Assembly: GCA_964537935.1 (NCBI GenBank)
Contig: CAZICT010000001.1
Location: 6,870-70,869, forward strand
Reading direction: 5' to 3'
Length of the DNA stretch: 64,000 nt
From: an uncultured Candidatus Saccharibacteria bacterium
Lineage (GTDB): Bacteria > Patescibacteriota > Saccharimonadia > Saccharimonadales > CAZICT01
Shown here one piece after another: positions 1-64,000 of this stretch. The translations under genes and the position numbers were made by a program. The notes under the pieces are model-generated. The model was not told where the DNA came from and made no database searches. It was given only the letters and a program-made list of their open reading frames with translations. The first letter of the stretch is position 1. Each line of letters begins with the position of its first letter.

Positions 1-429
1 GAAAGAAACGCCTTCGTCGTCAACCTTCGCCAGCTGTGATTTGTTTGATTGCGCGGCCGCTGTATCGCCGCGTGCCGAATGGGCGACCTTATCAATGCCT
101 TTTTTATAAGCGACGCCCAAAGAAAACACCTGAAATCCCCCGCTGTCAGTAAAAGTAGGCCCGTTCCAATTCATGAACTTTCCGAGACCCCCAGCTTGCT
201 CGATGATGTCCGTCCCGGGGCGCAACATCAAGTGATAAGTGTTTGCCAGTATCGCTTGGCCACCTAAGCCTCTGACCTGTTCAGGAGTTAGCGCCTTTAC
301 GGTCGCTTTAGTGCCGCCGACAATAAATACCGGTGTTTGAATATCACCATGAGGCGTATGGATTACGCCGCTGCGCGCCATAGTGCCTGCTAATTTTTTA
401 TTGATAGTAAACGAAAACTCGCGATTCAT
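1..429 (-). CDS. tgt: queuine tRNA-ribosyltransferase (tRNA-guanine transglycosylase), N-terminal part, open to the window edge
   Basis: Hand translation of the minus strand from the ATG at 429-427 gives [52 protein letters not shown]...[11 protein letters not shown]...[13 protein letters not shown], a typical Tgt N-terminus. There are 143 codons with no stop. It is absent from the ORF track because it runs off position 1. It is adjacent to queA. Confidence 0.85.
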
Positions 430-439
430 CTGACGTAGT

Positions 440-1471
440 TTAACAGATAAACATGCTATCGCCGTAGCTAAGAAGCTTATAACCGGATGCAATCGCATGT
501 TCGTAGGAATTTTTTAGATTGTCCCAACCGGCAAAGGCTGCCGCCATCATAAGGACGGTTGAGTTCGGAGCGTGGAAATTGGTTACCATAGCATCAACGA
601 CTTTGAATTCATAGCCGGGGTAAATAAATATATCAGCCTCACCACTGAGAGATTGATTTGTATTTGAGTGCAATAATTTGTCTGATACGTATTCCAGAGT
701 CCTGGTAACCGTGGTGCCAACGGCAATTACTCTATGGTTTTTGTTTTTTGCTTTATGTATTGCCGTTAATGTTTCTTTTGGAATGACAAAATATTCGCTG
801 TGCATTTTATGATCGGTTATATCGTCGGAGCGGATCGGCATGAAGGTCCCAAGCCCCACATGCAAGGTGAGTTCAACGACCTCCACTCCTTTTGCCTTGA
901 TATCTTTTAGGATCGATTCGGTTAAATTCAGACTGGCGGTAGGGGCGGCAACTGAGCCAGGTTCTCGGGCAAATACCGTCTGGTATCGTTCGATATCAGA
1001 TTTATCCGCTTGTCTGTGCATGTAAGGCGGCAGCGGCACGCTACCTAATTTTTCGGCAAGTTCAAGTAGATTTGCATTGCTTGAAATCGTTGCCGTACCA
1101 TCGCCATGGACCTTTTCTACGGTAATTTTGGTGGTACCGACCATGATTGTTTGCTTATCATGCAGGCGACGTCGATACATGACCCGCATACGATGAGGGT
1201 TATAGTTCTGTCTATGTTTCTCCAGGAGTAAGAGCTCGCGCTTGGAACCGGCTTCAGTCTGGGCAATTAATCGGGCGCGGATTACCCGAGTGTTATTAAT
1301 AACAAGCACATCACCGTCCTTCAGTTGGTCGGCAAGATTTTTGTAATAACTGTCAGTTATGTCGCCGCTACGACGATTGAGTGCCAGCAGGCGCGAGTCG
1401 CCTCTTTGTTTTGGCGGATGACTAGCTATAGCATCTTCAGGCAGTTCATATTCATAATCACTAAGTCTCAT
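440..1471 (-). CDS. queA: S-adenosylmethionine:tRNA ribosyltransferase-isomerase
   Basis: 343 aa. The N-terminus [29 protein letters not shown] and overall length are typical of QueA. tgt is the neighbour. Confidence 0.93.
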
Positions 1472-1489
1472 AGCAACAGAAAGTATACC

Positions 1490-2668
1490 TTAAAACAAAT
1501 CAAGATCAGCTATTTCGGCAGGCAAAAAACCCTCCGGGTGTTTGAAGCCGGCTTGCCACTTAGTACCCTTTTGATAACCTAGATCTTTCATGAGTTTAGT
1601 TGGAGCATTACGGAGGTGCAGGGGGACAGGTAGGTCCGGATGATTTTTGGCGGCGGCCTTGGCACTTTGCATAGCTTCGGTGATCACACGTGATTTTTTG
1701 CACTTAGCAAGCACCACCGCACAGTGGTACAGATTATATTCACATTCCGGTAGCCCAATTCTTTCCACCGCCAAGAAAGTTGATACGGCCAGATTAAGTG
1801 CAGGCGAACTGGCGATACCTACATCTTCTGAGGCAAATATCACCATGCGCCGGGCTATAAATTTGGGATCCTCACCGGCTTGCAACATGCGTGCCAGGTA
1901 ATAAAGCGCTGCGTTGGCATCGCCGCCGCGCATAGATTTTATGAACGCACTTATAATATTATAATGTGCCTCTCCTGCCTTGTCGTAGCCAGGGACGCGC
2001 TTTTGGGCAGCGGTTTCTACGATATCAGGAGTAATCGAACCTTTGGTTAATTGCAAAGCCAGCTCAAGATTGCCAAGCGCGATACGTGCGTCGCCACCAG
2101 AAAGTTCTGCCAGCAGTGAAATGCTTTTTTGCGGCAAACGTTTGCGTGTAAGCTTTTCTGACTTAGCGGCTTTTTTGATAATTTTTTCGATATCAGAGGT
2201 GGTAAGTGATTCCAAAACTAACACCCGACTGCGACTTAGTAACGGGGTGATGACTTCAAAGCTTGGGTTTTCAGTGGTGGCACCGATCAAAGTGATTGTG
2301 CCATCTTCGACATGAGGCAGGAAAGCGTCTTGTTGAGCCTTATTGAAGCGATGAATTTCGTCGATAAACAGAATGGTGTCTTGGGCAAGCCGTTGATTTT
2401 GCTTAGCGTGCTCTATGACTTTAGTGACATCCGCCTTGCCAGAGGTTACAGCGCTTAATTCAATAAACTCGGCCCCTACCTCATTTGCTATAATCCGCGC
2501 CAGCGTGGTTTTGCCTGATCCGGGCGGCCCCCAAAGAATCAAGCTGACCGGTTGTTTTTTCTCGACCATTTCACGAATAATTTTGCCTGGTGCAAGCAAA
2601 TGCTCCTGCCCGATGACTTCATCAATCGTTGTTGGGCGCAATCGTTCGGCCAGAGGTTGTCGTGCCAT
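1490..2668 (-). CDS. rarA: replication-associated recombination protein A (AAA+ ATPase RarA/MgsA)
   Basis: 392 aa with Walker A GPPGSGKTT, Walker B LFIDEIHR, and the C-terminal MgsA-type helical domain. Confidence 0.9.
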   Translation of the reverse strand: MARQPLAERLRPTTIDEVIGQEHLLAPGKIIREMVEKKQPVSLILWGPPGSGKTTLARIIANEVGAEFIELSAVTSGKADVTKVIEHAKQNQRLAQDTILFIDEIHRFNKAQQDAFLPHVEDGTITLIGATTENPSFEVITPLLSRSRVLVLESLTTSDIEKIIKKAAKSEKLTRKRLPQKSISLLAELSGGDARIALGNLELALQLTKGSITPDIVETAAQKRVPGYDKAGEAHYNIISAFIKSMRGGDANAALYYLARMLQAGEDPKFIARRMVIFASEDVGIASSPALNLAVSTFLAVERIGLPECEYNLYHCAVVLAKCKKSRVITEAMQSAKAAAKNHPDLPVPLHLRNAPTKLMKDLGYQKGTKWQAGFKHPEGFLPAEIADLDLF

Positions 2669-2676
2669 TATCTTCG

Positions 2677-3195
2677 CTACTTTCTTGTGTGTTCAAAATT
2701 ATTAATTAAAGATATTAAATGTGCGACTTCGGTCCAGTCATCAACACCTAAACTGTGGTTTTCCAGGTCAAATGTAAAAAGTTTGGGTTCTAGTTTGGCC
2801 TGGTCATGGTGCACGAACAAGATTTTAATTACTGGCGCCAGGCCGTCATAATCATAAGTAAAATTAACTCTTCCGATTGATTCTGACGGAATAAATATCG
2901 TCGTCAGCATCGTTTCATCCACCTCCTCAATATAAGGGAAATGACACTTAAGCACATTAGCGGATTTTGTTAAATTGGATGCGTCTGCAGTAAGAGCTAG
3001 CCACTGGTAGTCGTCGAGATTTTCTATGGTTGCACATAATCGCTGTGTTTTAGTAACTATACTGCTGTCCAAACTGGGTCGCATGTGTCTGTTTAGTTGA
3101 CTACGTTCCATGAGCTGTTCAGTTATCGCGGTTTGAAACAATTCGAGATCGCTGTTTGCCAGCAAAGATTCCGGTCTATATCCCTGTGATTCCAT
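2677..3195 (-). CDS. hypothetical protein
   Basis: 172-aa ORF tightly packed behind rarA. No motif recognised. Confidence 0.5.
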   Translation of the reverse strand: MESQGYRPESLLANSDLELFQTAITEQLMERSQLNRHMRPSLDSSIVTKTQRLCATIENLDDYQWLALTADASNLTKSANVLKCHFPYIEEVDETMLTTIFIPSESIGRVNFTYDYDGLAPVIKILFVHHDQAKLEPKLFTFDLENHSLGVDDWTEVAHLISLINNFEHTRK

Positions 3196-3251
3196 TGAGC
3201 ATGATTATGGTATCTATAGCTATGTCTTGCAAGCATAAGCCGCGCATCGTC

Positions 3252-3260
3252 TGCTACAAT
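3252..3260 (+). promoter_or_regulatory. extended -10-like element TGcTACAAT, 8 nt before the ATG at 3269 (possible leaderless start)
   Basis: The sequence tgctacaat-caagcggt-ATG has no Shine-Dalgarno in between. Confidence 0.4.
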
Positions 3261-3268
3261 CAAGCGGT

Positions 3269-3673
3269 ATGGAAGTAAGCGACGAACAGTTTGAATCACT
3301 TATCAATCAAGCTATGGAAGAACTGCCCCAAGAGTATATTAAGAACCTTAATAACGTGGTGGTGGTGTATGAGGACGAACCGACTCCTGAACAAAGGAAA
3401 GAGCTGAAGCTTCGTTGTGACCAGTCGTTATTTGGACTGTATCAAGGCATTCCCCGGACTAAGCGCGGTATCGGATATAACCTCGTTGTGCCGGACAAAA
3501 TTACTATTTTCAAAAAGCCGATGCTTAATTTCGTAGCCGATATGAAAGGGCTGAAAGAGCAGGTTAAGCGAACCCTTTGGCATGAAATCGCTCACCATTA
3601 CGGCCTGGAGCATTCACGGATACATGCGCTTGAAAGAAAAGACGCGCCTGACCCTGATAATTCATGGAGCTAA
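3269..3673 (+). CDS. small zincin-like metallopeptidase family protein (HExxH)
   Basis: 134 aa with a C-terminal WHEIAHHYGLEH motif and an LFGLYQGIP segment typical of the small 'possible zinc metallopeptidase' family. Confidence 0.75.
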   Translation: MEVSDEQFESLINQAMEELPQEYIKNLNNVVVVYEDEPTPEQRKELKLRCDQSLFGLYQGIPRTKRGIGYNLVVPDKITIFKKPMLNFVADMKGLKEQVKRTLWHEIAHHYGLEHSRIHALERKDAPDPDNSWS

Positions 3674-3729
3674 GCAACTGACTTGAGCTATGGGCCTATC
3701 TGGAGTTACACTTAAGACGTAACGGAGGG

Positions 3730-4863
3730 ATGGCTATGAGGATGAAATCGGTTGTAGTGACACTGCTCTTAAGTGTTGCCGGGGTCTTTGCGTTTTTTGG
3801 GATTGCCGGAGCGCAAGAATTTAGAGCAGGAAATCGAACGACAGTTGCTCAAGGAGAAGTGATTGATTCAACGTTATGGGCTACCGGTTCGACTGTTGAT
3901 ATCGCAGGCGAGGTAAACGGTGATGTCTTTTGTGCGGGTCAAAACGTTACCATTACCGGTACGGTTAGGGGTGATGTTATTTGTGCAGGCCAAAACGTTC
4001 GGATCGCGGGGGCTGTCGAAGGTGACGTTCGTGTCGCCGGACAAGTGGTCATGATAGAAGCCAAAATTGATGACAACCTTACAGCTGCCTCGCAAAACTT
4101 TACATTGAGCAGTGAAGGGAGCGTTGAAGGAGACGCAAGCATTGCATCTAATGACGCCATGATAAATGGTGCAATAGCGCGCGATCTTGCAGTTACCAGT
4201 ACCAGTACAACCATCACCAGCACCATCGGACGGAATGTAAAGGCCGGCATTGAGAATTTGTCCTTCACTTCAAATGCTCGGGTTGGCGGTAGCGTTGAAT
4301 ATGCCAGCGATAATGAAGCGTCAGTCGCGGAAGGGGCACAAATCGGGTCTATTACCCGTACTCAATCCAAAGGAGATAGAGACGGATTTCTGACGATAAG
4401 TTTCGGCATGGTTGTTTATATAATCATCGCCCTTTTATTGGTTAGTATTGTTCTGGTGCTTTTTGCGCCAAATATGTTCGAGTCTGCTGCCAAACGAACA
4501 GCTAACCGACCCTGGAAGACGCTATTTGTTGGTTTGGCTGCCGGAATAATCGTACCTGCGATGTTTATTGCATTGCTCTTTTCGGTCATTGGCATCCCGT
4601 TGGCTATCATCGGTTTGCATGCGTGGCTACTGGTTCTCTTCCTGGGCGGTCCGTTCGTCGGATATTTGATTGGACGACTGCTTTTGCGCGATCAGAATAA
4701 CGCAATTGTCATTATGCTACTGGGAAGCCTGCTGCTACTCGTTACGATGTTCATCCCGATATTCGGATTCTTTGTATTGCTAGTTACTATGTGGATGGGT
4801 GCCGGCATGATTCTGTACGAGATAAAAGATAAACTGCCAAAACCACGATACCGCCTGAAATAG
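3730..4863 (+). CDS. membrane protein with N-terminal bactofilin-like (polymer-forming cytoskeletal) repeats and C-terminal polytopic domain
   Basis: 377 aa with a signal/TM start. Repeated G(D/E)V.(C)AGQNV.I.G..(R/E)GDV units sit in the first ~200 aa. Several hydrophobic helices occupy the last ~150 aa. Confidence 0.6.
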   Translation: MAMRMKSVVVTLLLSVAGVFAFFGIAGAQEFRAGNRTTVAQGEVIDSTLWATGSTVDIAGEVNGDVFCAGQNVTITGTVRGDVICAGQNVRIAGAVEGDVRVAGQVVMIEAKIDDNLTAASQNFTLSSEGSVEGDASIASNDAMINGAIARDLAVTSTSTTITSTIGRNVKAGIENLSFTSNARVGGSVEYASDNEASVAEGAQIGSITRTQSKGDRDGFLTISFGMVVYIIIALLLVSIVLVLFAPNMFESAAKRTANRPWKTLFVGLAAGIIVPAMFIALLFSVIGIPLAIIGLHAWLLVLFLGGPFVGYLIGRLLLRDQNNAIVIMLLGSLLLLVTMFIPIFGFFVLLVTMWMGAGMILYEIKDKLPKPRYRLK

Positions 4864-4920
4864 TTAATATTTAGTCACGTTTGAATAGTATCCAACTAGA
4901 AGTTGTCTATAAAATTGCTT

Positions 4921-5343
4921 TTATCTTTCGTGAAAAACCACACTACCATAATGAGTATTGTCTTGCTCGCGGGCTCCAATAATTCGATCGCTTAGCGGGG
5001 CGTTGATTGCGACTACCTCCAGTTCTTCCTCGGTTAACAAGCAGCCGATGTAAAGCGGTAGCGTTTTCCTAAAGCTGTCATTTAAGACAGGATTTGCAAC
5101 ATCCACTATGTGTTTATCATCACATAGCCACATTGAATCAATGCTTGCGTTGCCAAGACTTACTTTCCCTCTGTAACGCTTAAGGCCAAGATCAAACTCC
5201 GAAGCGATTCTCAAAACACGATCTGCAGTACGTCGGTAATCAATGGTCGAAAACGGCTCAGCTGTATGAGCCTCGTCAAGCGCTCTGGCAAATTCTTGTA
5301 ATTCGAAAGGAACTTCTAAGCTCTCCTTTTCAGGTACATACAT
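4921..5343 (-). CDS. hypothetical protein
   Basis: 140-aa ORF, no motif recognised. Confidence 0.45.
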   Translation of the reverse strand: MYVPEKESLEVPFELQEFARALDEAHTAEPFSTIDYRRTADRVLRIASEFDLGLKRYRGKVSLGNASIDSMWLCDDKHIVDVANPVLNDSFRKTLPLYIGCLLTEEELEVVAINAPLSDRIIGAREQDNTHYGSVVFHER

Positions 5344-5425
5344 ACTATTTGTTTACATATTTAATAACACTATGTCAATAGAAGCCTAAGGTGGCCTTTA
5401 GTCATGGATTGTTATTGAAAACGAA

Positions 5426-6247
5426 TTACATCAGCTTAAGAGATTTAAGTATTTCTATAGCTTGGCTATAGGCGTTAGTTGACTGAAAATAATCAAGGCT
5501 GACTTTGTTGGTTGCGAAATCTTCATTTAGTTCCGGTGATGAGTAGCCGCCGGTAATAAGGTAGGTTTGCGGCTCCTTCCCGTAGTCAGGTCCCAGTGTG
5601 TCATTTGTGTCGAGAACGAAATTTCCAACAATCAGGAAATAGGCAAAGTGATCGGTTGTATCAAGACCGAAAAACGACAGATTGGTTTCTTCGCGTTGAC
5701 CGGTTGCCGGGTCGGTGTAGCTCAGATTTTCTGACGGCTTAACTGCAATACCACGTCCGATATAGGTGCTATCGACAGCTCGGGCACCCTGCCGGATGTA
5801 TATCCGGAAATTGCCGGCTACTTCGCCCTTATCAAGTGTTTGATATGTAAACTCGGGCGACTCAATACGTAAGCCATCGTCGGACGGTGTTACAGTCCAA
5901 TCTTCCGGGTGAGACAACTCAAGTCTGGGTGTAGTACTTTTGAACGTTTCACTCGCCAATGTAATCGGTATGTCGTCAGTTTCATTATTGTCTGTAAGGG
6001 CGGGAGAATCATCCTGTGGCGTGGTGACTTGAGCGGGTTGAGCGCTTTGCTCTGCGTCATTATTTAAAAAAATGCGCCAAACCGCGTAAGATGTCATGCC
6101 AACAATAATGGCGCCACTTATAAAAATTGCGATTACTTTAAACCGCGAACGTACCGGCTTGGATTGTTTTGGCGGCGAAGGCGGGGTGGCTTCGCTGTCA
6201 GGCAGTTCGAGCTTACCGCCAAGGAACTTTTCGCTATCACTCACCAT
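5426..6247 (-). CDS. hypothetical membrane-anchored protein
   Basis: 273 aa with one N-terminal TM helix (VIAIFISGAIIVGMTSYAVW) followed by a probable extracellular domain. Confidence 0.55.
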   Translation of the reverse strand: MVSDSEKFLGGKLELPDSEATPPSPPKQSKPVRSRFKVIAIFISGAIIVGMTSYAVWRIFLNNDAEQSAQPAQVTTPQDDSPALTDNNETDDIPITLASETFKSTTPRLELSHPEDWTVTPSDDGLRIESPEFTYQTLDKGEVAGNFRIYIRQGARAVDSTYIGRGIAVKPSENLSYTDPATGQREETNLSFFGLDTTDHFAYFLIVGNFVLDTNDTLGPDYGKEPQTYLITGGYSSPELNEDFATNKVSLDYFQSTNAYSQAIEILKSLKLM

Positions 6248-6307
6248 GATAATTACACTTTACCACAGCGGTAAGGCATGAACTTATAATTACAGAAGTA
6301 TAAAAAT

Positions 6308-6392
6308 AAAACTCGAGCTATGCTTTCGCTTATAGAGCCGGTAAGCGAAACTTACCTATGTGACTCTACACTAAAAGACAGCTCGAGTTTTT
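6308..6392 (-). terminator. compound hairpin with flanking U-runs (candidate terminator or expression platform)
   Basis: An 11-bp outer stem pairs 6308-6318 with 6381-6391 (core CTCGAGC). It encloses hairpin 6324-6332/6342-6350 (9 bp), which competes with hairpin 6340-6345/6351-6356 (6 bp). T-runs follow on both strands. Confidence 0.4.
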
Positions 6393-6421
6393 GCGGCAAT
6401 ATGGGGGAACATTATTACCGC

Positions 6422-6521
6422 CAATTGGTGGGTAAGAGGAGTTTAGTCGGTTTCGCCATTTGCTCCTCATAACTCAGGCGACCATGTACGAGTTATGATT
6501 CTTCGCACCCAAACCCAATTG
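6422..6521. ncRNA. candidate structured RNA element (multi-helix junction), strand unresolved
   Basis: A long-range pairing joins CAATTGG/TGGG (6422-6432) to CCCA/CCAATTG (6508-6521). It encloses hairpins GAGGAG/CTCCTC (6436-6441/6463-6468) and ATAACTC/GAGTTAT (6470-6476/6491-6497). No ORF is present. Confidence 0.3.
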
Positions 6522-6585
6522 TGAATACATTACACCAGTTATGACTATTATTTGTCAATAACGTTTATGTTAACTTAAGTCTAGT

Positions 6586-7347
6586 TTAGCGAAGAAAATA
6601 AACCACGGTTACCGTGTAGTTGATTTCATTTTCTCCAGGTTGAAGTTGTAGGCTGGATGAGCTGGAGCTCGAATCAAGTTCCATGGCCCGGGCATCAAAC
6701 GGAATTACACCATCAAAGCCAGCTCCATCAGTTACTGACTTGACTTCACCTATCTTAAAGCCAAGATTTTCAGCAGATTGATCCGCTTTAGATCGAGCGT
6801 TTTTAGTGGCTTCGTCACGAGCCTGGGTTTCTAATTCGTTTCGCTTGGCTTCGCTGAATTGATAGCGCGGAGTAACCGAACCCTCAGGTGTTGTTGTAAC
6901 AAGATAGTCCTGTACTTTTTGGGCTAAATCCTTGTCATTCACGGTAACTGTCAAACGTAAGTAATAATCAGTTCTGCCGTCTTCCCGTGACATATAGTAA
7001 TAATCATGGCCATCGGCATTGGTTTTTATTTGGCTGCCTGAGACGCCCAATTCTTTAAGCCCCTCAACTACCTGATTGCTTTTAGCGGTAACATCAGCAA
7101 GCGCAGCATCTTGATCGGTATTTGTGAAGCGGTAGGCCGGGTTAAAGACATACTCATCGGGTTCAGCACTAATTGTCGCCTGGCCGGTAACTTCTATAGT
7201 GCGATCTGTGGTCGCCGTAGTTGACCACGGTTTCCAAATGACCAGCATGGCAATTACTGCAAGCAAAAGCACTACTGTTATCACCCTTAAATCCAATGAA
7301 AGCTTTAACTTTTTATTATTTCGTGAACTTGGTTCTTCGGACACCAT
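6586..7347 (-). CDS. SIMPL domain-containing protein (DUF541-like periplasmic/secreted protein)
   Basis: 253 aa with an N-terminal TM/signal. It has the V.G.A.IS.EPD start and the LQPGE..I...V.VVYFL end typical of the SIMPL family. Confidence 0.7.
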   Translation of the reverse strand: MVSEEPSSRNNKKLKLSLDLRVITVVLLLAVIAMLVIWKPWSTTATTDRTIEVTGQATISAEPDEYVFNPAYRFTNTDQDAALADVTAKSNQVVEGLKELGVSGSQIKTNADGHDYYYMSREDGRTDYYLRLTVTVNDKDLAQKVQDYLVTTTPEGSVTPRYQFSEAKRNELETQARDEATKNARSKADQSAENLGFKIGEVKSVTDGAGFDGVIPFDARAMELDSSSSSSSLQLQPGENEINYTVTVVYFLR

Positions 7348-7413
7348 TATTTAACTCCTTTATGTTTACTAGTCTTAGTCTAATTGTCTTAAAAGTAAAG
7401 TCACAATTTTTGG

Positions 7414-7441
7414 TTGACTGAGTAAAAAATCGGCGTATGGT
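7414..7441 (+). promoter_or_regulatory. sigma70-like promoter TTGACT-16-TATGGT
   Basis: The -35 element ttgact is at 7414-7419 and the -10 element tatggt at 7436-7441. An ATG follows 7 nt later. Confidence 0.4.
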
Positions 7442-7448
7442 AAGTGGT

Positions 7449-7544
7449 ATGGAAGCTCGCTGCAGCGCAACACACAATTTCATCGGCCTTATTCTCGGCT
7501 TGATTATTATTGTGCGTCAACGCATGCTGGTTGAAGTTTCCTAA
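7449..7544 (+). CDS. candidate 31-aa hydrophobic small ORF (MEARCSATHNFIGLILGLIIIVRQRMLVEVS)
   Basis: Hand-translated and below the ORF-track size cutoff. A promoter-like element lies upstream and a strong terminator downstream. Coding status is unproven. Confidence 0.25.
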   Translation: MEARCSATHNFIGLILGLIIIVRQRMLVEVS

Positions 7545-7570
7545 AAATATTTATAAAAAGCCAAACTAAT

Positions 7571-7606
7571 AACCCGGAACTTCAACCGAAGCTCCGGGTT
7601 TTTTTA
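7571..7606 (+). terminator. Rho-independent terminator
   Basis: The stem AACCCGGAACTTC / GAAGCTCCGGGTT is 13 positions long (12 pairs plus 1 mismatch) with loop AACC, followed by TTTTT. Confidence 0.7.
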
Positions 7607-7624
7607 TGGCAAGGAGATAAAGAG

Positions 7625-7846
7625 ATGCTGGAAACATCAAGAGAATTTATGTACAACTTTACGACACCCGGGAAAGTCACGGCTGCTAGAAGTAGTGAAG
7701 TCAGCAGGGGATTTGTATACACGTTGCCGGAAGAGCTGGAGATATCCGATGGTGTCAGAAACGAGCAAGGTCCTGAGTTTCATTTACCGCTTGTTCGGCT
7801 GGTGCCGGTTCCTGAGCCGAGACTTCTTGAAGAAGTAGCGGCCTAA
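7625..7846 (+). CDS. hypothetical small protein
   Basis: 73-aa ORF preceded by a strong AAGGAG Shine-Dalgarno at the correct spacing. Confidence 0.45.
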   Translation: MLETSREFMYNFTTPGKVTAARSSEVSRGFVYTLPEELEISDGVRNEQGPEFHLPLVRLVPVPEPRLLEEVAA

Positions 7847-7969
7847 CGCTTTAAATGATTCTTATGTTACTAAAATCGACAGATTAGCTATCAAAGCTCA
7901 ATAAATCACACAAAGTATATAACAAATATAACTGATATATTTGGCGGTGAAATTTAAGCTAAGGTAACG

Positions 7970-8530
7970 ATGAATTCAACAATTGCCAATGCGTTTAATG
8001 TGGTGCCACGTGAACGGTTTTTGCCGGATGATGTAGCTGCTCAGGCTCATATCGACATGCCGTTGAGTATCGGTTTTAATCAGACAAACAGCCAGCCAAC
8101 AACGGTGCGAATGATGCTTGAGTGGCTAGATCCGCAGCCAGGCGATACGGTACTTGACGTTGGCGCTGGCTCCGGCTGGACTACGGCCCTGCTTGCGCAC
8201 CTGGTAGGTCAGCAGGGCAGAGTGATTGGTGTTGAAAAAATACCGGAGTTAGCGCGTTTTTCCCGAAAAAACTTGGAAGATGCGGGTGTTCTCAATGCGG
8301 TAATCAATGACGCCAACAGTCAGATGGGTTGGCCTCCTGAAGCACCGTATGACCGTATTTTAGTAAGCGCTGCCGCAGAACAAATACCTAAAGATTTACT
8401 GGATCAACTTATTGCCGGCGGCCGTATGGTGGTGCCGGTAAAAAACAGCGTGATTGTGATCGATAAAGACAGTCAGGGAATTTCCAAAAAAACCGAATAT
8501 CCTGGATTTGCATTTGTACCACTGCGCTAA
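7970..8530 (+). CDS. pcm: protein-L-isoaspartate O-methyltransferase
   Basis: 186 aa with the SAM-binding motif VLDVGAGSGWTTALLA and the typical NQTNSQP segment. Confidence 0.85.
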   Translation: MNSTIANAFNVVPRERFLPDDVAAQAHIDMPLSIGFNQTNSQPTTVRMMLEWLDPQPGDTVLDVGAGSGWTTALLAHLVGQQGRVIGVEKIPELARFSRKNLEDAGVLNAVINDANSQMGWPPEAPYDRILVSAAAEQIPKDLLDQLIAGGRMVVPVKNSVIVIDKDSQGISKKTEYPGFAFVPLR

Positions 8531-8551
8531 TTTGCGTAGCAAGCGAAAGCC

Positions 8552-9814
8552 TTAAAGCCCAAAACGTGAAAATTTATACCAAAAACTAGGAGCCGTAAGC
8601 TCGGTTGCCAGCGCTACTTCAGAACTGCCCGAATCTATCATGCCTTTAACGGCGACCGTTCCTACAATGGAGCCCGCAGGAGCCAGCGATTCGAGTTTTC
8701 GTATGTTAAGAAAAGTTTCAAAGTCGGTATCACCAATTCCATAAAGCGTGATGTCCTTTGTCGCTACAACCTCTATAGCCTTGGACCAGCCGGGGTTATA
8801 TTGAGCGATTGTCTGGCCTTTTTCTATTACGGTAACCGGTCTTAATTGCGAAAAGACATTTTGAGCGAGTAATGGGGCAGAATTAACTGCCGCCTGCAGG
8901 TCGCTCGCTCCCGTTATGACGGCGGTAATACGCATGTTTTTTCCGGCTATGTTTTGCTCAGACATAAATATGAAACAGCCACCCGCTTCATCGGTTAGTC
9001 CGATCTTTATTCCAGTTACAAGCTCATCACTCGCAAGATAATTTAAATTATAGATTAGGCCTGCTACCGGTAGTTCGGCAGTCGGAGCGACGGTAATTTC
9101 CGCTATGACAGGGTGTTTATAGGCGTGCTGGGCAAGAAGTACCAAGTCATGCGGCGTACTGGTAGTTAACGGCGACAAGCCGCTTGCGTCACCACCGAAG
9201 TTTGTATTTTTCATTCCATAACTTTCGGCTAAAGATTTGGCGGCTTCATGGTAGTTTTCCATAGACCCGTATGCCCACACGGCCAGCATGTCCGCTACGT
9301 TGTTTGCCGAAGCCATCAATATAGCTTGAATGGCCTGAAGCTGGGTCAATGATACACCCGCCTGTACCGGCACCACCGATCCATCCTGAGCGACATAATT
9401 CCTATACAAAGCTTCATCAGCCTCCGTAACGGCTATTAGCGGCCCTGCTTCGTTAAGGGTCAGAGGGTGCTTTTCTAGGACTGCTAAAACAGTCATCAAC
9501 TTTGTAAGGCTAGCGGTCGGTACTATTACCTCTTGGTCGGCGGTCGAAGAAATTATCCGGCCATTATCAAAACCAATTGCCGCCAAGCCTTCTGCCGGCC
9601 AATTAATATCACCGAGTTCATTTATAAATGATGAATGATTGTCGAGTGAAGTGGCGGTTAGAGGTGTAAGCTGCTTGCTATTAGCTAAGAATGAATAACT
9701 GACCAGAACACCAATTAATACGGTGCAAAAAAACAGCAAGCGCAAGCGCCTAGGTCTTTTATATCGAGTTTCGGATCGTCTTATATGAACATATTGTTTT
9801 CGTCTACCCATCAC
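8552..9814 (-). CDS. D-alanyl-D-alanine carboxypeptidase (serine-type, PBP5/6-like)
   Basis: 420 aa with an N-terminal TM helix and the active-site SxxK motif (ASLTKLMT). Confidence 0.8.
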   Translation of the reverse strand: MMGRRKQYVHIRRSETRYKRPRRLRLLFFCTVLIGVLVSYSFLANSKQLTPLTATSLDNHSSFINELGDINWPAEGLAAIGFDNGRIISSTADQEVIVPTASLTKLMTVLAVLEKHPLTLNEAGPLIAVTEADEALYRNYVAQDGSVVPVQAGVSLTQLQAIQAILMASANNVADMLAVWAYGSMENYHEAAKSLAESYGMKNTNFGGDASGLSPLTTSTPHDLVLLAQHAYKHPVIAEITVAPTAELPVAGLIYNLNYLASDELVTGIKIGLTDEAGGCFIFMSEQNIAGKNMRITAVITGASDLQAAVNSAPLLAQNVFSQLRPVTVIEKGQTIAQYNPGWSKAIEVVATKDITLYGIGDTDFETFLNIRKLESLAPAGSIVGTVAVKGMIDSGSSEVALATELTAPSFWYKFSRFGL

Positions 9815-9859
9815 TTTAATTATACGTGGTTAATTTTAACGGTCGAATGACAAACGAAC

Positions 9860-10501
9860 GTGATGTACTATAGAGCTAATATGGGTCACTCCGAAAAAAT
9901 AGACTACAATCCAACCTTTGTGTCGCTGGAGGACCTTGCCGAAAGAGATGGTCCAATGATCCATGAATTCTTTTTCGAATTACTGGACGATGGCGACAGT
10001 GTAATAAATGAGAATCTTGAGCTAGAAAATTTAGCGTTTGGAGAATACGTCAAGCTTTTGATAGAGCTAATTAATCCTGATTTATTAGAGGATATAGAAG
10101 CTTATGCGGTAGGCCATAGAGCCATGTTTGTATCTCTTACGCTGGTTGATTATTTACAACCGGGGCCAGCCAGTCTCAGACCCAGCATCTATTTAGATGA
10201 ACTGACTGGTCTTACAAGAAGCGAGATACAGACCAAATTAAAAGATGATGCCATTGAATATTTTCAGGGATACACGCCGATTAGTTCGCAAGGACGTCCA
10301 CATCTTAAAAATTTGGTTGATACATTTATGCCCGAAATAGACCCCTCAGCTCAATATACAGATATCGCAGAGACTATTGCCGCACTGACTTTTATGCAGG
10401 TAGAAAATCATGCTCTGGGGCGAGATGAAGAGGTTCGGGTCGCGCTTGCGGACTTGTCGCTTTTTGCCGAGTGGGATGGAATTGCTCCGGATTTCTTGTA
10501 G
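9860..10501 (+). CDS. hypothetical protein (start uncertain; ATG at 9881 is an alternative)
   Basis: 213-aa ORF, no motif recognised. TACTAT lies 9 nt before the internal ATG. Confidence 0.5.
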   Translation: MMYYRANMGHSEKIDYNPTFVSLEDLAERDGPMIHEFFFELLDDGDSVINENLELENLAFGEYVKLLIELINPDLLEDIEAYAVGHRAMFVSLTLVDYLQPGPASLRPSIYLDELTGLTRSEIQTKLKDDAIEYFQGYTPISSQGRPHLKNLVDTFMPEIDPSAQYTDIAETIAALTFMQVENHALGRDEEVRVALADLSLFAEWDGIAPDFL

Positions 10502-10648
10502 ATCCAACCAAAGTTTTATACTGGCTAACTTAAGCCTAATTGCGGCATCTATTTAACTGGATTACTGAAAACAAGCCTTAATAAATGTGATATTTCAGGC
10601 TGTCAGGCAAAAATTGGTCTATTATCCTGATAATAAAAGGAGGAGATT

Positions 10649-11098
10649 ATGAATATTACAAGTACCGTGTTTCAGAATAATGAATCTCTAGACAGTAAAT
10701 ATAGCTATGATGGCGATAACGTAAACCCGCCTTTGACCTTTTCAGAGATTCCGCAGGAAGCGGCAAGTTTAGCGCTTATTATGGATGACCCTGACGCACC
10801 GAGCGGAACCTTTACCCATTGGATATTGTTTAATTTAAGTCCGTCTACCCTGCAAATTCTAGAAGGGCAAATGCCAGAAACGGGCATTTTAGGAAAAAAT
10901 GACTATGGCGAAGTAGCGTATGGTGGACCAAAGCCACCGTCCGGCACACATCGATATTTCTTCAAACTCTATGCGCTGGATGCTGAACTGAATCTAGAAC
11001 AGGGCGCAACAAGAGCGGATGTTGATGCGGTGATTAGTGAGCATATTATAGATAGCGCAGAGATAATAGGGCTTTATACCGCACTCGAGCAAACCTGA
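10649..11098 (+). CDS. YbhB/YbcL family Raf-kinase-inhibitor-like (PEBP) protein
   Basis: 149 aa with the DPDAP...F.HW and GPKPPSGTHRYFF motifs. AGGAGG Shine-Dalgarno upstream. Confidence 0.85.
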   Translation: MNITSTVFQNNESLDSKYSYDGDNVNPPLTFSEIPQEAASLALIMDDPDAPSGTFTHWILFNLSPSTLQILEGQMPETGILGKNDYGEVAYGGPKPPSGTHRYFFKLYALDAELNLEQGATRADVDAVISEHIIDSAEIIGLYTALEQT

Positions 11099-11140
11099 TA
11101 TTAATAGGTGCTTTAGTAAAGTTCAGGTTTAATTATTATT

Positions 11141-11704
11141 ATGTCGCCTAATCTTAAATCAGCCTTAGAAGCCGCGCCGTCACTGCTTGGTTTTGAACTG
11201 ATCCACACAGTAGATGGAGTGGACATTGGCGGCATTATAGTAGAAACAGAGGCTTATGACATGCATGATCCGGCCAGTCATGCCTATGGCGGGGAACGAA
11301 TCCGTAACGCCTCGTTATATAAAGAAGCCGGCACTATCTATGTCTATTTGATCTACGGCATTCATTACTGCGTAAATATTGTGACCGGCAACAAAGGGCA
11401 TGGCCAAGGTGTGCTGATACGAGCTCTTGAACCGACTATAGGGCTGGAGGCAATGAAGGCCAATCGAGGCACAAAAGCGCTTAAAAATTTAACCAACGGC
11501 CCAGGCAAGCTTACTCAGGCGCTTGGAATAGGGCCGGGGCTGAATGGGCGGCACATTGGAAACAGCAGTCTGCGCCTCGGTGATAAGCACCCAGTCGCCG
11601 ACATTACTCAAACCACCCGGATTGGGATTACCAAAGCAGCCGATTTACCGTGGCGGTTTTATGTTACCAGCAGCCCTTTTGTGTCTTCTCGAGTTTCAGT
11701 ATAA
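11141..11704 (+). CDS. mpg: DNA-3-methyladenine glycosylase (Mpg/AAG family)
   Basis: 187 aa. The IVETEAY....DPASHA and LIYGIHYC.NIV segments are typical of the family. Confidence 0.85.
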   Translation: MSPNLKSALEAAPSLLGFELIHTVDGVDIGGIIVETEAYDMHDPASHAYGGERIRNASLYKEAGTIYVYLIYGIHYCVNIVTGNKGHGQGVLIRALEPTIGLEAMKANRGTKALKNLTNGPGKLTQALGIGPGLNGRHIGNSSLRLGDKHPVADITQTTRIGITKAADLPWRFYVTSSPFVSSRVSV

Positions 11705-11729
11705 ACTGTATAAAGTAAGCTCAAGCGAC

Positions 11730-12374
11730 ATGGCTAAAATTAAAATTCCTAAAATATTAAAGAATCATAATACGCAGCTGCTGATGGCCATTGTGCTGTT
11801 TGCACTAGCGGCTTTTCTGACCAGTAAAAATCATGTTTACGGATGGGAAGAATGGTTGTTTACGACTATATATGGCTGGTCGGATGCGCTACTACTACCG
11901 TTTGTAATTATTACTCAAGCTGGTAATGTGTTCGTATTCTTTGCTTTGGCTGCCGCCCTGCTGCTTAAAAAGTATCATGCAATCGTTATCCGGCTGCTGA
12001 TGAGCGGACTGTTATCTTATCTGTTGGCTGGAGTCGCAAAAGACCTCGTTGGACGAGGACGACCCCTGGAGCTGTTAAGCGACATTGTATACAGGGATTA
12101 CATTGTGCGCGGGGCCGGTTTTCCGTCGGGACACACTGCGCTTGCTACGGCCGTAGCTTTGGTCATTGGCGCTCATCTGCCCAAAAGATACCAATGGTTG
12201 GTGCCGGCGATAATTATCGGCGTGGCATTATCGCGGATTTATCTTGGCGTACACCTGCCGCTTGATGTTGTCGGAGGTTTTGCTATTGGCTGGGGTTCAG
12301 TGGCGTTGTTTAGAAATGTACAGCTAAGGACCATAAAAAAGCGTAAGCGCAATATTGAAAAACGTCGCTCTTAG
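11730..12374 (+). CDS. PAP2 family phosphatase (membrane)
   Basis: PAP2 motifs KD..GR.RP, PSGHT and SRIYLGVH..DV are present. I moved the start to the in-frame ATG at 11730 (MAKIKIPK...), because the track ORF start at 11544 overlaps mpg by 160 nt. Confidence 0.8.
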   Translation: MAKIKIPKILKNHNTQLLMAIVLFALAAFLTSKNHVYGWEEWLFTTIYGWSDALLLPFVIITQAGNVFVFFALAAALLLKKYHAIVIRLLMSGLLSYLLAGVAKDLVGRGRPLELLSDIVYRDYIVRGAGFPSGHTALATAVALVIGAHLPKRYQWLVPAIIIGVALSRIYLGVHLPLDVVGGFAIGWGSVALFRNVQLRTIKKRKRNIEKRRS

Positions 12375-12409
12375 CGCTATTATAAAGGTGGAAGTGTGAG
12401 GCTTCCAAC

Positions 12410-12440
12410 GACCCTGGCTTGAACTGCCGGGGTCTTTTTT
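12410..12440 (+). terminator. Rho-independent terminator after the PAP2 gene
   Basis: The stem GACCCTGGC / GCCGGGGTC is 9 bp with one G-U, has a 7-nt loop, and is followed by TTTTTT. Confidence 0.75.
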
Positions 12441-12531
12441 CGAACCAAGGAATTATGTCACAAATTGCATAAAATATAGTTAGTATCTACACTGGTAATG
12501 AATATCTTCATAAACAAGAACTGGAGCGGCA

Positions 12532-13365
12532 ATGGCCGATTATACTCATGTAATATTTTTTTCGTTGATAGGCGGACTTGTCTCGTTGATCGGCGGACTT
12601 GTCCTAATCAGTAAAAAAGTGCTGGCAAACTCACTTGCACAGTATGCGACGCCGTTCGCTGCCGGAGCACTGCTAGCGGCTGTTTTTTTGGATTTGCTAC
12701 CTGAAGGAATTGAGTACAGCACTGCAAATACGGTGTTGCTTTCAAGCCTTGTAGGCATACTTTTATTTTTTTTGGCTGAAAGGTTTTTGCATTGGTTTCA
12801 CCACCATCATCCGCATGAAGATAAACAAACTGACCCTACTGCCACGTTGGTGATAGTAGGTGATATTGTTCATAATGCGCTTGATGGTATAGCGATAGCG
12901 GCTGCGTTTTTGGTGGGACTACCGGTGGGAATTATCACCACTATTGCTGTAGCGGCTCACGAAATACCTCAAGAAATAGGTGACTTTGGATTATTACTCT
13001 CAAAGGGTATGAGTCGTAAAAATGTATTAATCGTAAATGTGGTGAGTGCTCTTGCCACTACTGTGGCGGCAGTGATAACTTTTTGGCTAGGCAGCCAAAA
13101 CCAACTTCCCATCGGAGTGCTGCTTGGTGTTAGCGCAGGCTTTTTACTGTATATCGCAGCAAGTGATATCATTCCGGAAATCCATGAAAAAGCACCTAGA
13201 AAACGATTGTTTGATTGGCAGCCGTTACTGCTTATCATAGGCGTGGTGGTTGTTGGGCTGGCGATAAACCTCGCGCACTCCTATATCGACACTGATCACG
13301 AGGATCATGATCATCACCATTCAGTCGAGAAAAATAGTCACACAGACGGCCATGCGCTAGAATAA
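12532..13365 (+). CDS. ZIP family metal (zinc) transporter
   Basis: 277 aa, polytopic, with the ZIP signature HEIPQEIGDF and His-rich loops. Confidence 0.85.
   Translation: MADYTHVIFFSLIGGLVSLIGGLVLISKKVLANSLAQYATPFAAGALLAAVFLDLLPEGIEYSTANTVLLSSLVGILLFFLAERFLHWFHHHHPHEDKQTDPTATLVIVGDIVHNALDGIAIAAAFLVGLPVGIITTIAVAAHEIPQEIGDFGLLLSKGMSRKNVLIVNVVSALATTVAAVITFWLGSQNQLPIGVLLGVSAGFLLYIAASDIIPEIHEKAPRKRLFDWQPLLLIIGVVVVGLAINLAHSYIDTDHEDHDHHHSVEKNSHTDGHALE
12565..12606 (+). repeat. in-frame 21-bp tandem duplication (2 copies, 19/21 identical) inside the ZIP gene
   Basis: ttgataggcggacttgtctcg is followed by ttgatcggcggacttgtccta, encoding LIGGLVS LIGGLVL. Confidence 0.85.
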
Positions 13366-13369
13366 GTTT

Positions 13370-14434
13370 ATGCTTACGACAATTCTTTTGGTGGTGGTGT
13401 TGGCAGCAAATGCCGTGTTGGTATTTTTACTCCTAAGAAAAGATAAGACACCGCCAGAAACTAACAGCACGCTGCTTATAAAACAGGATATTACAGCACT
13501 TACCGATAGTGTGACCCAACTTAAAGACGGTCTACAAAACCAGCTAAACGAACGACTTGATAAAAGCAATCAGCAAATGCTTAAACAGTTTGCCCAGAGC
13601 GCCGATATCATCAAAGATGTGACACAAAAGCTAACAGCGCTGGAGCGAACTAATCGGCAAGTTGGCGATATAGCCGGTGAATTAAAAGTTCTTCAAAATG
13701 TCCTGGCTAACCCCAAGCAGCGCGGTGTGCTCGGTGAATATTATCTTAGTCAGGTGCTTGAAAATGTTTTGCCACCGGACGCCTTTGAGCTGCAGTATAA
13801 GTTCAAGGACAGTCAAATAGTTGACGCAGTAATAAAACTGGATGGAAAAATACTACCAGTAGACAGTAAGTTCAGTCTGGAGAATTATAACCGGCTAATA
13901 GAAGAAACAGATAAAGTTAACAAAGCAGCACTGGAGCGGTCGTTCAAGGCTGACTTAAAGCTTAGAATTGATGAAACAGCCAAATATATCCGTCCCAATG
14001 AGGGAACTATGGATTATGCCTTTATGTTTATTCCAAGCGAAGCTATTTATTATGATCTACTTATAAATAAGGTTGGTGCCAGCGGCACCAGCGCCCGCGA
14101 TTTGCTGGAATATGCTTTCAAGGAAAAGAGTGTGATTATAGTCAGTCCGACGACGTTCATGGCTTATCTGCAAACCGTAATGCAGGGCTTGAGGGCTCTT
14201 AAAATTGAAGAACAAGCCAAGGATATCCAGAAAAATGTCGGCAAACTCGGCCGGCATCTCGGCAGCTATAAGACCTTTATGGAAAAGCTTGGTAACTCAC
14301 TGGGAACGACCGTCAACCACTTCAACAGCGCTAGCAAAGAGTTCAAAAAAGTGGATACAGACATTTATAAAATTGCCGGTGAAAGCATCGAAGCCGAATC
14401 TTTATTGCTCGACAAGCCGCTACAAGATGATTAG
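13370..14434 (+). CDS. rmuC: DNA recombination protein RmuC
   Basis: 354 aa with an N-terminal TM helix, a coiled coil, and the conserved RGV(L/W)GE and VDSKF segments. Confidence 0.85.
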   Translation: MLTTILLVVVLAANAVLVFLLLRKDKTPPETNSTLLIKQDITALTDSVTQLKDGLQNQLNERLDKSNQQMLKQFAQSADIIKDVTQKLTALERTNRQVGDIAGELKVLQNVLANPKQRGVLGEYYLSQVLENVLPPDAFELQYKFKDSQIVDAVIKLDGKILPVDSKFSLENYNRLIEETDKVNKAALERSFKADLKLRIDETAKYIRPNEGTMDYAFMFIPSEAIYYDLLINKVGASGTSARDLLEYAFKEKSVIIVSPTTFMAYLQTVMQGLRALKIEEQAKDIQKNVGKLGRHLGSYKTFMEKLGNSLGTTVNHFNSASKEFKKVDTDIYKIAGESIEAESLLLDKPLQDD

Positions 14435-15762
14435 TTGGATTCTTTAAGTAGATCGATAGTTAGGGCGGCGGTCCAGGAGAAGTTGGCCGCTCCGGCAGGA
14501 GAGCCGTCCAGGGGATTGAAATACTCATAACAACCGGAGCGCGCAACCATTTCTAAGGTTGTTTCGGTTAAGGCGGCGGCGTGATCGTGGTAACCGTAGC
14601 GCTTCAAACCATCAATTATAAGCCAATTGGTATTCACCCATGAAGGACCTTGCCAATAGCCGGTTGGTTTAAACCATTCACTGCTGACAGTTGTGCTGGG
14701 AACCGGATAATTGGTGCCAAAAAGGTGATCATTTTCCAGCAGCCTTACCAGTCTGGCGGCGCGTTCCTTTGTGATAGACCCGGAATATAACGGCAATAAC
14801 GTTCCGATGCTTGGTATTTTAATCAATCGATGCGATACGAACTCCCGGGAATAGTATTGTGACGAATAAGGGTCCCACAGTTGCTCAAAAGCCTCTTCGG
14901 TTCTTTTCATTCTGGTTAAGAGTTCAGCCGGCAGTTCTTTGCGAATGGTTTTAGCAATTTCTTTAAGCAACTGGTTGGCTCTAATAAATATCGCGTTATA
15001 ACTAACGTCTTCTATGGCAAATAATGAATGAGCAAGTATTTTTTTGATGTCGTAATTTTTCCGGCGCAGACGCCTTTGAGTGCTGAATAAAGAAAGGGCG
15101 TCAATAATGTTGAGCCGTTGTTCGGCCGGTATATATTTTGTATCACGTCGAAAGAGGTTGAATAGCCACCCGAGCTTTAGTTTTTCAACTGCATGAATCC
15201 ATACGGCAAGCTGGTGGTCGTGGAGCTCGCCCATCCAGGGCGGTGTATTATCAAGCCCGGTCTCCCACGGGTGAATTTGCAATACCAAGCCTTCTTTGTG
15301 AGGATCCCGATCATCATAAAGCCATTCATGGTAAGCAACCAGACGCGGATAGACTAATTTGTACCAGGCGCGGCGTTCGGTGGCTTTCATTTTTTCACCG
15401 ATACGCACTACTGCTTCGGCAATAATCGGTGGCTGGGTAATGCCGCTGGTCTGTACATGGTCGGGAGCGTTCGGGTTAAGCCAACTACGCCAAATATTGC
15501 TATCACGGACAAAACGCTGTTGTGCCAACACCATATTGGGCACCATACCGTTATGCCACTGAGCATCCAGTAAGCTTAATATTTCTGTCTTGGCGCGTTC
15601 AACATCATAATGACGGATGCCAATTGCTATGAAGCAGCTATCCCAAAGCCACTGGTGCGGGTACAGGCCGCTATTGGACGGTACGGTGTGATTGCCTTTA
15701 TCGTTGTTATCAAGAACAGTCTTGCAGGCCTCGAATAGTGAGTCATGACCGTCATTCTGCAT
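14431..15762 (-). CDS. (alpha/alpha)6-barrel glycoside hydrolase, GH63/MGH1-like (glucosyl- or mannosylglycerate hydrolase / debranching-enzyme-like)
   Basis: It carries the YPHQWLWDSCF motif and a W/Y-rich catalytic domain. I prefer the ATG at 15762 (MQNDGHDS...) because TATACT lies 6 nt upstream. The track ORF extends to 15831. Confidence 0.7.
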   Translation of the reverse strand: MQNDGHDSLFEACKTVLDNNDKGNHTVPSNSGLYPHQWLWDSCFIAIGIRHYDVERAKTEILSLLDAQWHNGMVPNMVLAQQRFVRDSNIWRSWLNPNAPDHVQTSGITQPPIIAEAVVRIGEKMKATERRAWYKLVYPRLVAYHEWLYDDRDPHKEGLVLQIHPWETGLDNTPPWMGELHDHQLAVWIHAVEKLKLGWLFNLFRRDTKYIPAEQRLNIIDALSLFSTQRRLRRKNYDIKKILAHSLFAIEDVSYNAIFIRANQLLKEIAKTIRKELPAELLTRMKRTEEAFEQLWDPYSSQYYSREFVSHRLIKIPSIGTLLPLYSGSITKERAARLVRLLENDHLFGTNYPVPSTTVSSEWFKPTGYWQGPSWVNTNWLIIDGLKRYGYHDHAAALTETTLEMVARSGCYEYFNPLDGSPAGAANFSWTAALTIDLLKESN

Positions 15763-15829
15763 AAACACAGTATAGCTTAAGAATGTAAAACGCACATGCT
15801 TGCCGAAGGATGTACGGAAAGCGGAGTTC

Positions 15830-16132
15830 ATGAAATTCGTAACTGCTTATGGGTCGGTGATAAGAAAGGGCGGTGTGCCGGCTAATCCTGTTCGTCGCTT
15901 CAATAAGTTGGTTGATACAGGCATCTCAATTGGCTGTGATGCGGAAGACCGGTTGGCAGATTTGCTTGAAATCGAAAAATTTAAAGTCACCGCGATGAAG
16001 CCTGCAACAATTGATGAAGGAGTTTCGCTCCCTGAGCTTCGCGATGACTTAAGGATTATCCAAAAGTATGGTGGAGAGGTATTGGTCGCCGCAAAAGGTT
16101 CTATGCTCACACTTGTTAGAGACCACGACTAG
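15830..16132 (+). CDS. hypothetical protein (weakly supported)
   Basis: The track ORF 15800-16132 starts at TTG, so I use the first ATG at 15830. A mirror ORF of similar size exists on the minus strand. No motif recognised. Confidence 0.3.
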   Translation: MKFVTAYGSVIRKGGVPANPVRRFNKLVDTGISIGCDAEDRLADLLEIEKFKVTAMKPATIDEGVSLPELRDDLRIIQKYGGEVLVAAKGSMLTLVRDHD

Positions 16133-16210
16133 AGAAAATACCACGTTACTGTTGCCTCGATGACGCCAAGTTTGCTCGAAGGGGTATGTTTATTTTTGAA
16201 GCAACGCAAA

Positions 16211-16219
16211 TGCTATACT
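16211..16219 (+). promoter_or_regulatory. extended -10 element TGcTATACT, 9 nt before the pheS ATG (possible leaderless mRNA)
   Basis: The sequence tgctatact-atttttaag-ATG(16229) has no Shine-Dalgarno. Confidence 0.45.
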
Positions 16220-16228
16220 ATTTTTAAG

Positions 16229-17260
16229 ATGAATTATACTGACCCGCGCATTGTTGAAGTCGCAGAAAAATTAAAATCCCGACTTATGAATTTGGAGAAT
16301 AAGCACGACGTGTTAAAGGCGGTCGAACTGAAGGCTTTATATGCCGAACTGCCTATGCTGCCGCCTGAACAGCGAGCTCAATTCGGTAAAGAGATTAATT
16401 CGCTTAAATCCGAACTGACTAATCTAGCCGACTCTTATGTGGGCGAGGATGAAAAACTGCCGCCGATTGACGTGACGGCTCCGATGGACGCTAATGTGGA
16501 AGACGATAAACAACCAGGCTTGCTTAACAGTCGGTTTGGCAGCAAGCATCCGTTGATGACTGAGATTGAGACAATTTTAGACATTTTTTATCGGATGGGA
16601 TTCACGGCTATAGAATCGCGGGAAATAGATGATGATTATCACATGTTTGAAAGCTTAAACTTTCCTGAAGGCCACCCGGCTCGTGATGATTATGACACTT
16701 TTATGACCACTGAAAACCTAATCGCGCCGGCTCACACCAGCACAATGCAGAACAGGGTATTGCAAGCCAATAAACACCTGCTGGAAAAGGGTGAAGACAT
16801 TCGTGTAGTTATTCCGGGCCGTGTATTCCGCAACGAAGATTTAGACGCGACACACGAGCATACTTTTTACCAGCTGGAGGGCGTATGTGTCGGCGAAAAC
16901 ATCAATGCCGGCAATCTTATTGCTACCTTAAAGACGTTTCTTGAAGAATATTATCAACAAGAATTAAAGATAAAAACCCAGCCGTTTTATTTTCCTTTTA
17001 CCGAACCAAGCTTCGAGGTTGCAATCAGCCGGCCTGAGGCCCTCAAGAAAGGCAATACCGAAGCCGATGAGTGGCTGGAGCTGCTCGGTTGCGGCATGAT
17101 ACATCCTAATGTCCTTAAGATGGCAGGTATAGATCCGCTAAAATATGCCGGATTTGCCTGGGGCGTAGGCGTTGATCGCCTGGTCTTGATGAAGTATGGC
17201 ATCGAAGATATCAGGCATTTTGAATCGGCTAAGGTAGAGTTCCTGAGGCAGTTCGCATGA
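16229..17260 (+). CDS. pheS: phenylalanine--tRNA ligase alpha subunit
   Basis: Class II aaRS motifs are present (FRNEDLDATHEHTFYQLEG, GFAWGVGVDRL). I set the start at the ATG at 16229 (MNYTDPRI...). The track ORF begins 69 nt earlier. Confidence 0.93.
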   Translation: MNYTDPRIVEVAEKLKSRLMNLENKHDVLKAVELKALYAELPMLPPEQRAQFGKEINSLKSELTNLADSYVGEDEKLPPIDVTAPMDANVEDDKQPGLLNSRFGSKHPLMTEIETILDIFYRMGFTAIESREIDDDYHMFESLNFPEGHPARDDYDTFMTTENLIAPAHTSTMQNRVLQANKHLLEKGEDIRVVIPGRVFRNEDLDATHEHTFYQLEGVCVGENINAGNLIATLKTFLEEYYQQELKIKTQPFYFPFTEPSFEVAISRPEALKKGNTEADEWLELLGCGMIHPNVLKMAGIDPLKYAGFAWGVGVDRLVLMKYGIEDIRHFESAKVEFLRQFA

Positions 17261-17321
17261 GTATAAATAACCATACACAAGTTCACCGAGGTCTAGAAAG
17301 TAACAACCGGAATAATGAGCG

Positions 17322-19847
17322 ATGAAAATAAGCGTTAATTGGATAAAGCAGTTTACGGATATTGACTTGTCTATTGAAGATTTGGTGGCCAAAATCGGCG
17401 CCCAGATAGGCGCGGTTGAAGAAATTATTGACATTGGCGCAAGATACCAAGGTATTGTTGTAGCGAAAGTTGTGACTTGCGAAAAACATCCAAACGCCGA
17501 TAAGCTGAGCGTTTGTTTGATAGATGACGGCGGTGTTGTAGCCGGTGTCAATAGAAACGATAGTGGTTTGGTTGAGGTTGTTTGCGGTGCACCGAATGTC
17601 CGACAAGACCTGATGGTAGCCTGGATACCTCCGGGTGCTACCGTTCCGAGCACATATGACAAAGAGCCATTTGTACTAGAGGCCAGAGAGCTTCGCGGCG
17701 TAGTTAGTAACGGTATGATAGCCAGTGGAAAAGAACTGGCGATAAATGAAGATCACGGCGGCATAGTTGAGCTTGATATCGAAGCGGCTCCAGGTACTCC
17801 GTTCGCTGAAGTATACGAGCTTAACGATTACGTTATTGATATTGAAAATAAGATGTTTACGCATCGCCCGGACTGCTTTGGAATTATTGGTGTTGCACGA
17901 GAGATAGCCGGTGTCCAAAATAAACAGTTTACGAGCCCGGAATGGTACCTAAGGTCATTAGATAGAATAAAGCCCGGAAAAACAAAGTTACCTTTAAATG
18001 TAGTTAATGACGCTCCGGAACTAGTTCCCAGATTTATGGCTGTAGCTATGGCGGAAGTTAATGTACATCCAAGCCCGCTAATTATCCAAACCTATCTGGC
18101 GCGCGTAGGGATTAGACCGATAAACAACATAGTAGATACCACTAATTATCTGATGATATTAACCGGCCAACCCTTGCATGCTTATGACTACGACAAGGTT
18201 GCGGCTAAAAGCGGAGAGGTGCCGACGTTGGTGGCTAGACTGGCAAAAAATAATGAGAAGCTGACCTTAATAAACGGAAAAACATATGAACTTGAATCTC
18301 CGAGCATAGTCATAGCAACTGACACAGGCGCGATTGGAGTTGGTGGTGTGATGGGTGGAGCAACTACTGAGGTCGATGAAAATACCAAGAACATTATTTT
18401 AGAGTGCGCCAATTTTGATATGTACTCAATTCGTAAAACGGCTATGAAGTATGGACTGTTTACTGATGCGGTCACCAGATTCAATAAAGGTCAAAGCCCG
18501 CTTCAGAATGAAAGGGTGATCGAAGAAGCCGTTGCTACTTTGCAATACGTAAGCGGCGCTGATACTGCCAGTGAAGTATTTGATGAAGGAACTGAACCTA
18601 AACAGCCCAAAGAAGTAGAGGTTGACTATCGGCTGATCAATGACCGGCTCGGGCTGGAACTTGAAGAAAAAGACATAATCAAGCGGCTTGAAAATGTCGA
18701 AATGACAGTCAAGACTGAAGGCGAACTGCTGATTATCCAGCCGCCATATTGGCGAACCGATCTTGAAATATCCGAAGATATCATTGAGGAGGTCGGACGA
18801 TTGGTAGGATATGACAAATTGCCGCTTGTCTTGCCAAGGCGGAGCATTAAACCCACGGAGCGCAACCGAACGCTTGATTTTGCCACAGACGTGCGGGACA
18901 AATTGTCTTCCATGGGTGCCAACGAGGCATTAACTTATAGTTTCGTGCACGGAAAATTGCTGGATACAGTCGGTCAAGACAAAGACAAGGCGTTTAAACT
19001 GAGTAATGCCCTGAGTCCGGATCTTCAATTTTATCGGCTCAGTCTGACACCGAGTCTACTTGAAAAAGTGCACGCCAATCTAAGGTCCGATTACGTACGT
19101 GACACGGAAGATAATGAATTTGCTTTATTTGAAATAGGTAAGACGCACATAAAAGAGGTCCACAGCCAGAGCGAACCTGATGTTCCGTATGAATTCCAAC
19201 GAATTGCTTTGGTAATTGCGGCGGACGACAAGACCGCTAAGCGCAAGTATGGCGGGGCTGCATATTATCAAGCACAAAGTTATCTTCGCGAACTTTTGTC
19301 GGCTTTTAATATAGATTTCTCCCTTGAGCCGCTTGATCCTTCCAGGTACGACATCAATACCGTTGTTGAAATAGCGCCTTTTGATCCTGAAAGGTCAGCA
19401 ACCATCACGGTTAATGAGTCTGTTATCGGTCAGGTTGGAGAATTTCTGCCTAAGGTGAAGAAGCAGCTTAAGCTGCCGCATTGGACAGCAGGCTTTGAGC
19501 TTGACATGCGGGCGCTTGAAGAACACTCACGGCCTCTTTCATATCAGGCAATCCCACGTTACCCCAAGGTGGTCCAGGATATTACATTGAGAGTGTCTAG
19601 CAATGTATTGCACGCTCAACTGCTCAAAGTGCTTAATCAAACCCTCGATGTCCTGGCTGGAGATAAGCTATATCTAAATTTAATGCCGAAAGATGTATTT
19701 CAAAAGGAAGGCGAGCCTCATAGTAATATCACGCTTCGCTTGTGGGCTGCTCATTATGAGAAGACAATGACGGCCACAGAAGTTAATGAGCTCTTGGGCG
19801 CACTAGCTGAACGCGCCAATCAAGAATTTGGCGCTGAAAGGGTTTAG
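17322..19847 (+). CDS. pheT: phenylalanine--tRNA ligase beta subunit
   Basis: 841 aa. It starts MKISVNWIKQF and has the tRNA-binding, B3/4, B5 and FDX-ACB domain order. It directly follows pheS. Confidence 0.95.
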   Translation: MKISVNWIKQFTDIDLSIEDLVAKIGAQIGAVEEIIDIGARYQGIVVAKVVTCEKHPNADKLSVCLIDDGGVVAGVNRNDSGLVEVVCGAPNVRQDLMVAWIPPGATVPSTYDKEPFVLEARELRGVVSNGMIASGKELAINEDHGGIVELDIEAAPGTPFAEVYELNDYVIDIENKMFTHRPDCFGIIGVAREIAGVQNKQFTSPEWYLRSLDRIKPGKTKLPLNVVNDAPELVPRFMAVAMAEVNVHPSPLIIQTYLARVGIRPINNIVDTTNYLMILTGQPLHAYDYDKVAAKSGEVPTLVARLAKNNEKLTLINGKTYELESPSIVIATDTGAIGVGGVMGGATTEVDENTKNIILECANFDMYSIRKTAMKYGLFTDAVTRFNKGQSPLQNERVIEEAVATLQYVSGADTASEVFDEGTEPKQPKEVEVDYRLINDRLGLELEEKDIIKRLENVEMTVKTEGELLIIQPPYWRTDLEISEDIIEEVGRLVGYDKLPLVLPRRSIKPTERNRTLDFATDVRDKLSSMGANEALTYSFVHGKLLDTVGQDKDKAFKLSNALSPDLQFYRLSLTPSLLEKVHANLRSDYVRDTEDNEFALFEIGKTHIKEVHSQSEPDVPYEFQRIALVIAADDKTAKRKYGGAAYYQAQSYLRELLSAFNIDFSLEPLDPSRYDINTVVEIAPFDPERSATITVNESVIGQVGEFLPKVKKQLKLPHWTAGFELDMRALEEHSRPLSYQAIPRYPKVVQDITLRVSSNVLHAQLLKVLNQTLDVLAGDKLYLNLMPKDVFQKEGEPHSNITLRLWAAHYEKTMTATEVNELLGALAERANQEFGAERV

Positions 19848-19962
19848 CATTAACCTTCAACTACCATACGTTTATGTAGTTGCATAAACTGATTTGTTAT
19901 TGTACAATATTAAAGCTTTGTGGTTGAGTTGAGGTAAACTCCTCACCTAAAAAGCGTACTTT

Positions 19963-19977
19963 GACAGATATGATGAT
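19963..19977. repeat. left arm of a perfect 15-bp inverted repeat (GACAGATATGATGAT)
   Basis: It is the exact reverse complement of 20536-20550. The match extends to 17/18 with one mismatch. Confidence 0.9.
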
Positions 19978-20059
19978 ATGAGCTCGTCCTGAGATTTGGT
20001 AGTTTTGTGTATTTACCGAGAAAACCGATAATTATGCATAACTATCAAATCATCCACCA

Positions 20060-20132
20060 GGATCTGTAGCTCATGGGTAGAGCGTCTGGCTATCAACCAG
20101 AAGAAGCGAGTTCGAGTCTCGTCGGATCCGCC
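20060..20132 (+). tRNA. tRNA, Asp-like identity features but anticodon reads AUC (positions 20092-20094)
   Basis: Hand-folded cloverleaf. The acceptor stem is GGATCTG/CGGATCC. The D arm is GCTC-ATGGGTA-GAGC. The anticodon arm is TCTGG-CTATCAA-CCAGA. The T arm is GCGAG-TTCGAGT-CTCGT. The discriminator is G, followed by CC. G-U pairs fit only the + strand. Confidence 0.8.
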
Positions 20133-20530
20133 TAGGCGTGGGAACCGAAAACACCCGAAGCGGAATCCCGCCCCGTTTCACGGTGTGTGCATTTGCCGCC
20201 ATTTGGTCGGCTGGCACCGTCCCGGAATTTGGGACTGTTCCCACGCCACCCCGGTGGAGGAGGGAGCTCTGTACTTCTCAGAGTTGCCACTGTGTGTCGG
20301 TGTCCCCCCGTCACTGACCCCTCCTCCACTCAATTCTTCCGGAAAAGGGAGTGTCCTTGCTTTCAGTAGCAAGACCATGCATGAAATGCATGCGGCACGT
20401 CAACTTTGGCGATCGTTCAGGGCTCTCCTGTCTTGCCGGCTCCCTGGAAGTTCATTGATGGGAAAAGTGCGGGGCGCGTTTGTCAGCATTGATGGTGTCC
20501 TAGCACCTAGCAACAAACGCGTCCCGCCAA
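20133..20530 (+). ncRNA. unassigned GC-rich, highly structured RNA candidate (~400 nt)
   Basis: GC is about 58% by hand count against AT-richer flanks, and the only ORFs are overlapping junk ORFs on both strands. Perfect helices pair 20135-45/20237-47 (11 bp) and 20254-64/20319-29 (11 bp); a third, 20469-83/20513-27 (15 bp), has one G-U. Several local hairpins are also present. The G-U pairs favour the + strand. Confidence 0.45.
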
Positions 20531-20535
20531 CCCAC

Positions 20536-20550
20536 ATCATCATATCTGTC
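20536..20550. repeat. right arm of the perfect 15-bp inverted repeat (ATCATCATATCTGTC)
   Basis: Reverse complement of 19963-19977. Confidence 0.9.
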
Positions 20551-20633
20551 TATCTCCCATAGCTCATGAGTGTTCATGATTTGCGGGAGATAAATTTCGC
20601 CAAACATTTACTAACCGTGTTAGTCTTTTATTT

Positions 20634-22418
20634 ATGAAACAACTCTGGAGAATTATTCGCTTCACTAGCGAATTGAAAAAGTATTATATCTGGATTTCAT
20701 TATTCACGATTTTACTTGCCAGCATGAGTCAGGTACAGCCGTTGCTTACAAAGGCTGCTGTTGATGAATTTACCAAGTTAATTGACGGCGGACAGACACG
20801 CTTATGGTTTGTCGGCTTAATGGCATTTCTTATATTTCTGACTGATTTGGGACAGACACTCCTGAGCAATATCGGTGGTTATTTCGGCGATATGATGAGT
20901 ATAAAAATCAAACGGCTTATGAGCCAGCGTTACTACGAGCGCCTGCTGGAATTACCTCAGCGTTATTTTGATACGGAACTCTCCGGCAAAATTATTAATC
21001 GGATGAGCCGCGGTATCAATCAGATAGGTGATTTTATGCAAATGCTGAGCAATAACTTTCTGCAGTTCATTTTCAGCACCATATTTTCACTCGTTATTGT
21101 GGCGATATATTCATGGCAAGTCGCCTTAATGTTGGCTCTGCTGTATCCGATTTTCATATATATGACGATGCGCACCAGTAATAAATGGCAGAAATATCAA
21201 CACACTATCAACACCGAGCTTGATGTCGCCAGCGGACGGTTCGCCGAAGGTATTTCCCAAATTAAAGTCGTCAAGAGCTTCGTTCAGGAAGCCAGAGAAC
21301 TCAAGTTCTTTAACCGTCATTATGATAAAGCCGTAAAGACCACCAGCCCTCAAAGCAAGTACTGGCATAAGCGTGATATTGCTCGTAGATTAGTATTGAA
21401 CGGGATTTTCCTACTGGTTTTTACCTATATATTTATTGAGACTGGTCGCGGCGTATATACCATTGGTGAGATGGTGCTGCTAATTCAGTATGCGACACTG
21501 ATACGTATACCGATTTTTAGCATCAGCTTCTTAGTTGACCGTATGCAACGCACTATTGCTGACACTAAAGATTATTTCGAGGTTATAGATCAACAGCCGC
21601 ATACTGCAGACATTTTAAACGCCAAATCGCTAAAAGTAAGCAGAGCCAAAATAGAACTACGTAATTTATCGTTTAGCTATGATATCCGTCAGCCGGTCCT
21701 TAAGGATATTAATCTAACAATTGAACCGGACTCAAAAGTTGCGTTGGTGGGCGAAAGCGGAGAAGGCAAAACAACGCTTACTAATTTGCTGATGCGTCTG
21801 TATGAACCGGAAAAAGGTGAAATACTTATTGATGATCAAAATATTGCCGATGTGTCACTCAAATCGCTACGAAGCGCTATTGGAACGGTATTTCAGGAGC
21901 CCGCTTTGTTCAGCGGCACTGTTCGTGAAAATATTTCATATGCCCGTCCCGGTGCGGACGACAAGCAAATTATCGCTGCCGCCAAAGCAGCCAATGCTCA
22001 TGAGTTTATCAGCCAATTCGACAAAGGTTATGATACTGAAATAGGCGAGCGTGGGCTCAAGCTGTCAGGCGGCCAAAAACAGCGCATCGCAATCGCCAGA
22101 GCATTACTCAAAGACGCTCCGATATTAATTTTAGACGAGGCGACAAGTAGCCTCGATAGTCGTAGCGAACACTTAGTCCAGGAAGCGCTGGAACGATTAA
22201 TGAAGGGACGGACTACGATAATCATCGCTCATCGTTTGAGTACTATTCAGCATGTTGATATGATCGTAACGATTAAGAACGGACAAATTGATGAAGCGGG
22301 TTCACCGCGCAAACTGGCTAAAAGCGGCGGAATCTATGCTCAGCTGCTTGATCTTCAACGCAGTAAACAATCAGAACGAGCAAAGAAAAAATTACAGCGT
22401 TTCGAAATTGCGACCTGA
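20634..22418 (+). CDS. ABC transporter, fused permease/ATP-binding protein (MsbA/exporter-type fold)
   Basis: 594 aa with a 6-TM N-terminal half, Walker A GESGEGKTT, signature LSGGQKQR and Walker B ILILDEATS. Confidence 0.9.
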   Translation: MKQLWRIIRFTSELKKYYIWISLFTILLASMSQVQPLLTKAAVDEFTKLIDGGQTRLWFVGLMAFLIFLTDLGQTLLSNIGGYFGDMMSIKIKRLMSQRYYERLLELPQRYFDTELSGKIINRMSRGINQIGDFMQMLSNNFLQFIFSTIFSLVIVAIYSWQVALMLALLYPIFIYMTMRTSNKWQKYQHTINTELDVASGRFAEGISQIKVVKSFVQEARELKFFNRHYDKAVKTTSPQSKYWHKRDIARRLVLNGIFLLVFTYIFIETGRGVYTIGEMVLLIQYATLIRIPIFSISFLVDRMQRTIADTKDYFEVIDQQPHTADILNAKSLKVSRAKIELRNLSFSYDIRQPVLKDINLTIEPDSKVALVGESGEGKTTLTNLLMRLYEPEKGEILIDDQNIADVSLKSLRSAIGTVFQEPALFSGTVRENISYARPGADDKQIIAAAKAANAHEFISQFDKGYDTEIGERGLKLSGGQKQRIAIARALLKDAPILILDEATSSLDSRSEHLVQEALERLMKGRTTIIIAHRLSTIQHVDMIVTIKNGQIDEAGSPRKLAKSGGIYAQLLDLQRSKQSERAKKKLQRFEIAT

Positions 22419-22430
22419 TATAGTAGAGAT

Positions 22431-22868
22431 ATGAGAAGGGCCGTTAGAGCTATAATTTTGCATGATGACAACTTAGCGGTTATGTACCGTAATAAGTTCG
22501 GAGAAGAGTATATAACTTTGCCGGGTGGGAATGTCGAGGCGGGTGAAACTCTTGAACAGGCCTTAGCTCGAGAAATTGATGAAGAGCTGTCGATGAAGGT
22601 GGTTAATCCGCGGCTTGTATTCATTGAGCATGCCGGTGATATGTACGGTGATCAATATATTTTTCTTTGCGAATATCAAGGAGGTAAGCCAGCTTTAAGG
22701 CCAGGCTCTGAAGAAGATCTTATTAATAAAATGCAACAAAATATTCATAAACCAGGCTGGTTACCATTAGATAAAATCAATGAGCTTCCATTTCGATCAG
22801 AAGAGTTAAAGCAACGGATACTCACTGCCATTAACGAGGGTTGGCCAGCTGCGCCGGTGGAATTTTAA
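22431..22868 (+). CDS. NUDIX hydrolase
   Basis: 145 aa with the Nudix box GGNVEAGETLEQALAREIDEELS. Confidence 0.85.
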   Translation: MRRAVRAIILHDDNLAVMYRNKFGEEYITLPGGNVEAGETLEQALAREIDEELSMKVVNPRLVFIEHAGDMYGDQYIFLCEYQGGKPALRPGSEEDLINKMQQNIHKPGWLPLDKINELPFRSEELKQRILTAINEGWPAAPVEF

Positions 22869-22930
22869 CTGGCGCTTGAGCGTGATTGTAGCTATACTGT
22901 TTTAAGCATAAAAAAGAGAGGTGTAACGAC

Positions 22931-23536
22931 ATGGCAAAGCCACATCAGCGTATTTTTGCGCTCATTCTGGCTATATTATTTTTAGCAACATCGCTTGCAG
23001 CCGGAGCAGCGGTCATTTATCAAATTCGTCAAGATGAACGTAACGCGGAGGTCGCGGATGAGCTTAGGGCAGCTCAAGAAACCCTGAACTCAGAAGATGT
23101 AACGCAAGACACTAACGATACTAATAATGAAAATCAAGAGGAGAATCCAGGCATGCTACAAGGCACGAAACTTGCAAACTTTGATCCAGTAGGTGAAACA
23201 AACGAATTAAAGGTAATTGATTTAGTGGAAGGAACAGGCGAAGCTGTGCCAGAGGGGGCCACAATAACTGCCCACTATACGGGAGCCTATGCCGTAAACG
23301 GCGAAATTTTTGAGAGCTCCAAGGATAGAGGTCAACCGGCCACATTTCCGCTGGACGGTGTTATAGAAGGCTGGCAAGAAGGTGTTCCTGGAATGAAGGT
23401 TGGTGGTGTTCGTCGATTGATAATTCCAGGTAATATGGCTTATGGAGAAGCTCCAGAAGGTTATGAACCAGGCAGTTCCGGCCGTCCACTCGGTACACTC
23501 GTGTTCGATATTGAGTTGTCTGAAATAGAGCAATAA
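22931..23536 (+). CDS. FKBP-type peptidyl-prolyl cis-trans isomerase, membrane-anchored
   Basis: 201 aa with an N-terminal TM helix and a C-terminal FKBP domain (HYTG...G..F.SS.DRG.P..F.L..VI.GW.EG..GMKVGG.R.L.IP...AYG). Confidence 0.85.
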   Translation: MAKPHQRIFALILAILFLATSLAAGAAVIYQIRQDERNAEVADELRAAQETLNSEDVTQDTNDTNNENQEENPGMLQGTKLANFDPVGETNELKVIDLVEGTGEAVPEGATITAHYTGAYAVNGEIFESSKDRGQPATFPLDGVIEGWQEGVPGMKVGGVRRLIIPGNMAYGEAPEGYEPGSSGRPLGTLVFDIELSEIEQ

Positions 23537-23623
23537 ACACAACATGTAGGGTATTGAAATAAAGCATAAACACCATATATAATGGTACAGAGGTTAAATA
23601 TAATAGAAAATCAGGGGTAAAAA

Positions 23624-23872
23624 ATGGTCAAGAATATAACCATCTTCACTACAAATACTTGCGCATACTGCGTAATGGTAAAAAAGTGGCTTGGTGCAAA
23701 AGGTTTGTCTTACGAAGAGGTAAATCTCGATCAAAATCCTGAACGCCAACAAGAAGCATTCGAGATAAGCGGACAGCTTGCTGTCCCGGTCACGGTTGTT
23801 ACAAAGCAGGACGACAGCAAAGAGATTATTGTAGGTTATAATCTCGCCAAATTAGCGCCTGCGGTTGCTTAA
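23624..23872 (+). CDS. glutaredoxin-like protein (NrdH/glutaredoxin family)
   Basis: 82 aa with a CAYC redox motif near the N-terminus and a thioredoxin fold-sized protein. It lies next to trxB. Confidence 0.8.
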   Translation: MVKNITIFTTNTCAYCVMVKKWLGAKGLSYEEVNLDQNPERQQEAFEISGQLAVPVTVVTKQDDSKEIIVGYNLAKLAPAVA

Positions 23873-23968
23873 TTGTCATTGATTTGCTTGAACAAAGCTG
23901 CCGATGTTAGCATGAGGTAAATACTCGTGCCCATAAACATGATTTAACGTTGAAATATAGGAGTGACC

Positions 23969-24943
23969 ATGGATGTTCAGGATGTAGTAATGATAGGCGC
24001 CGGACCGGCAGCGTTATCAGCCGCAGTTTATACGACACGCGAAGACATAAAGACGGTTTTATATGAGAAAGGCGTTATAGGCGGCTTGGCAGCAGTGACC
24101 GATTGGGTTGATAATTATCCGGGCTTTGCTGAAGGTATAGCCGGACTTGATTTGGCAGAAGAATTGCGCAAGCAAGCCGAACGTTTTGGGGCCGACATCC
24201 GTCTAGGCGAAGTTACCGAACTTCGTGACGAAGGAATGTATAAGCGGTTGGTTACTACTGACGGTGACATACTGGCTAAAACCGTACTCATTGCAACCGG
24301 CAGTGATTACAAGAAACTTGGCATTCCTGGAGAGAAAGAATACTACGCCCGCGGTGTGCATTATTGCGCCACTTGTGACGGTGCATTTTATCGTGACAAG
24401 CGCTTGGTCGTGGTCGGTGGCGGTAACTCGGCGGTACAGGAAGCTATATTCTTAACTAAATTTGCAAGCCACATTGATTTGCTGGTTAGAGGAGAGGCAT
24501 TTCGCGCTTCGGAAATCTTGCAGCACGAACTCGAAAAGCACAAAGATAAAATTAATGTGCACTTCAATACAACTACCGACGAAATTATTGGCGAAAACGG
24601 ATTAGTCACACATGTTAAGGGCTTTGATAAGAAAGCGGACAAAGAAGTAACCTTCCAGACGGACGGTGTATTTGTGTTTATTGGACTGAAACCAAACACT
24701 CAGTTTTTGCAAAATTCGCCGGTTAAACTGGATGACATTGGTATGGTTATAACTGATGAACGTCTGCAAACCAATATGCCGGGAGTGTTTGCGGCAGGTG
24801 ATGTACGAAGCGGAGCCACCATGCAGATTGCCAGCGCCACAGGTGAAGGAGCTACGGCAGCCTTGATGATAAGAAAGTACCTGGAAGAGCTCGAACGAAC
24901 CCATACGCACGCCAATCCGGAAAACTTAGCAACCAAAACATAA
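23969..24943 (+). CDS. trxB: thioredoxin-disulfide reductase
   Basis: It has GAGPA FAD motifs, the redox-active CATCDG, and the GGGNSA NADPH motif. The ATG at 23969 follows an AGGAG Shine-Dalgarno. The track ORF starts at GTG 23963. Confidence 0.9.
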   Translation: MDVQDVVMIGAGPAALSAAVYTTREDIKTVLYEKGVIGGLAAVTDWVDNYPGFAEGIAGLDLAEELRKQAERFGADIRLGEVTELRDEGMYKRLVTTDGDILAKTVLIATGSDYKKLGIPGEKEYYARGVHYCATCDGAFYRDKRLVVVGGGNSAVQEAIFLTKFASHIDLLVRGEAFRASEILQHELEKHKDKINVHFNTTTDEIIGENGLVTHVKGFDKKADKEVTFQTDGVFVFIGLKPNTQFLQNSPVKLDDIGMVITDERLQTNMPGVFAAGDVRSGATMQIASATGEGATAALMIRKYLEELERTHTHANPENLATKT

Positions 24944-24945
24944 CA

Positions 24946-24973
24946 AGTTTGTAAGATATTTAGTTTACAAACT
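24946..24973 (+). terminator. AT-rich hairpin after trxB (weak terminator or MarR operator candidate)
   Basis: AGTTTGTAA-N10-TTACAAACT forms 9-bp arms, followed by ATTTTTATT. Confidence 0.3.
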
Positions 24974-25043
24974 ATTTTTATTACGTCAGTGTTAAGTTGT
25001 GTATTTTTGTGTATGTTGAAGAATGCGGTAGGAGAGACAACTA

Positions 25044-25493
25044 GTGGAACAAGAACTGACCATGTATGAATTGAGCTTACTACACTCAAAAGTAGATCGA
25101 TCGCTTCGGTTTGTGGTTACCAAAGTACTAGAAAATCATAAATTAACAATGATGGAATGGCTTCTTTTGGCTACGGTTTGTCGTGAGCAGGAAAATAATA
25201 AAGGCTTAAGCATGTCTGAAATCGCTCATACGCTTGATGTTACTCTACCTCAAATAACAGCTCTTACTGCCGGTCTAATAAACAATAAGCTTGCCAAGCA
25301 AAAGGTCAGTGCGTCTGATAAGCGCAGTCGAAGATTAACCTGTACTACTCAGGGTAAAAAGTTAATCGAAGAAATTGATCAAGATCTTACCGCAATCAAA
25401 GATAATTGGCTGGACGGCATCACTTCAGCAGACAGAGATGTATACATAAATGTCGTGAAGCATTTAGCCAATCGTAAGCAAGAGACTAATTAG
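25044..25493 (+). CDS. MarR family transcriptional regulator
   Basis: 149 aa with a winged-helix pattern (LTMMEWLLL..., LSMSEIAHTLDVTLPQITALTAGL, DKRSRRL). An AGGAGA Shine-Dalgarno precedes the GTG start. Confidence 0.8.
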   Translation: MEQELTMYELSLLHSKVDRSLRFVVTKVLENHKLTMMEWLLLATVCREQENNKGLSMSEIAHTLDVTLPQITALTAGLINNKLAKQKVSASDKRSRRLTCTTQGKKLIEEIDQDLTAIKDNWLDGITSADRDVYINVVKHLANRKQETN

Positions 25494-25914
25494 TCAAAAC
25501 ACCAATTCTAAGAGACGAAAGAATATTGTGGGCTGTGGATGAGTGAGGCGTACCCGAGCCAACCGATTGTCCGTCAGTTGTCTGCCTATCGTTGAAGAGC
25601 GAACTGCCATCAATACCGCAAGCCCGAAGTATTTCTTCGCCGCCGGGATGCGAGCTGATAAATGAGGTCAAATCGTAGACCACATCGTTAATGATTGTCC
25701 AGCAGTCTCCAGCTGTATTATGCATTGCCACTTCTTCTTGAGTATAAAGCGTTCCTTGATCAGCTTCAGAGGTTTCACCGCCGGAGGCTTGGTTTTGCGG
25801 TACAGACGTTTGTGTCGTTTGCTGAGTTTCATTTTGGTCGCTTAAAAAAATTAATCCTCCAACTAAAACCCCGACAACGGTTAGTGCGATTATTACTGCT
25901 CTAGCCTTACTCAT
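25486..25914 (-). CDS. cytochrome b5-like heme-binding domain protein, membrane-anchored
   Basis: 142 aa with an N-terminal TM helix. The segment CWTIINDVVYDLTSFISSHPGGEEIL carries the HPGG motif. Confidence 0.7.
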   Translation of the reverse strand: MSKARAVIIALTVVGVLVGGLIFLSDQNETQQTTQTSVPQNQASGGETSEADQGTLYTQEEVAMHNTAGDCWTIINDVVYDLTSFISSHPGGEEILRACGIDGSSLFNDRQTTDGQSVGSGTPHSSTAHNILSSLRIGVLTN

Positions 25915-25929
25915 AGTGATCTCCTTCTT

Positions 25930-26628
25930 TTATTGATATCCGGGGAAGGTGTCGGTAATCACACGGCTTTCATCAAGTCCCAGCTGCTTGAGTTCTGCGG
26001 CTAGCGAATCTATCATTGCTTCCGGACCTGATAGGTAATAAAGCTTGTTATCAACGTTTGGTGCGATCTCTAAAATTCTATTGCCATCAAGTCTTCCGCT
26101 TCCGCCATCCCAATTTTTGGGTGGTTCCTTCAAAACTATATACGCGGGAGAACCATACTCGTTAAACAATTCGCGGAACGCCACATCTTCTATAGTGTTA
26201 GCGGCGTAAATCAAGTGAATGGTACGGTGCTCTTGATTGTCGTGCAGCCACTTGATCATGCTCCTCATAGGAGTGACACCAATGCCACCGGCAATGAAAA
26301 CCAAGGGGATGCTCGGATCTTTTGGTAATACAAAATCTCCCATGGGATCACTCGCCATTAGCGTATCGCCTGGCTGCATCGAGTGAAGTGCCTGCTTGAA
26401 ACTACTGCTTTTATCCTGGTTATATTTGGTAGTGATGGCAAGAAGTTCTTCGCTAGGTGACGAAGATAATGTGAACCAACGCTTCTCGCCTCGGTCATCA
26501 GCATTGTCATGCGGTAGGGTAATTTCAACAAATTGGCCGGCCTGATACCTGGGTGTCTTATCAGCAGAAAACCAAAACATAGTTGTATTAAGAGCGACTT
26601 TCTTTGTGGTTTCGAGTGTTAATTGCAA
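25930..26628 (-). CDS. FNR-family FAD/NAD(P)-binding oxidoreductase (cytochrome b5 reductase-like)
   Basis: 232 aa with the RWFTLSSSP (RxYS-type FAD motif) and GGIGVTP (NAD(P) motif). An AAGGAGG Shine-Dalgarno precedes the TTG start. Confidence 0.75.
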   Translation of the reverse strand: MQLTLETTKKVALNTTMFWFSADKTPRYQAGQFVEITLPHDNADDRGEKRWFTLSSSPSEELLAITTKYNQDKSSSFKQALHSMQPGDTLMASDPMGDFVLPKDPSIPLVFIAGGIGVTPMRSMIKWLHDNQEHRTIHLIYAANTIEDVAFRELFNEYGSPAYIVLKEPPKNWDGGSGRLDGNRILEIAPNVDNKLYYLSGPEAMIDSLAAELKQLGLDESRVITDTFPGYQ

Positions 26629-26715
26629 GAGTAAGCCTCCTTTAAAGCATAGGACGTTTTATTCCAAATTACTTATTTAGTATAGCTTATGTAGTTTCAA
26701 TAATTATATATTGGG

Positions 26716-27486
26716 TTAACGCCCGGATCTTTTTTTGGTTTTTGATGTTTTTTTGATGGTGTGTTTAGTGCCGGTACCTTCAGTATCTCTATTATATGAA
26801 CGTAGTTTTAGCCAGGGGTGCGTAATAAACCATTCAGGATGGTCGGTACAAATTGCGACTTTGGGGTATAGCAGGTGGATAAATCGAGCGATAATCCGGC
26901 TGTTGACGGAGTACACCATGATTTGCAAATTCCGTCTTCGGGCCAAGAAATAAGTCAATGGGTTTAGCAACCAGAAGTTTAGATCCAGGCCGTCAACCTT
27001 TGCTTCACGAGCCCGGTCGATTATATCGAATGCTCGGGTGTGTTCTGCTAGGTAGACGGTAAGACTCGGTCGCATTGACTTTATTAATTCCGCTTCATCG
27101 TGTTTAAACGAAGCGACAGCCACGTCATCGATGCCCAGTTCATCAAAGAGATTCAATAATAGATCGGCACAGCCAACGACCTTTACCTCAATAATCAACC
27201 TGGTTTTTTCAGCAGCTTCAAATGCCTGTTTTAGTGTTGGTACTTTCGACTGGCCGTCATTAAGCGTAACCGAACCTAATTCTTCTAGCGTCGATTCAGA
27301 CACTTTTATATGCTTGCCGCTGACACGAAACAGATCATCGTCATGCGCTAGCACCAGCTGGTTGTCTTTAGTCTTACGGACGTCGACTTCAATAGCATCG
27401 ACACCAAGCAGGCGTGCAAGCTCAATGCTTGGTATTGTGTTTTCAAGTGCAAGTCCGCTTACGCCCCTGTGTCCGATAATTTTCAT
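26716..27486 (-). CDS. glycerophosphodiester phosphodiesterase
   Basis: 256 aa with the IIGHRG start motif and the E.D....D GDPD pattern. It has a basic C-terminal tail. Confidence 0.85.
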   Translation of the reverse strand: MKIIGHRGVSGLALENTIPSIELARLLGVDAIEVDVRKTKDNQLVLAHDDDLFRVSGKHIKVSESTLEELGSVTLNDGQSKVPTLKQAFEAAEKTRLIIEVKVVGCADLLLNLFDELGIDDVAVASFKHDEAELIKSMRPSLTVYLAEHTRAFDIIDRAREAKVDGLDLNFWLLNPLTYFLARRRNLQIMVYSVNSRIIARFIHLLYPKVAICTDHPEWFITHPWLKLRSYNRDTEGTGTKHTIKKTSKTKKRSGR

Positions 27487-27553
27487 GAGATATTTACTCT
27501 AGTGTACAATAATTTTCATGAACATAAGCCAGTAATGAACGAAGAGAGGTAAT

Positions 27554-28081
27554 ATGTCCGATTTTAACAAAGTACTTACGCCCGGTGATGTAAGCAGCGG
27601 CACCATCAACACAGTTATTGAAATACCTGAAGGGTCTATTCTAAAAATTGAGTGGAACCGCAAAGTAGCTGCTTTTCAACTTGATAGAGTGGAACCGCAA
27701 ATTTTTGCAAAGCCGGTTAATTATGGTTTTATTCCGGCAACCCTGGACGAAGACGGAGACGAGCTTGATACATTAGTCGTTTGCCCCGAACCACTGCCGA
27801 CAGGTGTATTTTTAGAAGCTAAAGTAATCGGAGTGCTGAACTTCGAAGATGACGGTGAAATGGATCATAAGGTAGTGTGTGTACCGGCTGACAATCGTGA
27901 CGACGGTGACGCGATCAATTCATTAGAAGATTTGCCGGCTCAATGGAAGAAACAAATTGAACATCATTTTACACACTATAAGGATCTCAAAAAGCCAGGA
28001 AGCACTAAAGTTCTCGGATGGGGCGATGCTGAAGACGCCAAAAAGATAATTAACGATTGTATTGCCGCTTATAAAAAATAG
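27554..28081 (+). CDS. ppa: inorganic diphosphatase (family I)
   Basis: 175 aa with the IEIP.GS..K.E, YGFIP.T..EDGD.LD and DHK motifs. Confidence 0.95.
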   Translation: MSDFNKVLTPGDVSSGTINTVIEIPEGSILKIEWNRKVAAFQLDRVEPQIFAKPVNYGFIPATLDEDGDELDTLVVCPEPLPTGVFLEAKVIGVLNFEDDGEMDHKVVCVPADNRDDGDAINSLEDLPAQWKKQIEHHFTHYKDLKKPGSTKVLGWGDAEDAKKIINDCIAAYKK

Positions 28082-28158
28082 TTGCAAATTGTTGCTTCAA
28101 GCTGCTTATGCTTCTACAATAAACACAAATAGTATTAAAAACGGGGTGAGGTGCTCTA

Positions 28159-29181
28159 ATGAAAACACGAATCGCAATCAACGGGTTCGGCCGCATTGGC
28201 CGTAATGCTTTTAAGGTAGCGTTTGAAAGGACCGATCTAGAAATCGTTGCGCTCAATGACCTTACTGATACACGGACTTTGGCACATCTACTAAAGTACG
28301 ACAGCAATTATGGAACTTACCAGCATGATGTAAGCTTTGACGAATCTAATATTATCGTTAACGGTAATGCGATTCGGGTTTTTGCCGAAAAGGAGCCTTC
28401 GGCACTGCCATGGAGAGATTTAAATGTAGATGTGGTAATTGAATCGACTGGCTTCTTTGTAGATCCGGCCAAGGCTCGCGCCCATGTGGATGCTGGCGCA
28501 AAAAAGGTGGTTATCTCTGCACCGGCTAAGGGTGAAGGCGCTACGACAATAGTTTTAGGTGTAAACGAAGACAAACTTGAAACTTCTGAAGATGTAGTCA
28601 GCAATGCTTCGTGCACCACTAACTGTATTACTCCTGTTGCTGCGGTCATTGAAAATGCCTTTGGAATTGATAAAGCAATGATGACGACAGTCCACAGCTA
28701 CACCGCTAGTCAGCGGTTGCAAGATGCGCCGGCAAAGGACCTGCGTGAAGCACGCAATGCAGCAGAAAATATTGTGCCGACCACAACCGGAGCTTCGGTC
28801 GCCGCAGCAAAAGCCTTACCGTCACTGGAGGGAATATTTGGCGGTATGAGCGTACGTGTACCCACGCCCGTAGTTTCATTAAGCGATTTTGTGATTATTA
28901 CCAAGCGCAACGTAAGCGTAGAAGAGGTGAACGAAGCTTTCCGCAAGGCGGCTAAAGAACCGTTCTATCAGGGAATTTTGGCGGTCACTGAAGAAGAATT
29001 GGTAAGCGGCGACTTTATCGGCAACAGTCATTCAGCGATAGTTGACCTTAAATTGACTGCGGTCATAGGCGGTAATATGCTGAAGGTTGTTGCCTGGTAT
29101 GACAACGAATGGGGTTACTCTAATCGGCTGGTTGAGGTCGTGGCTGATCTTGGTCGATTTCTTAATCATAACCAAGCCTAA
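28159..29181 (+). CDS. gap: type I glyceraldehyde-3-phosphate dehydrogenase
   Basis: 340 aa with INGFGRIGR, the active site SNASCTTNC, and WYDNEWGYS. Confidence 0.95.
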   Translation: MKTRIAINGFGRIGRNAFKVAFERTDLEIVALNDLTDTRTLAHLLKYDSNYGTYQHDVSFDESNIIVNGNAIRVFAEKEPSALPWRDLNVDVVIESTGFFVDPAKARAHVDAGAKKVVISAPAKGEGATTIVLGVNEDKLETSEDVVSNASCTTNCITPVAAVIENAFGIDKAMMTTVHSYTASQRLQDAPAKDLREARNAAENIVPTTTGASVAAAKALPSLEGIFGGMSVRVPTPVVSLSDFVIITKRNVSVEEVNEAFRKAAKEPFYQGILAVTEEELVSGDFIGNSHSAIVDLKLTAVIGGNMLKVVAWYDNEWGYSNRLVEVVADLGRFLNHNQA

Positions 29182-29187
29182 ACGGAA

Positions 29188-29637
29188 ATGAGCATGAAAA
29201 TATATCTCGGCTCAGACCACAACGGATTTTTCACTAAACAACGTATCGCAGATCAGTTAAAACAATCTGGCTACGATGTTGTTGATGCAGGCGGTGAACA
29301 TCTTGATCCCCAGGATGATTTTCCGGTGTTTGCCCAAAAGGTCGTCAAAGAGATATTGGTCAGCAAAGACAAAGATGCTCGGGGAATCTTGCTTTGCGGC
29401 AGCGGTCAGGGCATGTGCATGGCAGCAAACCGCTTTAAGGGTATTCGGGCGGCGTTAGGATATGATGTCGAATCGGTTCGCACCAGCCGCAACGATGACG
29501 ATGCGAATATATTATGCATTCCGGCACGGACGCTCAGCGAAGAAGAAGCGTGGGAGCTAGTAAGAACTTTTTTAAAGACAGAGTTTGCCCGAGCACCGCG
29601 ATTTATTCGGCGCCTTAAAGAAATGGATGACATATAA
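29188..29637 (+). CDS. rpiB: ribose-5-phosphate isomerase B
   Basis: 149 aa. The IYLGSDHNGF and GILLCGSGQGM..AANR motifs are typical of RpiB/LacAB. Confidence 0.9.
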   Translation: MSMKIYLGSDHNGFFTKQRIADQLKQSGYDVVDAGGEHLDPQDDFPVFAQKVVKEILVSKDKDARGILLCGSGQGMCMAANRFKGIRAALGYDVESVRTSRNDDDANILCIPARTLSEEEAWELVRTFLKTEFARAPRFIRRLKEMDDI

Positions 29638-29710
29638 GTGTCTATCACTTGAAGGAATAGTGGCATATCGCTACTATAGAGCTAATGGTAAACCGAAAAC
29701 TTAAAAGAGG

Positions 29711-30349
29711 TTGAAATTGGCGGAAATTGTACCGACCATTACAGCGTTTGAGCCTGATGAATATCGCGCTCAAATGGAGCAGATCGCATCGTTTGTGACC
29801 AAAGTTCATATTGACCTAATGGATGGTGATTTTGCGCCGACAGTATCACCGAATCTTGACAGTCTTTGGTGGCCGCACCACATTCAGGCCGATATTCATC
29901 TGATGTATAGACGACCGATGGAGCACGTTGATAGGCTTATTGAGCTTAATCCGCGGCTGGTAATTATTCACGAAGAAGCTGAATTGGATCATGTGCAGTT
30001 TACAGCTCCACTACGCAGTCACGGAATTCTGGTTGGACTGGCCATTTTACAGGAAACTCCCGTTACCCAGGCAGAGCAAATCATACAAAACTTTGATCAT
30101 ATCTTAGTGTTTTCAGGAAGTCTTGGACGCCACGGCGGTCAGGCTGACATGAAGCTTCTGAACAAAGTGGAACAAATCAAACAGCTTAACTCTGAAGTGG
30201 AGATTGGCTGGGACGGAGGCATTGATGATAAAAATGCCAAACAACTGGTTGATGCCGGAGTAAATGTACTAAATGTCGGTGGATTTATACAAAAGTCGGT
30301 CGACCCAAAAAAAGCTTATGATACACTGTTAGCTAAGGTAAAGGGTTAA
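29711..30349 (+). CDS. rpe: ribulose-phosphate 3-epimerase-like protein (start uncertain, TTG at 29711 or 29717)
   Basis: 212 aa with a TIM-barrel pattern (HIDLMDG.F.P, H.M, G.DGG). Its position between rpiB and tkt supports the call. Confidence 0.8.
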   Translation: MKLAEIVPTITAFEPDEYRAQMEQIASFVTKVHIDLMDGDFAPTVSPNLDSLWWPHHIQADIHLMYRRPMEHVDRLIELNPRLVIIHEEAELDHVQFTAPLRSHGILVGLAILQETPVTQAEQIIQNFDHILVFSGSLGRHGGQADMKLLNKVEQIKQLNSEVEIGWDGGIDDKNAKQLVDAGVNVLNVGGFIQKSVDPKKAYDTLLAKVKG

Positions 30350-30357
30350 AACAAATC

Positions 30358-31215
30358 GTGAACAAAAAACTCCCAATAGAGCAACTGGAATTAAAAGCGA
30401 TCGAAGTACGGCAGGACATCATAAAAATGCTTGAGCATGCCGGCAGCGGTCATAGCGCTGGACCACTTGGATTGGCAGACATATTTACGGCACTTTATTT
30501 TGATATTTTAAAACATGACCCAAAAAAGCCTGATTGGGATCAGCGAGATCTGCTCCTACTAAGTAACGGGCACTGTGTTCCTGTTCAATATGCGGCTATG
30601 GCACACGCTGGCTATTTTGATCCTAAAGAACTCATGACTCTTAGGCAGTTCGGCTCCAGACTGCAAGGACATCCGGAGAGAATAAAATTACCTGGAATTG
30701 AAACTACCAGCGGGCCACTCGGGAGTGGTCTGAGCCAAGCTGCTGGCATGGCTTTGGCTATGCGAATGAATAAAGATTTGCACCGCTGGGTTTATGTTGT
30801 CATGGGTGATGGTGAGCTGAACGAAGGAAATATCTGGGAAGCAGCCATGCTGGCCGGTAAATATAAATTAAACAATATTATCGGAATTGTTGACCGTAAC
30901 AATATTCAAATTGACGGCCCAACAGAGGAGGTTATGCCGCTTGAAGAGCTAGCTGGAAAATGGGAAGCTTTCGGTTGGCATGTGATAGAAATAGACGGGC
31001 ATAACATTGAAGCAGTGATTGATGCCTGCGCTATGGCCAGAGCGATAGTTGAAAAGCCAGTAGTCATAATTGCTCACACTATTCCTGGAAAGGGAGTGAG
31101 TTTTATGGAGTACGATTTTCACTGGCACGGCACACCGCCAACCAGCGAACAAGCTAAAGAGGCTCTTAGGGATATTCGTACACTCAAAGGTAAGATCAGG
31201 AGTGAAGGTCAATGA
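30358..31215 (+). CDS. transketolase, N-terminal (TPP-binding) subunit
   Basis: 285 aa with GSGHSAGPL, LSNGH and GDGELNEGNIWEA motifs. This is the split-type transketolase. Confidence 0.9.
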   Translation: MNKKLPIEQLELKAIEVRQDIIKMLEHAGSGHSAGPLGLADIFTALYFDILKHDPKKPDWDQRDLLLLSNGHCVPVQYAAMAHAGYFDPKELMTLRQFGSRLQGHPERIKLPGIETTSGPLGSGLSQAAGMALAMRMNKDLHRWVYVVMGDGELNEGNIWEAAMLAGKYKLNNIIGIVDRNNIQIDGPTEEVMPLEELAGKWEAFGWHVIEIDGHNIEAVIDACAMARAIVEKPVVIIAHTIPGKGVSFMEYDFHWHGTPPTSEQAKEALRDIRTLKGKIRSEGQ

Positions 31216-31658
31216 TTTGGGCTCTGATAGCGTTAACTATTTTGTCGCACGCTTTGCTTAATATTTTGACTTCAAGAGCGAGCCTGGCGGTTAACTCGCT
31301 TTTGACCAGCTCTGTTATTAATACGGTAGGCGCACTTATTCCTATCGGAGTGTACCTGATGGTTGTGCGTAACAGCGGGATTAATGTTTCAACAAACAAA
31401 GGTATAAGCATTGCTGTAATGGCAGGAGCCTGTCTGGCAATATTTACATTGAGCCTCACTAAAATATTTTCACTTGGCAGCAACCTTTCTTATGTTATGC
31501 CGCTTATTTTTGGCGGTTCGATAGTCCTAAGCATAATTGCCGGTATTGTGGTGTTTAAGGAAAAAGTTATGATGATTGAGTTGGTGGGCGCCGGTCTCAT
31601 ATTAGCCGGCATCACCGCAATCGTATGGTCGCGTATTAAGGGAGTGGCTTTAGTATGA
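31212..31658 (+). CDS. small DMT/EamA-like membrane protein (4-5 TM) inserted between the two transketolase halves
   Basis: 148 aa, very hydrophobic, with a single EamA-like half. Its start and stop overlap both tkt subunit genes by 4 nt. Confidence 0.6.
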   Translation: MIWALIALTILSHALLNILTSRASLAVNSLLTSSVINTVGALIPIGVYLMVVRNSGINVSTNKGISIAVMAGACLAIFTLSLTKIFSLGSNLSYVMPLIFGGSIVLSIIAGIVVFKEKVMMIELVGAGLILAGITAIVWSRIKGVALV

Positions 31659-32635
31659 ATCTTCATTTGATTGATAACATTACCGATGAAAAAATAGCTA
31701 AAGAACCAACACGTAAAGGGTTTGGTAAGGGTTTGTTGAAGGCTGGCGAAATTGACGATAACGTTGTGGCGGCTTGCGCCGATTTAACCGAATCGACTCA
31801 GATGCATCTATTTAGGGATGCCTTTCCAGAGCGGTTTGTAGAGATTGGTGTGGCCGAGCAAAATCTGGTAACAGTCGGATCAGGTCTGGCAGCTTTGGGT
31901 AAGATACCGTTTGTTAGCAGCTACGCCGCATTTAGCCCCGGCCGTAACTGGGAGCAGATACGTACGACTATTTGCCTTAATGAGCAACCGGTTAAAATTG
32001 TAGGGTCACATGCCGGGCTTTATACCGGCTTTGATGGCGCAACACACCAGATGTTGGAAGACATCTCATTGATGCGGGTATTGCCTAACATGGTTGTGGT
32101 AGTGCCTTGCGATAGCATTGAAGCTGAAAAAGCAACGCTGGCGTTGGCAAAAAATAATAAACCTAGTTATTTGCGACTGGCGCGCGAGGCTACTCCAGTT
32201 ATCACTACTGAGGAAACGCCGTTTGAAATCGGCAAGGCTTATGTTTTTGCTGAAGGCAAAGATCTCACCATAGTTTCTACTGGTCCAATGACATATCAAG
32301 CTATGATAGCTTCAGAGATGCTGTTTAAGGATGGAATTGACGCAGAGGTTGTACATGTGCCGACCATCAAACCGCTTGATGCGGTAACCATCTTAAAGAG
32401 CCTTCACAAGACCAATGCTGTCTTAACTGTCGAAGAAGCGCAGATCAATGGCGGACTCGGTGGTGCAGTGGCAGAGTTGGTGGCCGAGGAGCATCCAGTA
32501 CCGTTGAAGCGTGTAGGCGTACGTGATAAGTTCGGCGAGTCAGGAAAGCCGGAAGAATTATTTGAAAAACATGGTTTAACGCCTAAACATATCGCTATGC
32601 ATGCTCATGAGTTGCTTGTTAAGAAACATTCATAA
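31655..32635 (+). CDS. transketolase, C-terminal (pyrimidine-binding) subunit
   Basis: 326 aa with the FVEIGVAEQN.V..A.GLA and GATHQ..EDI motifs. Confidence 0.9.
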   Translation: MNLHLIDNITDEKIAKEPTRKGFGKGLLKAGEIDDNVVAACADLTESTQMHLFRDAFPERFVEIGVAEQNLVTVGSGLAALGKIPFVSSYAAFSPGRNWEQIRTTICLNEQPVKIVGSHAGLYTGFDGATHQMLEDISLMRVLPNMVVVVPCDSIEAEKATLALAKNNKPSYLRLAREATPVITTEETPFEIGKAYVFAEGKDLTIVSTGPMTYQAMIASEMLFKDGIDAEVVHVPTIKPLDAVTILKSLHKTNAVLTVEEAQINGGLGGAVAELVAEEHPVPLKRVGVRDKFGESGKPEELFEKHGLTPKHIAMHAHELLVKKHS

Positions 32636-32661
32636 ATAAACCGCGCGCGAAAGGTGGGAAT

Positions 32662-33573
32662 ATGTCTTTAACGTTAAGAGAAATGAGGCAAAATTGCCAT
32701 AATGCACGACAAGCAATGCATCGAGCACGTGCGGAAAAGTTTGCGCTGGGCGCTTTCAATATCGATAATCAGGAGACTTTAATAGCAATTGCACGGGCTG
32801 CTCAAAAGAAGCAAGCACCTGTAATGGTAGAGGTCAGCCAAGGAGAAGTCGATGCTATGGGCCTCGATAACGTCCGTGACATGGTTGATAACTACAAACA
32901 TACCTATGGCATTGAAATGTATATCAATCTTGATCATGCGCCCACCGTGGCAGCAGCAATTGCTGGTATTGAGGCCGGCTTTGAATTTGTTCACATCGAC
33001 ATAAGCCAAGCCCGTAAAGACGCGACACTTGAAGAGATCATTACCGAGACCAAACAAGTGGTTGACTATGCCCGGCTTACTGGAGCGCTCGTAGAAAGCG
33101 AACCGCATTATTTTGGTGGCAGCTCTAATTTGCATACCAAAGCTATAAACTACAGTGAGATTAGAAAAACTTTCAGTACACCCGAAGGTTCTAAGGCCTT
33201 TGTTGAAGCAACCGGTATTGATACATTTGCAGCTGCAGTCGGCAATCTACACGGCAAGTATCCGGTACCCAAAAAGCTGGACCTGGAATTACTCAAGCGA
33301 ATTCGCCAGGCAATTAATTGTAATATCTCACTCCATGGCGGAAGCGGTACACCGGGATATTATTTTAAAGATGCGGTTAAAATTGGCGTGACGAAGGTCA
33401 ATATAAATTCTGATATGCGTATAGCCTTCCGTGATACTCTCGAAAAGGCGCTTAATGAAAATCCGACCGAATATGCGGTAGTTAAGTTAATGGATAGAGT
33501 GATTGACGCAGTCCAGGCCGTCGTTGAGGCAAAAATTGACATGTTTAATGCGACCGGTAAAGCAAACACATAG
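32662..33573 (+). CDS. fba: class II fructose-bisphosphate aldolase
   Basis: 303 aa with FNI.N.E, LDHA, LHGGSG and KVNI.SD patterns. Confidence 0.88.
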   Translation: MSLTLREMRQNCHNARQAMHRARAEKFALGAFNIDNQETLIAIARAAQKKQAPVMVEVSQGEVDAMGLDNVRDMVDNYKHTYGIEMYINLDHAPTVAAAIAGIEAGFEFVHIDISQARKDATLEEIITETKQVVDYARLTGALVESEPHYFGGSSNLHTKAINYSEIRKTFSTPEGSKAFVEATGIDTFAAAVGNLHGKYPVPKKLDLELLKRIRQAINCNISLHGGSGTPGYYFKDAVKIGVTKVNINSDMRIAFRDTLEKALNENPTEYAVVKLMDRVIDAVQAVVEAKIDMFNATGKANT

Positions 33574-33648
33574 CGGATTTGCATAAAAAATAACGATAGG
33601 TATTATAGATATTAAGCATAAGCTCAAAAAAGAATAGGTGGGAAAAAC

Positions 33649-34647
33649 ATGGCACTCGAAGTTTTATCAGTAGGGGATGTAGTAATTGACGCATTCATAA
33701 AGCTGTATGATGATCGGGCACACACTTACGAAAACGAATATGGCAAATGGATTGCTATGCCGTTCGGCAGCAAAATACCGTTCGAAAAAGCTGAAGTGGT
33801 CAATGCGGTCGGTAACTCGTCTAATGCATCAGTGAGCTTTGCCCGACTTGGCATACATAGTGGACTTGTCAGTAATGTAGGTCGTGATCAATATGGACGG
33901 GATATTATAGATGCACTGGAGAACGAGCGGGTTGATACCAGGTTCGTGCGCATCAATAAGGACAAAGTTACTAACTATCATTATGTGCTTTGGTACAAAG
34001 AAGAGCGCACAATACTCATTAATCATGAAGAATATAACTATCAATGGCCACGATTTACGAATGCCGACATACCGAAATGGATATACTTCAGTTCTATCAG
34101 TAGAAACGCACTTGATAGATACCACGATATGGTCGTGGACTGGCTTAACGGCAATCCTGATGTCAAGTTGGCGTTTCAGCCAGGAACTTTTCAGCTTGAA
34201 GCCGGAGCCGAGAGACTAAAAGCGCTTTACGCTCGAACCGAAGTATTGGTTCTGAACCGTGAAGAGGCAGTTTTGGTATCAGGCGGTGATTATAACGATA
34301 TACACGGATTATTCAATTTGCTTCACGCGTTAGGTCCGCGCATAGTTGTGATTACTGATGGACCAGCCGGGGCTTATGCCTCAGATGGTCAAGAGCGATT
34401 TAAGATGCCTCCTTACCCTGATCCAGCACCACCCTACGAACGCACCGGAGCAGGTGATGCCTTTGCGTCTACTTTCGTAGCAGCTCTTATTAAAGGCAAT
34501 ACTGTTGAAGGGGCCTTGCAATGGGCACCGATAAACTCTATGAGTGTTGTTCAGCGTACAGGCGCCCAAGCTGGACTTCTCACCGAAAAAGAAATCGAAG
34601 AGTACCTGAAAAACGCTCCTGAGTGGTATAAGCCCGAGCGCTTTTAA
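33649..34647 (+). CDS. PfkB family carbohydrate kinase
   Basis: 332 aa with the C-terminal TGAGDAF motif and ribokinase-like organisation. Confidence 0.8.
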   Translation: MALEVLSVGDVVIDAFIKLYDDRAHTYENEYGKWIAMPFGSKIPFEKAEVVNAVGNSSNASVSFARLGIHSGLVSNVGRDQYGRDIIDALENERVDTRFVRINKDKVTNYHYVLWYKEERTILINHEEYNYQWPRFTNADIPKWIYFSSISRNALDRYHDMVVDWLNGNPDVKLAFQPGTFQLEAGAERLKALYARTEVLVLNREEAVLVSGGDYNDIHGLFNLLHALGPRIVVITDGPAGAYASDGQERFKMPPYPDPAPPYERTGAGDAFASTFVAALIKGNTVEGALQWAPINSMSVVQRTGAQAGLLTEKEIEEYLKNAPEWYKPERF

Positions 34648-34703
34648 TATACATTTAACCGATGGCAGTCCAGCCGCCTAAATGATATGCTTATGGTAGA
34701 ATT

Positions 34704-35942
34704 ATGTCCAAACTACTAGCTAACCTTCTAGCTGCCCGCGAGCCTTTGTTTTCACTATCGATCCAAGAACTTGAAAGGGCTAGCGGCAACTCAGGCGTAG
34801 ATGTGCGTCTGACTGCTGAAATAATTCAAGTCAACCACCAAAAAATACGTGAACTCGGACTCGATCCGCTCGACACCACACCTGCTGAGTTATATCGTGC
34901 TCTTTTGTCTTTAGTTGCCCGACACGATCAATTTTTAGCTAAAAGGATTGGCGCAAAAGACTATCAGAGCGTCAAAAAAACTGTGCCAAAGATCACTGCC
35001 TTCGTTGAATCGCTGGACATTCCAAAGTCTGCGTTGGCCATTAAGCATAGTTCAATCAAACGACTGATCAAGGCCTGTCCACCTAAAAGAGTAATGAAAC
35101 AACTCAACTATCGATCGGTTGATTCCATGTTGAAGCGCGAGCCAGTTGCGCAAATCATGGCTGCTATTGCAGTGCTGGAATCAAGCTCCTGGCAACGAAA
35201 CTTTATTAAAAAATATGCCAAGCTCACTGCTTCAGATTTTGAAATGAGGCCAATTGACATAACAATAATAAATAATGAACGCTGGAATAATCAGGCAGAA
35301 AACTACGTAAAATCAAATCGTAATTGCTTGCTCCCGATCAAGGAAATCGGTGTAATAGCTGTTTTGCCTCTGCCATTTGCCAATATGCGCGGCCTAGTCA
35401 TTACCTTATTCCCAATGCTGTTGCACTATATAAATGAGATTCGACTGTGTAGCTCACTTTTTAAGATGCATCAAATACATCCGGATTTTGGCAGTACTGT
35501 AGCCAACACGCTTCTCCACGAGCCCACGCATCATGCTGTAATGGCCGGACAGCAGATTCGCTGGCGAGTCATCCACCGTTATTTTGGAAAATCCGGCGAA
35601 ACAGAACACCCTGAGATTTTTGAACCGCATCTTCAGCAGGAAGATTTGGTATGGCGACAGGCGGAAGAGGCGCTATACGCGGTAGAGCCAGCATTGCATT
35701 ATTGGCACGGCCTTAGTTATGTCGCACATAATAATCTCAAGCGGCCGATTAGCTTTAATATGTTGGACGTCGCCTTAAATTATGCCAATAATCTTCCGTT
35801 TGGTTCACACGCCATTCATCACTTTAGAGACAGCCTATGGAATGAGATATACCTGAGGTATTTGGCGCAAAGACCCCTAGAGCAACACGTATTAAGCCAA
35901 TTAACGAATAATATTGTAGAACCAGAGATATCGTTACTTTAG
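34704..35942 (+). CDS. hypothetical protein
   Basis: 412-aa ORF, no motif recognised. TATGGT lies 6 nt before the ATG. Confidence 0.55.
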   Translation: MSKLLANLLAAREPLFSLSIQELERASGNSGVDVRLTAEIIQVNHQKIRELGLDPLDTTPAELYRALLSLVARHDQFLAKRIGAKDYQSVKKTVPKITAFVESLDIPKSALAIKHSSIKRLIKACPPKRVMKQLNYRSVDSMLKREPVAQIMAAIAVLESSSWQRNFIKKYAKLTASDFEMRPIDITIINNERWNNQAENYVKSNRNCLLPIKEIGVIAVLPLPFANMRGLVITLFPMLLHYINEIRLCSSLFKMHQIHPDFGSTVANTLLHEPTHHAVMAGQQIRWRVIHRYFGKSGETEHPEIFEPHLQQEDLVWRQAEEALYAVEPALHYWHGLSYVAHNNLKRPISFNMLDVALNYANNLPFGSHAIHHFRDSLWNEIYLRYLAQRPLEQHVLSQLTNNIVEPEISLL

Positions 35943-35953
35943 AAAGGACTGTT

Positions 35954-36544
35954 ATGTATCAAATTTGTGTTTCCGGTGCAGCTAAAGGCAAGAGCGTTGA
36001 AGAGGGAAAAGAGTTGGCGATTGCGGTTGGTGAAGCAATAGCCAAAGCTGGCCATAGTTTGTTGACAGGCGCCACTATCGGCCTGCCAAACTATGCTGCC
36101 GAATCCTACAAAGCAGCCGGTGGCAAGATGAGCGTTGGTATCAGCCCGGCGGCAACAAAGATTGAACACATGATGAAGTACCGGCTGCCAATCGAAGCTT
36201 ACGACACGATTCTTTTCACAGGCCTACATTATGTGGGACGTGATTCGCTGCTTATCGCATCAAGTGATGCAGTGGTAAGTATCGGCGGAAGACTCGGGAC
36301 ACTCCATGAGTTTACAATTGCAATGGAGTCTGACAAGCCGATCGGCTTTTTGCAAGGTGCAGGTGGAGTGAGCACTGAAATTATGGACATTCTACACGCA
36401 GCTGGCGAAGAACACAGTGAAGATGTCGTGTTTAGTCCAGATGCTCAAGAGCTTCTAACGAAGTTGGAGGAGATTCTGGACCACCGAAAACATCTTTATT
36501 ATCGAATGCGAACCGAACGATATAATGGAAGGAAGAAAAAGTGA
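35954..36544 (+). CDS. TIGR00725/LOG-like (SLOG superfamily) Rossmann-fold protein
   Basis: 196 aa. It shows I.VSGAA......G.E.A...G.A.A..GH.LLTG pattern and SDAVV.IGG..GTL.EF, as in the DprA/LOG-related family. Confidence 0.65.
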   Translation: MYQICVSGAAKGKSVEEGKELAIAVGEAIAKAGHSLLTGATIGLPNYAAESYKAAGGKMSVGISPAATKIEHMMKYRLPIEAYDTILFTGLHYVGRDSLLIASSDAVVSIGGRLGTLHEFTIAMESDKPIGFLQGAGGVSTEIMDILHAAGEEHSEDVVFSPDAQELLTKLEEILDHRKHLYYRMRTERYNGRKKK

Positions 36545-36747
36545 TATTCAACGGTCCACTCAAACTCGCAGTTGTTGTAATCATTGCCAGTCTAATTATT
36601 GGCGGTGGATATGTCATTTATTCTCAGTTTTCCAAAACCAGCATCTCATCGTTCGACGAGTGCGTAGCAGCTGGCTATCCAGTTATGGAAAGCTATCCAG
36701 AGCAATGCCGTGCTAACGGACAAACATTTATAAGACAAATTCAGTAA
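36541..36747 (+). CDS. small membrane-anchored protein
   Basis: 68 aa with one TM helix followed by a Cys-containing tail. Its start overlaps the upstream stop by 4 nt. Confidence 0.4.
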   Translation: MIFNGPLKLAVVVIIASLIIGGGYVIYSQFSKTSISSFDECVAAGYPVMESYPEQCRANGQTFIRQIQ

Positions 36748-36784
36748 CCGTTTTAAGTTATTCTGACCATAAGATGATAATAAT

Positions 36785-36793
36785 TGCTACAAT
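36785..36793 (+). promoter_or_regulatory. extended -10 element TGcTACAAT, 7 nt before the uvrB GTG start
   Basis: The sequence tgctacaat-ataagat-GTG(36801) has no Shine-Dalgarno. Confidence 0.4.
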
Positions 36794-36800
36794 ATAAGAT

Positions 36801-38765
36801 GTGGCAAATTTTAAATTAGCATCAGAATTCCAGCCAACCGGTGACCAGCCAGTTGCAATCAAACAGCTTACTGAGGGGTTGAAGGGCGGCGTAAAAGAAC
36901 AAACTTTGCTTGGTGTTACCGGGTCAGGCAAGACATTCACTATGGCGAATGTTGTTCAAAACGTTCAAAAGCCAACCCTTGTGCTTAGTCACAATAAAAC
37001 TTTAGCTGCTCAACTCTATGGTGAGTTCAAGCGGTTCTTTCCTAACAATGCAGTGCATTATTTTGTAAGCTACTTCGATTATTATCAGCCGGAAGCCTAC
37101 ATACCTAGATCTGATACGTATATAGAAAAAGATTCGCAAATCAACGAAGAGATTGATCGCTTACGGCATGCTGCAACAGACGCTCTGTTATCTCGCAGAG
37201 ATGTACTTATCGTAGCAAGCGTGAGCTGTATTTATGGCATTGGTTCAGTTGAAGATTACGGAGACATGTCAATAGTCATTCAACGTGGTGAGCGCCGGGT
37301 GCGTGACAAGTTTCTGCGCCATCTTACAGATATTCAATATCAGCGCAATGACATAGATTTTCATCGCGGGACATTTAGAGTTCGCGGCGATGTAGTCGAT
37401 ATTTTTCCAGCCGGCGAAGAAGTAGCTTATCGGGTGGATTTTTTCGGTGATGAAATAGACAGGCTTACTAAGATCGATCCACTAACCGGTGAAGTTTTAG
37501 CCTCGCTTGATAGTTTGCGTGTTTTTCCGGGTTCTCACTTCGTAACTCCGCAGGACAAGCTAAAGGTCGCCCTTGGTCAGATTCAAATCGAACTTGAAGA
37601 GCGCTTACAGTTCTTTAAGAAAAATAATCAGTTACTAGAAGCTCAACGCTTAGCCCAGCGGACAAAATTCGATCTAGAAATGCTCGAAGAGACCGGTTTT
37701 GTTAAAGGTATTGAGAACTACAGTCGTTATCTTACCAACCGAGAGCCGGGCGAACAGCCGGCGACGCTACTCGATTATTTTCCTGACGACTATCTGATGT
37801 TTATCGACGAATCGCACATGACAGTTCCGCAGATTAGAGGCATGTATAACGGTGACCGTGCTCGTAAAGAGGTGTTGGTTGAGCATGGCTTTCGTTTACC
37901 GAGTGCATTGGACAACCGTCCGTTAACTTTTACTGAATTTGAAAAACATATTAATAATGTTATTTATGTCAGTGCTACGCCTGCGGAATATGAATTAAGT
38001 CGTAGCCCTGAACCCGCGCAACAGGTGATAAGACCAACCGGGCTGCTTGATCCAAACATTGAGGTCAGGCCGATTGAGGGGCAGATCGACGATCTTATAT
38101 CTGAAATTCGTGACACTGTCAGCAAACGACAGCGGGTGCTGGTTACGACTCTAACCAAGCGAATGGCGGAAGATTTAACCGAATATCTCCAGGAAATAAA
38201 TATCAAAGTTACATATCTGCATAGTGATATTGATACGCTTGAAAGGACGGATATTCTTAGAGATTTGCGTTTGGGCACATATGACGTAGTAGTGGGTATC
38301 AATCTGCTGCGTGAAGGCCTGGACCTGCCTGAGGTAAGCCTTGTAGCGATACTTGATGCCGATAAAGAAGGATTTCTTAGAAGCGAACAGGCGTTGATTC
38401 AAACAGTAGGACGGGCGGCTCGTCACATTGAAGGAAGGGTCATTATGTATGCCGATAAGGTTACGAAAAGCATGCAAAAAACCATTGATGAAACCACAAG
38501 GCGCCGGGAAATCCAACAGGAATACAACCAAGAACACGGTATTACTCCTAAAGGTATAGCCAAAACTATAGAAAAAGGGATGCGACCCGATCTTCCGGAG
38601 GAAGTCAAAAAAGCTAAGTTGGATCTTAAAAAGATTCCTAAAGACGAATATAAACATCTAATCAAAGACTTAAGTGCGCAAATGGAGCTTGCGGCTGCCA
38701 ACCTTGAGTTTGAAAAGGCCGCCGAACTTCGCGACATTATCGAAGAAGTGAAAGCAAAGCTTTAG
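36801..38765 (+). CDS. uvrB: excinuclease ABC subunit B
   Basis: 654 aa with F.L.S...P.GDQP.AI, Walker A GVTGSGKT, helicase motifs and a C-terminal UVR domain. Confidence 0.95.
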
Positions 38766-39889
38766 CTATCAAGTCGCCGGATTAGGAATTCGCTGGCTTT
38801 ACGCATTTTAGCATTAGCTTTTTCCGGCTTCATCGGCAATATATGCCCTCGCCCTTGTATTATCTCCAGAGATACATTGGCAGGCTGATTGTGTGCAATA
38901 CGTTGCCACATTGGTATTTGGGCAAGCGGATCCTTTTCTCCTGCAATTACCACAGTCGGATATGTGCTGATTACTGATTCGACTTCATTTTCGTTAGTGC
39001 CCTTAAGCAGCTCTAGACCCTGATGTATTAGACAGTTTACATCTCTAAAATTAAGCCCATACCTCTTAATGGCAGAGAATATGAATTGCATTTCACTCAC
39101 CGGCGTTTTTAAGCCAATCTCAATAAAGGCATCAACCGTAAGCTGCCTGGGAAGTTGAATTAACATTGACCGCAGAACGTTTTTTGGATCTACCAGAGCT
39201 GGAGACAGGTACACCAAACCTGCCAGATTAACTGCTTCTGATGAGGGCAGTTTAATATTTTTTTTCGCAAAATGGTGTAACACAACGCTGCCCATTGATG
39301 TTCCTTCACCGAATATCATTGCCTGTCCACTCAAGGCTTTTACTAAAGCTAATCGTTGCTCGGCCATGTCCTCAAATCCGTGAAGGCTGCGCTCGTTCCA
39401 TCCATAGCGGTCACCTGTACTGCCTACACCGTTGGAGCCTACCGAAACTATACGGGCGTTAGGAAATTGATAATGTAGTTGTTCCTGGAAACGTGTGCGG
39501 AAACCACCTTCTATAGTTTCGGTGAATCCCGGGAAGGAGATGATCGTCAATGCTGCCTGATTATCGATTGGGTCGGTAATTTCAACCGCAAACTTATAGC
39601 CGTTATTTTCAATCGCATAGAGCCGATGCCGTGATGGGCTGCTTGCCAGCTGGTTTGAGCTGGTTTCACGAAGGCCTACAAGGGAAATATTGCCTAGGCT
39701 TTGAACCGATCGGTCAACAATCGGATCAATTTCATGAGCAGGAAGCCGATGCAGCGACACGCGCTCACTAATTGATATGTCGCTGTGTTTAGTCAGAGTA
39801 GCTTCAGAGTCGGGTATCGGAAAATCTCGAACTTCAGCAAAGCGATCGATGTTTTTTTCGCTGCTGGAGTGAATGAGATCCGATGTCAT
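38762..39889 (-). CDS. alpha/beta hydrolase fold protein
   Basis: 375 aa with the nucleophile elbow GTSMGS and a late GRGH His motif. Confidence 0.65.
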
Positions 39890-39970
39890 AGATCGTTGTG
39901 CCTATATGCTATTAACTTAATACTATTCTCAGGCTGCTTATTTGTAAATTCGTTAGAGCAATGCCACATT

Positions 39971-39979
39971 TGCTATACT
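39971..39979 (+). promoter_or_regulatory. extended -10 element TGcTATACT, 8 nt before the gatC ATG
   Basis: The sequence tgctatact-gatgtgaa-ATG(39988) has no Shine-Dalgarno. Confidence 0.45.
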
Positions 39980-39987
39980 GATGTGAA

Positions 39988-40281
39988 ATGGCACAGATAA
40001 CCAAGGATGATGTATTAAAATTGGCTCGCTTAGCGCAGCTGCAACTATCAGATGAAGAAGTGTCTCATTTTTCAGAAGAGTTAAGTGAGATTCTGGGATA
40101 TGTCGAAAAACTGTCAACAATTGATTTAAGTACCTATAAGCCCACCTATCAGGTGACTGGTTTGGAGAACGTCACACGTCCCGACAAAGTAAAACAATAC
40201 ACAGCATCTCCCGATGATTTGCTTAAAAACGCACCACAGCGCGAAGGGCGCCAGTTTAAGGTCAAGAGGATGATTGGCTAA
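39988..40281 (+). CDS. gatC: Asp-tRNA(Asn)/Glu-tRNA(Gln) amidotransferase subunit C
   Basis: 97 aa. The I....V..LA.LA.L.L.DEE pattern is present and it directly precedes gatA. Confidence 0.9.
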   Translation: MAQITKDDVLKLARLAQLQLSDEEVSHFSEELSEILGYVEKLSTIDLSTYKPTYQVTGLENVTRPDKVKQYTASPDDLLKNAPQREGRQFKVKRMIG

Positions 40282-41706
40282 ATGAGCAGTTGGAAACCAA
40301 TAAGTGAGCTGGCAGATTCCGTTCGATCAGGCAAAATATCGGCATTTAGCTTGGTTGAGAAGTCGTTGCAATGCATTAACGACAAACAGGAATACCAAGC
40401 CATAATTGCCACCTGTGACGAGCGTGCCAAAACTAAGGCAAAAGAAATAGACGAAAAAGTAGCCAAAGGCGAGGATCCGGGACAGCTGGCGGGGATACCT
40501 TTTATTGCTAAAGATAATTTTCTGGCTTTTGGGGCGAACACCACGGCTGCAAGCAACATACTAAAAGGTTTTGATGCACCATATCAGGCAACAGCAATAG
40601 AGCGGCTTGAGGCTGCCGGGGCTATCTGTGTTGCCAAAGCAAACTTGGATGCATTTGCACATGGATCCAGCACTGAAAACAGTGATTTTATGGTAACTAA
40701 AAATCCTCACGATAAAACCCGAGTTCCTGGCGGTTCATCTGGCGGGTCGGCAGCGGCTGTAGTGCTTGAAATGGCGCCCTTTGCTTTGGGGACAGATACC
40801 GGGGGATCAATACGGTTGCCAGCGGCTTATTGTGGAGCTGTCGGTTACAAGCCGACCTACGGTCTTGTTTCACGAAGCGGCGTTATAGCTATGGCCAGCA
40901 GCACCGACGTGGTTGGGCCGCTTGCAATGCGTGTCGATGATGTGGCGACCGTACTTGATGTAATGAGTGGCCGCGATGAGCTGGATAGTACGACTATTGA
41001 GCGTGACACGCAGCCATACACAGAACTAGATATTAGCTTAAGAGGTAAAAAAATCGGCGTAATCAAAGAGTATGTCTCTGATTCGCTTAACGTTGATATC
41101 AAGAATTCAATTAACGCCGCGCTTGAAAAAATTAAACAAGCCGGCGCAGAAGTTGTAGAAATCAGCTTACCTTCACTTCCCCTCGCATTGGCGTGTTACT
41201 ACGTTATTTGTCCGGCGGAAGTCAGCAGTAATTTAAGTCGTTATGATGGGCAACGGTTCGGTTATTCCGCTGAAGATGCTGAAAATCTGGACGAAAGCTA
41301 TAGTCGTAGCCGTAGTATTGGCTTTGGCAACGAAGCCAAGCGACGAATAATGATTGGTACCTATGTGTTATCGAGCGGATATTACGACGCTTACTATAAG
41401 AAGGCCCAACAGATGCGCACAAAACTGATTGAAGAATTTGCTGCAGCTTTCGAACAGGTCGACATATTGGCTGGCCCTACAGCTCCGTCGACGGCCTTTA
41501 AGATAGGTGAAAATTCTGAAGACCCTCTACAGATGTATTTGACTGACATAATGACTGTTGCTGCCAATTTGACCGGTGTTCCGGCAATCAGTATTCCTGC
41601 CGGTTTGGTTGACAATCTGCCAGTAGGCCTTCAATTAATTGCCCCACAACATCACGACAGAACTTTGTTATCAGTGGCTAAAGAAACGGAAAGGATGATC
41701 TCATGA
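40282..41706 (+). CDS. gatA: Asp-tRNA(Asn)/Glu-tRNA(Gln) amidotransferase subunit A
   Basis: 474 aa with the amidase signature GGSSGGSAAAV and DTGGSIR. Confidence 0.95.
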   Translation: MSSWKPISELADSVRSGKISAFSLVEKSLQCINDKQEYQAIIATCDERAKTKAKEIDEKVAKGEDPGQLAGIPFIAKDNFLAFGANTTAASNILKGFDAPYQATAIERLEAAGAICVAKANLDAFAHGSSTENSDFMVTKNPHDKTRVPGGSSGGSAAAVVLEMAPFALGTDTGGSIRLPAAYCGAVGYKPTYGLVSRSGVIAMASSTDVVGPLAMRVDDVATVLDVMSGRDELDSTTIERDTQPYTELDISLRGKKIGVIKEYVSDSLNVDIKNSINAALEKIKQAGAEVVEISLPSLPLALACYYVICPAEVSSNLSRYDGQRFGYSAEDAENLDESYSRSRSIGFGNEAKRRIMIGTYVLSSGYYDAYYKKAQQMRTKLIEEFAAAFEQVDILAGPTAPSTAFKIGENSEDPLQMYLTDIMTVAANLTGVPAISIPAGLVDNLPVGLQLIAPQHHDRTLLSVAKETERMIS

Positions 41707-42134
41707 CACCTGAAGCTATTTTTGTCAGCGTGATTGCCGGACTAATCGTCATTCTGTCTGCTCTTATCATAATTGCCAAGAAGCCCAAGCGTCTTAAGAA
41801 GGAAAAGTACACATATGACTGGCGGGAGCTTCAAAAGCTTTGCAAAGACAAATCGTGTTGGCCGGAGGCCATTATCGCAGCCGATCGATTGCTCGATAAA
41901 GCCCTGAAAAAGCGTAAGTTCAGTGGCAAATCTATGGGCGAAAGAATGGTTTCAGCTCAAAAGGTATTCAGTGATAATGATGGTGTTTGGTTTGCTCATA
42001 ATCTTTATAAAAAGGTAGTTGCTGATCCTGAATTTAAGATAAAAGAAGCCGACGTCAAAGATGCACTGGTTGGTTTTAGGCAAGCACTACGCGACTTAGG
42101 AGCGCTAGAAAATGGTCAGTCAAGCAATACGTAA
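41703..42134 (+). CDS. hypothetical membrane-anchored protein inserted between gatA and gatB
   Basis: 143 aa with one N-terminal TM helix. It overlaps gatA by 4 nt and gatB by 23 nt. Confidence 0.55.
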   Translation: MTPEAIFVSVIAGLIVILSALIIIAKKPKRLKKEKYTYDWRELQKLCKDKSCWPEAIIAADRLLDKALKKRKFSGKSMGERMVSAQKVFSDNDGVWFAHNLYKKVVADPEFKIKEADVKDALVGFRQALRDLGALENGQSSNT

Positions 42135-43581
42135 ACAATACCAAGCCACCATAGGAATTGAATGTCATGTGCAGCTTAAGACTGCTTCAAAGCTATTTTC
42201 AGCGGTCAGCAATGATGCCCGCGAGGCAGAGCCCAACACCCTTATAAGTCACATAGATGTTGGCCTGCCTGGTGCGTTGCCGGTACTTAACGAGAGGGCA
42301 ATTGAGCTGGCTATGAGAGCAGCTTTTGCACTTGGCACGGTGCCGCAGCAATTTAGCAAGTTTGACCGTAAGCATTACTTTTATCCGGACTTGCCGAAAG
42401 GCTATCAGATAAGTCAATTCGATCAACCTATTATTCTTGGCGGGTCGGTTATGATAGCTGTCAACGGAGAAGAAAAGCAAATCGGTATTACGCGCGCCCA
42501 TCTGGAAGAAGATGCCGGTAAAAGTACTCATCCAACCGGAAAAGATTACAGCTTGGTTGACTTAAATCGAGCAGGCACCCCACTGCTAGAAATTGTGTCA
42601 GAGCCTGAAATTCATACTCCTGAAGAAGCCAAGGCTTTTGCCAGAGAGCTTTACCTGTTAATGCGCTATGCGGAAGTATCTGATGCCGATCTTTATCATG
42701 GCAATATGCGCTTTGACGTTAATGTGAGTGTCAGCAAACATGCCGGGCAGCTTGGAACACGAACTGAAACTAAAAATTTAAATAGTTTTAGAAGTGTCGA
42801 AAAAGCGGTGGAGTACGAAATAAATCGACAGATTGAAACACTTGAAAAAGGTGAAAAAATAGTACAAGAAACTCGCGGCTGGGATGATAGCAAGCTTAAA
42901 ACATTTAGTCAGCGCACAAAAGAAGATGCCCATGATTATCGCTACTTCCCTGAACCGGATATTCCACCGATAGTCTTACAGAGTGAAGACATAAAACGTG
43001 CGGAAGCCGGGATGCCTGTCATGCCGGGAGAGTGGCGAGCACGCTTATCAAAGCTTGGACTCGATTCTGCTCAGATCGAAACATTGGTTGAGGGCGAGCT
43101 GGAGAACGAAAATATCAGCCTACTACCACTAATTGAAGAAAACCTTTCGGATCCTGATAAGGCTAAGTTCCTTGCAAACTGGCAAGTAAATATAATGATT
43201 CCTTTACTGAGAGAAAGAGCGGTCAAATTAAGTAATGAAAACAGCAATCGACTGGAACTCATAATTTATGAACTTGTAAAAAGTGACAAATTAAGCTCCA
43301 CGGCCGCAAAGAACTTATTCACCGATCTGATAGGGCAAACCGAGCTTCCAGAAGATATCGAGAGTTATGCCGAGAGCAAAGGGTTAATTCAGGTATCTGA
43401 TGAGTCTGAGATTGAAAAAATAGTGCTAAAGGTCATTTCAGAAAACAACCAAGCGGCTGATGACGTCAGGAACGGAGAAATGAAAGCGATTGGTTTTCTG
43501 ACAGGCCAGGTGATGAAAGCCAGTAAAGGTAAGGCTAACCCTCAGCTGGCCCAGCAGTTATTGCGCAAGCACTTACAGTAA
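42112..43581 (+). CDS. gatB: Asp-tRNA(Asn)/Glu-tRNA(Gln) amidotransferase subunit B
   Basis: 489 aa with IGIECHVQL, YFYPDLPKGYQISQ, R.HLEEDAGK and a C-terminal YqeY-like domain. Confidence 0.95.
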   Translation: MVSQAIRKQYQATIGIECHVQLKTASKLFSAVSNDAREAEPNTLISHIDVGLPGALPVLNERAIELAMRAAFALGTVPQQFSKFDRKHYFYPDLPKGYQISQFDQPIILGGSVMIAVNGEEKQIGITRAHLEEDAGKSTHPTGKDYSLVDLNRAGTPLLEIVSEPEIHTPEEAKAFARELYLLMRYAEVSDADLYHGNMRFDVNVSVSKHAGQLGTRTETKNLNSFRSVEKAVEYEINRQIETLEKGEKIVQETRGWDDSKLKTFSQRTKEDAHDYRYFPEPDIPPIVLQSEDIKRAEAGMPVMPGEWRARLSKLGLDSAQIETLVEGELENENISLLPLIEENLSDPDKAKFLANWQVNIMIPLLRERAVKLSNENSNRLELIIYELVKSDKLSSTAAKNLFTDLIGQTELPEDIESYAESKGLIQVSDESEIEKIVLKVISENNQAADDVRNGEMKAIGFLTGQVMKASKGKANPQLAQQLLRKHLQ

Positions 43582-43604
43582 CCGCCAGCCAAAAAGGAGC
43601 AACA

Positions 43605-44495
43605 ATGAACAAAGTTAGAAAAGCAGTTATTGCAGCGGCAGGGTTTGGAACGCGTTTTTTGCCGCAGACCAAAGCTATGCCCAAAGAAATGCTGCCACTG
43701 GTCGATAAGCCGATCATCCAGTATATCGTTGAAGAGCTGGTTGAAGCCGGTATAGAAGACATCGTGATAGTCACCGGTTATCACAAACGTTCAATTGAGG
43801 ATCATTTTGATGCAATTAGTGCTGATTTAAGAGCAAATTTAGAACAGGGCAATAAAAACGAACTACTTAGGCAGGTTGACCGTGTCTCGAAGCTGGCTAA
43901 CTTTGTTTACATTCGCCAAAAAGGTCCGTACGGTAATGCCACGCCGGTTTATAACGCGTCTCACCTCATTGGCGATGAGCCATTCATATACACTTTTGCC
44001 GATGATTTTATTGTGGCTAGACCATCTCGTTTTAAGCAAATGATAGAAACGTATCAAAAAACCGGCAATAGCGTGCTGCCTTGCATAAGGCTAATAAATG
44101 ACGAAGATTATAGCCGCTATGGAATAGTCGCCGGTAAAGAAATTGAACCAGGTTTGATATCTTTAGATACGATCATAGAAAAGCCCGGCAAGAAATCAGC
44201 ACCGAGTAATCTAGCAAGCGTAACCGGATATCTGCTTACTCCCGATATATTTTCCTATCTTACAGCCACGCGTCAAACCATAGCCAAAGGAAAAGAATTT
44301 TATATCCAGGACGCAATGCAAAAAATGATCTCCGACGGACATACCCTGCTCGCCAAAGAAATTACAGACGGCAGATATTACGATACCGGGAATAAGTTAG
44401 AATATGTGAAAACTGTCGTCGACTTTGCTTTGCAGCACGAAGACATAAATACTGAATTTGCCGCCTACCTCAAGAATGTAGCCAAAGAGCTCTAG
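43605..44495 (+). CDS. galU: UTP--glucose-1-phosphate uridylyltransferase
   Basis: 296 aa with the N-terminal KAVI.AAG.GTRFLP.TKA.PKEMLP.VDKP.IQY motif. Confidence 0.9.
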   Translation: MNKVRKAVIAAAGFGTRFLPQTKAMPKEMLPLVDKPIIQYIVEELVEAGIEDIVIVTGYHKRSIEDHFDAISADLRANLEQGNKNELLRQVDRVSKLANFVYIRQKGPYGNATPVYNASHLIGDEPFIYTFADDFIVARPSRFKQMIETYQKTGNSVLPCIRLINDEDYSRYGIVAGKEIEPGLISLDTIIEKPGKKSAPSNLASVTGYLLTPDIFSYLTATRQTIAKGKEFYIQDAMQKMISDGHTLLAKEITDGRYYDTGNKLEYVKTVVDFALQHEDINTEFAAYLKNVAKEL

Positions 44496-44520
44496 CTGAA
44501 AATAGTGTATACTATTAACG

Positions 44521-44787
44521 ATGAATACAGCAGAACAAGTCATTCTAATCATACTCGCCGCTACCTTAGCTATATTCCTGATTTTGGCAATTACGGCAAC
44601 GATTAAAGTTATCCAGATTTTGAACCACCTGAAGAGCATAAGTGAAAAAGCTGAACATATCGCCGACAAAGCGGAGGCGGTGGGCGATTTTTTTAGCAAG
44701 GCCGCCGGACCTACAGCGGTGGCGAAGCTATTTGCTAGCATTGCCGAGAACGTATTTGATAGAGACAAGAAACGTAAATCTAAGTAA
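44521..44787 (+). CDS. small membrane protein (DUF948-like)
   Basis: 88 aa with an N-terminal TM helix followed by a helical tail. The family assignment is by resemblance only. Confidence 0.45.
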   Translation: MNTAEQVILIILAATLAIFLILAITATIKVIQILNHLKSISEKAEHIADKAEAVGDFFSKAAGPTAVAKLFASIAENVFDRDKKRKSK

Positions 44788-44798
44788 CGGAGGTAGCT

Positions 44799-45218
44799 AT
44801 GGGAAAAAAGGGTAAAAACTTTGCGATCGGAACTTTGTTAGCAGCTGCGGTGGGCTATATTACGGGTATCCTTACTGCACCTAAAAGCGGCAAGGAGACA
44901 CGTAAAGATATTCATGACGCAGCAGGCAAAGCTAAGAAAGACGCCGAAAAGAAGCTTAAAGAACTTCACAGCGAATTAGACGAACAGATCGACAAAGCAA
45001 AAGAACGCGTAAGCGAACTGACAAAGACCGCAAAAGAAGAGCTGAACACTCTTGTTGATAAAGCACAAGGTGCCAAGCAGAAAGCCAGAGAAACTCTAAG
45101 TTCGATTCATGAAGGCGACGAAAGCGACGATAAAGAGCTGGAAAAGGCCGTCGACGACGTAAATGCGGCCATAGCCAACCTAAGAGATTACCTTGACAAA
45201 AAAAGCAGCACAAAATAG
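44799..45218 (+). CDS. YtxH domain-containing protein
   Basis: 139 aa. The start G...A.G.LLAAAVGY..G.L.APKSGKETR..I is the YtxH signature, followed by a charged coiled coil. Confidence 0.7.
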   Translation: MGKKGKNFAIGTLLAAAVGYITGILTAPKSGKETRKDIHDAAGKAKKDAEKKLKELHSELDEQIDKAKERVSELTKTAKEELNTLVDKAQGAKQKARETLSSIHEGDESDDKELEKAVDDVNAAIANLRDYLDKKSSTK

Positions 45219-45471
45219 CGAACAGAAAAAAATCCGTGCCGAAAATGAAGAGCTTGGCCGGCTGTTAAAGAAAATATTTGAATCGGGCTATCCGAGCAAT
45301 CGCAAGTTCTTATTAATGAACTTCTTAAGAGGCATTGTCACTGGCGTAGGTGGGGTCATCGGCGCCACGGTAATTATTGCGCTTTTGTTATGGCTATTAT
45401 CGTTCTTTGATAGCGTTCCTTTAGTCGGGCCGCTAATTGATAACGTGCAAGATTCTATCGAATCTCGATAA
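45193..45471 (+). CDS. small membrane protein (DUF5665-like)
   Basis: 92 aa with a TTG start. The segment FLRGIVTGVGGVIGATVIIALLLWLL resembles that family. It overlaps the upstream gene by 26 nt. Confidence 0.45.
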   Translation: MTKKAAQNSEQKKIRAENEELGRLLKKIFESGYPSNRKFLLMNFLRGIVTGVGGVIGATVIIALLLWLLSFFDSVPLVGPLIDNVQDSIESR

Positions 45472-45539
45472 TGTTGTAATTAAAAGCGTCGCTATCTTGG
45501 TGATAATTTTCTAAAATAGAGACAATAAGGAGGGTAGCA

Positions 45540-48500
45540 GTGCCAAAAGCCAAGCTTACCAGTAAAGACTATGTCCATTTGCATAATCACACTCAGTATA
45601 GCTTGCTTGACGGCTTGACTCGACTAGGGCCGTTGATGGATTTTGTCAAAGAAAGCGGTATGCCGGCAGTCGCGATGACTGATCATGGCACCTTATCTGG
45701 CGCTATAGATTTTTATAAAGAAGCAAAAGACAAAAACATTAAACCTATTATTGGTATCGAAACCTATGTTGCTTCCAGAAAGCACACTGATAAAGATCCC
45801 GGTAAAGACAAACAGCGATATCACTTGATACTGCTGGCAATGAATAACACCGGCTATGAGAATTTAATGCGTCTTTCAACCATCGCTAACCTCGATGGGT
45901 ATTACTATTTTCCGCGTATCGATCATGAGTTGCTTGAGCAATACAACGAGGGTTTAATTTGTTTGAGTGCCTGTATGGGAAGCGAAGTAGGCGACGCAAT
46001 TAAGCGCGAACAATATGACCAGGCTAAATCCATAGCCTCCTGGTACAGATCAGTGTTTGGTGATCGTTACTATCTGGAAATCCAAGACCACGGGCATCCA
46101 GACAACCCTTTTCATAGCAAAGAACAGCAAGTTGTCAATGAACAGATATTGAAGCTGGGTAAAGAACTGTCGATACCAGTTGTAGTTACTTGTGATGCTC
46201 ATTATCTCAAGCACGAAGACCAGGATGCTCATGAGATTCTGCTTTGCGTAGGAACGGGATCATATCTGAGTGACGAAAAGCGTATGTCACTTAAGGAGTT
46301 TCCCCTGCATGTTACCGACCCTAAAGAATTAATTGATCGGTGGGGCAAAGATCATCCGGAAGTCATAACTAATTCCAGGGTGATTGCTGAAAGATGCGAA
46401 GTTTCGATTGATCTCGGAAAAATCCTTATCCCGACTTTTGACGTCCCTGAGGGTGAGACCGAAAAAACCCATCTTGATAAGTTGATTTACAAGGGACTGG
46501 CTTGGCGTTATGGTGGAAAAACCGAAGAAGAAGCCGCTAAACTCACGATCCCTGAGATAAAAAAGATATTAGCTAAAGAAATACTTGAACGAACTCAATA
46601 TGAGTTATCGGTTATCGATAATATGGGCTTTAATGGCTACTTCTTGATTATTCAAGATTTTATCAACTGGGGAAAAGAGCGAGGCATTGTGTTTGGTCCA
46701 GGACGAGGTTCAGCAGCCGGCTCGATAATCGCCTACGCACTTAAGATTACCGAACTTGATCCACTGAAATACGACTTACTATTTGAGAGGTTTCTTAATC
46801 CGGATAGAATCTCAATGCCGGATATTGATATTGATATTCAAGATACCCGTCGCGACGAAGTTATTCAATATTGTGTTGAGAAGTATGGTAAAGAAAAAGT
46901 AGCCAATATTGTTACCTTCGGTAGGATGTTTGCCCGCAACGCTGTTCGCGACGTTGCCAGAGTCCTGGAGGTGCCTTATGCTGACGCGGATCGTTTAGCC
47001 AAGATGATACCTGCGCCTATCCAGGGACGGCACATCCCGCTAGAGGTTTCACTCAAAGAAAACAACGATCTTAAAAGAGAGTATGAGACTAACGAGGTTT
47101 CCCATGAGGTATTGAATCAGGCTATGCGCCTGGAGGGAACTATTCGTAGTCACGGCGTGCATGCAGCTGGAGTAGTTATAGCACCGGATGATATAGTCAA
47201 ATTCGCACCGCTTGAAATGGCACAAAAGGGAGTAGTTACTACCCAGTATCCGATGGGACCAATCGAAGAGCTCGGTTTGCTTAAGATAGACTTCTTAGGT
47301 CTGTCCAACCTTACGATTATCAAAAACACGCTTAGAATCGTGAAAAAAGTATACGGTAAAGAAGTCGACATAAACGAGATACCGCTTGACGATAAAAAAA
47401 CATTTGAACTTTTACAACATGGAGATACCACAGGAGTTTTTCAGCTAGAGTCTGCGGGGATGAAACGCTATCTGAAAGAATTAAAGCCTACGGTGTTTGA
47501 CGATATCGTTGCTATGGTGGCGCTGTACCGGCCAGGCCCAATGCAGTTTATTGATGATTTTATCGCCCGAAAACACGGCCACAAAGAGATAACCTATCCG
47601 CACCCCAGTATGGAAAACGCCCTAAAGACCACTTACGGTGTTTTGGTGTACCAGGAACAAGTCATGCAGATAAGTAAGGAAGTTTGTGGATTCACCGGCG
47701 GAGAAGCGGATACGTTACGCAAAGCTATCGGAAAGAAAAAGGCCGATCTTATGGCCAAGATGAAAGACAAGATGATTGAGGGTGGCCAAAAGCATAGCGG
47801 CATCGACGCCGAGTTCATGAAACGCTTTTGGAAGCAGCTCGAGGACTTTGCTGCTTATTGTTTCAATAAGTCTCACGCCGCTTGTTACGGTCTTATCGCT
47901 TATCAAACAGCGTACTTAAAAGCCCATTACCCAGCTGCTTTCATGGCAGCCTTAATGACCAGTGATTCGGATGACATAGACCGGCTAGCTGTTGAGATAT
48001 CCGAATGCAAACACATGGGCATTGATGTTTTACCACCCGACATTAATGAATCGTTTGTGGAGTTCGCTGTCGTCCCAAAAACAAACCAAGTCCGCTTTGG
48101 GCTCTCAGCCATAAAAAATGTTGGTATTGGCGCTGTCGAAGAGATTTTACGCGCCCGTGGCGACCAGCCTTTCACAAGCCTAGAGGAATTCTTTGAAAAC
48201 GTAAACACCAGGATTGCCAATAGAAAGACTCTTGAAAGTTTGATCAAGTCGGGTGCTTTTGACCGCTTCGGACAAAGGAGCACGTTGCTCAATAACCTGG
48301 ATACCATGTTAGCTTACGCCTCACGTATACAAAAAGAGAAAGCCAGTGGACAAACCGATTTATTCGGAAATATGATTGAGGTCGAAATATCCAAGCCGCA
48401 GTTGACGCTCAATTCTGACGGTCCAAGCCATTCCCAAAGAGATATTTTACTTTGGGAAAGAGAACTCCTGGGGCTATATTTAAGTCAGCATCCGCTAGAA

Positions 48501-49166
48501 GATTATGAGGCTCTTCTTGCCGAACAGGCGATTCCGATCATCGAGCTAAAACCCGCACACGACGGTAGAACGGTTAGCGTCGGCGGTGTAATATTAGACG
48601 TGAGAGAAATTGTTACAAAAAATGGACAAAAGATGGCATTCGTAAAAATAGGTGACCGAGCTTCTGAGCTAGAACTGATACTCTTCCCCTCTATTTTTCA
48701 GCAAACTACTGGCATTTGGGAGCGAGATCGTGTGGTGTTGGCCAAAGGCAAAGTTAACGCAAAAGATCGGGAAGGTAAACTTATTGAAGACGTTAAAATC
48801 CTTGTCGATGATGCCAGGGAAGTTACATTCCAACAGGCCAAAGCCTACCAGTCAACCGGCAAAAAGAAAAACATTCCTAAGGCGAAAAAAGCTACCGCTC
48901 AGGCAACTGTCGCCAAGCCGTCTAGCGTAGTATCGGACGAAGTTAAACGGCTTTATATTCGCCTTGAGAAAAGTGACGATAATTCAATGCTGTTGTCATT
49001 AAAATCATTGCTTGATGAGAAGAAGGGCGATAATGAAGTTGTTTTGGTGCTTGGGCCTTCCGATAATAAGCAAATTATCCGTTTGCCTATGCGTGTATCA
49101 TGCACCCCAACTAACATTAATGCCATTGGTGAGCTTGTTGGCTCAAATAATGTAAAGTTACATTAA
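45540..49166 (+). CDS. dnaE: DNA polymerase III subunit alpha
   Basis: 1208 aa with the PHP domain start YVHLHNHTQYSLLDG, the polymerase core and an OB fold. An AAGGAGG Shine-Dalgarno precedes the GTG start. Confidence 0.95.
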   Translation: MPKAKLTSKDYVHLHNHTQYSLLDGLTRLGPLMDFVKESGMPAVAMTDHGTLSGAIDFYKEAKDKNIKPIIGIETYVASRKHTDKDPGKDKQRYHLILLAMNNTGYENLMRLSTIANLDGYYYFPRIDHELLEQYNEGLICLSACMGSEVGDAIKREQYDQAKSIASWYRSVFGDRYYLEIQDHGHPDNPFHSKEQQVVNEQILKLGKELSIPVVVTCDAHYLKHEDQDAHEILLCVGTGSYLSDEKRMSLKEFPLHVTDPKELIDRWGKDHPEVITNSRVIAERCEVSIDLGKILIPTFDVPEGETEKTHLDKLIYKGLAWRYGGKTEEEAAKLTIPEIKKILAKEILERTQYELSVIDNMGFNGYFLIIQDFINWGKERGIVFGPGRGSAAGSIIAYALKITELDPLKYDLLFERFLNPDRISMPDIDIDIQDTRRDEVIQYCVEKYGKEKVANIVTFGRMFARNAVRDVARVLEVPYADADRLAKMIPAPIQGRHIPLEVSLKENNDLKREYETNEVSHEVLNQAMRLEGTIRSHGVHAAGVVIAPDDIVKFAPLEMAQKGVVTTQYPMGPIEELGLLKIDFLGLSNLTIIKNTLRIVKKVYGKEVDINEIPLDDKKTFELLQHGDTTGVFQLESAGMKRYLKELKPTVFDDIVAMVALYRPGPMQFIDDFIARKHGHKEITYPHPSMENALKTTYGVLVYQEQVMQISKEVCGFTGGEADTLRKAIGKKKADLMAKMKDKMIEGGQKHSGIDAEFMKRFWKQLEDFAAYCFNKSHAACYGLIAYQTAYLKAHYPAAFMAALMTSDSDDIDRLAVEISECKHMGIDVLPPDINESFVEFAVVPKTNQVRFGLSAIKNVGIGAVEEILRARGDQPFTSLEEFFENVNTRIANRKTLESLIKSGAFDRFGQRSTLLNNLDTMLAYASRIQKEKASGQTDLFGNMIEVEISKPQLTLNSDGPSHSQRDILLWERELLGLYLSQHPLEDYEALLAEQAIPIIELKPAHDGRTVSVGGVILDVREIVTKNGQKMAFVKIGDRASELELILFPSIFQQTTGIWERDRVVLAKGKVNAKDREGKLIEDVKILVDDAREVTFQQAKAYQSTGKKKNIPKAKKATAQATVAKPSSVVSDEVKRLYIRLEKSDDNSMLLSLKSLLDEKKGDNEVVLVLGPSDNKQIIRLPMRVSCTPTNINAIGELVGSNNVKLH

Positions 49167-49168
49167 AG

Positions 49169-50212
49169 TTACTGAATAACCCCGACCGTTCGCACCAGAG
49201 TGATTCCGATGATTATCAAGCCTATGAGCGTACTGTCAAGTAATGGGTGGTGGATAATAAACTGCTCACTATTTTTAAGCAGGCGCTTTAACCCAACCGC
49301 ATGTTTAATTAGAAGTACAGTTACTGCCACTCCGACGATAATTCCGACACTGACGTAAGCCCAAGCAAGATTCCCGTTAGCCAGTGTTTGAATCCTCGCA
49401 ACAGGTCGGCTCTCAACTGCTTGCAGACCGGTCATATTGATTGAGTTAGGTATTGTAAAGTTGTCTTTGCGGGATTGGTCATTGGCGTGGCTTTTAGTTG
49501 GTGAGCCAGATTCTTGAGCCACAGGCGTTCGGGGCGGCTGGTTAGTTGGTTGGGCTTGGGCTACCTGGGGCGGTTGTGGTTCCGATTCAGGTTGGGGTGC
49601 TTGTTGTTGATTTGATTGCGCCAGTGTTTGGGGCTTGCCGTACATTGCTACCACCACGGTCTGCTGACCGGAATTGTTAAAGTCTTCAGAATTAGCGAAG
49701 CCAAATCCTACCTCGGTGAATTCGCTATCCAGCATATTTGCCTTATGTGACGGACTATTCATCCAGCCAGTTATGGTATCACTGCTGTTAAGAAAGCCAT
49801 AGGCTAAATTTTCACCGGCTTTCAGATACTGGTAACCAGCCGTATCAATAAATACCCAGGGCTCCTGACCGTCAGGTGTACTGTGCGACCAATAGTCTCT
49901 GGCCACCATGTCATTAGCTTTGCTTTGAGCGGCACTACTGAGTTGAGAATTGAGGGTTAAGGCGTTTCGCCCGTTGTTGGCTCGTTGGCTGTTAGTCGCT
50001 AAGAGAAGTCCATTGATGCTTGTATTTGTGGCGTAGGCGAGTATGCCGTGTCCAGGACGAGCGCCACTAAGCAAGATACTTAGAAGAATAGCTACAACTA
50101 ATGGAAGGTAGGGCAGATAAGTTTTGTGAAACTTCTTGGATCGGCGCTGGTGATGTCCTTGGCGCTTTTTTTGCTGGGTAGTTCTTTTTCGACTTTTTTG
50201 TTTTGCGGGCAT
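49169..50212 (-). CDS. CAP (SCP/PR1-like) domain protein with P/Q-rich linker and C-terminal TM helices
   Basis: 347 aa. It has a basic N-terminus plus a TM helix. The CAP motifs are YWSH....G and GENLAYGF...GWMNSP.H..N.L...F.EVGFG. Confidence 0.75.
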   Translation of the reverse strand: MPAKQKSRKRTTQQKKRQGHHQRRSKKFHKTYLPYLPLVVAILLSILLSGARPGHGILAYATNTSINGLLLATNSQRANNGRNALTLNSQLSSAAQSKANDMVARDYWSHSTPDGQEPWVFIDTAGYQYLKAGENLAYGFLNSSDTITGWMNSPSHKANMLDSEFTEVGFGFANSEDFNNSGQQTVVVAMYGKPQTLAQSNQQQAPQPESEPQPPQVAQAQPTNQPPRTPVAQESGSPTKSHANDQSRKDNFTIPNSINMTGLQAVESRPVARIQTLANGNLAWAYVSVGIIVGVAVTVLLIKHAVGLKRLLKNSEQFIIHHPLLDSTLIGLIIIGITLVRTVGVIQ

Positions 50213-50266
50213 GATTTTAATTTTCGTTTTATTCTAAACCGATTATATCATTAAGCCTAACTTAGT

Positions 50267-50917
50267 CTAGTCAGTCTCGGCTGCCGGGTTGACAAAGAAG
50301 TACCAAATGGCTGCTCCACCAAATAGAATTACCGCAAGCAACCACCAGTTTTGAGATAGCCAGCCGCTTTCTTCATCTTCTGACTCTTCATCGGCGGTTT
50401 CTTCCTGTGCTTCATCAGATGTTGTAGTTTGTGGCTCTCCCGAATCGTCGTCCGCCGTCACATCACCTTCACTGGCGGCTTGGCCCGTTTCATTAATCTG
50501 CTGCTGTAGTTCAGTGAAGAATTCTTCATTCTCAGCGGCGCTAATCACAACGCCAGGTACCGCAAAACCACCGATATTCTCAGTATAAGGAGCATTAATT
50601 TGGGTTGTTATTCCAAGTTCAAGTAATTTGGCGCCATTTGATTGTGCGATTTCATAAGCTTGAGCCGGTGAAAGCTCGCGACCATTTTTCTCTGCAAAAT
50701 CCAGCAGCATATGTGTTACACCGTCGCCAGGTTGAACGGTATAAGAGTATTCTGATTCTTGATTTTCTGCTTCTTGCTGACTGGACGTTTCGTCATCAGT
50801 GGCTTCGCTGTTTTCTTGTGAGTGTATCGGTTGCGTTAAAAATAGAACTGATAGTAAGATCGCTATACCAAGCACCTTAAGTGTGGTGTAAAACTTGCTA
50901 AAGGTTAGCTGTTGCAT
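50267..50917 (-). CDS. hypothetical secreted acidic protein with C-terminal TM anchor
   Basis: 216 aa with a signal-like N-terminus, very acidic D/E/Q-rich stretches, a YTVQPGDG segment, and a C-terminal hydrophobic helix. Confidence 0.5.
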   Translation of the reverse strand: MQQLTFSKFYTTLKVLGIAILLSVLFLTQPIHSQENSEATDDETSSQQEAENQESEYSYTVQPGDGVTHMLLDFAEKNGRELSPAQAYEIAQSNGAKLLELGITTQINAPYTENIGGFAVPGVVISAAENEEFFTELQQQINETGQAASEGDVTADDDSGEPQTTTSDEAQEETADEESEDEESGWLSQNWWLLAVILFGGAAIWYFFVNPAAETD

Positions 50918-51015
50918 TCGTGGAACCCTCCTGATATATAATTAGCCCCACCACATTTGATTATTACTTTACATAGGAAACTATAATTTTTCAATAATGT
51001 TTCTAAAAGTTGTTA

Positions 51016-51519
51016 TCACACCTTAATAAAACGCAAATGATAAAGTGCTATCGCAGCAGCCTGGGTAACATTAAAAGATTCTTTTTGACCCAGCATAGGA
51101 ATTTCTACAGTCATATCGGCAAGAGCAAGTATTTCAGGCTCAATACCTTCAACTTCACGGCCTACTATGAGCGCCGTTTTGTCTTCAGGATGAAACATTG
51201 GCAAGCTAATGGAATCTTTATGCTGTTCAAGGGCAATTATGCTGTAAGAATTGCTACGTAGATTACCAAGAACATCTTCGATACGCTGGTGATGGGCCCA
51301 GTCAACAGACTGCTCGGCGCCTAATGCTGTTTTAGTGATCATCCTATCAGCGTTTTTGGCAATATGGGGTAGACGTTCATCCTTTTTCATAATCGGGTAC
51401 GGTGTATAGCCGGTTAAAAACACCTTGTCTACCCCTAAGCCATCAGCAGTCCGAAGTAATGATCCGACATTATGACAACTGCGGAGGTTATGAGCAATAA
51501 GAATAATTGAGCGGTTCAT
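51016..51519 (-). CDS. TrmH/SpoU family RNA 2'-O-methyltransferase
   Basis: 167 aa with the N.GS..RTA...G and LI.G.E..G....L......IPM.G...S.NV..A..I.LY motifs. Confidence 0.85.
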   Translation of the reverse strand: MNRSIILIAHNLRSCHNVGSLLRTADGLGVDKVFLTGYTPYPIMKKDERLPHIAKNADRMITKTALGAEQSVDWAHHQRIEDVLGNLRSNSYSIIALEQHKDSISLPMFHPEDKTALIVGREVEGIEPEILALADMTVEIPMLGQKESFNVTQAAAIALYHLRFIKV

Positions 51520-51563
51520 ATTAACCAGAGTAGCAGATCACACTAGTTAGCAGTCTCTGCTTA

Positions 51564-51572
51564 TGCTTAAAT
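51564..51572 (+). promoter_or_regulatory. extended -10 element TGcTTAAAT, 6 nt before the pilB/gspE ATG
   Basis: The sequence tgcttaaat-agttgt-ATG(51579) has no Shine-Dalgarno. Confidence 0.4.
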
Positions 51573-51578
51573 AGTTGT

Positions 51579-53180
51579 ATGTCTCAAGATGCTCGACGCG
51601 ACGAAGAGCTTAGTACGCAACGTCGTGCCCAAATACTTAATCTGCAATACGCTGACACGTCCGGACCAGGACAAAAAGTGCTTTATAAAGATCTGCTCAC
51701 TAATGAAGAGTTATATCAATATAAGGTGGTGCCACTGTATTCTGACGACCATACAGTTAATTTTGGAGTTACCAACACTACATCCCAGCAGGTAATGTCT
51801 AATTTGAGGCAACGCTTTTTGGATCAGCGAGTGTCATTCGCATTAATTTCTGATACGGGGTATCGCGAATACATGAAACTTTATGATCCGCCAAAACAAG
51901 TGGTATATCACGACATCTCCTTGTCGTCGGCCGGGTCGGAAGAATTGCAGGAAACCGTTTCCGCAACATTGGCGCAGGTGCGAGCTGATGATATGTTGGC
52001 TTATCTGGTTCAACAAGCTCATAGACTCAATTCATCAGACATACACCTGGAAACCCAAAAGGAATATGTCAGGGTACGTTTTCGAATCGATGGAGTGCTA
52101 CACTCTATCGCCCGGCTGCAACACGATAAGTATCGGATATTAGTATCGGCTATTGCCAGTGCCGGAAATATATCAACCGCTTCTGAGGACGCACAACAGG
52201 GTCACATCTCCCAGGAAGTATCAATGGCTGATGGTGCACGCGTAGACGTTAACCTTAGGCTCGAAACAGTTCAAACGGTTAACGGCATGGATGTAGTTAT
52301 GCGGCTTTTCAATATGAATCAGGATATGTACCGGCTTGACCGCTTAGGGTTGTCGGAATCAGAGCGTAGGGTGGTCGACGATATTATTGATAAGCCGAGC
52401 GGACTCGTTCTGGTGGTAGGCCCCACCGGATCAGGTAAAACCACGACGCTGTATTCAATGCTTAACAGTCTCAATAATGAAGAACGAAAAATTATTACAA
52501 TCGAAGATCCGGTCGAGTACCAATTTAGCGGTATCACCCAAATATCCGTAGCCAGTAAGTCGGCACAAGAAACCAACTTCGCAGAACGGCTAAGGGCGGT
52601 TTTACGTTTGGATCCTGATATCGTTATGGTGGGCGAAATTAGAGATATGGATACCGCTAAAACGGCGCTTCAGGCATCGCTCACAGGACATCTAGTGCTG
52701 TCTACTTTCCATGCTTCTTCTGCTTCAGCGGCATTGGCTCGTCTTATGGACGTCATTGAACAGAACCCTTTATTCGTATCATCCATACGGCTGGTGATGG
52801 CTCAGCGTTTGGTAAGACGGCTGGACGAAGCTACAAAACAGCCCTATCAGCCTGATGAAACAACCCTAAATAAGATTGCTCAGGTTATAAATACGTTGCC
52901 TGAAGGAATAGAAAAGCCAAACTTGGAAGGATTACGTCTATACACTCCCGGTAGTTCAGCCGAAAACCCATACGGCTTTTCCGGACAGCTTGCCTTACGC
53001 GAGCAATTCATAATGAGCGGAGAAATACGCAGCCTGCTCGAAAAGGGACGCGCCACTTCGGCGCAAGAGATCGAATCTGCCGCCGTAAACAGCGGTATGC
53101 GAACTATGCTTCATGATGGAATCTTGAAAGTTATTGCTGGTGAAACAACGCTGGATGAAGTTTACCGGGTTGTCGGCTAG
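51579..53180 (+). CDS. type II secretion / type IV pilus assembly ATPase (GspE/PilB family)
   Basis: 533 aa with SDIH.E, R.R.DG.L, Walker A GPTGSGKTT, Asp box IITIEDPVE, Walker B and the His box (GHLVLSTFHA). Confidence 0.88.
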   Translation: MSQDARRDEELSTQRRAQILNLQYADTSGPGQKVLYKDLLTNEELYQYKVVPLYSDDHTVNFGVTNTTSQQVMSNLRQRFLDQRVSFALISDTGYREYMKLYDPPKQVVYHDISLSSAGSEELQETVSATLAQVRADDMLAYLVQQAHRLNSSDIHLETQKEYVRVRFRIDGVLHSIARLQHDKYRILVSAIASAGNISTASEDAQQGHISQEVSMADGARVDVNLRLETVQTVNGMDVVMRLFNMNQDMYRLDRLGLSESERRVVDDIIDKPSGLVLVVGPTGSGKTTTLYSMLNSLNNEERKIITIEDPVEYQFSGITQISVASKSAQETNFAERLRAVLRLDPDIVMVGEIRDMDTAKTALQASLTGHLVLSTFHASSASAALARLMDVIEQNPLFVSSIRLVMAQRLVRRLDEATKQPYQPDETTLNKIAQVINTLPEGIEKPNLEGLRLYTPGSSAENPYGFSGQLALREQFIMSGEIRSLLEKGRATSAQEIESAAVNSGMRTMLHDGILKVIAGETTLDEVYRVVG

Positions 53181-54307
53181 GTTATTACTTTTGCGATTTC
53201 CGGAACCAGTCTCTCGTCCATAACGCTTGGGATTATTTCTTCAGGCGAAGGATTGGCCACTAGACTGGCTATAACTTCCGCGGCCTTAATTTTGTGATTA
53301 TCAGTGATATCTCTAACACGGTTATCCAAAGCGCCTCTGAATATTCCAGGAAACGCCAAAGCATTATTGACTTGGTTTGGGAAATCGCTGCGACCGGTCG
53401 CAACTACGGCAGCACCGGCTGCTCGTGCAGCATCCGGAAGTATTTCGGGATCAGGATTAGCCATAGCAAAAATAATCGGGTCAGGCTTCATGCTCTTTAT
53501 CATTTCACCATCGAGCAAATCAGGTTTTGATACACCTATAAAGATATCGGCTCCCTTAACAGCATCGTTAAGCGATCCGTTCACATGATTCGGGTTAGTC
53601 AGTTTTAACAGCTCTTTCTTTTCATCATTTAGATCACTTCTGTCTGGACTGATAATGCCTTTGCTGTCTATGGCTAGTATTTCCGGATTACTGTAAGTTT
53701 TGAGCAAACGAATGATTGCCGTACCGGCAGCTCCGGCTCCGACGCATACAATACGGCAGTTATCGAGTTGTCGGCCGGTTAACTTCGTAGCATTGATAAG
53801 TCCGGCCAGGACCACTACGGCGGTACCGTGTTGGTCGTCATGAAAAACCGGTATCGGCAATTCTTGCTTGAGTCGCTTTTCGATTTCGAAGCACTGGGGC
53901 GCGGCAATGTCTTCCAGATTAATACCGCCGAAACTTGGAGCAATCGCTTTTACTGCGGACACTATATCTTCAATTGAATGTACGTCCAAGACTATGGGTA
54001 CAGCATCAAGATCGGCAAAGTGTTTAAACAACATGGCTTTACCTTCCATTACCGGTAGTGCGCCAAGAGGGCCAATATTACCAAGTCCCAAAACAGCAGA
54101 GCCGTCACTGATTACGGCCACACAGTTATTAAGCCAAGTGTAGTTACGAGCTTCATCGGGGTGTTCGGCAACATGGCGGCTAACCAAACCTACACCCGGC
54201 GTATAGTACGTACTTAGTTTATCTTTGGTATCAAGCGTGTCTTTTAATTTCAGAGCAATCTTGCCCTTAAGTTTTTGGTGTTGTTCGAGTGCTTGTTTGT
54301 AGTCCAT
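53177..54307 (-). CDS. NAD(P)-dependent malic enzyme (short form)
   Basis: 376 aa with YTPGV, VISDGSAVLGLGNIG, FGGINLEDI and GAGAAG motifs. Confidence 0.9.
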   Translation of the reverse strand: MDYKQALEQHQKLKGKIALKLKDTLDTKDKLSTYYTPGVGLVSRHVAEHPDEARNYTWLNNCVAVISDGSAVLGLGNIGPLGALPVMEGKAMLFKHFADLDAVPIVLDVHSIEDIVSAVKAIAPSFGGINLEDIAAPQCFEIEKRLKQELPIPVFHDDQHGTAVVVLAGLINATKLTGRQLDNCRIVCVGAGAAGTAIIRLLKTYSNPEILAIDSKGIISPDRSDLNDEKKELLKLTNPNHVNGSLNDAVKGADIFIGVSKPDLLDGEMIKSMKPDPIIFAMANPDPEILPDAARAAGAAVVATGRSDFPNQVNNALAFPGIFRGALDNRVRDITDNHKIKAAEVIASLVANPSPEEIIPSVMDERLVPEIAKVIT

Positions 54308-54450
54308 TCATAAATGATAACAAACATTCAGGGTTAATTAACAGCATGCGATGAAGATATGGAAATTTAGTTGAATTAATAAAATGACACCATAGTAACA
54401 GACGTGATATACTTGACCTAAAGAGATTAATCGTGTAAGGTTATTTAGTC

Positions 54451-55005
54451 ATGCAATCAGTTATTAGAGAGATTGAGAATCGCTATAAAAAGTCGCAAGT
54501 CGTTGATGTCAAATCGGGCGACACCGTTAAGGTGCATCAAAAAATACGAGAAGGCAATAAAGAACGTATACAGGTTTTTCAAGGACTGGTTATCAGAACG
54601 AACCGCAAAGGCAGCCACACGGCAACTATTACGGTGCGTCGCATTGCTAGCGGTATCGGAGTCGAAAAAACATTCATGGTTCACAGCCCATTGGTTGTTA
54701 AGATAGAAGTTACGAAGCGCAGCAAGGTACGTCGTAACTATCTTACCTATATGAGGGCTCGCACCGGTAAATCAGCTCGACTTGCCAATGTTGATTTCGA
54801 CCGACGTTCAGTAAATGAAATCGAATCCAAAGCAGAGGCTTCGGTTAAAGATGAACGACAAGAAGAAGTAAGTACAGAGGTTTCTTCGGAAGCTTCCAAG
54901 CAAGAAGCAGAGAACCAGCAGGCAGCCGAGCCAGCTGAAGCGGTAAAGTCAGACGAAGCTGCAGCAGCTGACAACAAGGCAGAAACCAAACCTGCGAATA
55001 AATAA
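54451..55005 (+). CDS. rplS: 50S ribosomal protein L19 with ~65-aa acidic/Ala-rich C-terminal extension
   Basis: The N-terminal ~115 aa match L19 (GD.V.VH.KI.EG.KER.Q.F.G.VI, RR...G.GVE..F..HSP). The tail is low complexity. Confidence 0.9.
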   Translation: MQSVIREIENRYKKSQVVDVKSGDTVKVHQKIREGNKERIQVFQGLVIRTNRKGSHTATITVRRIASGIGVEKTFMVHSPLVVKIEVTKRSKVRRNYLTYMRARTGKSARLANVDFDRRSVNEIESKAEASVKDERQEEVSTEVSSEASKQEAENQQAAEPAEAVKSDEAAAADNKAETKPANK

Positions 55006-55022
55006 CATTATTTCACTTATTT

Positions 55023-55057
55023 ATAACCGCTTATGAACATTGGAGCGGTTATTTTTA
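55023..55057 (+). terminator. Rho-independent terminator after rplS
   Basis: The stem ATAACCGCT / AGCGGTTAT is 9 bp with a 12-nt loop, followed by TTTTATTT. Confidence 0.7.
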
Positions 55058-55081
55058 TTTAAACCATGCAATAATTACTAT

Positions 55082-55645
55082 ATGCAGATAGCGGGTATTG
55101 ACGAAGCAGGGCGAGGCTGTTGGGCTGGTCCGCTCGTGGCAGCCGCGGTTATACTTACCGATGACATTAAAGGCATCAGAGATTCTAAAAGAATGAGCCC
55201 TAAACAACGACAAGAGGTTGCATCAGCCATTATAAATACTGCCTATGTTGGCGTAGGTATGGTATCTGCAGAAGAGGTAGACAGGCTGGGATTGACGCGG
55301 GCGACAGCAGTAGCGATGACTGAAGCGTTACAGAAAATTACGATTGACTACGAAGAAGTAATTATAGATGGAAATTATAATTATTTGCCCTATCTTCCAA
55401 GTGTAAGAACGATCATAAAGGCTGATGCTACCGTTCCGGCAGTTAGTGCAGCGAGTATTGTCGCCAAAGTTACACGTGATACATATATGCAAAAACTTGC
55501 ACTTACCCATCCGGTATACGGGTTTGATACGCATGTAGGTTATGGAACTCAGGCTCATCTGCGGGCACTACAGCTTCATGGTCCCTGCAGTGAGCATCGT
55601 CGCAGCTATAAACCCGTTAAGCGTATTATCAAGGATCTTCAGTGA
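55082..55645 (+). CDS. rnhB: ribonuclease HII
   Basis: It starts MQIAGIDEAGRGCWAGPLV (the DEAGRG motif). The track ORF start (TTG at 55040) lies inside the rplS terminator, so I use the ATG at 55082. Confidence 0.9.
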   Translation: MQIAGIDEAGRGCWAGPLVAAAVILTDDIKGIRDSKRMSPKQRQEVASAIINTAYVGVGMVSAEEVDRLGLTRATAVAMTEALQKITIDYEEVIIDGNYNYLPYLPSVRTIIKADATVPAVSAASIVAKVTRDTYMQKLALTHPVYGFDTHVGYGTQAHLRALQLHGPCSEHRRSYKPVKRIIKDLQ

Positions 55646-55980
55646 CTAATTATCACACCGGTCATATGGCCGAACAGCGCGCTGCCGGTTTTTTAAAAGA
55701 GCGAGGGTTCGAAGTCCTTAATATAAATTGGCGAACAAGGTACTGTGAAATCGACATTGTAGCCCAGCACAAAAATACAATTTATTTTGTGGAAGTCAAA
55801 TATCGCCGATCTAATCGACAAGGTCAGGGAATGGACTATATAACTTCTAAAAAACTGAATCAGATGCGGTTTGCTGCTGAAATATGGGTGTCACAGCACA
55901 AGTGGCGTAAGGATTATCAGCTCGCGGTTATAAGTATTGATGGTGAAGAAATCACCTTTATTGACCAGATCGATCCTTAA
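55642..55980 (+). CDS. YraN family endonuclease-like protein (UPF0102)
   Basis: 112 aa with G...E..A...L...G...L..N.R....EIDI.A pattern and FVEVK.R. Confidence 0.85.
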   Translation: MTNYHTGHMAEQRAAGFLKERGFEVLNINWRTRYCEIDIVAQHKNTIYFVEVKYRRSNRQGQGMDYITSKKLNQMRFAAEIWVSQHKWRKDYQLAVISIDGEEITFIDQIDP

Positions 55981-58522
55981 AGAAAATCAACACCTCTTCA
56001 TAAGCGCGTTTCTTCCAGGCCGATTGCCACTCAATGACCTCTATTCCCTGGTTAACCGATCGCTCGAATGCTGGTGTGATTTTCGGCTCAAAGAAGGCCT
56101 TAAAATCAGCTAAGAAATCCGAATCACTAAAGTTATTGGCGGCAAACATTGGAAAGCGATAAAAACTGAGGTCTGTTCCGAGATTCTCTGACAGCCATTC
56201 CCAGTGAGATTTCATCCATTGCCAAGTTTTATCTTTAGCGAAACGGTTCATGAAGCTATACGCTACCCAGTAGCTTACATCTTGCAACCGCACAGAATCG
56301 GATGTAATCAAGCTATGCGCCCGGTCAATCAATTCTGGTTGCTTAAAATGAGCAAGCGCAGCCGCAATGGTTGTGCGCTCCTCACTTAGTTTACTGGCTT
56401 CATGTATTGAAAATAGCTTGTCAAAGGTTTTATCATCACCGTAACGAACGGCTGTCTGATAGATTGCGCTCCTAAGATCGGGGTGGATATCTTGCGGGGT
56501 CTTCATTTTTTTAAACAGTCTCAGACATTCGTCGACTACCTCTTGATTGTCGGCCCCAGCGGCCAAGCTAATAATGGTAGGTCTAAGTAATTTATCAAAA
56601 TGCGATTCGTTATCTTTGGGCTTCCAACCCAGGCGCTCGTATTGTTTTTGCGTTAGTTTACGTACAAACGGCTTCATAGCATCGCGCAGATTTTCGTCGC
56701 CCATAACCTGTTTAATCGCTCCGATGCTGGAAGCAATGGTGTCCCAGACAGCGTTATTATCTTCATCGGAAAAAGTTTCTAAAAAATGTAGTGCATCGAC
56801 AGTGTCAGCTTTACCGGCCTTGGCGGTTTCAAACACATCACTCAGCAGACCAAGACGATCAAGCGGGTCCAGCCGCCCCTTGACGATTAGTTCTGAAATT
56901 CTTTCCAGGTGAGAGCTGTTGTAAGCTACCCTGTAAAATCCGCTTTGACCGCGATTGAGTTTGAATTCTATAGTTTCCGGCATCGAAAAGTTTAACCGGC
57001 TTTTTCGTAACAAGTCAGGTGTATGCTCGTTATGTGTCAACAAAGCAATAGGCCATAATTCGTCGTGGACTTCTTCGTGATCGGGGTTTAGATAAAATCT
57101 TGATTGCTTAATCTCTACATTGTTATCACTAACATTTGCGGTTAACAGTGGAAAGCCGCTTTGAGTCGTCCAGGCATGCATGAATTCTCGGACTGGTTTT
57201 TGGGAAATATCTTCCAGCGCCTTCCATAAGTCAACAGTATCGGTATTGCCGTATTTATGAGACGCAAGGTAGTGTCGAAGTCCGTCGCGGAAAGCGTCTT
57301 TACCTAAGTATTCGTGCAGCATGTGAATCACGCTTGCGCCCTTACTATAACTTATGGTGTCAAAAATAGTTCTGATTTCATCAGGATGGCGAACCGGAAC
57401 TTCAATCGGATGAGTATGTTTAAGCGCATCAAGCTTAAGTGCACGGTGCTGCTCGTCCACCGTAAACTGTGTCCACATTTGCCACTCTGGATAGATATGA
57501 TCGACGGCCAGGTATTCTATCCAGCTGGCAAAGCCTTCGTTAAGCCAAAGGTCAGTCCACCAGCGCATGGTAACTAAATTGCCAAACCATTGATGAGCCA
57601 GTTCGTGGGCAACAACCATAGCTACATACTGTTTATTCGATAGGGTAGAATTTGCCGGATCAACCAGCATGGCTTGTTCCCGGTAGGTTACCAGACCCCA
57701 GTTTTCCATAGCCCCAGAAGCGAAGTCCGGCAGAGCGACCATATCACATTTTTCCAGAGGATAATCTATGTCAAAATATTCGTTATAAAACTCCAGGCAC
57801 TTAACGGCGGTATCAAGTGCAAATTCCGTAAAATCAACTTTATCGGGCGTCGCGTATGTTCGTACCAGAATGCCATGTTTTGTTGTTGCCTCCCTGTATT
57901 CCAGGTTGCCATAAACAAAAGCCAGCAAGTAAGTGCTCATAAGAGGTGTAGTCTCGAACGTGGTAGCCATTAAGCCGTCAGATGTTTGCTGGTGTTTGAT
58001 AGGCGTGTTTGCAAGTACGGTTTCGTCTTCTGGAGTGTATAACGTCAGATCAAACGTCGCCTTTGCTTCCGGCTCATCAATACAAGGAAAAACTTCCCGG
58101 GCATGGTGGCTTTCAAATTGAGTAGCGATAATCTGCTGTTGCTCACCATCATGTTCAAAGAAGCAAGGATAAATGCCATTCATTTGTTTGGTAATCTTAC
58201 CTTTGAATGACATCTCTATAGTATATTCTCCCGGATACAGCGTTGCATCTGAATGCAATCGCACCTCATCGAATTTACGATGATGGTTTATCCGCGAAAC
58301 AGTTACTTCTTCGCTACCTTTGTTTGTGTGTTTAGTTATTTTTGCACCAGTAACGGTAAGTCCGTTTTGATGAAACGTCAGTCGCTGGTTGGGGCGGTAA
58401 TGTTTTTTACCTTTAACAACCACAGAGCCGGTAAAGCTTTGGCTTTGCCTATCGGGTCTCAGTTCAAGAGTATACTGGCTGGGGATAAATTCATTAAATA
58501 GGCGCTTAACATCTCTCTTCAT
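55958..58522 (-). CDS. pepN: M1 family aminopeptidase N
   Basis: 854 aa with the GAMEN exopeptidase motif and the zinc site HELAHQWFGNLVT...WLNEG. Confidence 0.92.
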   Translation of the reverse strand: MKRDVKRLFNEFIPSQYTLELRPDRQSQSFTGSVVVKGKKHYRPNQRLTFHQNGLTVTGAKITKHTNKGSEEVTVSRINHHRKFDEVRLHSDATLYPGEYTIEMSFKGKITKQMNGIYPCFFEHDGEQQQIIATQFESHHAREVFPCIDEPEAKATFDLTLYTPEDETVLANTPIKHQQTSDGLMATTFETTPLMSTYLLAFVYGNLEYREATTKHGILVRTYATPDKVDFTEFALDTAVKCLEFYNEYFDIDYPLEKCDMVALPDFASGAMENWGLVTYREQAMLVDPANSTLSNKQYVAMVVAHELAHQWFGNLVTMRWWTDLWLNEGFASWIEYLAVDHIYPEWQMWTQFTVDEQHRALKLDALKHTHPIEVPVRHPDEIRTIFDTISYSKGASVIHMLHEYLGKDAFRDGLRHYLASHKYGNTDTVDLWKALEDISQKPVREFMHAWTTQSGFPLLTANVSDNNVEIKQSRFYLNPDHEEVHDELWPIALLTHNEHTPDLLRKSRLNFSMPETIEFKLNRGQSGFYRVAYNSSHLERISELIVKGRLDPLDRLGLLSDVFETAKAGKADTVDALHFLETFSDEDNNAVWDTIASSIGAIKQVMGDENLRDAMKPFVRKLTQKQYERLGWKPKDNESHFDKLLRPTIISLAAGADNQEVVDECLRLFKKMKTPQDIHPDLRSAIYQTAVRYGDDKTFDKLFSIHEASKLSEERTTIAAALAHFKQPELIDRAHSLITSDSVRLQDVSYWVAYSFMNRFAKDKTWQWMKSHWEWLSENLGTDLSFYRFPMFAANNFSDSDFLADFKAFFEPKITPAFERSVNQGIEVIEWQSAWKKRAYEEVLIFFKDRSGQ

Positions 58523-58566
58523 TCAAGCCATTTTAGCATGTAAACAAGGTGAAATCAGTTGTAAGA

Positions 58567-58595
58567 TTGACTAAAGACAACGATTGCCATACAAT
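58567..58595 (+). promoter_or_regulatory. sigma70-type promoter TTGACT-17-TACAAT upstream of nusA
   Basis: The -35 element ttgact is at 58567-58572 and the -10 element tacaat at 58590-58595, with an exact 17-nt spacer. Confidence 0.55.
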
Positions 58596-58607
58596 TGAAT
58601 TTGTACT

Positions 58608-58632
58608 AGTCGGCCTTCTGGTCGACTTTTTT
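58608..58632 (+). terminator. intrinsic terminator-like hairpin inside the nusA 5' leader (attenuator candidate)
   Basis: The stem AGTCGGCC / GGTCGACT is 8 bp including one G-U with loop TTCT, followed by TTTTTT. It lies between the promoter and the nusA Shine-Dalgarno. Confidence 0.6.
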
Positions 58633-58660
58633 CATGAGGTTTTTAGGAAAGGAACAAACC

Positions 58661-59824
58661 ATGGATCTAGATATTAAACAATTAGCATTGGCTGTTCGGA
58701 GCATCGCCGAAGAAAAAAATCTGCCTGAAGACATAGTCCAGGAAGCGGTTGAGCAAGCATTAGCGGCTGCTTATCGCCGAGATTTTGGCGATCGCGAACA
58801 AGAAGTGCGAGTTCAGATGAATATTAACACTGGTGATGTTGACGCATATGTGACTAAAGAAGTTGTAGACAGTGTTGACGATGAGCGCACACAGATAAGC
58901 CTTAAAGATGCTCAAGTAATGAAAAAGAACGCGGCTGTCGGCGATCAAATCGAAATACATCATAAAGTCGAGAACTTCGGCCGTGTGGCGGCACAAACCG
59001 CAAAACAGGTAATCCTGCAGCGTCTTCGCGAGGCAGAGCGCGAAATAATACTTGAAGAGTACGAAGACAAAATTGGCACTGTGATTAACGGAATCGTATC
59101 AAGGGTTGAAGGGCGGATTGTGCGCGTTGATTTAGGCAAAGCACAAGGCATAATGCCGGCAAGTGAGCAGATTCAAGGAGAGCGCTATTACCCAGGCCAG
59201 CGTCTCAAAGTATTCTTAAAAGATGTTGAGCGAGGTTTCCGCGGACCACAGCTGGTTGTGTCACGCGGTAATACAGCGTTCGTTGAGTGGTTATTCAGAG
59301 CTGAAGTACCGGAAATGGAAAACGGTGCCGTGGAAATAAAAGGAATTGCCCGCGAAGCAGGTATACGTACCAAGCTGGCTGTCAGTAGCACGGTTCAAGG
59401 CGTTGACCCCGTCGGTACATTCGTAGGCGGTCACGGCACTCGTGTAAACGCCGTTATGAGTGAGATCGGTGAACAGGAAAAGATAGACATTGTCGTATAC
59501 GATGACGACCTTAAGACATATATAGTCAACGCGCTCAGTCCGACGCAGGTCAGCCGAGTCGAAATTGATGAAAAGAATCATAAGGCCAAAGTGTTTGTAC
59601 CTGAAGATCAGCTAAGTATTGCTATAGGTAAAAGCGGTCAGAATGTTCGCTTGGCGAGTAAACTTACCGGCTATGACATTGATATCACACCGGACCAGCC
59701 AGAAGCAGCAAAAGACGAACCCAAAGAGGCGGTTCCTGAGCAAAAACCTACAGTACAAAAATTGAAAAAGAAGGAACAACTAGAGAGCAGCCTGCTTGAA
59801 GCTATCGAAGAACACGGAGAGTAA
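58661..59824 (+). CDS. nusA: transcription termination/antitermination factor NusA
   Basis: S1 and KH domains are present (GIMPASEQI.GE.Y, IAIGKSGQNVRLAS). The ATG at 58661 follows the AGGAAAGGA Shine-Dalgarno. The track start at 58634 abuts the terminator T-tract. Confidence 0.9.
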   Translation: MDLDIKQLALAVRSIAEEKNLPEDIVQEAVEQALAAAYRRDFGDREQEVRVQMNINTGDVDAYVTKEVVDSVDDERTQISLKDAQVMKKNAAVGDQIEIHHKVENFGRVAAQTAKQVILQRLREAEREIILEEYEDKIGTVINGIVSRVEGRIVRVDLGKAQGIMPASEQIQGERYYPGQRLKVFLKDVERGFRGPQLVVSRGNTAFVEWLFRAEVPEMENGAVEIKGIAREAGIRTKLAVSSTVQGVDPVGTFVGGHGTRVNAVMSEIGEQEKIDIVVYDDDLKTYIVNALSPTQVSRVEIDEKNHKAKVFVPEDQLSIAIGKSGQNVRLASKLTGYDIDITPDQPEAAKDEPKEAVPEQKPTVQKLKKKEQLESSLLEAIEEHGE

Positions 59825-59857
59825 CAAACATAACTTTTACCATAAAAAATATTACAG

Positions 59858-59884
59858 TTAGCACTCTTGACGTGAGAGTGCTAA
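59858..59884 (+). promoter_or_regulatory. CIRCE operator (HrcA binding site), perfect match TTAGCACTC-N9-GAGTGCTAA
   Basis: The sequence ttagcactc ttgacgtga gagtgctaa matches the consensus exactly. It overlaps the putative promoter TTGACG (59867-72)-16-TATCAT (59889-94) upstream of clpC. Confidence 0.85.
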
Positions 59885-59946
59885 CTGCTATCATATATGT
59901 AGCGGTTGAAAATTAATGCAACCGTTGAAGGGTAGGAAATATATTT

Positions 59947-62433
59947 ATGATGCCAAACTCTCCTGATTTTCAAGAATTTTTGAATCATTTGACTGATAAC
60001 GCCTTGCAAAGCTTGAAGCATGCCGACGCGATTGCTCGCAGTTTCGGCAGTGCTTATGTAGGTACCGAGCACCTTCTGTTAGGTGTTTTAGCACAAGATT
60101 CAAGTATGGGCTCAAAGATTTTGGAAGGAGCGGGCGTAACTCTTGATCGCGCACGTTTAGCGCTTAATCTTACGCCTAAAACGCTTGTTATTAATCTAGG
60201 TGCCAAGGGCTTAAGCGAAACAGCTAAATTAACGCTCAAGATGGCTTATGATATTGCCCAGGATTTTGGGCAAGAATACTGTGGCACCGAACATATTCTA
60301 TATAGCATATTGAGCCAAAAGAACGCACGGGCCACGGTGCTGTTGCGTGATATGAGCGTTAATGTTGATTCTCTGGTGAGTGAACTAGAACAATTCTTAA
60401 ATCGTCAACAATACGAAGAAGAGGGCAGCGGTGATAGCAGCACCTCGTCGCGCCGTAAGAACAAAAAACAGCGTAAAACAGCGCTTGATTTCTTTGGTAC
60501 GGATCTGACAGCTCAGGCCCGTCAAGGTAAGCTTGATCCGGTAGTCGGACGAGATAATCAGATACGGCGTGTAATAACCATACTTAATCGCCGGACTAAA
60601 AATAATCCGGTTCTTATTGGCGAGCCTGGGGTAGGTAAGACTGCTATCGTCGAAGGTTTGGCCCAGCGCATAATAGCTGAGGATGTGCCAGACAGCCTGC
60701 TTGATAAGCGGATAATGATGCTCGACCTGGCTGGAATGATTGCCGGTACGAAGTACCGCGGTGAATTCGAAGAACGGCTTAAGAAAGTCATGGGTGAGCT
60801 TGAGAATGACAATAAAACCATCGTCTTTATTGATGAGCTTCATTTGATTGTCGGAGCCGGCGCAGCCGAGGGGGCTATGGACGCTGGAAATATCCTGAAA
60901 CCGGCGTTGGCCCGCGGCAAGATACAAGTTATCGGCGCTACTACGACCAATGAATACACCAAGCATATAGAAAAAGATGCCGCACTTGAGCGTCGCTTCC
61001 AGCCGATACAGGTCCCCGAAACAACTCCTGCCGAAACGCTGGCCATACTTAAGGGGTTGAGAAAGCATTACGAACAATTCCATGGTGTTAAAGTCAGTGA
61101 TGAGGTCTTGGAAGACACCGTCGCACTTGCTAAACGTTATATAAATGATCGGTTCATGCCAGACAAAGCAATAGATCTACTTGATGAAACTGCCGCTCAC
61201 TTAAGGGTTGATAAAGGAAAAACTCCGCCAGAAGTTCGTAAGCTGCAGAAAGAACTAAAGCTAGTCAACACTCGTATAGACGATGCTGTCGACAGCGAAG
61301 ATTACGAGAAAGCAGCCCAGTACAAACAACGTGCCAGTCAAATTAATGAAGAATTGAAAAAACTACAGTCCTCAGGCAAGGCCGTTAATAAGCTGCTTAT
61401 GGACAGTGAAGATATTGCCGAAGTCGTTGCCCGCATTACGGGTATTCCGGTCAAAAAAGTAATCCGGGCCGAAGCCAAATATCTACTTAATCTGGAAAAG
61501 ACACTAAGTAAATATGTGATCGGCCAAAATGAAGCCGTCGAAGCGGTAGCTAAGGCAATTCGCCGTAACCGTGTAGGTATCGGTAGCGGCAGACGGCCTA
61601 TCGGATCATTCATATTTTTAGGTCCTACCGGAGTCGGAAAAACCGAACTGGCCCGCGTTTTGGCGCGTGAATTTTTCGGCTCAGAGGATTCGCTGGTTAA
61701 AATCGATATGTCGGAGTTCAGTGAACGCCATACCGCAGCCCGTCTTGTCGGTGCACCTGCCGGCTATGTCGGCTATGATGAAGGCGGTCAGTTAACGGAT
61801 AAGATTCGCCGCCAGCCATATAGCTTGGTTCTGTTTGACGAAATCGAGAAAGCTCACCCTGAAGTATTTAATATGTTGCTACAAATACTTGAAGACGGGG
61901 TTTTGACTGATGCGAAAGGTCGGAAGATTGACTTTACCAACACTATAATCATCATGACCAGCAATATCGGTGCCGAAAAACTGCAAAAAGAAGCTAGCCT
62001 GGGCTTCCATGCTCATGGTGCGGCAGACCTGAAGGACCTAGACGTTCTTCATAAGCAAAATAAAGACAAGGTCTTAGACGAGCTGAAAAAGATGATGCGG
62101 CCAGAGCTACTTAACCGGATCGATAAAATGATTGTCTTCAGGGCCTTAACAAAAAGAGATGTCATTAAGATACTTGATCTGCAGATTGATGAGCTTCGCC
62201 AGCGATTGGTTAAGCAGGGAATTGGCCTGCAGGTGACAAGTGCCGCTAAGCAATACATGCTTGATAACGGCTATGATTCACTCAATGGCGTACGGCCAAT
62301 GCGGCGGCTAATTCAGGATACGCTTGAAGACCATATTGCGATGCAGTTGCTTGATGACAAGTATCAAAAGGGAGACGTTATCCAGGTTGGCTCTAAAAAG
62401 AAAGAGTTGGCCTACTCCGTGTCAGCTGAATAG
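59947..62433 (+). CDS. clpC: ATP-dependent Clp protease ATP-binding subunit ClpC
   Basis: 828 aa. It has two Clp_N repeats and two AAA+ modules ([16 protein letters not shown]). It also has a short UVR-like middle domain ([20 protein letters not shown]) and an LGF ClpP-docking tripeptide. Confidence 0.9.
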
Positions 62434-62442
62434 TGGTAAACT
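62434..62442 (+). promoter_or_regulatory. extended -10-like element TGgTAAACT, 7 nt before the ATG at 62450
   Basis: The sequence tggtaaact-attataa-ATG has no Shine-Dalgarno. Confidence 0.3.
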
Positions 62443-62449
62443 ATTATAA

Positions 62450-63424
62450 ATGCAGACATTGAAGAGAGGGATTCTGGTTGGTTTGCTGATTAGTCTTTTT
62501 AGTCTGCCGTTTGTCGCATTTTGGCAACGGCAGGCTTTGTTTGACTACTTCCGTTTGCGTAACTACTCTCCCGGTCCGGAGATTGTTGCACTGGCCGATG
62601 CGACTACCATGAATGAAAAGGCTCGACGGCTTTTCTATGTTTATCACCCGGAGTTACAAGACCAAAAGAGCTTCAATCAGAACTGTAAAAGCAGTGAACA
62701 CAGCATTGTTTTAGGGTGTTATGTCGAAGGCACAGGAATATACATATATGATGTCGAAGATCCTCGGTTGAAGGGAATTGAGGAGGTAACGGCTGCTCAT
62801 GAAATGCTCCACGCAGCGTATGAAAGATTAAGCGGCAGCGAACGCAAGCGAATTGACGAACTTACTCATTCAACCTTTGAGCTGCTAGACAACCCACGGG
62901 TGAGAAAGGCAATTACTTCATACCAAAAAAATAACCCCGAGGTCGTGCCAAACGAATTGCATTCTATCATTGGCACCGAAGTTAGAGACATCCCAGAAGA
63001 GCTTGAAGAGTATTACGCACGCTACTTTGATAACAGAAAAAACATAGTCGCACTTTCCGAACAGTACGAAAAAGCCTTTACTGAAAGGCAAAACAAAATA
63101 GAAGCTTACGATCGACAGCTCGCGGATATAAGAATGGAAATTGAATCCAGCGAAGATACACTCAATCAGCTTCAGGCCAGGCTTACATCTGAAAAAGCAC
63201 GCCTTGATAGATTACTTAACAGTGGCCAGGCCAGTGAATATAATGCAGCTGTTCCAAGTTATAACGAAACAGTAGGCAGCTACAACAGTTTAGCGGATCG
63301 AATTAAGGGACTAATTGATAAATACAACCGTATCGTAAGCGACCGTAATGAACTAGTGTTAGAAGAGCAGGAGCTGGTGGACGCTATAGATAGTCGTCCG
63401 ACAACTATCAAAACCGAGGAGTAA
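62450..63424 (+). CDS. membrane-anchored hypothetical protein with HExxH motif and C-terminal coiled coil
   Basis: 324 aa with an N-terminal TM helix, the AAHEMLHAAYE motif (HExxH), and a long heptad-like helical C-terminal half. Confidence 0.55.
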   Translation: MQTLKRGILVGLLISLFSLPFVAFWQRQALFDYFRLRNYSPGPEIVALADATTMNEKARRLFYVYHPELQDQKSFNQNCKSSEHSIVLGCYVEGTGIYIYDVEDPRLKGIEEVTAAHEMLHAAYERLSGSERKRIDELTHSTFELLDNPRVRKAITSYQKNNPEVVPNELHSIIGTEVRDIPEELEEYYARYFDNRKNIVALSEQYEKAFTERQNKIEAYDRQLADIRMEIESSEDTLNQLQARLTSEKARLDRLLNSGQASEYNAAVPSYNETVGSYNSLADRIKGLIDKYNRIVSDRNELVLEEQELVDAIDSRPTTIKTEE

Positions 63425-63431
63425 ATATCAT

Positions 63432-64000
63432 ATGGCGAAGAAAAATGCAGTCAACTACGTATGCAATAACTGCGGCGCAATCAGCGCGACATGGAGTGGG
63501 CGTTGTTATGCTTGTGGCGAATGGAGTACGCTTGAAGAGCAGATTACGGCAAGCGAAATTGCCGAAGTTACTTCTTCCGGCAAAGAACTAAAGCCAATCA
63601 GTGTAACCAAGTCATTATCGACAGACGCTAAGCGGATACTGACGGGTAATCAAGAAGTTGATACCGTGCTTGGCGGTGGCGTGGTTGCCGGAAGTGTAAC
63701 TCTGATTGCCGGACAGCCGGGTATTGGAAAAAGCACACTTCTACTCCAGATCGCGCACCAAACTGCAAAAAATCAAAAAGTACTGTATATAAGCGGCGAA
63801 GAATCGAGTCACCAGATCGGTATGAGGGCCAAACGACTTGATGCCAATCGGGCTAGACTGCAGCTGGCTACCAGCACCTCGACAGATGACATTGCAGCTA
63901 CAATCGCTAAGTCGTCTTATGATCTTGTGATCGTAGATTCTATCCAGACCATGACCTGTTCATCTATCAGCTCGGCGGCTGGCACGGTCAGCCAGATAAC
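63432..64000 (+). CDS. radA: DNA repair protein RadA/Sms, N-terminal part, runs off the window
   Basis: Hand translation gives MAKKNAVNYVCNNCGAISATWSGRCYACGEWSTLEEQ (zinc finger). This is followed by G..V.L.AGQPGIGKSTLLLQ (Walker A). Confidence 0.9.
   Translation, partial: MAKKNAVNYVCNNCGAISATWSGRCYACGEWSTLEEQITASEIAEVTSSGKELKPISVTKSLSTDAKRILTGNQEVDTVLGGGVVAGSVTLIAGQPGIGKSTLLLQIAHQTAKNQKVLYISGEESSHQIGMRAKRLDANRARLQLATSTSTDDIAATIAKSSYDLVIVDSIQTMTCSSISSAAGTVSQI

Follow-up and report, generated by a model that had tools for sequence, protein, structure and literature searches.

A candidate family of clamped non-coding RNA units with hypervariable GC-rich interiors downstream of pheT in Saccharibacteria

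Results

A GC-rich element forms the interior of a larger unit

A GC-rich, hairpin-dense sequence follows a tRNA in the 64-kb stretch of DNA analyzed here (the window). In the reading that we consider probable, this sequence is the variable interior of a ~690-nt non-coding RNA unit (~19915–20600, + strand) that belongs to a new family absent from Rfam. Members of this family share a junction motif at the 5′ side, a long-range closing helix (P1) and an irregular 3′ hairpin (H3), and their interiors evolve too fast to be aligned between genera. From 5′ to 3′, the unit in the window would consist of a putative promoter, a leader, the P1 5′ strand, an AU-rich hairpin (P2), the tRNA, ~400 nt of GC-rich hairpins, the P1 3′ strand and H3. 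The individual features are as follows.

19880..19908, + strand: putative sigma-70-type promoter read from the sequence, TTGCAT, 17-nt spacer, TACAAT (−10 box at 19903–19908)
19915..19962, + strand: leader, with GGTTGAG at 19922–19928, a hairpin TGAGG/CCTCA at 19930–19945 and the junction motif GCGTACTTT running into the 5′ arm
19963..19980, + strand: P1 5′ arm GACAGATATGATGATATG, pairing with 20533–20550
19993..20051, + strand: P2, a long AU-rich hairpin in the MFE fold of the whole unit, stem GATTTGGTAGTT / AACTATCAAATC with one G–U
20060..20132, + strand: tRNA, a complete cloverleaf with an Asp-type body, anticodon AUC and no encoded CCA
20133..20532, + strand: GC-rich multi-hairpin core with a short C-rich tail, supported by GC content, MFE z score and confirmed helices
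20135–20247, + strand: core domain 1, an 11-bp stem closing three hairpins
20254–20329, + strand: core domain 2, an 11-bp stem
20356–20373, 20376–20392 and 20469–20527 (15-bp), + strand: core 3′ hairpins of the MFE fold
20533..20550, + strand: P1 3′ arm CACATCATCATATCTGTC, pairing with 19963–19980
20551..20592, + strand: H3, an irregular 42-nt hairpin, TATCTCCC-A-TAG-C-TCATGA-GTGT-TCATGA-T-TTG-C-GGGAGATA

The jump in composition described by an initial annotation of this sequence is clear, with a GC content of 0.55–0.61 in 200-nt windows across 20100–20499 versus about 0.39–0.45 on both flanks. The tRNA directly 5′ of the element is confirmed by ARAGORN and by the Rfam tRNA model (64.8 bits). 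Both strands contain overlapping open reading frames (ORFs) of 57–125 aa, of which the 125-aa ORF has no Pfam match. A repeat search recovered the proposed helices 20135–20145/20237–20247 and 20254–20264/20319–20329 (both 11 bp, 100%) and 20469–20483/20513–20527 (15 nt, 93%), and all three are used by the MFE fold, which also contains the small hairpins at 20356–20373 and 20376–20392. Pairing of 20416–20422 with 20442–20448, proposed at the same time, is possible, but the MFE fold does not contain it. Position pairs 20474/20522, 20266/20284 and 20417/20447 all read as G–T in the DNA, as had been claimed, and therefore pair on the + strand only. The + strand of the element folds at −186.9 kcal/mol, compared with a shuffled mean of −142.5 ± 6.2 (z = −7.2, with 0 of 100 shuffles as good), and the − strand at −176.5 (z = −5.5). 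The description of the element as non-coding and as RNA-like on the + strand is borne out. What did not survive is its description as a self-contained, conserved RNA: the 400 nt are the hypervariable interior of the ~19915–20600 unit, and the conserved parts (the junction motif, P1 and H3) lie outside the segment first annotated, which missed both the 18-nt inverted repeat around the tRNA and the element and the hairpin at 20551–20592.

The arms of this inverted repeat, which constitute P1, are 94% complementary with 15 consecutive perfect pairs, stand 552 nt apart and enclose P2, the tRNA and the GC-rich domain. A long near-perfect hairpin resembling P2 likewise follows the 5′ arm in related units (L009, L021, L032a, L083, L135, L039 and L089, where L numbers denote loci of relatives), often with a G–U in AGGCA/UGUCU. 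The tRNA is called as tRNA-Asp(atc) by ARAGORN and scores well above the RF00005 gathering score of 29. It carries the Asp-type features G73, G2–C71, G10, U35, C36 and the T-loop UUCGAGU; we take the body to be Asp-type from our understanding of the identity elements recognized by AspRS. To our knowledge, AUC is not a standard bacterial anticodon. ARAGORN finds this single tRNA gene in the 64-kb window, and no tRNA adjoins pheT in the pheT loci of the first 80 relatives. The sole tRNA-like call in those loci lies ~2 kb downstream of pheT in L039, inside a unit of its own with the same part order as that in the window (P1, P2, tRNA-like part, GC-rich domain, P1′ and H3).

On the 5′ side, the boxes at 19880–19908 suggest a promoter of the unit that is weak by consensus; with only three of six positions matching in the −35 box, it escapes a consensus scan. 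Related units have −10-like boxes at the equivalent place, 35–60 nt before the 5′ arm, and L135 carries promoter-like boxes TTGACA-17-TATTAT. We rejected the TTGACA at the start of P1 as a candidate −35 box, as no unit was found by reading to have a correctly spaced −10 box for it. In about a dozen of the 35 aligned units, GGTTGAG precedes the arm by 20–35 nt; as a genome-wide motif it is uninformative because the other nine copies in the window lie inside genes. The leader/arm junction motif, YWTTGACAGRTGTA, is the best-conserved sequence on this side, and 30 nt of the leader are 90% identical to L016 (PheT proteins 57–58% identical). At the 3′ end, H3 of the window scores 44.4 bits (E = 1e-7) against a covariance model, R1, and is the only significant match to it in the 64 kb. 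No T-run follows, so H3 may not terminate transcription there; T-runs follow H3 in L009 and L083.

The unit sits downstream of pheT and on the same strand within the gene row pheS-pheT-ABC-NUDIX-FKBP. Further neighbors are housekeeping genes only (ABC exporter, NUDIX, FKBP, glutaredoxin and TrxR), and no recombinase, integrase, transposase or reverse transcriptase is present among the neighbors from pheS to TrxR (~3.8 kb upstream and ~4.4 kb downstream). The ABC gene lies downstream of the GC-rich element on the same strand; in most relatives, it abuts or overlaps pheT, and other variable genes are found at the pheT|ABC junction in relatives. Strain-level variation amounts to four differences in 786 nt, too few to bear on structure.

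Related units recur at Saccharibacteria pheT loci

The same architecture is found in ~43 units distributed over ~35 of 169 Saccharibacteria pheT loci. To locate H3 we used covariance model R1, built from 24 relatives, in place of a loose regular expression that was too unspecific. In 1.46 Mb, this model identifies ~43 copies, every one on the pheT strand and downstream of pheT, with none upstream; there are no copies away from the pheT neighborhood in the 1.46 Mb or elsewhere in the 64-kb window. P1-equivalent arms with 8–18 perfect pairs are present in ~36 of the 43 units, and their 3′ arm ends 0–3 nt before H3 in nearly all units. Arm sequences differ freely from unit to unit. Perfect inverted repeats with arms ≥12 nt long and separated by >250 nt occur in 12 of 32 long intergenic regions downstream of pheT versus 1 of 64 same-length controls.

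Units range from 320 to 790 nt and occur singly or form tandem arrays of two to three, the latter in L091, L019, L032, L102, L126 and L139, in the same orientation and each ending in H3. Four units carry a tRNA or tRNA-like T-arms as cargo, ~7 carry small Cys-rich ORFs, and most carry hairpin-rich RNA. Canonical T-arm hairpins are seen on the + strand of four units and on the − strand of none, and Cys-rich small proteins follow a strong Shine–Dalgarno sequence in L016, L017, L032b, L035/L104/L135 and L097. In some loci, equivalent units follow the ABC gene, and in others they precede NUDIX, FKBP or opposite-strand genes.

Identity clustering of PheT places the units in particular clades, with ~14 of 25 loci in one clade, for example, which indicates largely vertical descent. 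Looking up closer relatives through the ABC protein retrieved the source species and eight relatives (ABC protein 72–75% identical), and the unit is absent from all eight. The unit is thus dispensable, and one has to suppose that it is frequently lost or gained. We found nothing relevant in the literature on a Saccharibacteria or CPR RNA of the clamped P1–H3 type. Among the viral-contig matches listed (at least 120, found with the H3 pattern) there is no family member; they look like chance matches, with no inner hairpin and a best preceding arm of mostly 5–7 bp.

P1 and H3 covary, and most units fold better on the + strand

In a registered alignment of P1, 98% of cells pair and 11 of the 12 pairs change on both sides; none of 500 shuffles reaches the observed pairing, and slid controls pair at 22–45%. 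P1 is also almost exclusively Watson–Crick, with one G–U in 154 cells. This purity is partly a matter of ascertainment, because the arms were found as perfect inverted repeats, and inverted repeats acting at the DNA level would fit it equally well. Of the 15 pairs in the H3 consensus, 13 show changes on both sides. U–G and G–U pairs, which would be mismatches on the opposite strand, are abundant in H3.

In 20 of 24 units, the + strand gives a more stable fold than the − strand (mean −16.5 kcal/mol, Wilcoxon p = 1.4e-4). Unit interiors stripped of their P1 arms have z scores of −3.9 to −9.8 (mean −7.2), and 39 of 43 units show a GC excess in the interior (+5.6 points). Compensatory change is also evident in those interiors that can be aligned: long helices are kept between L067 and L125 with 11 double-sided changes, and 16 of 56 pairs covary in the interiors of the CTGACG subfamily.

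The interiors have no detectable homologs and match no known RNA

The initial annotation called for homolog searches with BLASTN and nhmmer, and these returned nothing for the core sequence itself beyond its own species. Across 80 GTDB loci, blastn (word size 7) and nhmmer recovered same-species contigs only, and no sequence homolog of the 400-nt core was found in the 169 related loci. All-versus-all blastn of unit interiors, metagenome units included, gave no cross-genus match, and a shared k-mer search found no common core motif. Among intergenic regions and cores compared in the same way, only L067/L125 and the trio L035/L104/L135 are alignable; MAFFT of the window with L039, L017 and L016 aligned the flanks only, and distant blastn of phage records matched only the tRNA. 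The 400-nt interior of the window thus has no alignable homolog, and its helices accordingly carry no covariation support. Neither very long perfect hairpins nor hypervariability is usual in an RNA that adopts a defined tertiary fold.

None of the 4227 models of Rfam 15 matches the element, either at gathering thresholds across the whole 64-kb window or at E ≤ 10 with permissive filters across 19850–20700, in agreement with the earlier failure to assign it. In particular, no covariance-model match was obtained for RNase P, tmRNA, 5S, SRP, 6S, OLE or HEARO, nor does ARAGORN find a tmRNA. Related loci are likewise free of family matches, in 14 at gathering thresholds and in 5 at E ≤ 5. The cobalamin riboswitch that had been offered as a weaker alternative is rejected, with no RF00174 match at E ≤ 10 and genomic contexts that do not suit it.

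Discussion

Alternative explanations

The patchy occurrence of the units, even among close relatives, could reflect a DNA-level cassette or mobile element whose P1 arms and H3 are recombination sites at a chromosomal hotspot, either integron-like, with H3 akin to attC, or MITE-like. We regard this as unlikely, notwithstanding tandem arrays of two to three that each close with the same conserved hairpin, the variety of cargo (tRNA, tRNA-like parts, two kinds of Cys-rich ORF and hairpin-rich sequence), the placement of units at different junctions of one gene row, the other variable genes at the pheT|ABC junction of relatives and the nearly pure Watson–Crick pairing of P1. No integrase, transposase or reverse transcriptase accompanies the unit among the pheS–TrxR neighbors, the H3 consensus (yCTCCCAGAG...yTGYGGGAG) lacks the R″ and R′ boxes of attC and the freely varying P1 arms keep no recombinase-binding sequence. 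Nor are there copies outside the pheT neighborhood in the 1.46 Mb or the 64-kb window, changes of orientation, visible target-site duplications or family members among the viral-contig matches listed (at least 120). Clade-wise clustering fits descent, and the + strand G–U asymmetry of H3 and the interiors is what an RNA would show. Another alternative is a functionless transcribed spacer, in which the GC-rich hairpins would be the precursor trailer of a tRNA or small-gene unit, degraded after processing. Hypervariable interiors without a shared motif, flanking stems that resemble rRNA/tRNA precursor architecture and recognizable cargo in some units (a tRNA, or small ORFs with a Shine–Dalgarno sequence) suit this explanation, which we nevertheless find improbable: most units have no recognizable cargo and are still 320–790 nt long, GC-enriched and folded at z scores of −4 to −10; unconstrained sequence is not expected to remain GC-rich in genomes of 40–50% GC; and core helices are kept with compensatory changes wherever they can be aligned.

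A coding function is very unlikely, whether for the 125-aa ORF (20185–20562), which ends inside H3 after crossing the 3′ arm of P1 and lacks a Pfam match, or for a 33-aa Cys-containing peptide (TTG 20357 to TGA 20458, after AAGGGAG). The peptide, MLSVARPCMKCMRHVNFGDRSGLSCLAGSLEVH, does contain CxxC and FG motifs, arranged in approximately the order found in the small Cys-rich proteins that related units encode after strong Shine–Dalgarno sequences; profiles of both Cys-rich peptide types give E values of 7–22 against the window's frames, which is not significant, and there is no Pfam match. The similarity of L067 and L125 in all frames reflects conservation of DNA or RNA and not of protein. 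That the element is a cis-regulatory leader of the ABC exporter, either a riboswitch (for example, of a divergent cobalamin type) or an attenuator, is extremely improbable: units also lie after the ABC gene, before NUDIX/FKBP genes and before opposite-strand genes, the ABC gene abuts or overlaps pheT in most relatives, unconserved interiors are incompatible with a ligand pocket and no riboswitch family matches at E ≤ 10. These points outweigh its position upstream of the ABC gene on the same strand, the terminator-like H3 with T-runs in L009 and L083 and the speculative competition of a CUCC-type stretch in the leader for the 3′ half of H3. We give scarcely any credence to a highly diverged known RNA (RNase P RNA, tmRNA, 6S, SRP, GOLLD, ROOL, OLE, HEARO or Y RNA). 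The unit's size, closing helix and tRNA association recall several such RNAs, as do the T-arm modules of some members, but none of the 4227 Rfam models matches the element at gathering thresholds or at E ≤ 10 with permissive filters, nor was a match found in 14 related loci (gathering thresholds) or 5 (E ≤ 5), and an essential RNA would neither vanish from the loci of the closest relatives nor be unalignable between genera.

A model for the clamped units and its significance

Under the preferred reading of a new family of non-coding RNA units, the unit would be transcribed as a single precursor, driven either by a promoter of its own or by pheST read-through. P1 would then clamp the 5′ and 3′ ends in the manner of the processing stems of rRNA and tRNA precursors, and would probably serve as a double-strand-specific (RNase III-type) processing or stabilizing site. 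RNase P and a 3′ tRNA-processing nuclease would release the tRNA, and the GC-rich domain may persist as a stable, species-specific RNA tied through P1 to the 5′ piece.

We advance a broader reading tentatively, as possible but not probable, in which the family consists of RNA cassettes, each with a closing helix that is free to vary and an H3 tag, arrayed one to three deep in the pheT row. The cargo would be interchangeable and take one of three forms: a tRNA (or a mimic of one) bearing an odd anticodon, a mini zinc-finger protein, or a block of extreme hairpins specific to the species. A dedicated protein acting in processing, packaging or exchange would use H3 and P1 as handles, and the hairpin domains would be active, for example as large self-assembling or decoy RNAs by analogy with GOLLD and ROOL, possibly in epibiont–host or phage–host conflict. 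If true, exchangeable cassettes of this kind would represent a new organizational principle for small genes.

CPR genomes are tiny and contain little non-coding DNA, so selection is implied when many lineages retain hundreds of bases of GC-enriched, extremely folded RNA beside an essential gene. The clamped P1–H3 units are a candidate new class of large bacterial RNA outside Rfam, and the junction motif, P1 and H3 together provide a compact, searchable signature with which to map them across Saccharibacteria. The window also offers a natural case of an AUC-anticodon tRNA embedded in a larger clamped RNA, which parallels the unexplained association of GOLLD and ROOL with tRNAs.

Comparison with known systems

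GOLLD (RF01998) and ROOL (RF03087) are also large (500–800 nt), ornate, tRNA-associated non-coding RNAs without known function. GOLLD, whose 3′ part is conserved and whose 5′ part is less so, sometimes carries tRNAs in a variable linker (PMC12286853). The unit has in common with it a tRNA (or T-arm module) inside a large RNA, a variable interior and conserved flanks, a likeness that is one of resemblance only. Unlike GOLLD and ROOL, it matches neither RF01998 nor RF03087, its conserved parts are a closing helix and a 42-nt hairpin with no large tertiary core and its interiors are built of long near-perfect hairpins; unlike GOLLD, it occupies a housekeeping row with one tRNA in 64 kb, not a phage or prophage tRNA island. 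The analogy with these RNAs drawn in the initial annotation therefore holds for the tRNA inside an end-clamped unit and breaks down at covariance-model membership.

YrlA (Y RNA-like) RNAs likewise combine a terminal stem, in which the 5′ and 3′ ends pair, with an internal tRNA-like module, but they are 100–200 nt long, have a conserved Ro-binding helix and adjoin rsr. The unit, in contrast, has no Rfam match and no rsr among the neighbors examined; the copy in the window holds a full tRNA, and most family members have no tRNA-like part. Correia/NEMIS and ERIC elements are also hairpin-forming, flanked by inverted repeats and located between operon genes, and RNase III can cut them when they are transcribed. 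They differ in being 100–160 bp long and multicopy, with a sequence conserved among the copies of a genome, whereas the units are confined to a single locus, three to five times longer and unique in sequence. With one copy in the window, arms that differ and no flanking duplication, the unit does not resemble a MITE or IS.

Integron attC cassettes, including integrase-less attC clusters, are similarly tandem and uniformly oriented, with variable and often tiny or non-coding cargo. As in such cassettes, each unit closes with an imperfect hairpin that is conserved and contains unpaired bases, and presence is patchy. attC sites carry the boxes R″ (RYYYAAC) and R′ (GTTRRRY), which the H3 consensus, nnTnTCCCAGAGTTCATnA...TnGTGGnTTGTGGGAGAnG, does not contain. 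The units further differ from integrons in having their own long-range closing helix, apparently their own promoter and arrays of at most three, with no integrase nearby and a G–U pattern that points to an RNA of the coding strand.

In rRNA and tRNA operon precursors, the RNase III sites flanking 16S and 23S, with spacer tRNAs, also place a long-range near-perfect helix around a tRNA-containing stretch of stable RNA. The units differ from them in having no rRNA inside, in being 320–790 nt long, dispensable and sometimes tandem and in that RNase III cleavage of the units is suggested by analogy. The U-rich 5′-junction motif, YACUUUGACA, loosely recalls what we take to be the boxA consensus. P1 has the form of an RNase III-type stem, a long-range near-perfect duplex enclosing stable-RNA sequence, and, as in rRNA precursors, the spacer-like sequence that it encloses is hypervariable.

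The GC-rich element is part of a larger helix-enclosed unit

The initial annotation had singled out 20133–20530, directly 3′ of a tRNA, as a GC-rich, helix-dense RNA-like element, and this observation is confirmed as a whole. GC content is 0.55–0.61 across 20100–20499, as against 0.39–0.45 in the flanks on either side. The three long complementarities described were recovered exactly by an inverted-repeat search and are all used in the minimum-energy fold, and each of the three G–U pairs proposed reads as G–T in the DNA. The flagged stretch folds with a minimum energy of −186.9 kcal/mol (z = −7.2) on the + strand and −176.5 kcal/mol (z = −5.5) on the − strand. The overlapping ORFs are present as noted; the longest has no Pfam match and crosses the structural elements P1 and H3. 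The GC-rich element is itself a portion of a larger unit closed by P1, a long-range helix whose arms enclose both the tRNA and the GC-rich stretch.

Features of the unit and its neighbors
17322–19847 (+): pheT, upstream neighbor
19880–19908 (+): putative promoter TTGCAT-17-TACAAT; plausible, non-consensus, missed by the promoter scan
19963–19980 / 20533–20550 (+): P1 inverted repeat, 18 nt with 15 consecutive perfect pairs (inverted-repeat search)
19993–20051 (+): P2, a long AU-rich hairpin after the P1 5′ arm, followed by the tRNA and then the GC-rich domain
20060–20132 (+): tRNA (ARAGORN, Rfam)
20551–20592 (+): H3, an irregular 42-nt hairpin immediately 3′ of the P1 3′ arm
20634–22418 (+): ABC-exporter gene, downstream neighbor

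A short leader lies upstream of the P1 5′ arm, near the putative promoter. The leader/P1 boundary is spanned by a perfect TTGACA hexamer (19961–19966), which has an equivalent in at least eight relatives. Sequence conservation in the family is highest here, and neither the hexamer nor its equivalents have a −10 box downstream at promoter spacing. The hexamer's surroundings, YACUUUGACA, may bear a loose likeness to rRNA-leader boxA sequences. A 12-nt direct repeat (TAGCTCATGGGT / TAGCTCATGAGT, at 20067–20078 and 20560–20571) occurs once in the D-arm of the tRNA and once in the 5′ half of H3, probably by coincidence because the H3 copy belongs to a family-wide yCATGA inner stem.

A cmscan search of the window with all 4,227 Rfam 15 models matched, besides this tRNA, only a c-di-GMP-II riboswitch elsewhere, and a second pass over 19850–20700 with permissive filters (E ≤ 10) returned the tRNA and noise. 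The element thus has no match in Rfam even at E ≤ 10. Neither the cobalamin-type riboswitch that had been offered as an alternative nor the suggested kinship to GOLLD and ROOL found a model match there, and RNase P, tmRNA, 6S, SRP, 5S, OLE and HEARO identities are likewise excluded. ARAGORN detected no tmRNA in the window. The c-di-GMP-II aptamer (RF01786; 6436–6519, −) is full-length and lies upstream of a − strand ORF at 5426–6247, with a score of 62.7 bits (gathering score, 53.5).

Units of the same architecture recur downstream of pheT

The window comes from a Saccharibacterium whose best PheT matches among GTDB species representatives are Saccharimonadales at no more than 59% identity. 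We compared the pheT loci of relatives, 80 from GTDB genomes and 80 from metagenomes. In most of them pheT directly abuts the next member of a conserved gene row (ABC, NUDIX or FKBP), and in none of the 80 GTDB loci does a tRNA adjoin pheT. A subset of loci carries a GC-enriched non-coding insert of 500–1,200 nt downstream of pheT. Despite the absence of blastn or nhmmer similarity to the window's interior (the sequence between the P1 arms) or to one another, these inserts have the window's architecture: the 5′ side bears a junction motif, YWTTGACAGRTGTA; a long-range inverted repeat starts 70–150 nt past the pheT stop; the 5′ arm is often followed by a long hairpin; a pyrimidine-rich tail comes just before the 3′ arm; and directly 3′ of that arm stands a hairpin with the consensus yTCTCCCAGAG-(inner hairpin)-yTGYGGGAGA.

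Loci carry either a single unit or two to three in tandem (arrays in L091, L019, L032, L102, L126 and L139), at pheT–ABC, ABC–NUDIX, pheT–NUDIX or pheT–FKBP junctions. The presence of units clusters by PheT clade, and the eight closest relatives examined have none. In five of these unit-less relatives (L168, L169, L173, L174 and L175), the pheT–ABC junction carries other inserted genes, encoding Bac_transf, a 578-aa domainless protein, a Tim44-like protein, a 459-aa protein and, on the opposite strand, a T6SS Hcp; this marks the junction as a general variation hotspot. In L040, an H3 hairpin (6635–6680, 30.6 bits) sits in a 152-nt pheT–ABC spacer with neither P1 nor an interior and may be the leftover of a deleted unit. 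In one clade, GGTAGCAGTGCTCCCC..TTGTGGTTGAG is common to the leaders (L019 6573–6634 and 7241–7302, L089 5577–5638, L091 6729–6790); it resembles H3 minus its inner hairpin (CUCCCC + UUGUGG) and suggests that these leaders derive from H3 by tandem duplication or can rival it for pairing.

P1 and H3 covary, and interiors are strongly folded

Of 32 long pheT-downstream spacers, 12 contain a perfect inverted repeat (≥12 nt) whose arms lie more than 250 nt apart, versus 1 of 64 length-matched control windows. When 13 P1 arm pairs were aligned by anchored register, 98% of cells paired, with both-sided changes in 11 of 12 pairs (38 cells); none of 500 shuffles equalled this, and slid registers paired only 22–45%. 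For H3, RNAalifold predicted 15 pairs from 24 sequences, of which 13 have double changes that preserve pairing, and three positions are mostly U–G or G–U and would mismatch on the opposite strand. An H3 covariance model returned about 43 significant copies from the window and 168 loci (1.46 Mb), all on the pheT strand and downstream of pheT, with none upstream and exactly one in the window (44.4 bits). Almost every copy follows its own P1 3′ arm by 0–3 nt, and P1 has 8–18 perfect pairs in about 36 of the 43 units. The 120 H3-like pattern matches listed from viral contigs, a negative control, are preceded mostly by arms of 5–7 bp and look like chance.

Folding favored the + strand over the − strand in 20 of 24 units, with an average energy gap of −16.5 kcal/mol (p = 1.4 × 10⁻⁴). 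Interiors stripped of their P1 arms have z scores from −3.9 to −9.8 (mean −7.2) and exceed the GC of their surroundings by 5.6 points (39 of 43 cases). Long helices are kept with compensatory changes wherever interiors can be aligned; the window's own 400-nt interior, with no similar sequence among the loci searched by blastn and nhmmer, has no such comparative support.

Some units carry tRNA-type or Cys-rich cargo

A canonical T-arm hairpin occurs in four units on the + strand and in none on the − strand. The window's unit holds a full tRNA, L039 a tRNA-like cloverleaf at the default ARAGORN threshold with its parts in the window's order, and L019 and L089 degenerate cloverleaves seen only at relaxed thresholds; the Rfam tRNA model matched none of the latter three modules at E ≤ 5. 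The embedded tRNA is a well-formed cloverleaf (64.8 bits) with G73, G2–C71, G10, U35, C36 and the T-loop UUCGAGU, and CCA is not encoded. Judged by these identity elements, its body is of the Asp type. Its anticodon is AUC, not GUC (loop CUAUCAA, 20092–20098), and an Asp tRNA with A34 is not known as a standard bacterial decoder. The related modules have unrelated or odd anticodons: CCC (L039), GUG (L019) and AUU (L089).

Small Cys-rich ORFs occur in about seven units, several behind Shine–Dalgarno sequences, which are strong in L016, L017 and L032b. The first type combines four CxxCxGxG repeats with weak, below-cut-off similarity to Pfam DnaJ_CXXCXGXG (zinc finger) and Anti-TRAP; the other, common to L016 and L017, reads C..CC..C.G.AGR.SFGGLS.VTC..C...H...C. 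Neither profile matched any frame of the window.

Cys-rich ORF regions
L135: 5612–6049
L097: about 4346–4750
L032: 7359–7681
L016: 7113–7265
L017: about 4425–4560

Most units have no recognizable cargo. Many of these still keep GC-rich hairpins, which weakens a reading of the interior as spacer only.

The units as a candidate RNA gene family

Taken together, the freely covarying closing helices, the conserved G–U-rich hairpin, the consistent strand asymmetry, the maintained GC excess and extreme foldedness, and the single locus and orientation among housekeeping genes argue for an RNA gene family over a regulatory leader, coding region or transposon. Most economically, the transcript would be a precursor with P1-clamped ends, as in rRNA and tRNA precursors, from which the tRNA would be excised, leaving the GC-rich domain as a stable product. 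The main rival, a DNA-level cassette system, would suit the patchy presence, tandem arrays, variable cargo and purely Watson–Crick P1 arms, and we consider it unlikely. The P1 arms were found through a perfect-repeat search, such that their near absence of G–U is partly ascertainment and does not separate RNA from DNA. No recombinase lies among the pheS to TrxR neighbors in the window.

GOLLD and ROOL are, like the unit, large and tRNA-associated, and the variable part of GOLLD sometimes holds tRNAs (PMC12286853). Other near analogies are rRNA-operon processing stems, integron cassettes with attC hairpins and YrlA. Literature searches on Saccharibacteria and CPR bacteria yielded no account of a comparable RNA. 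Because, in addition, each of these analogies fails at least one defining test, we rate the family, a candidate RNA known here from sequence and represented in the window by an interior without a homolog among the loci searched, as new in kind.
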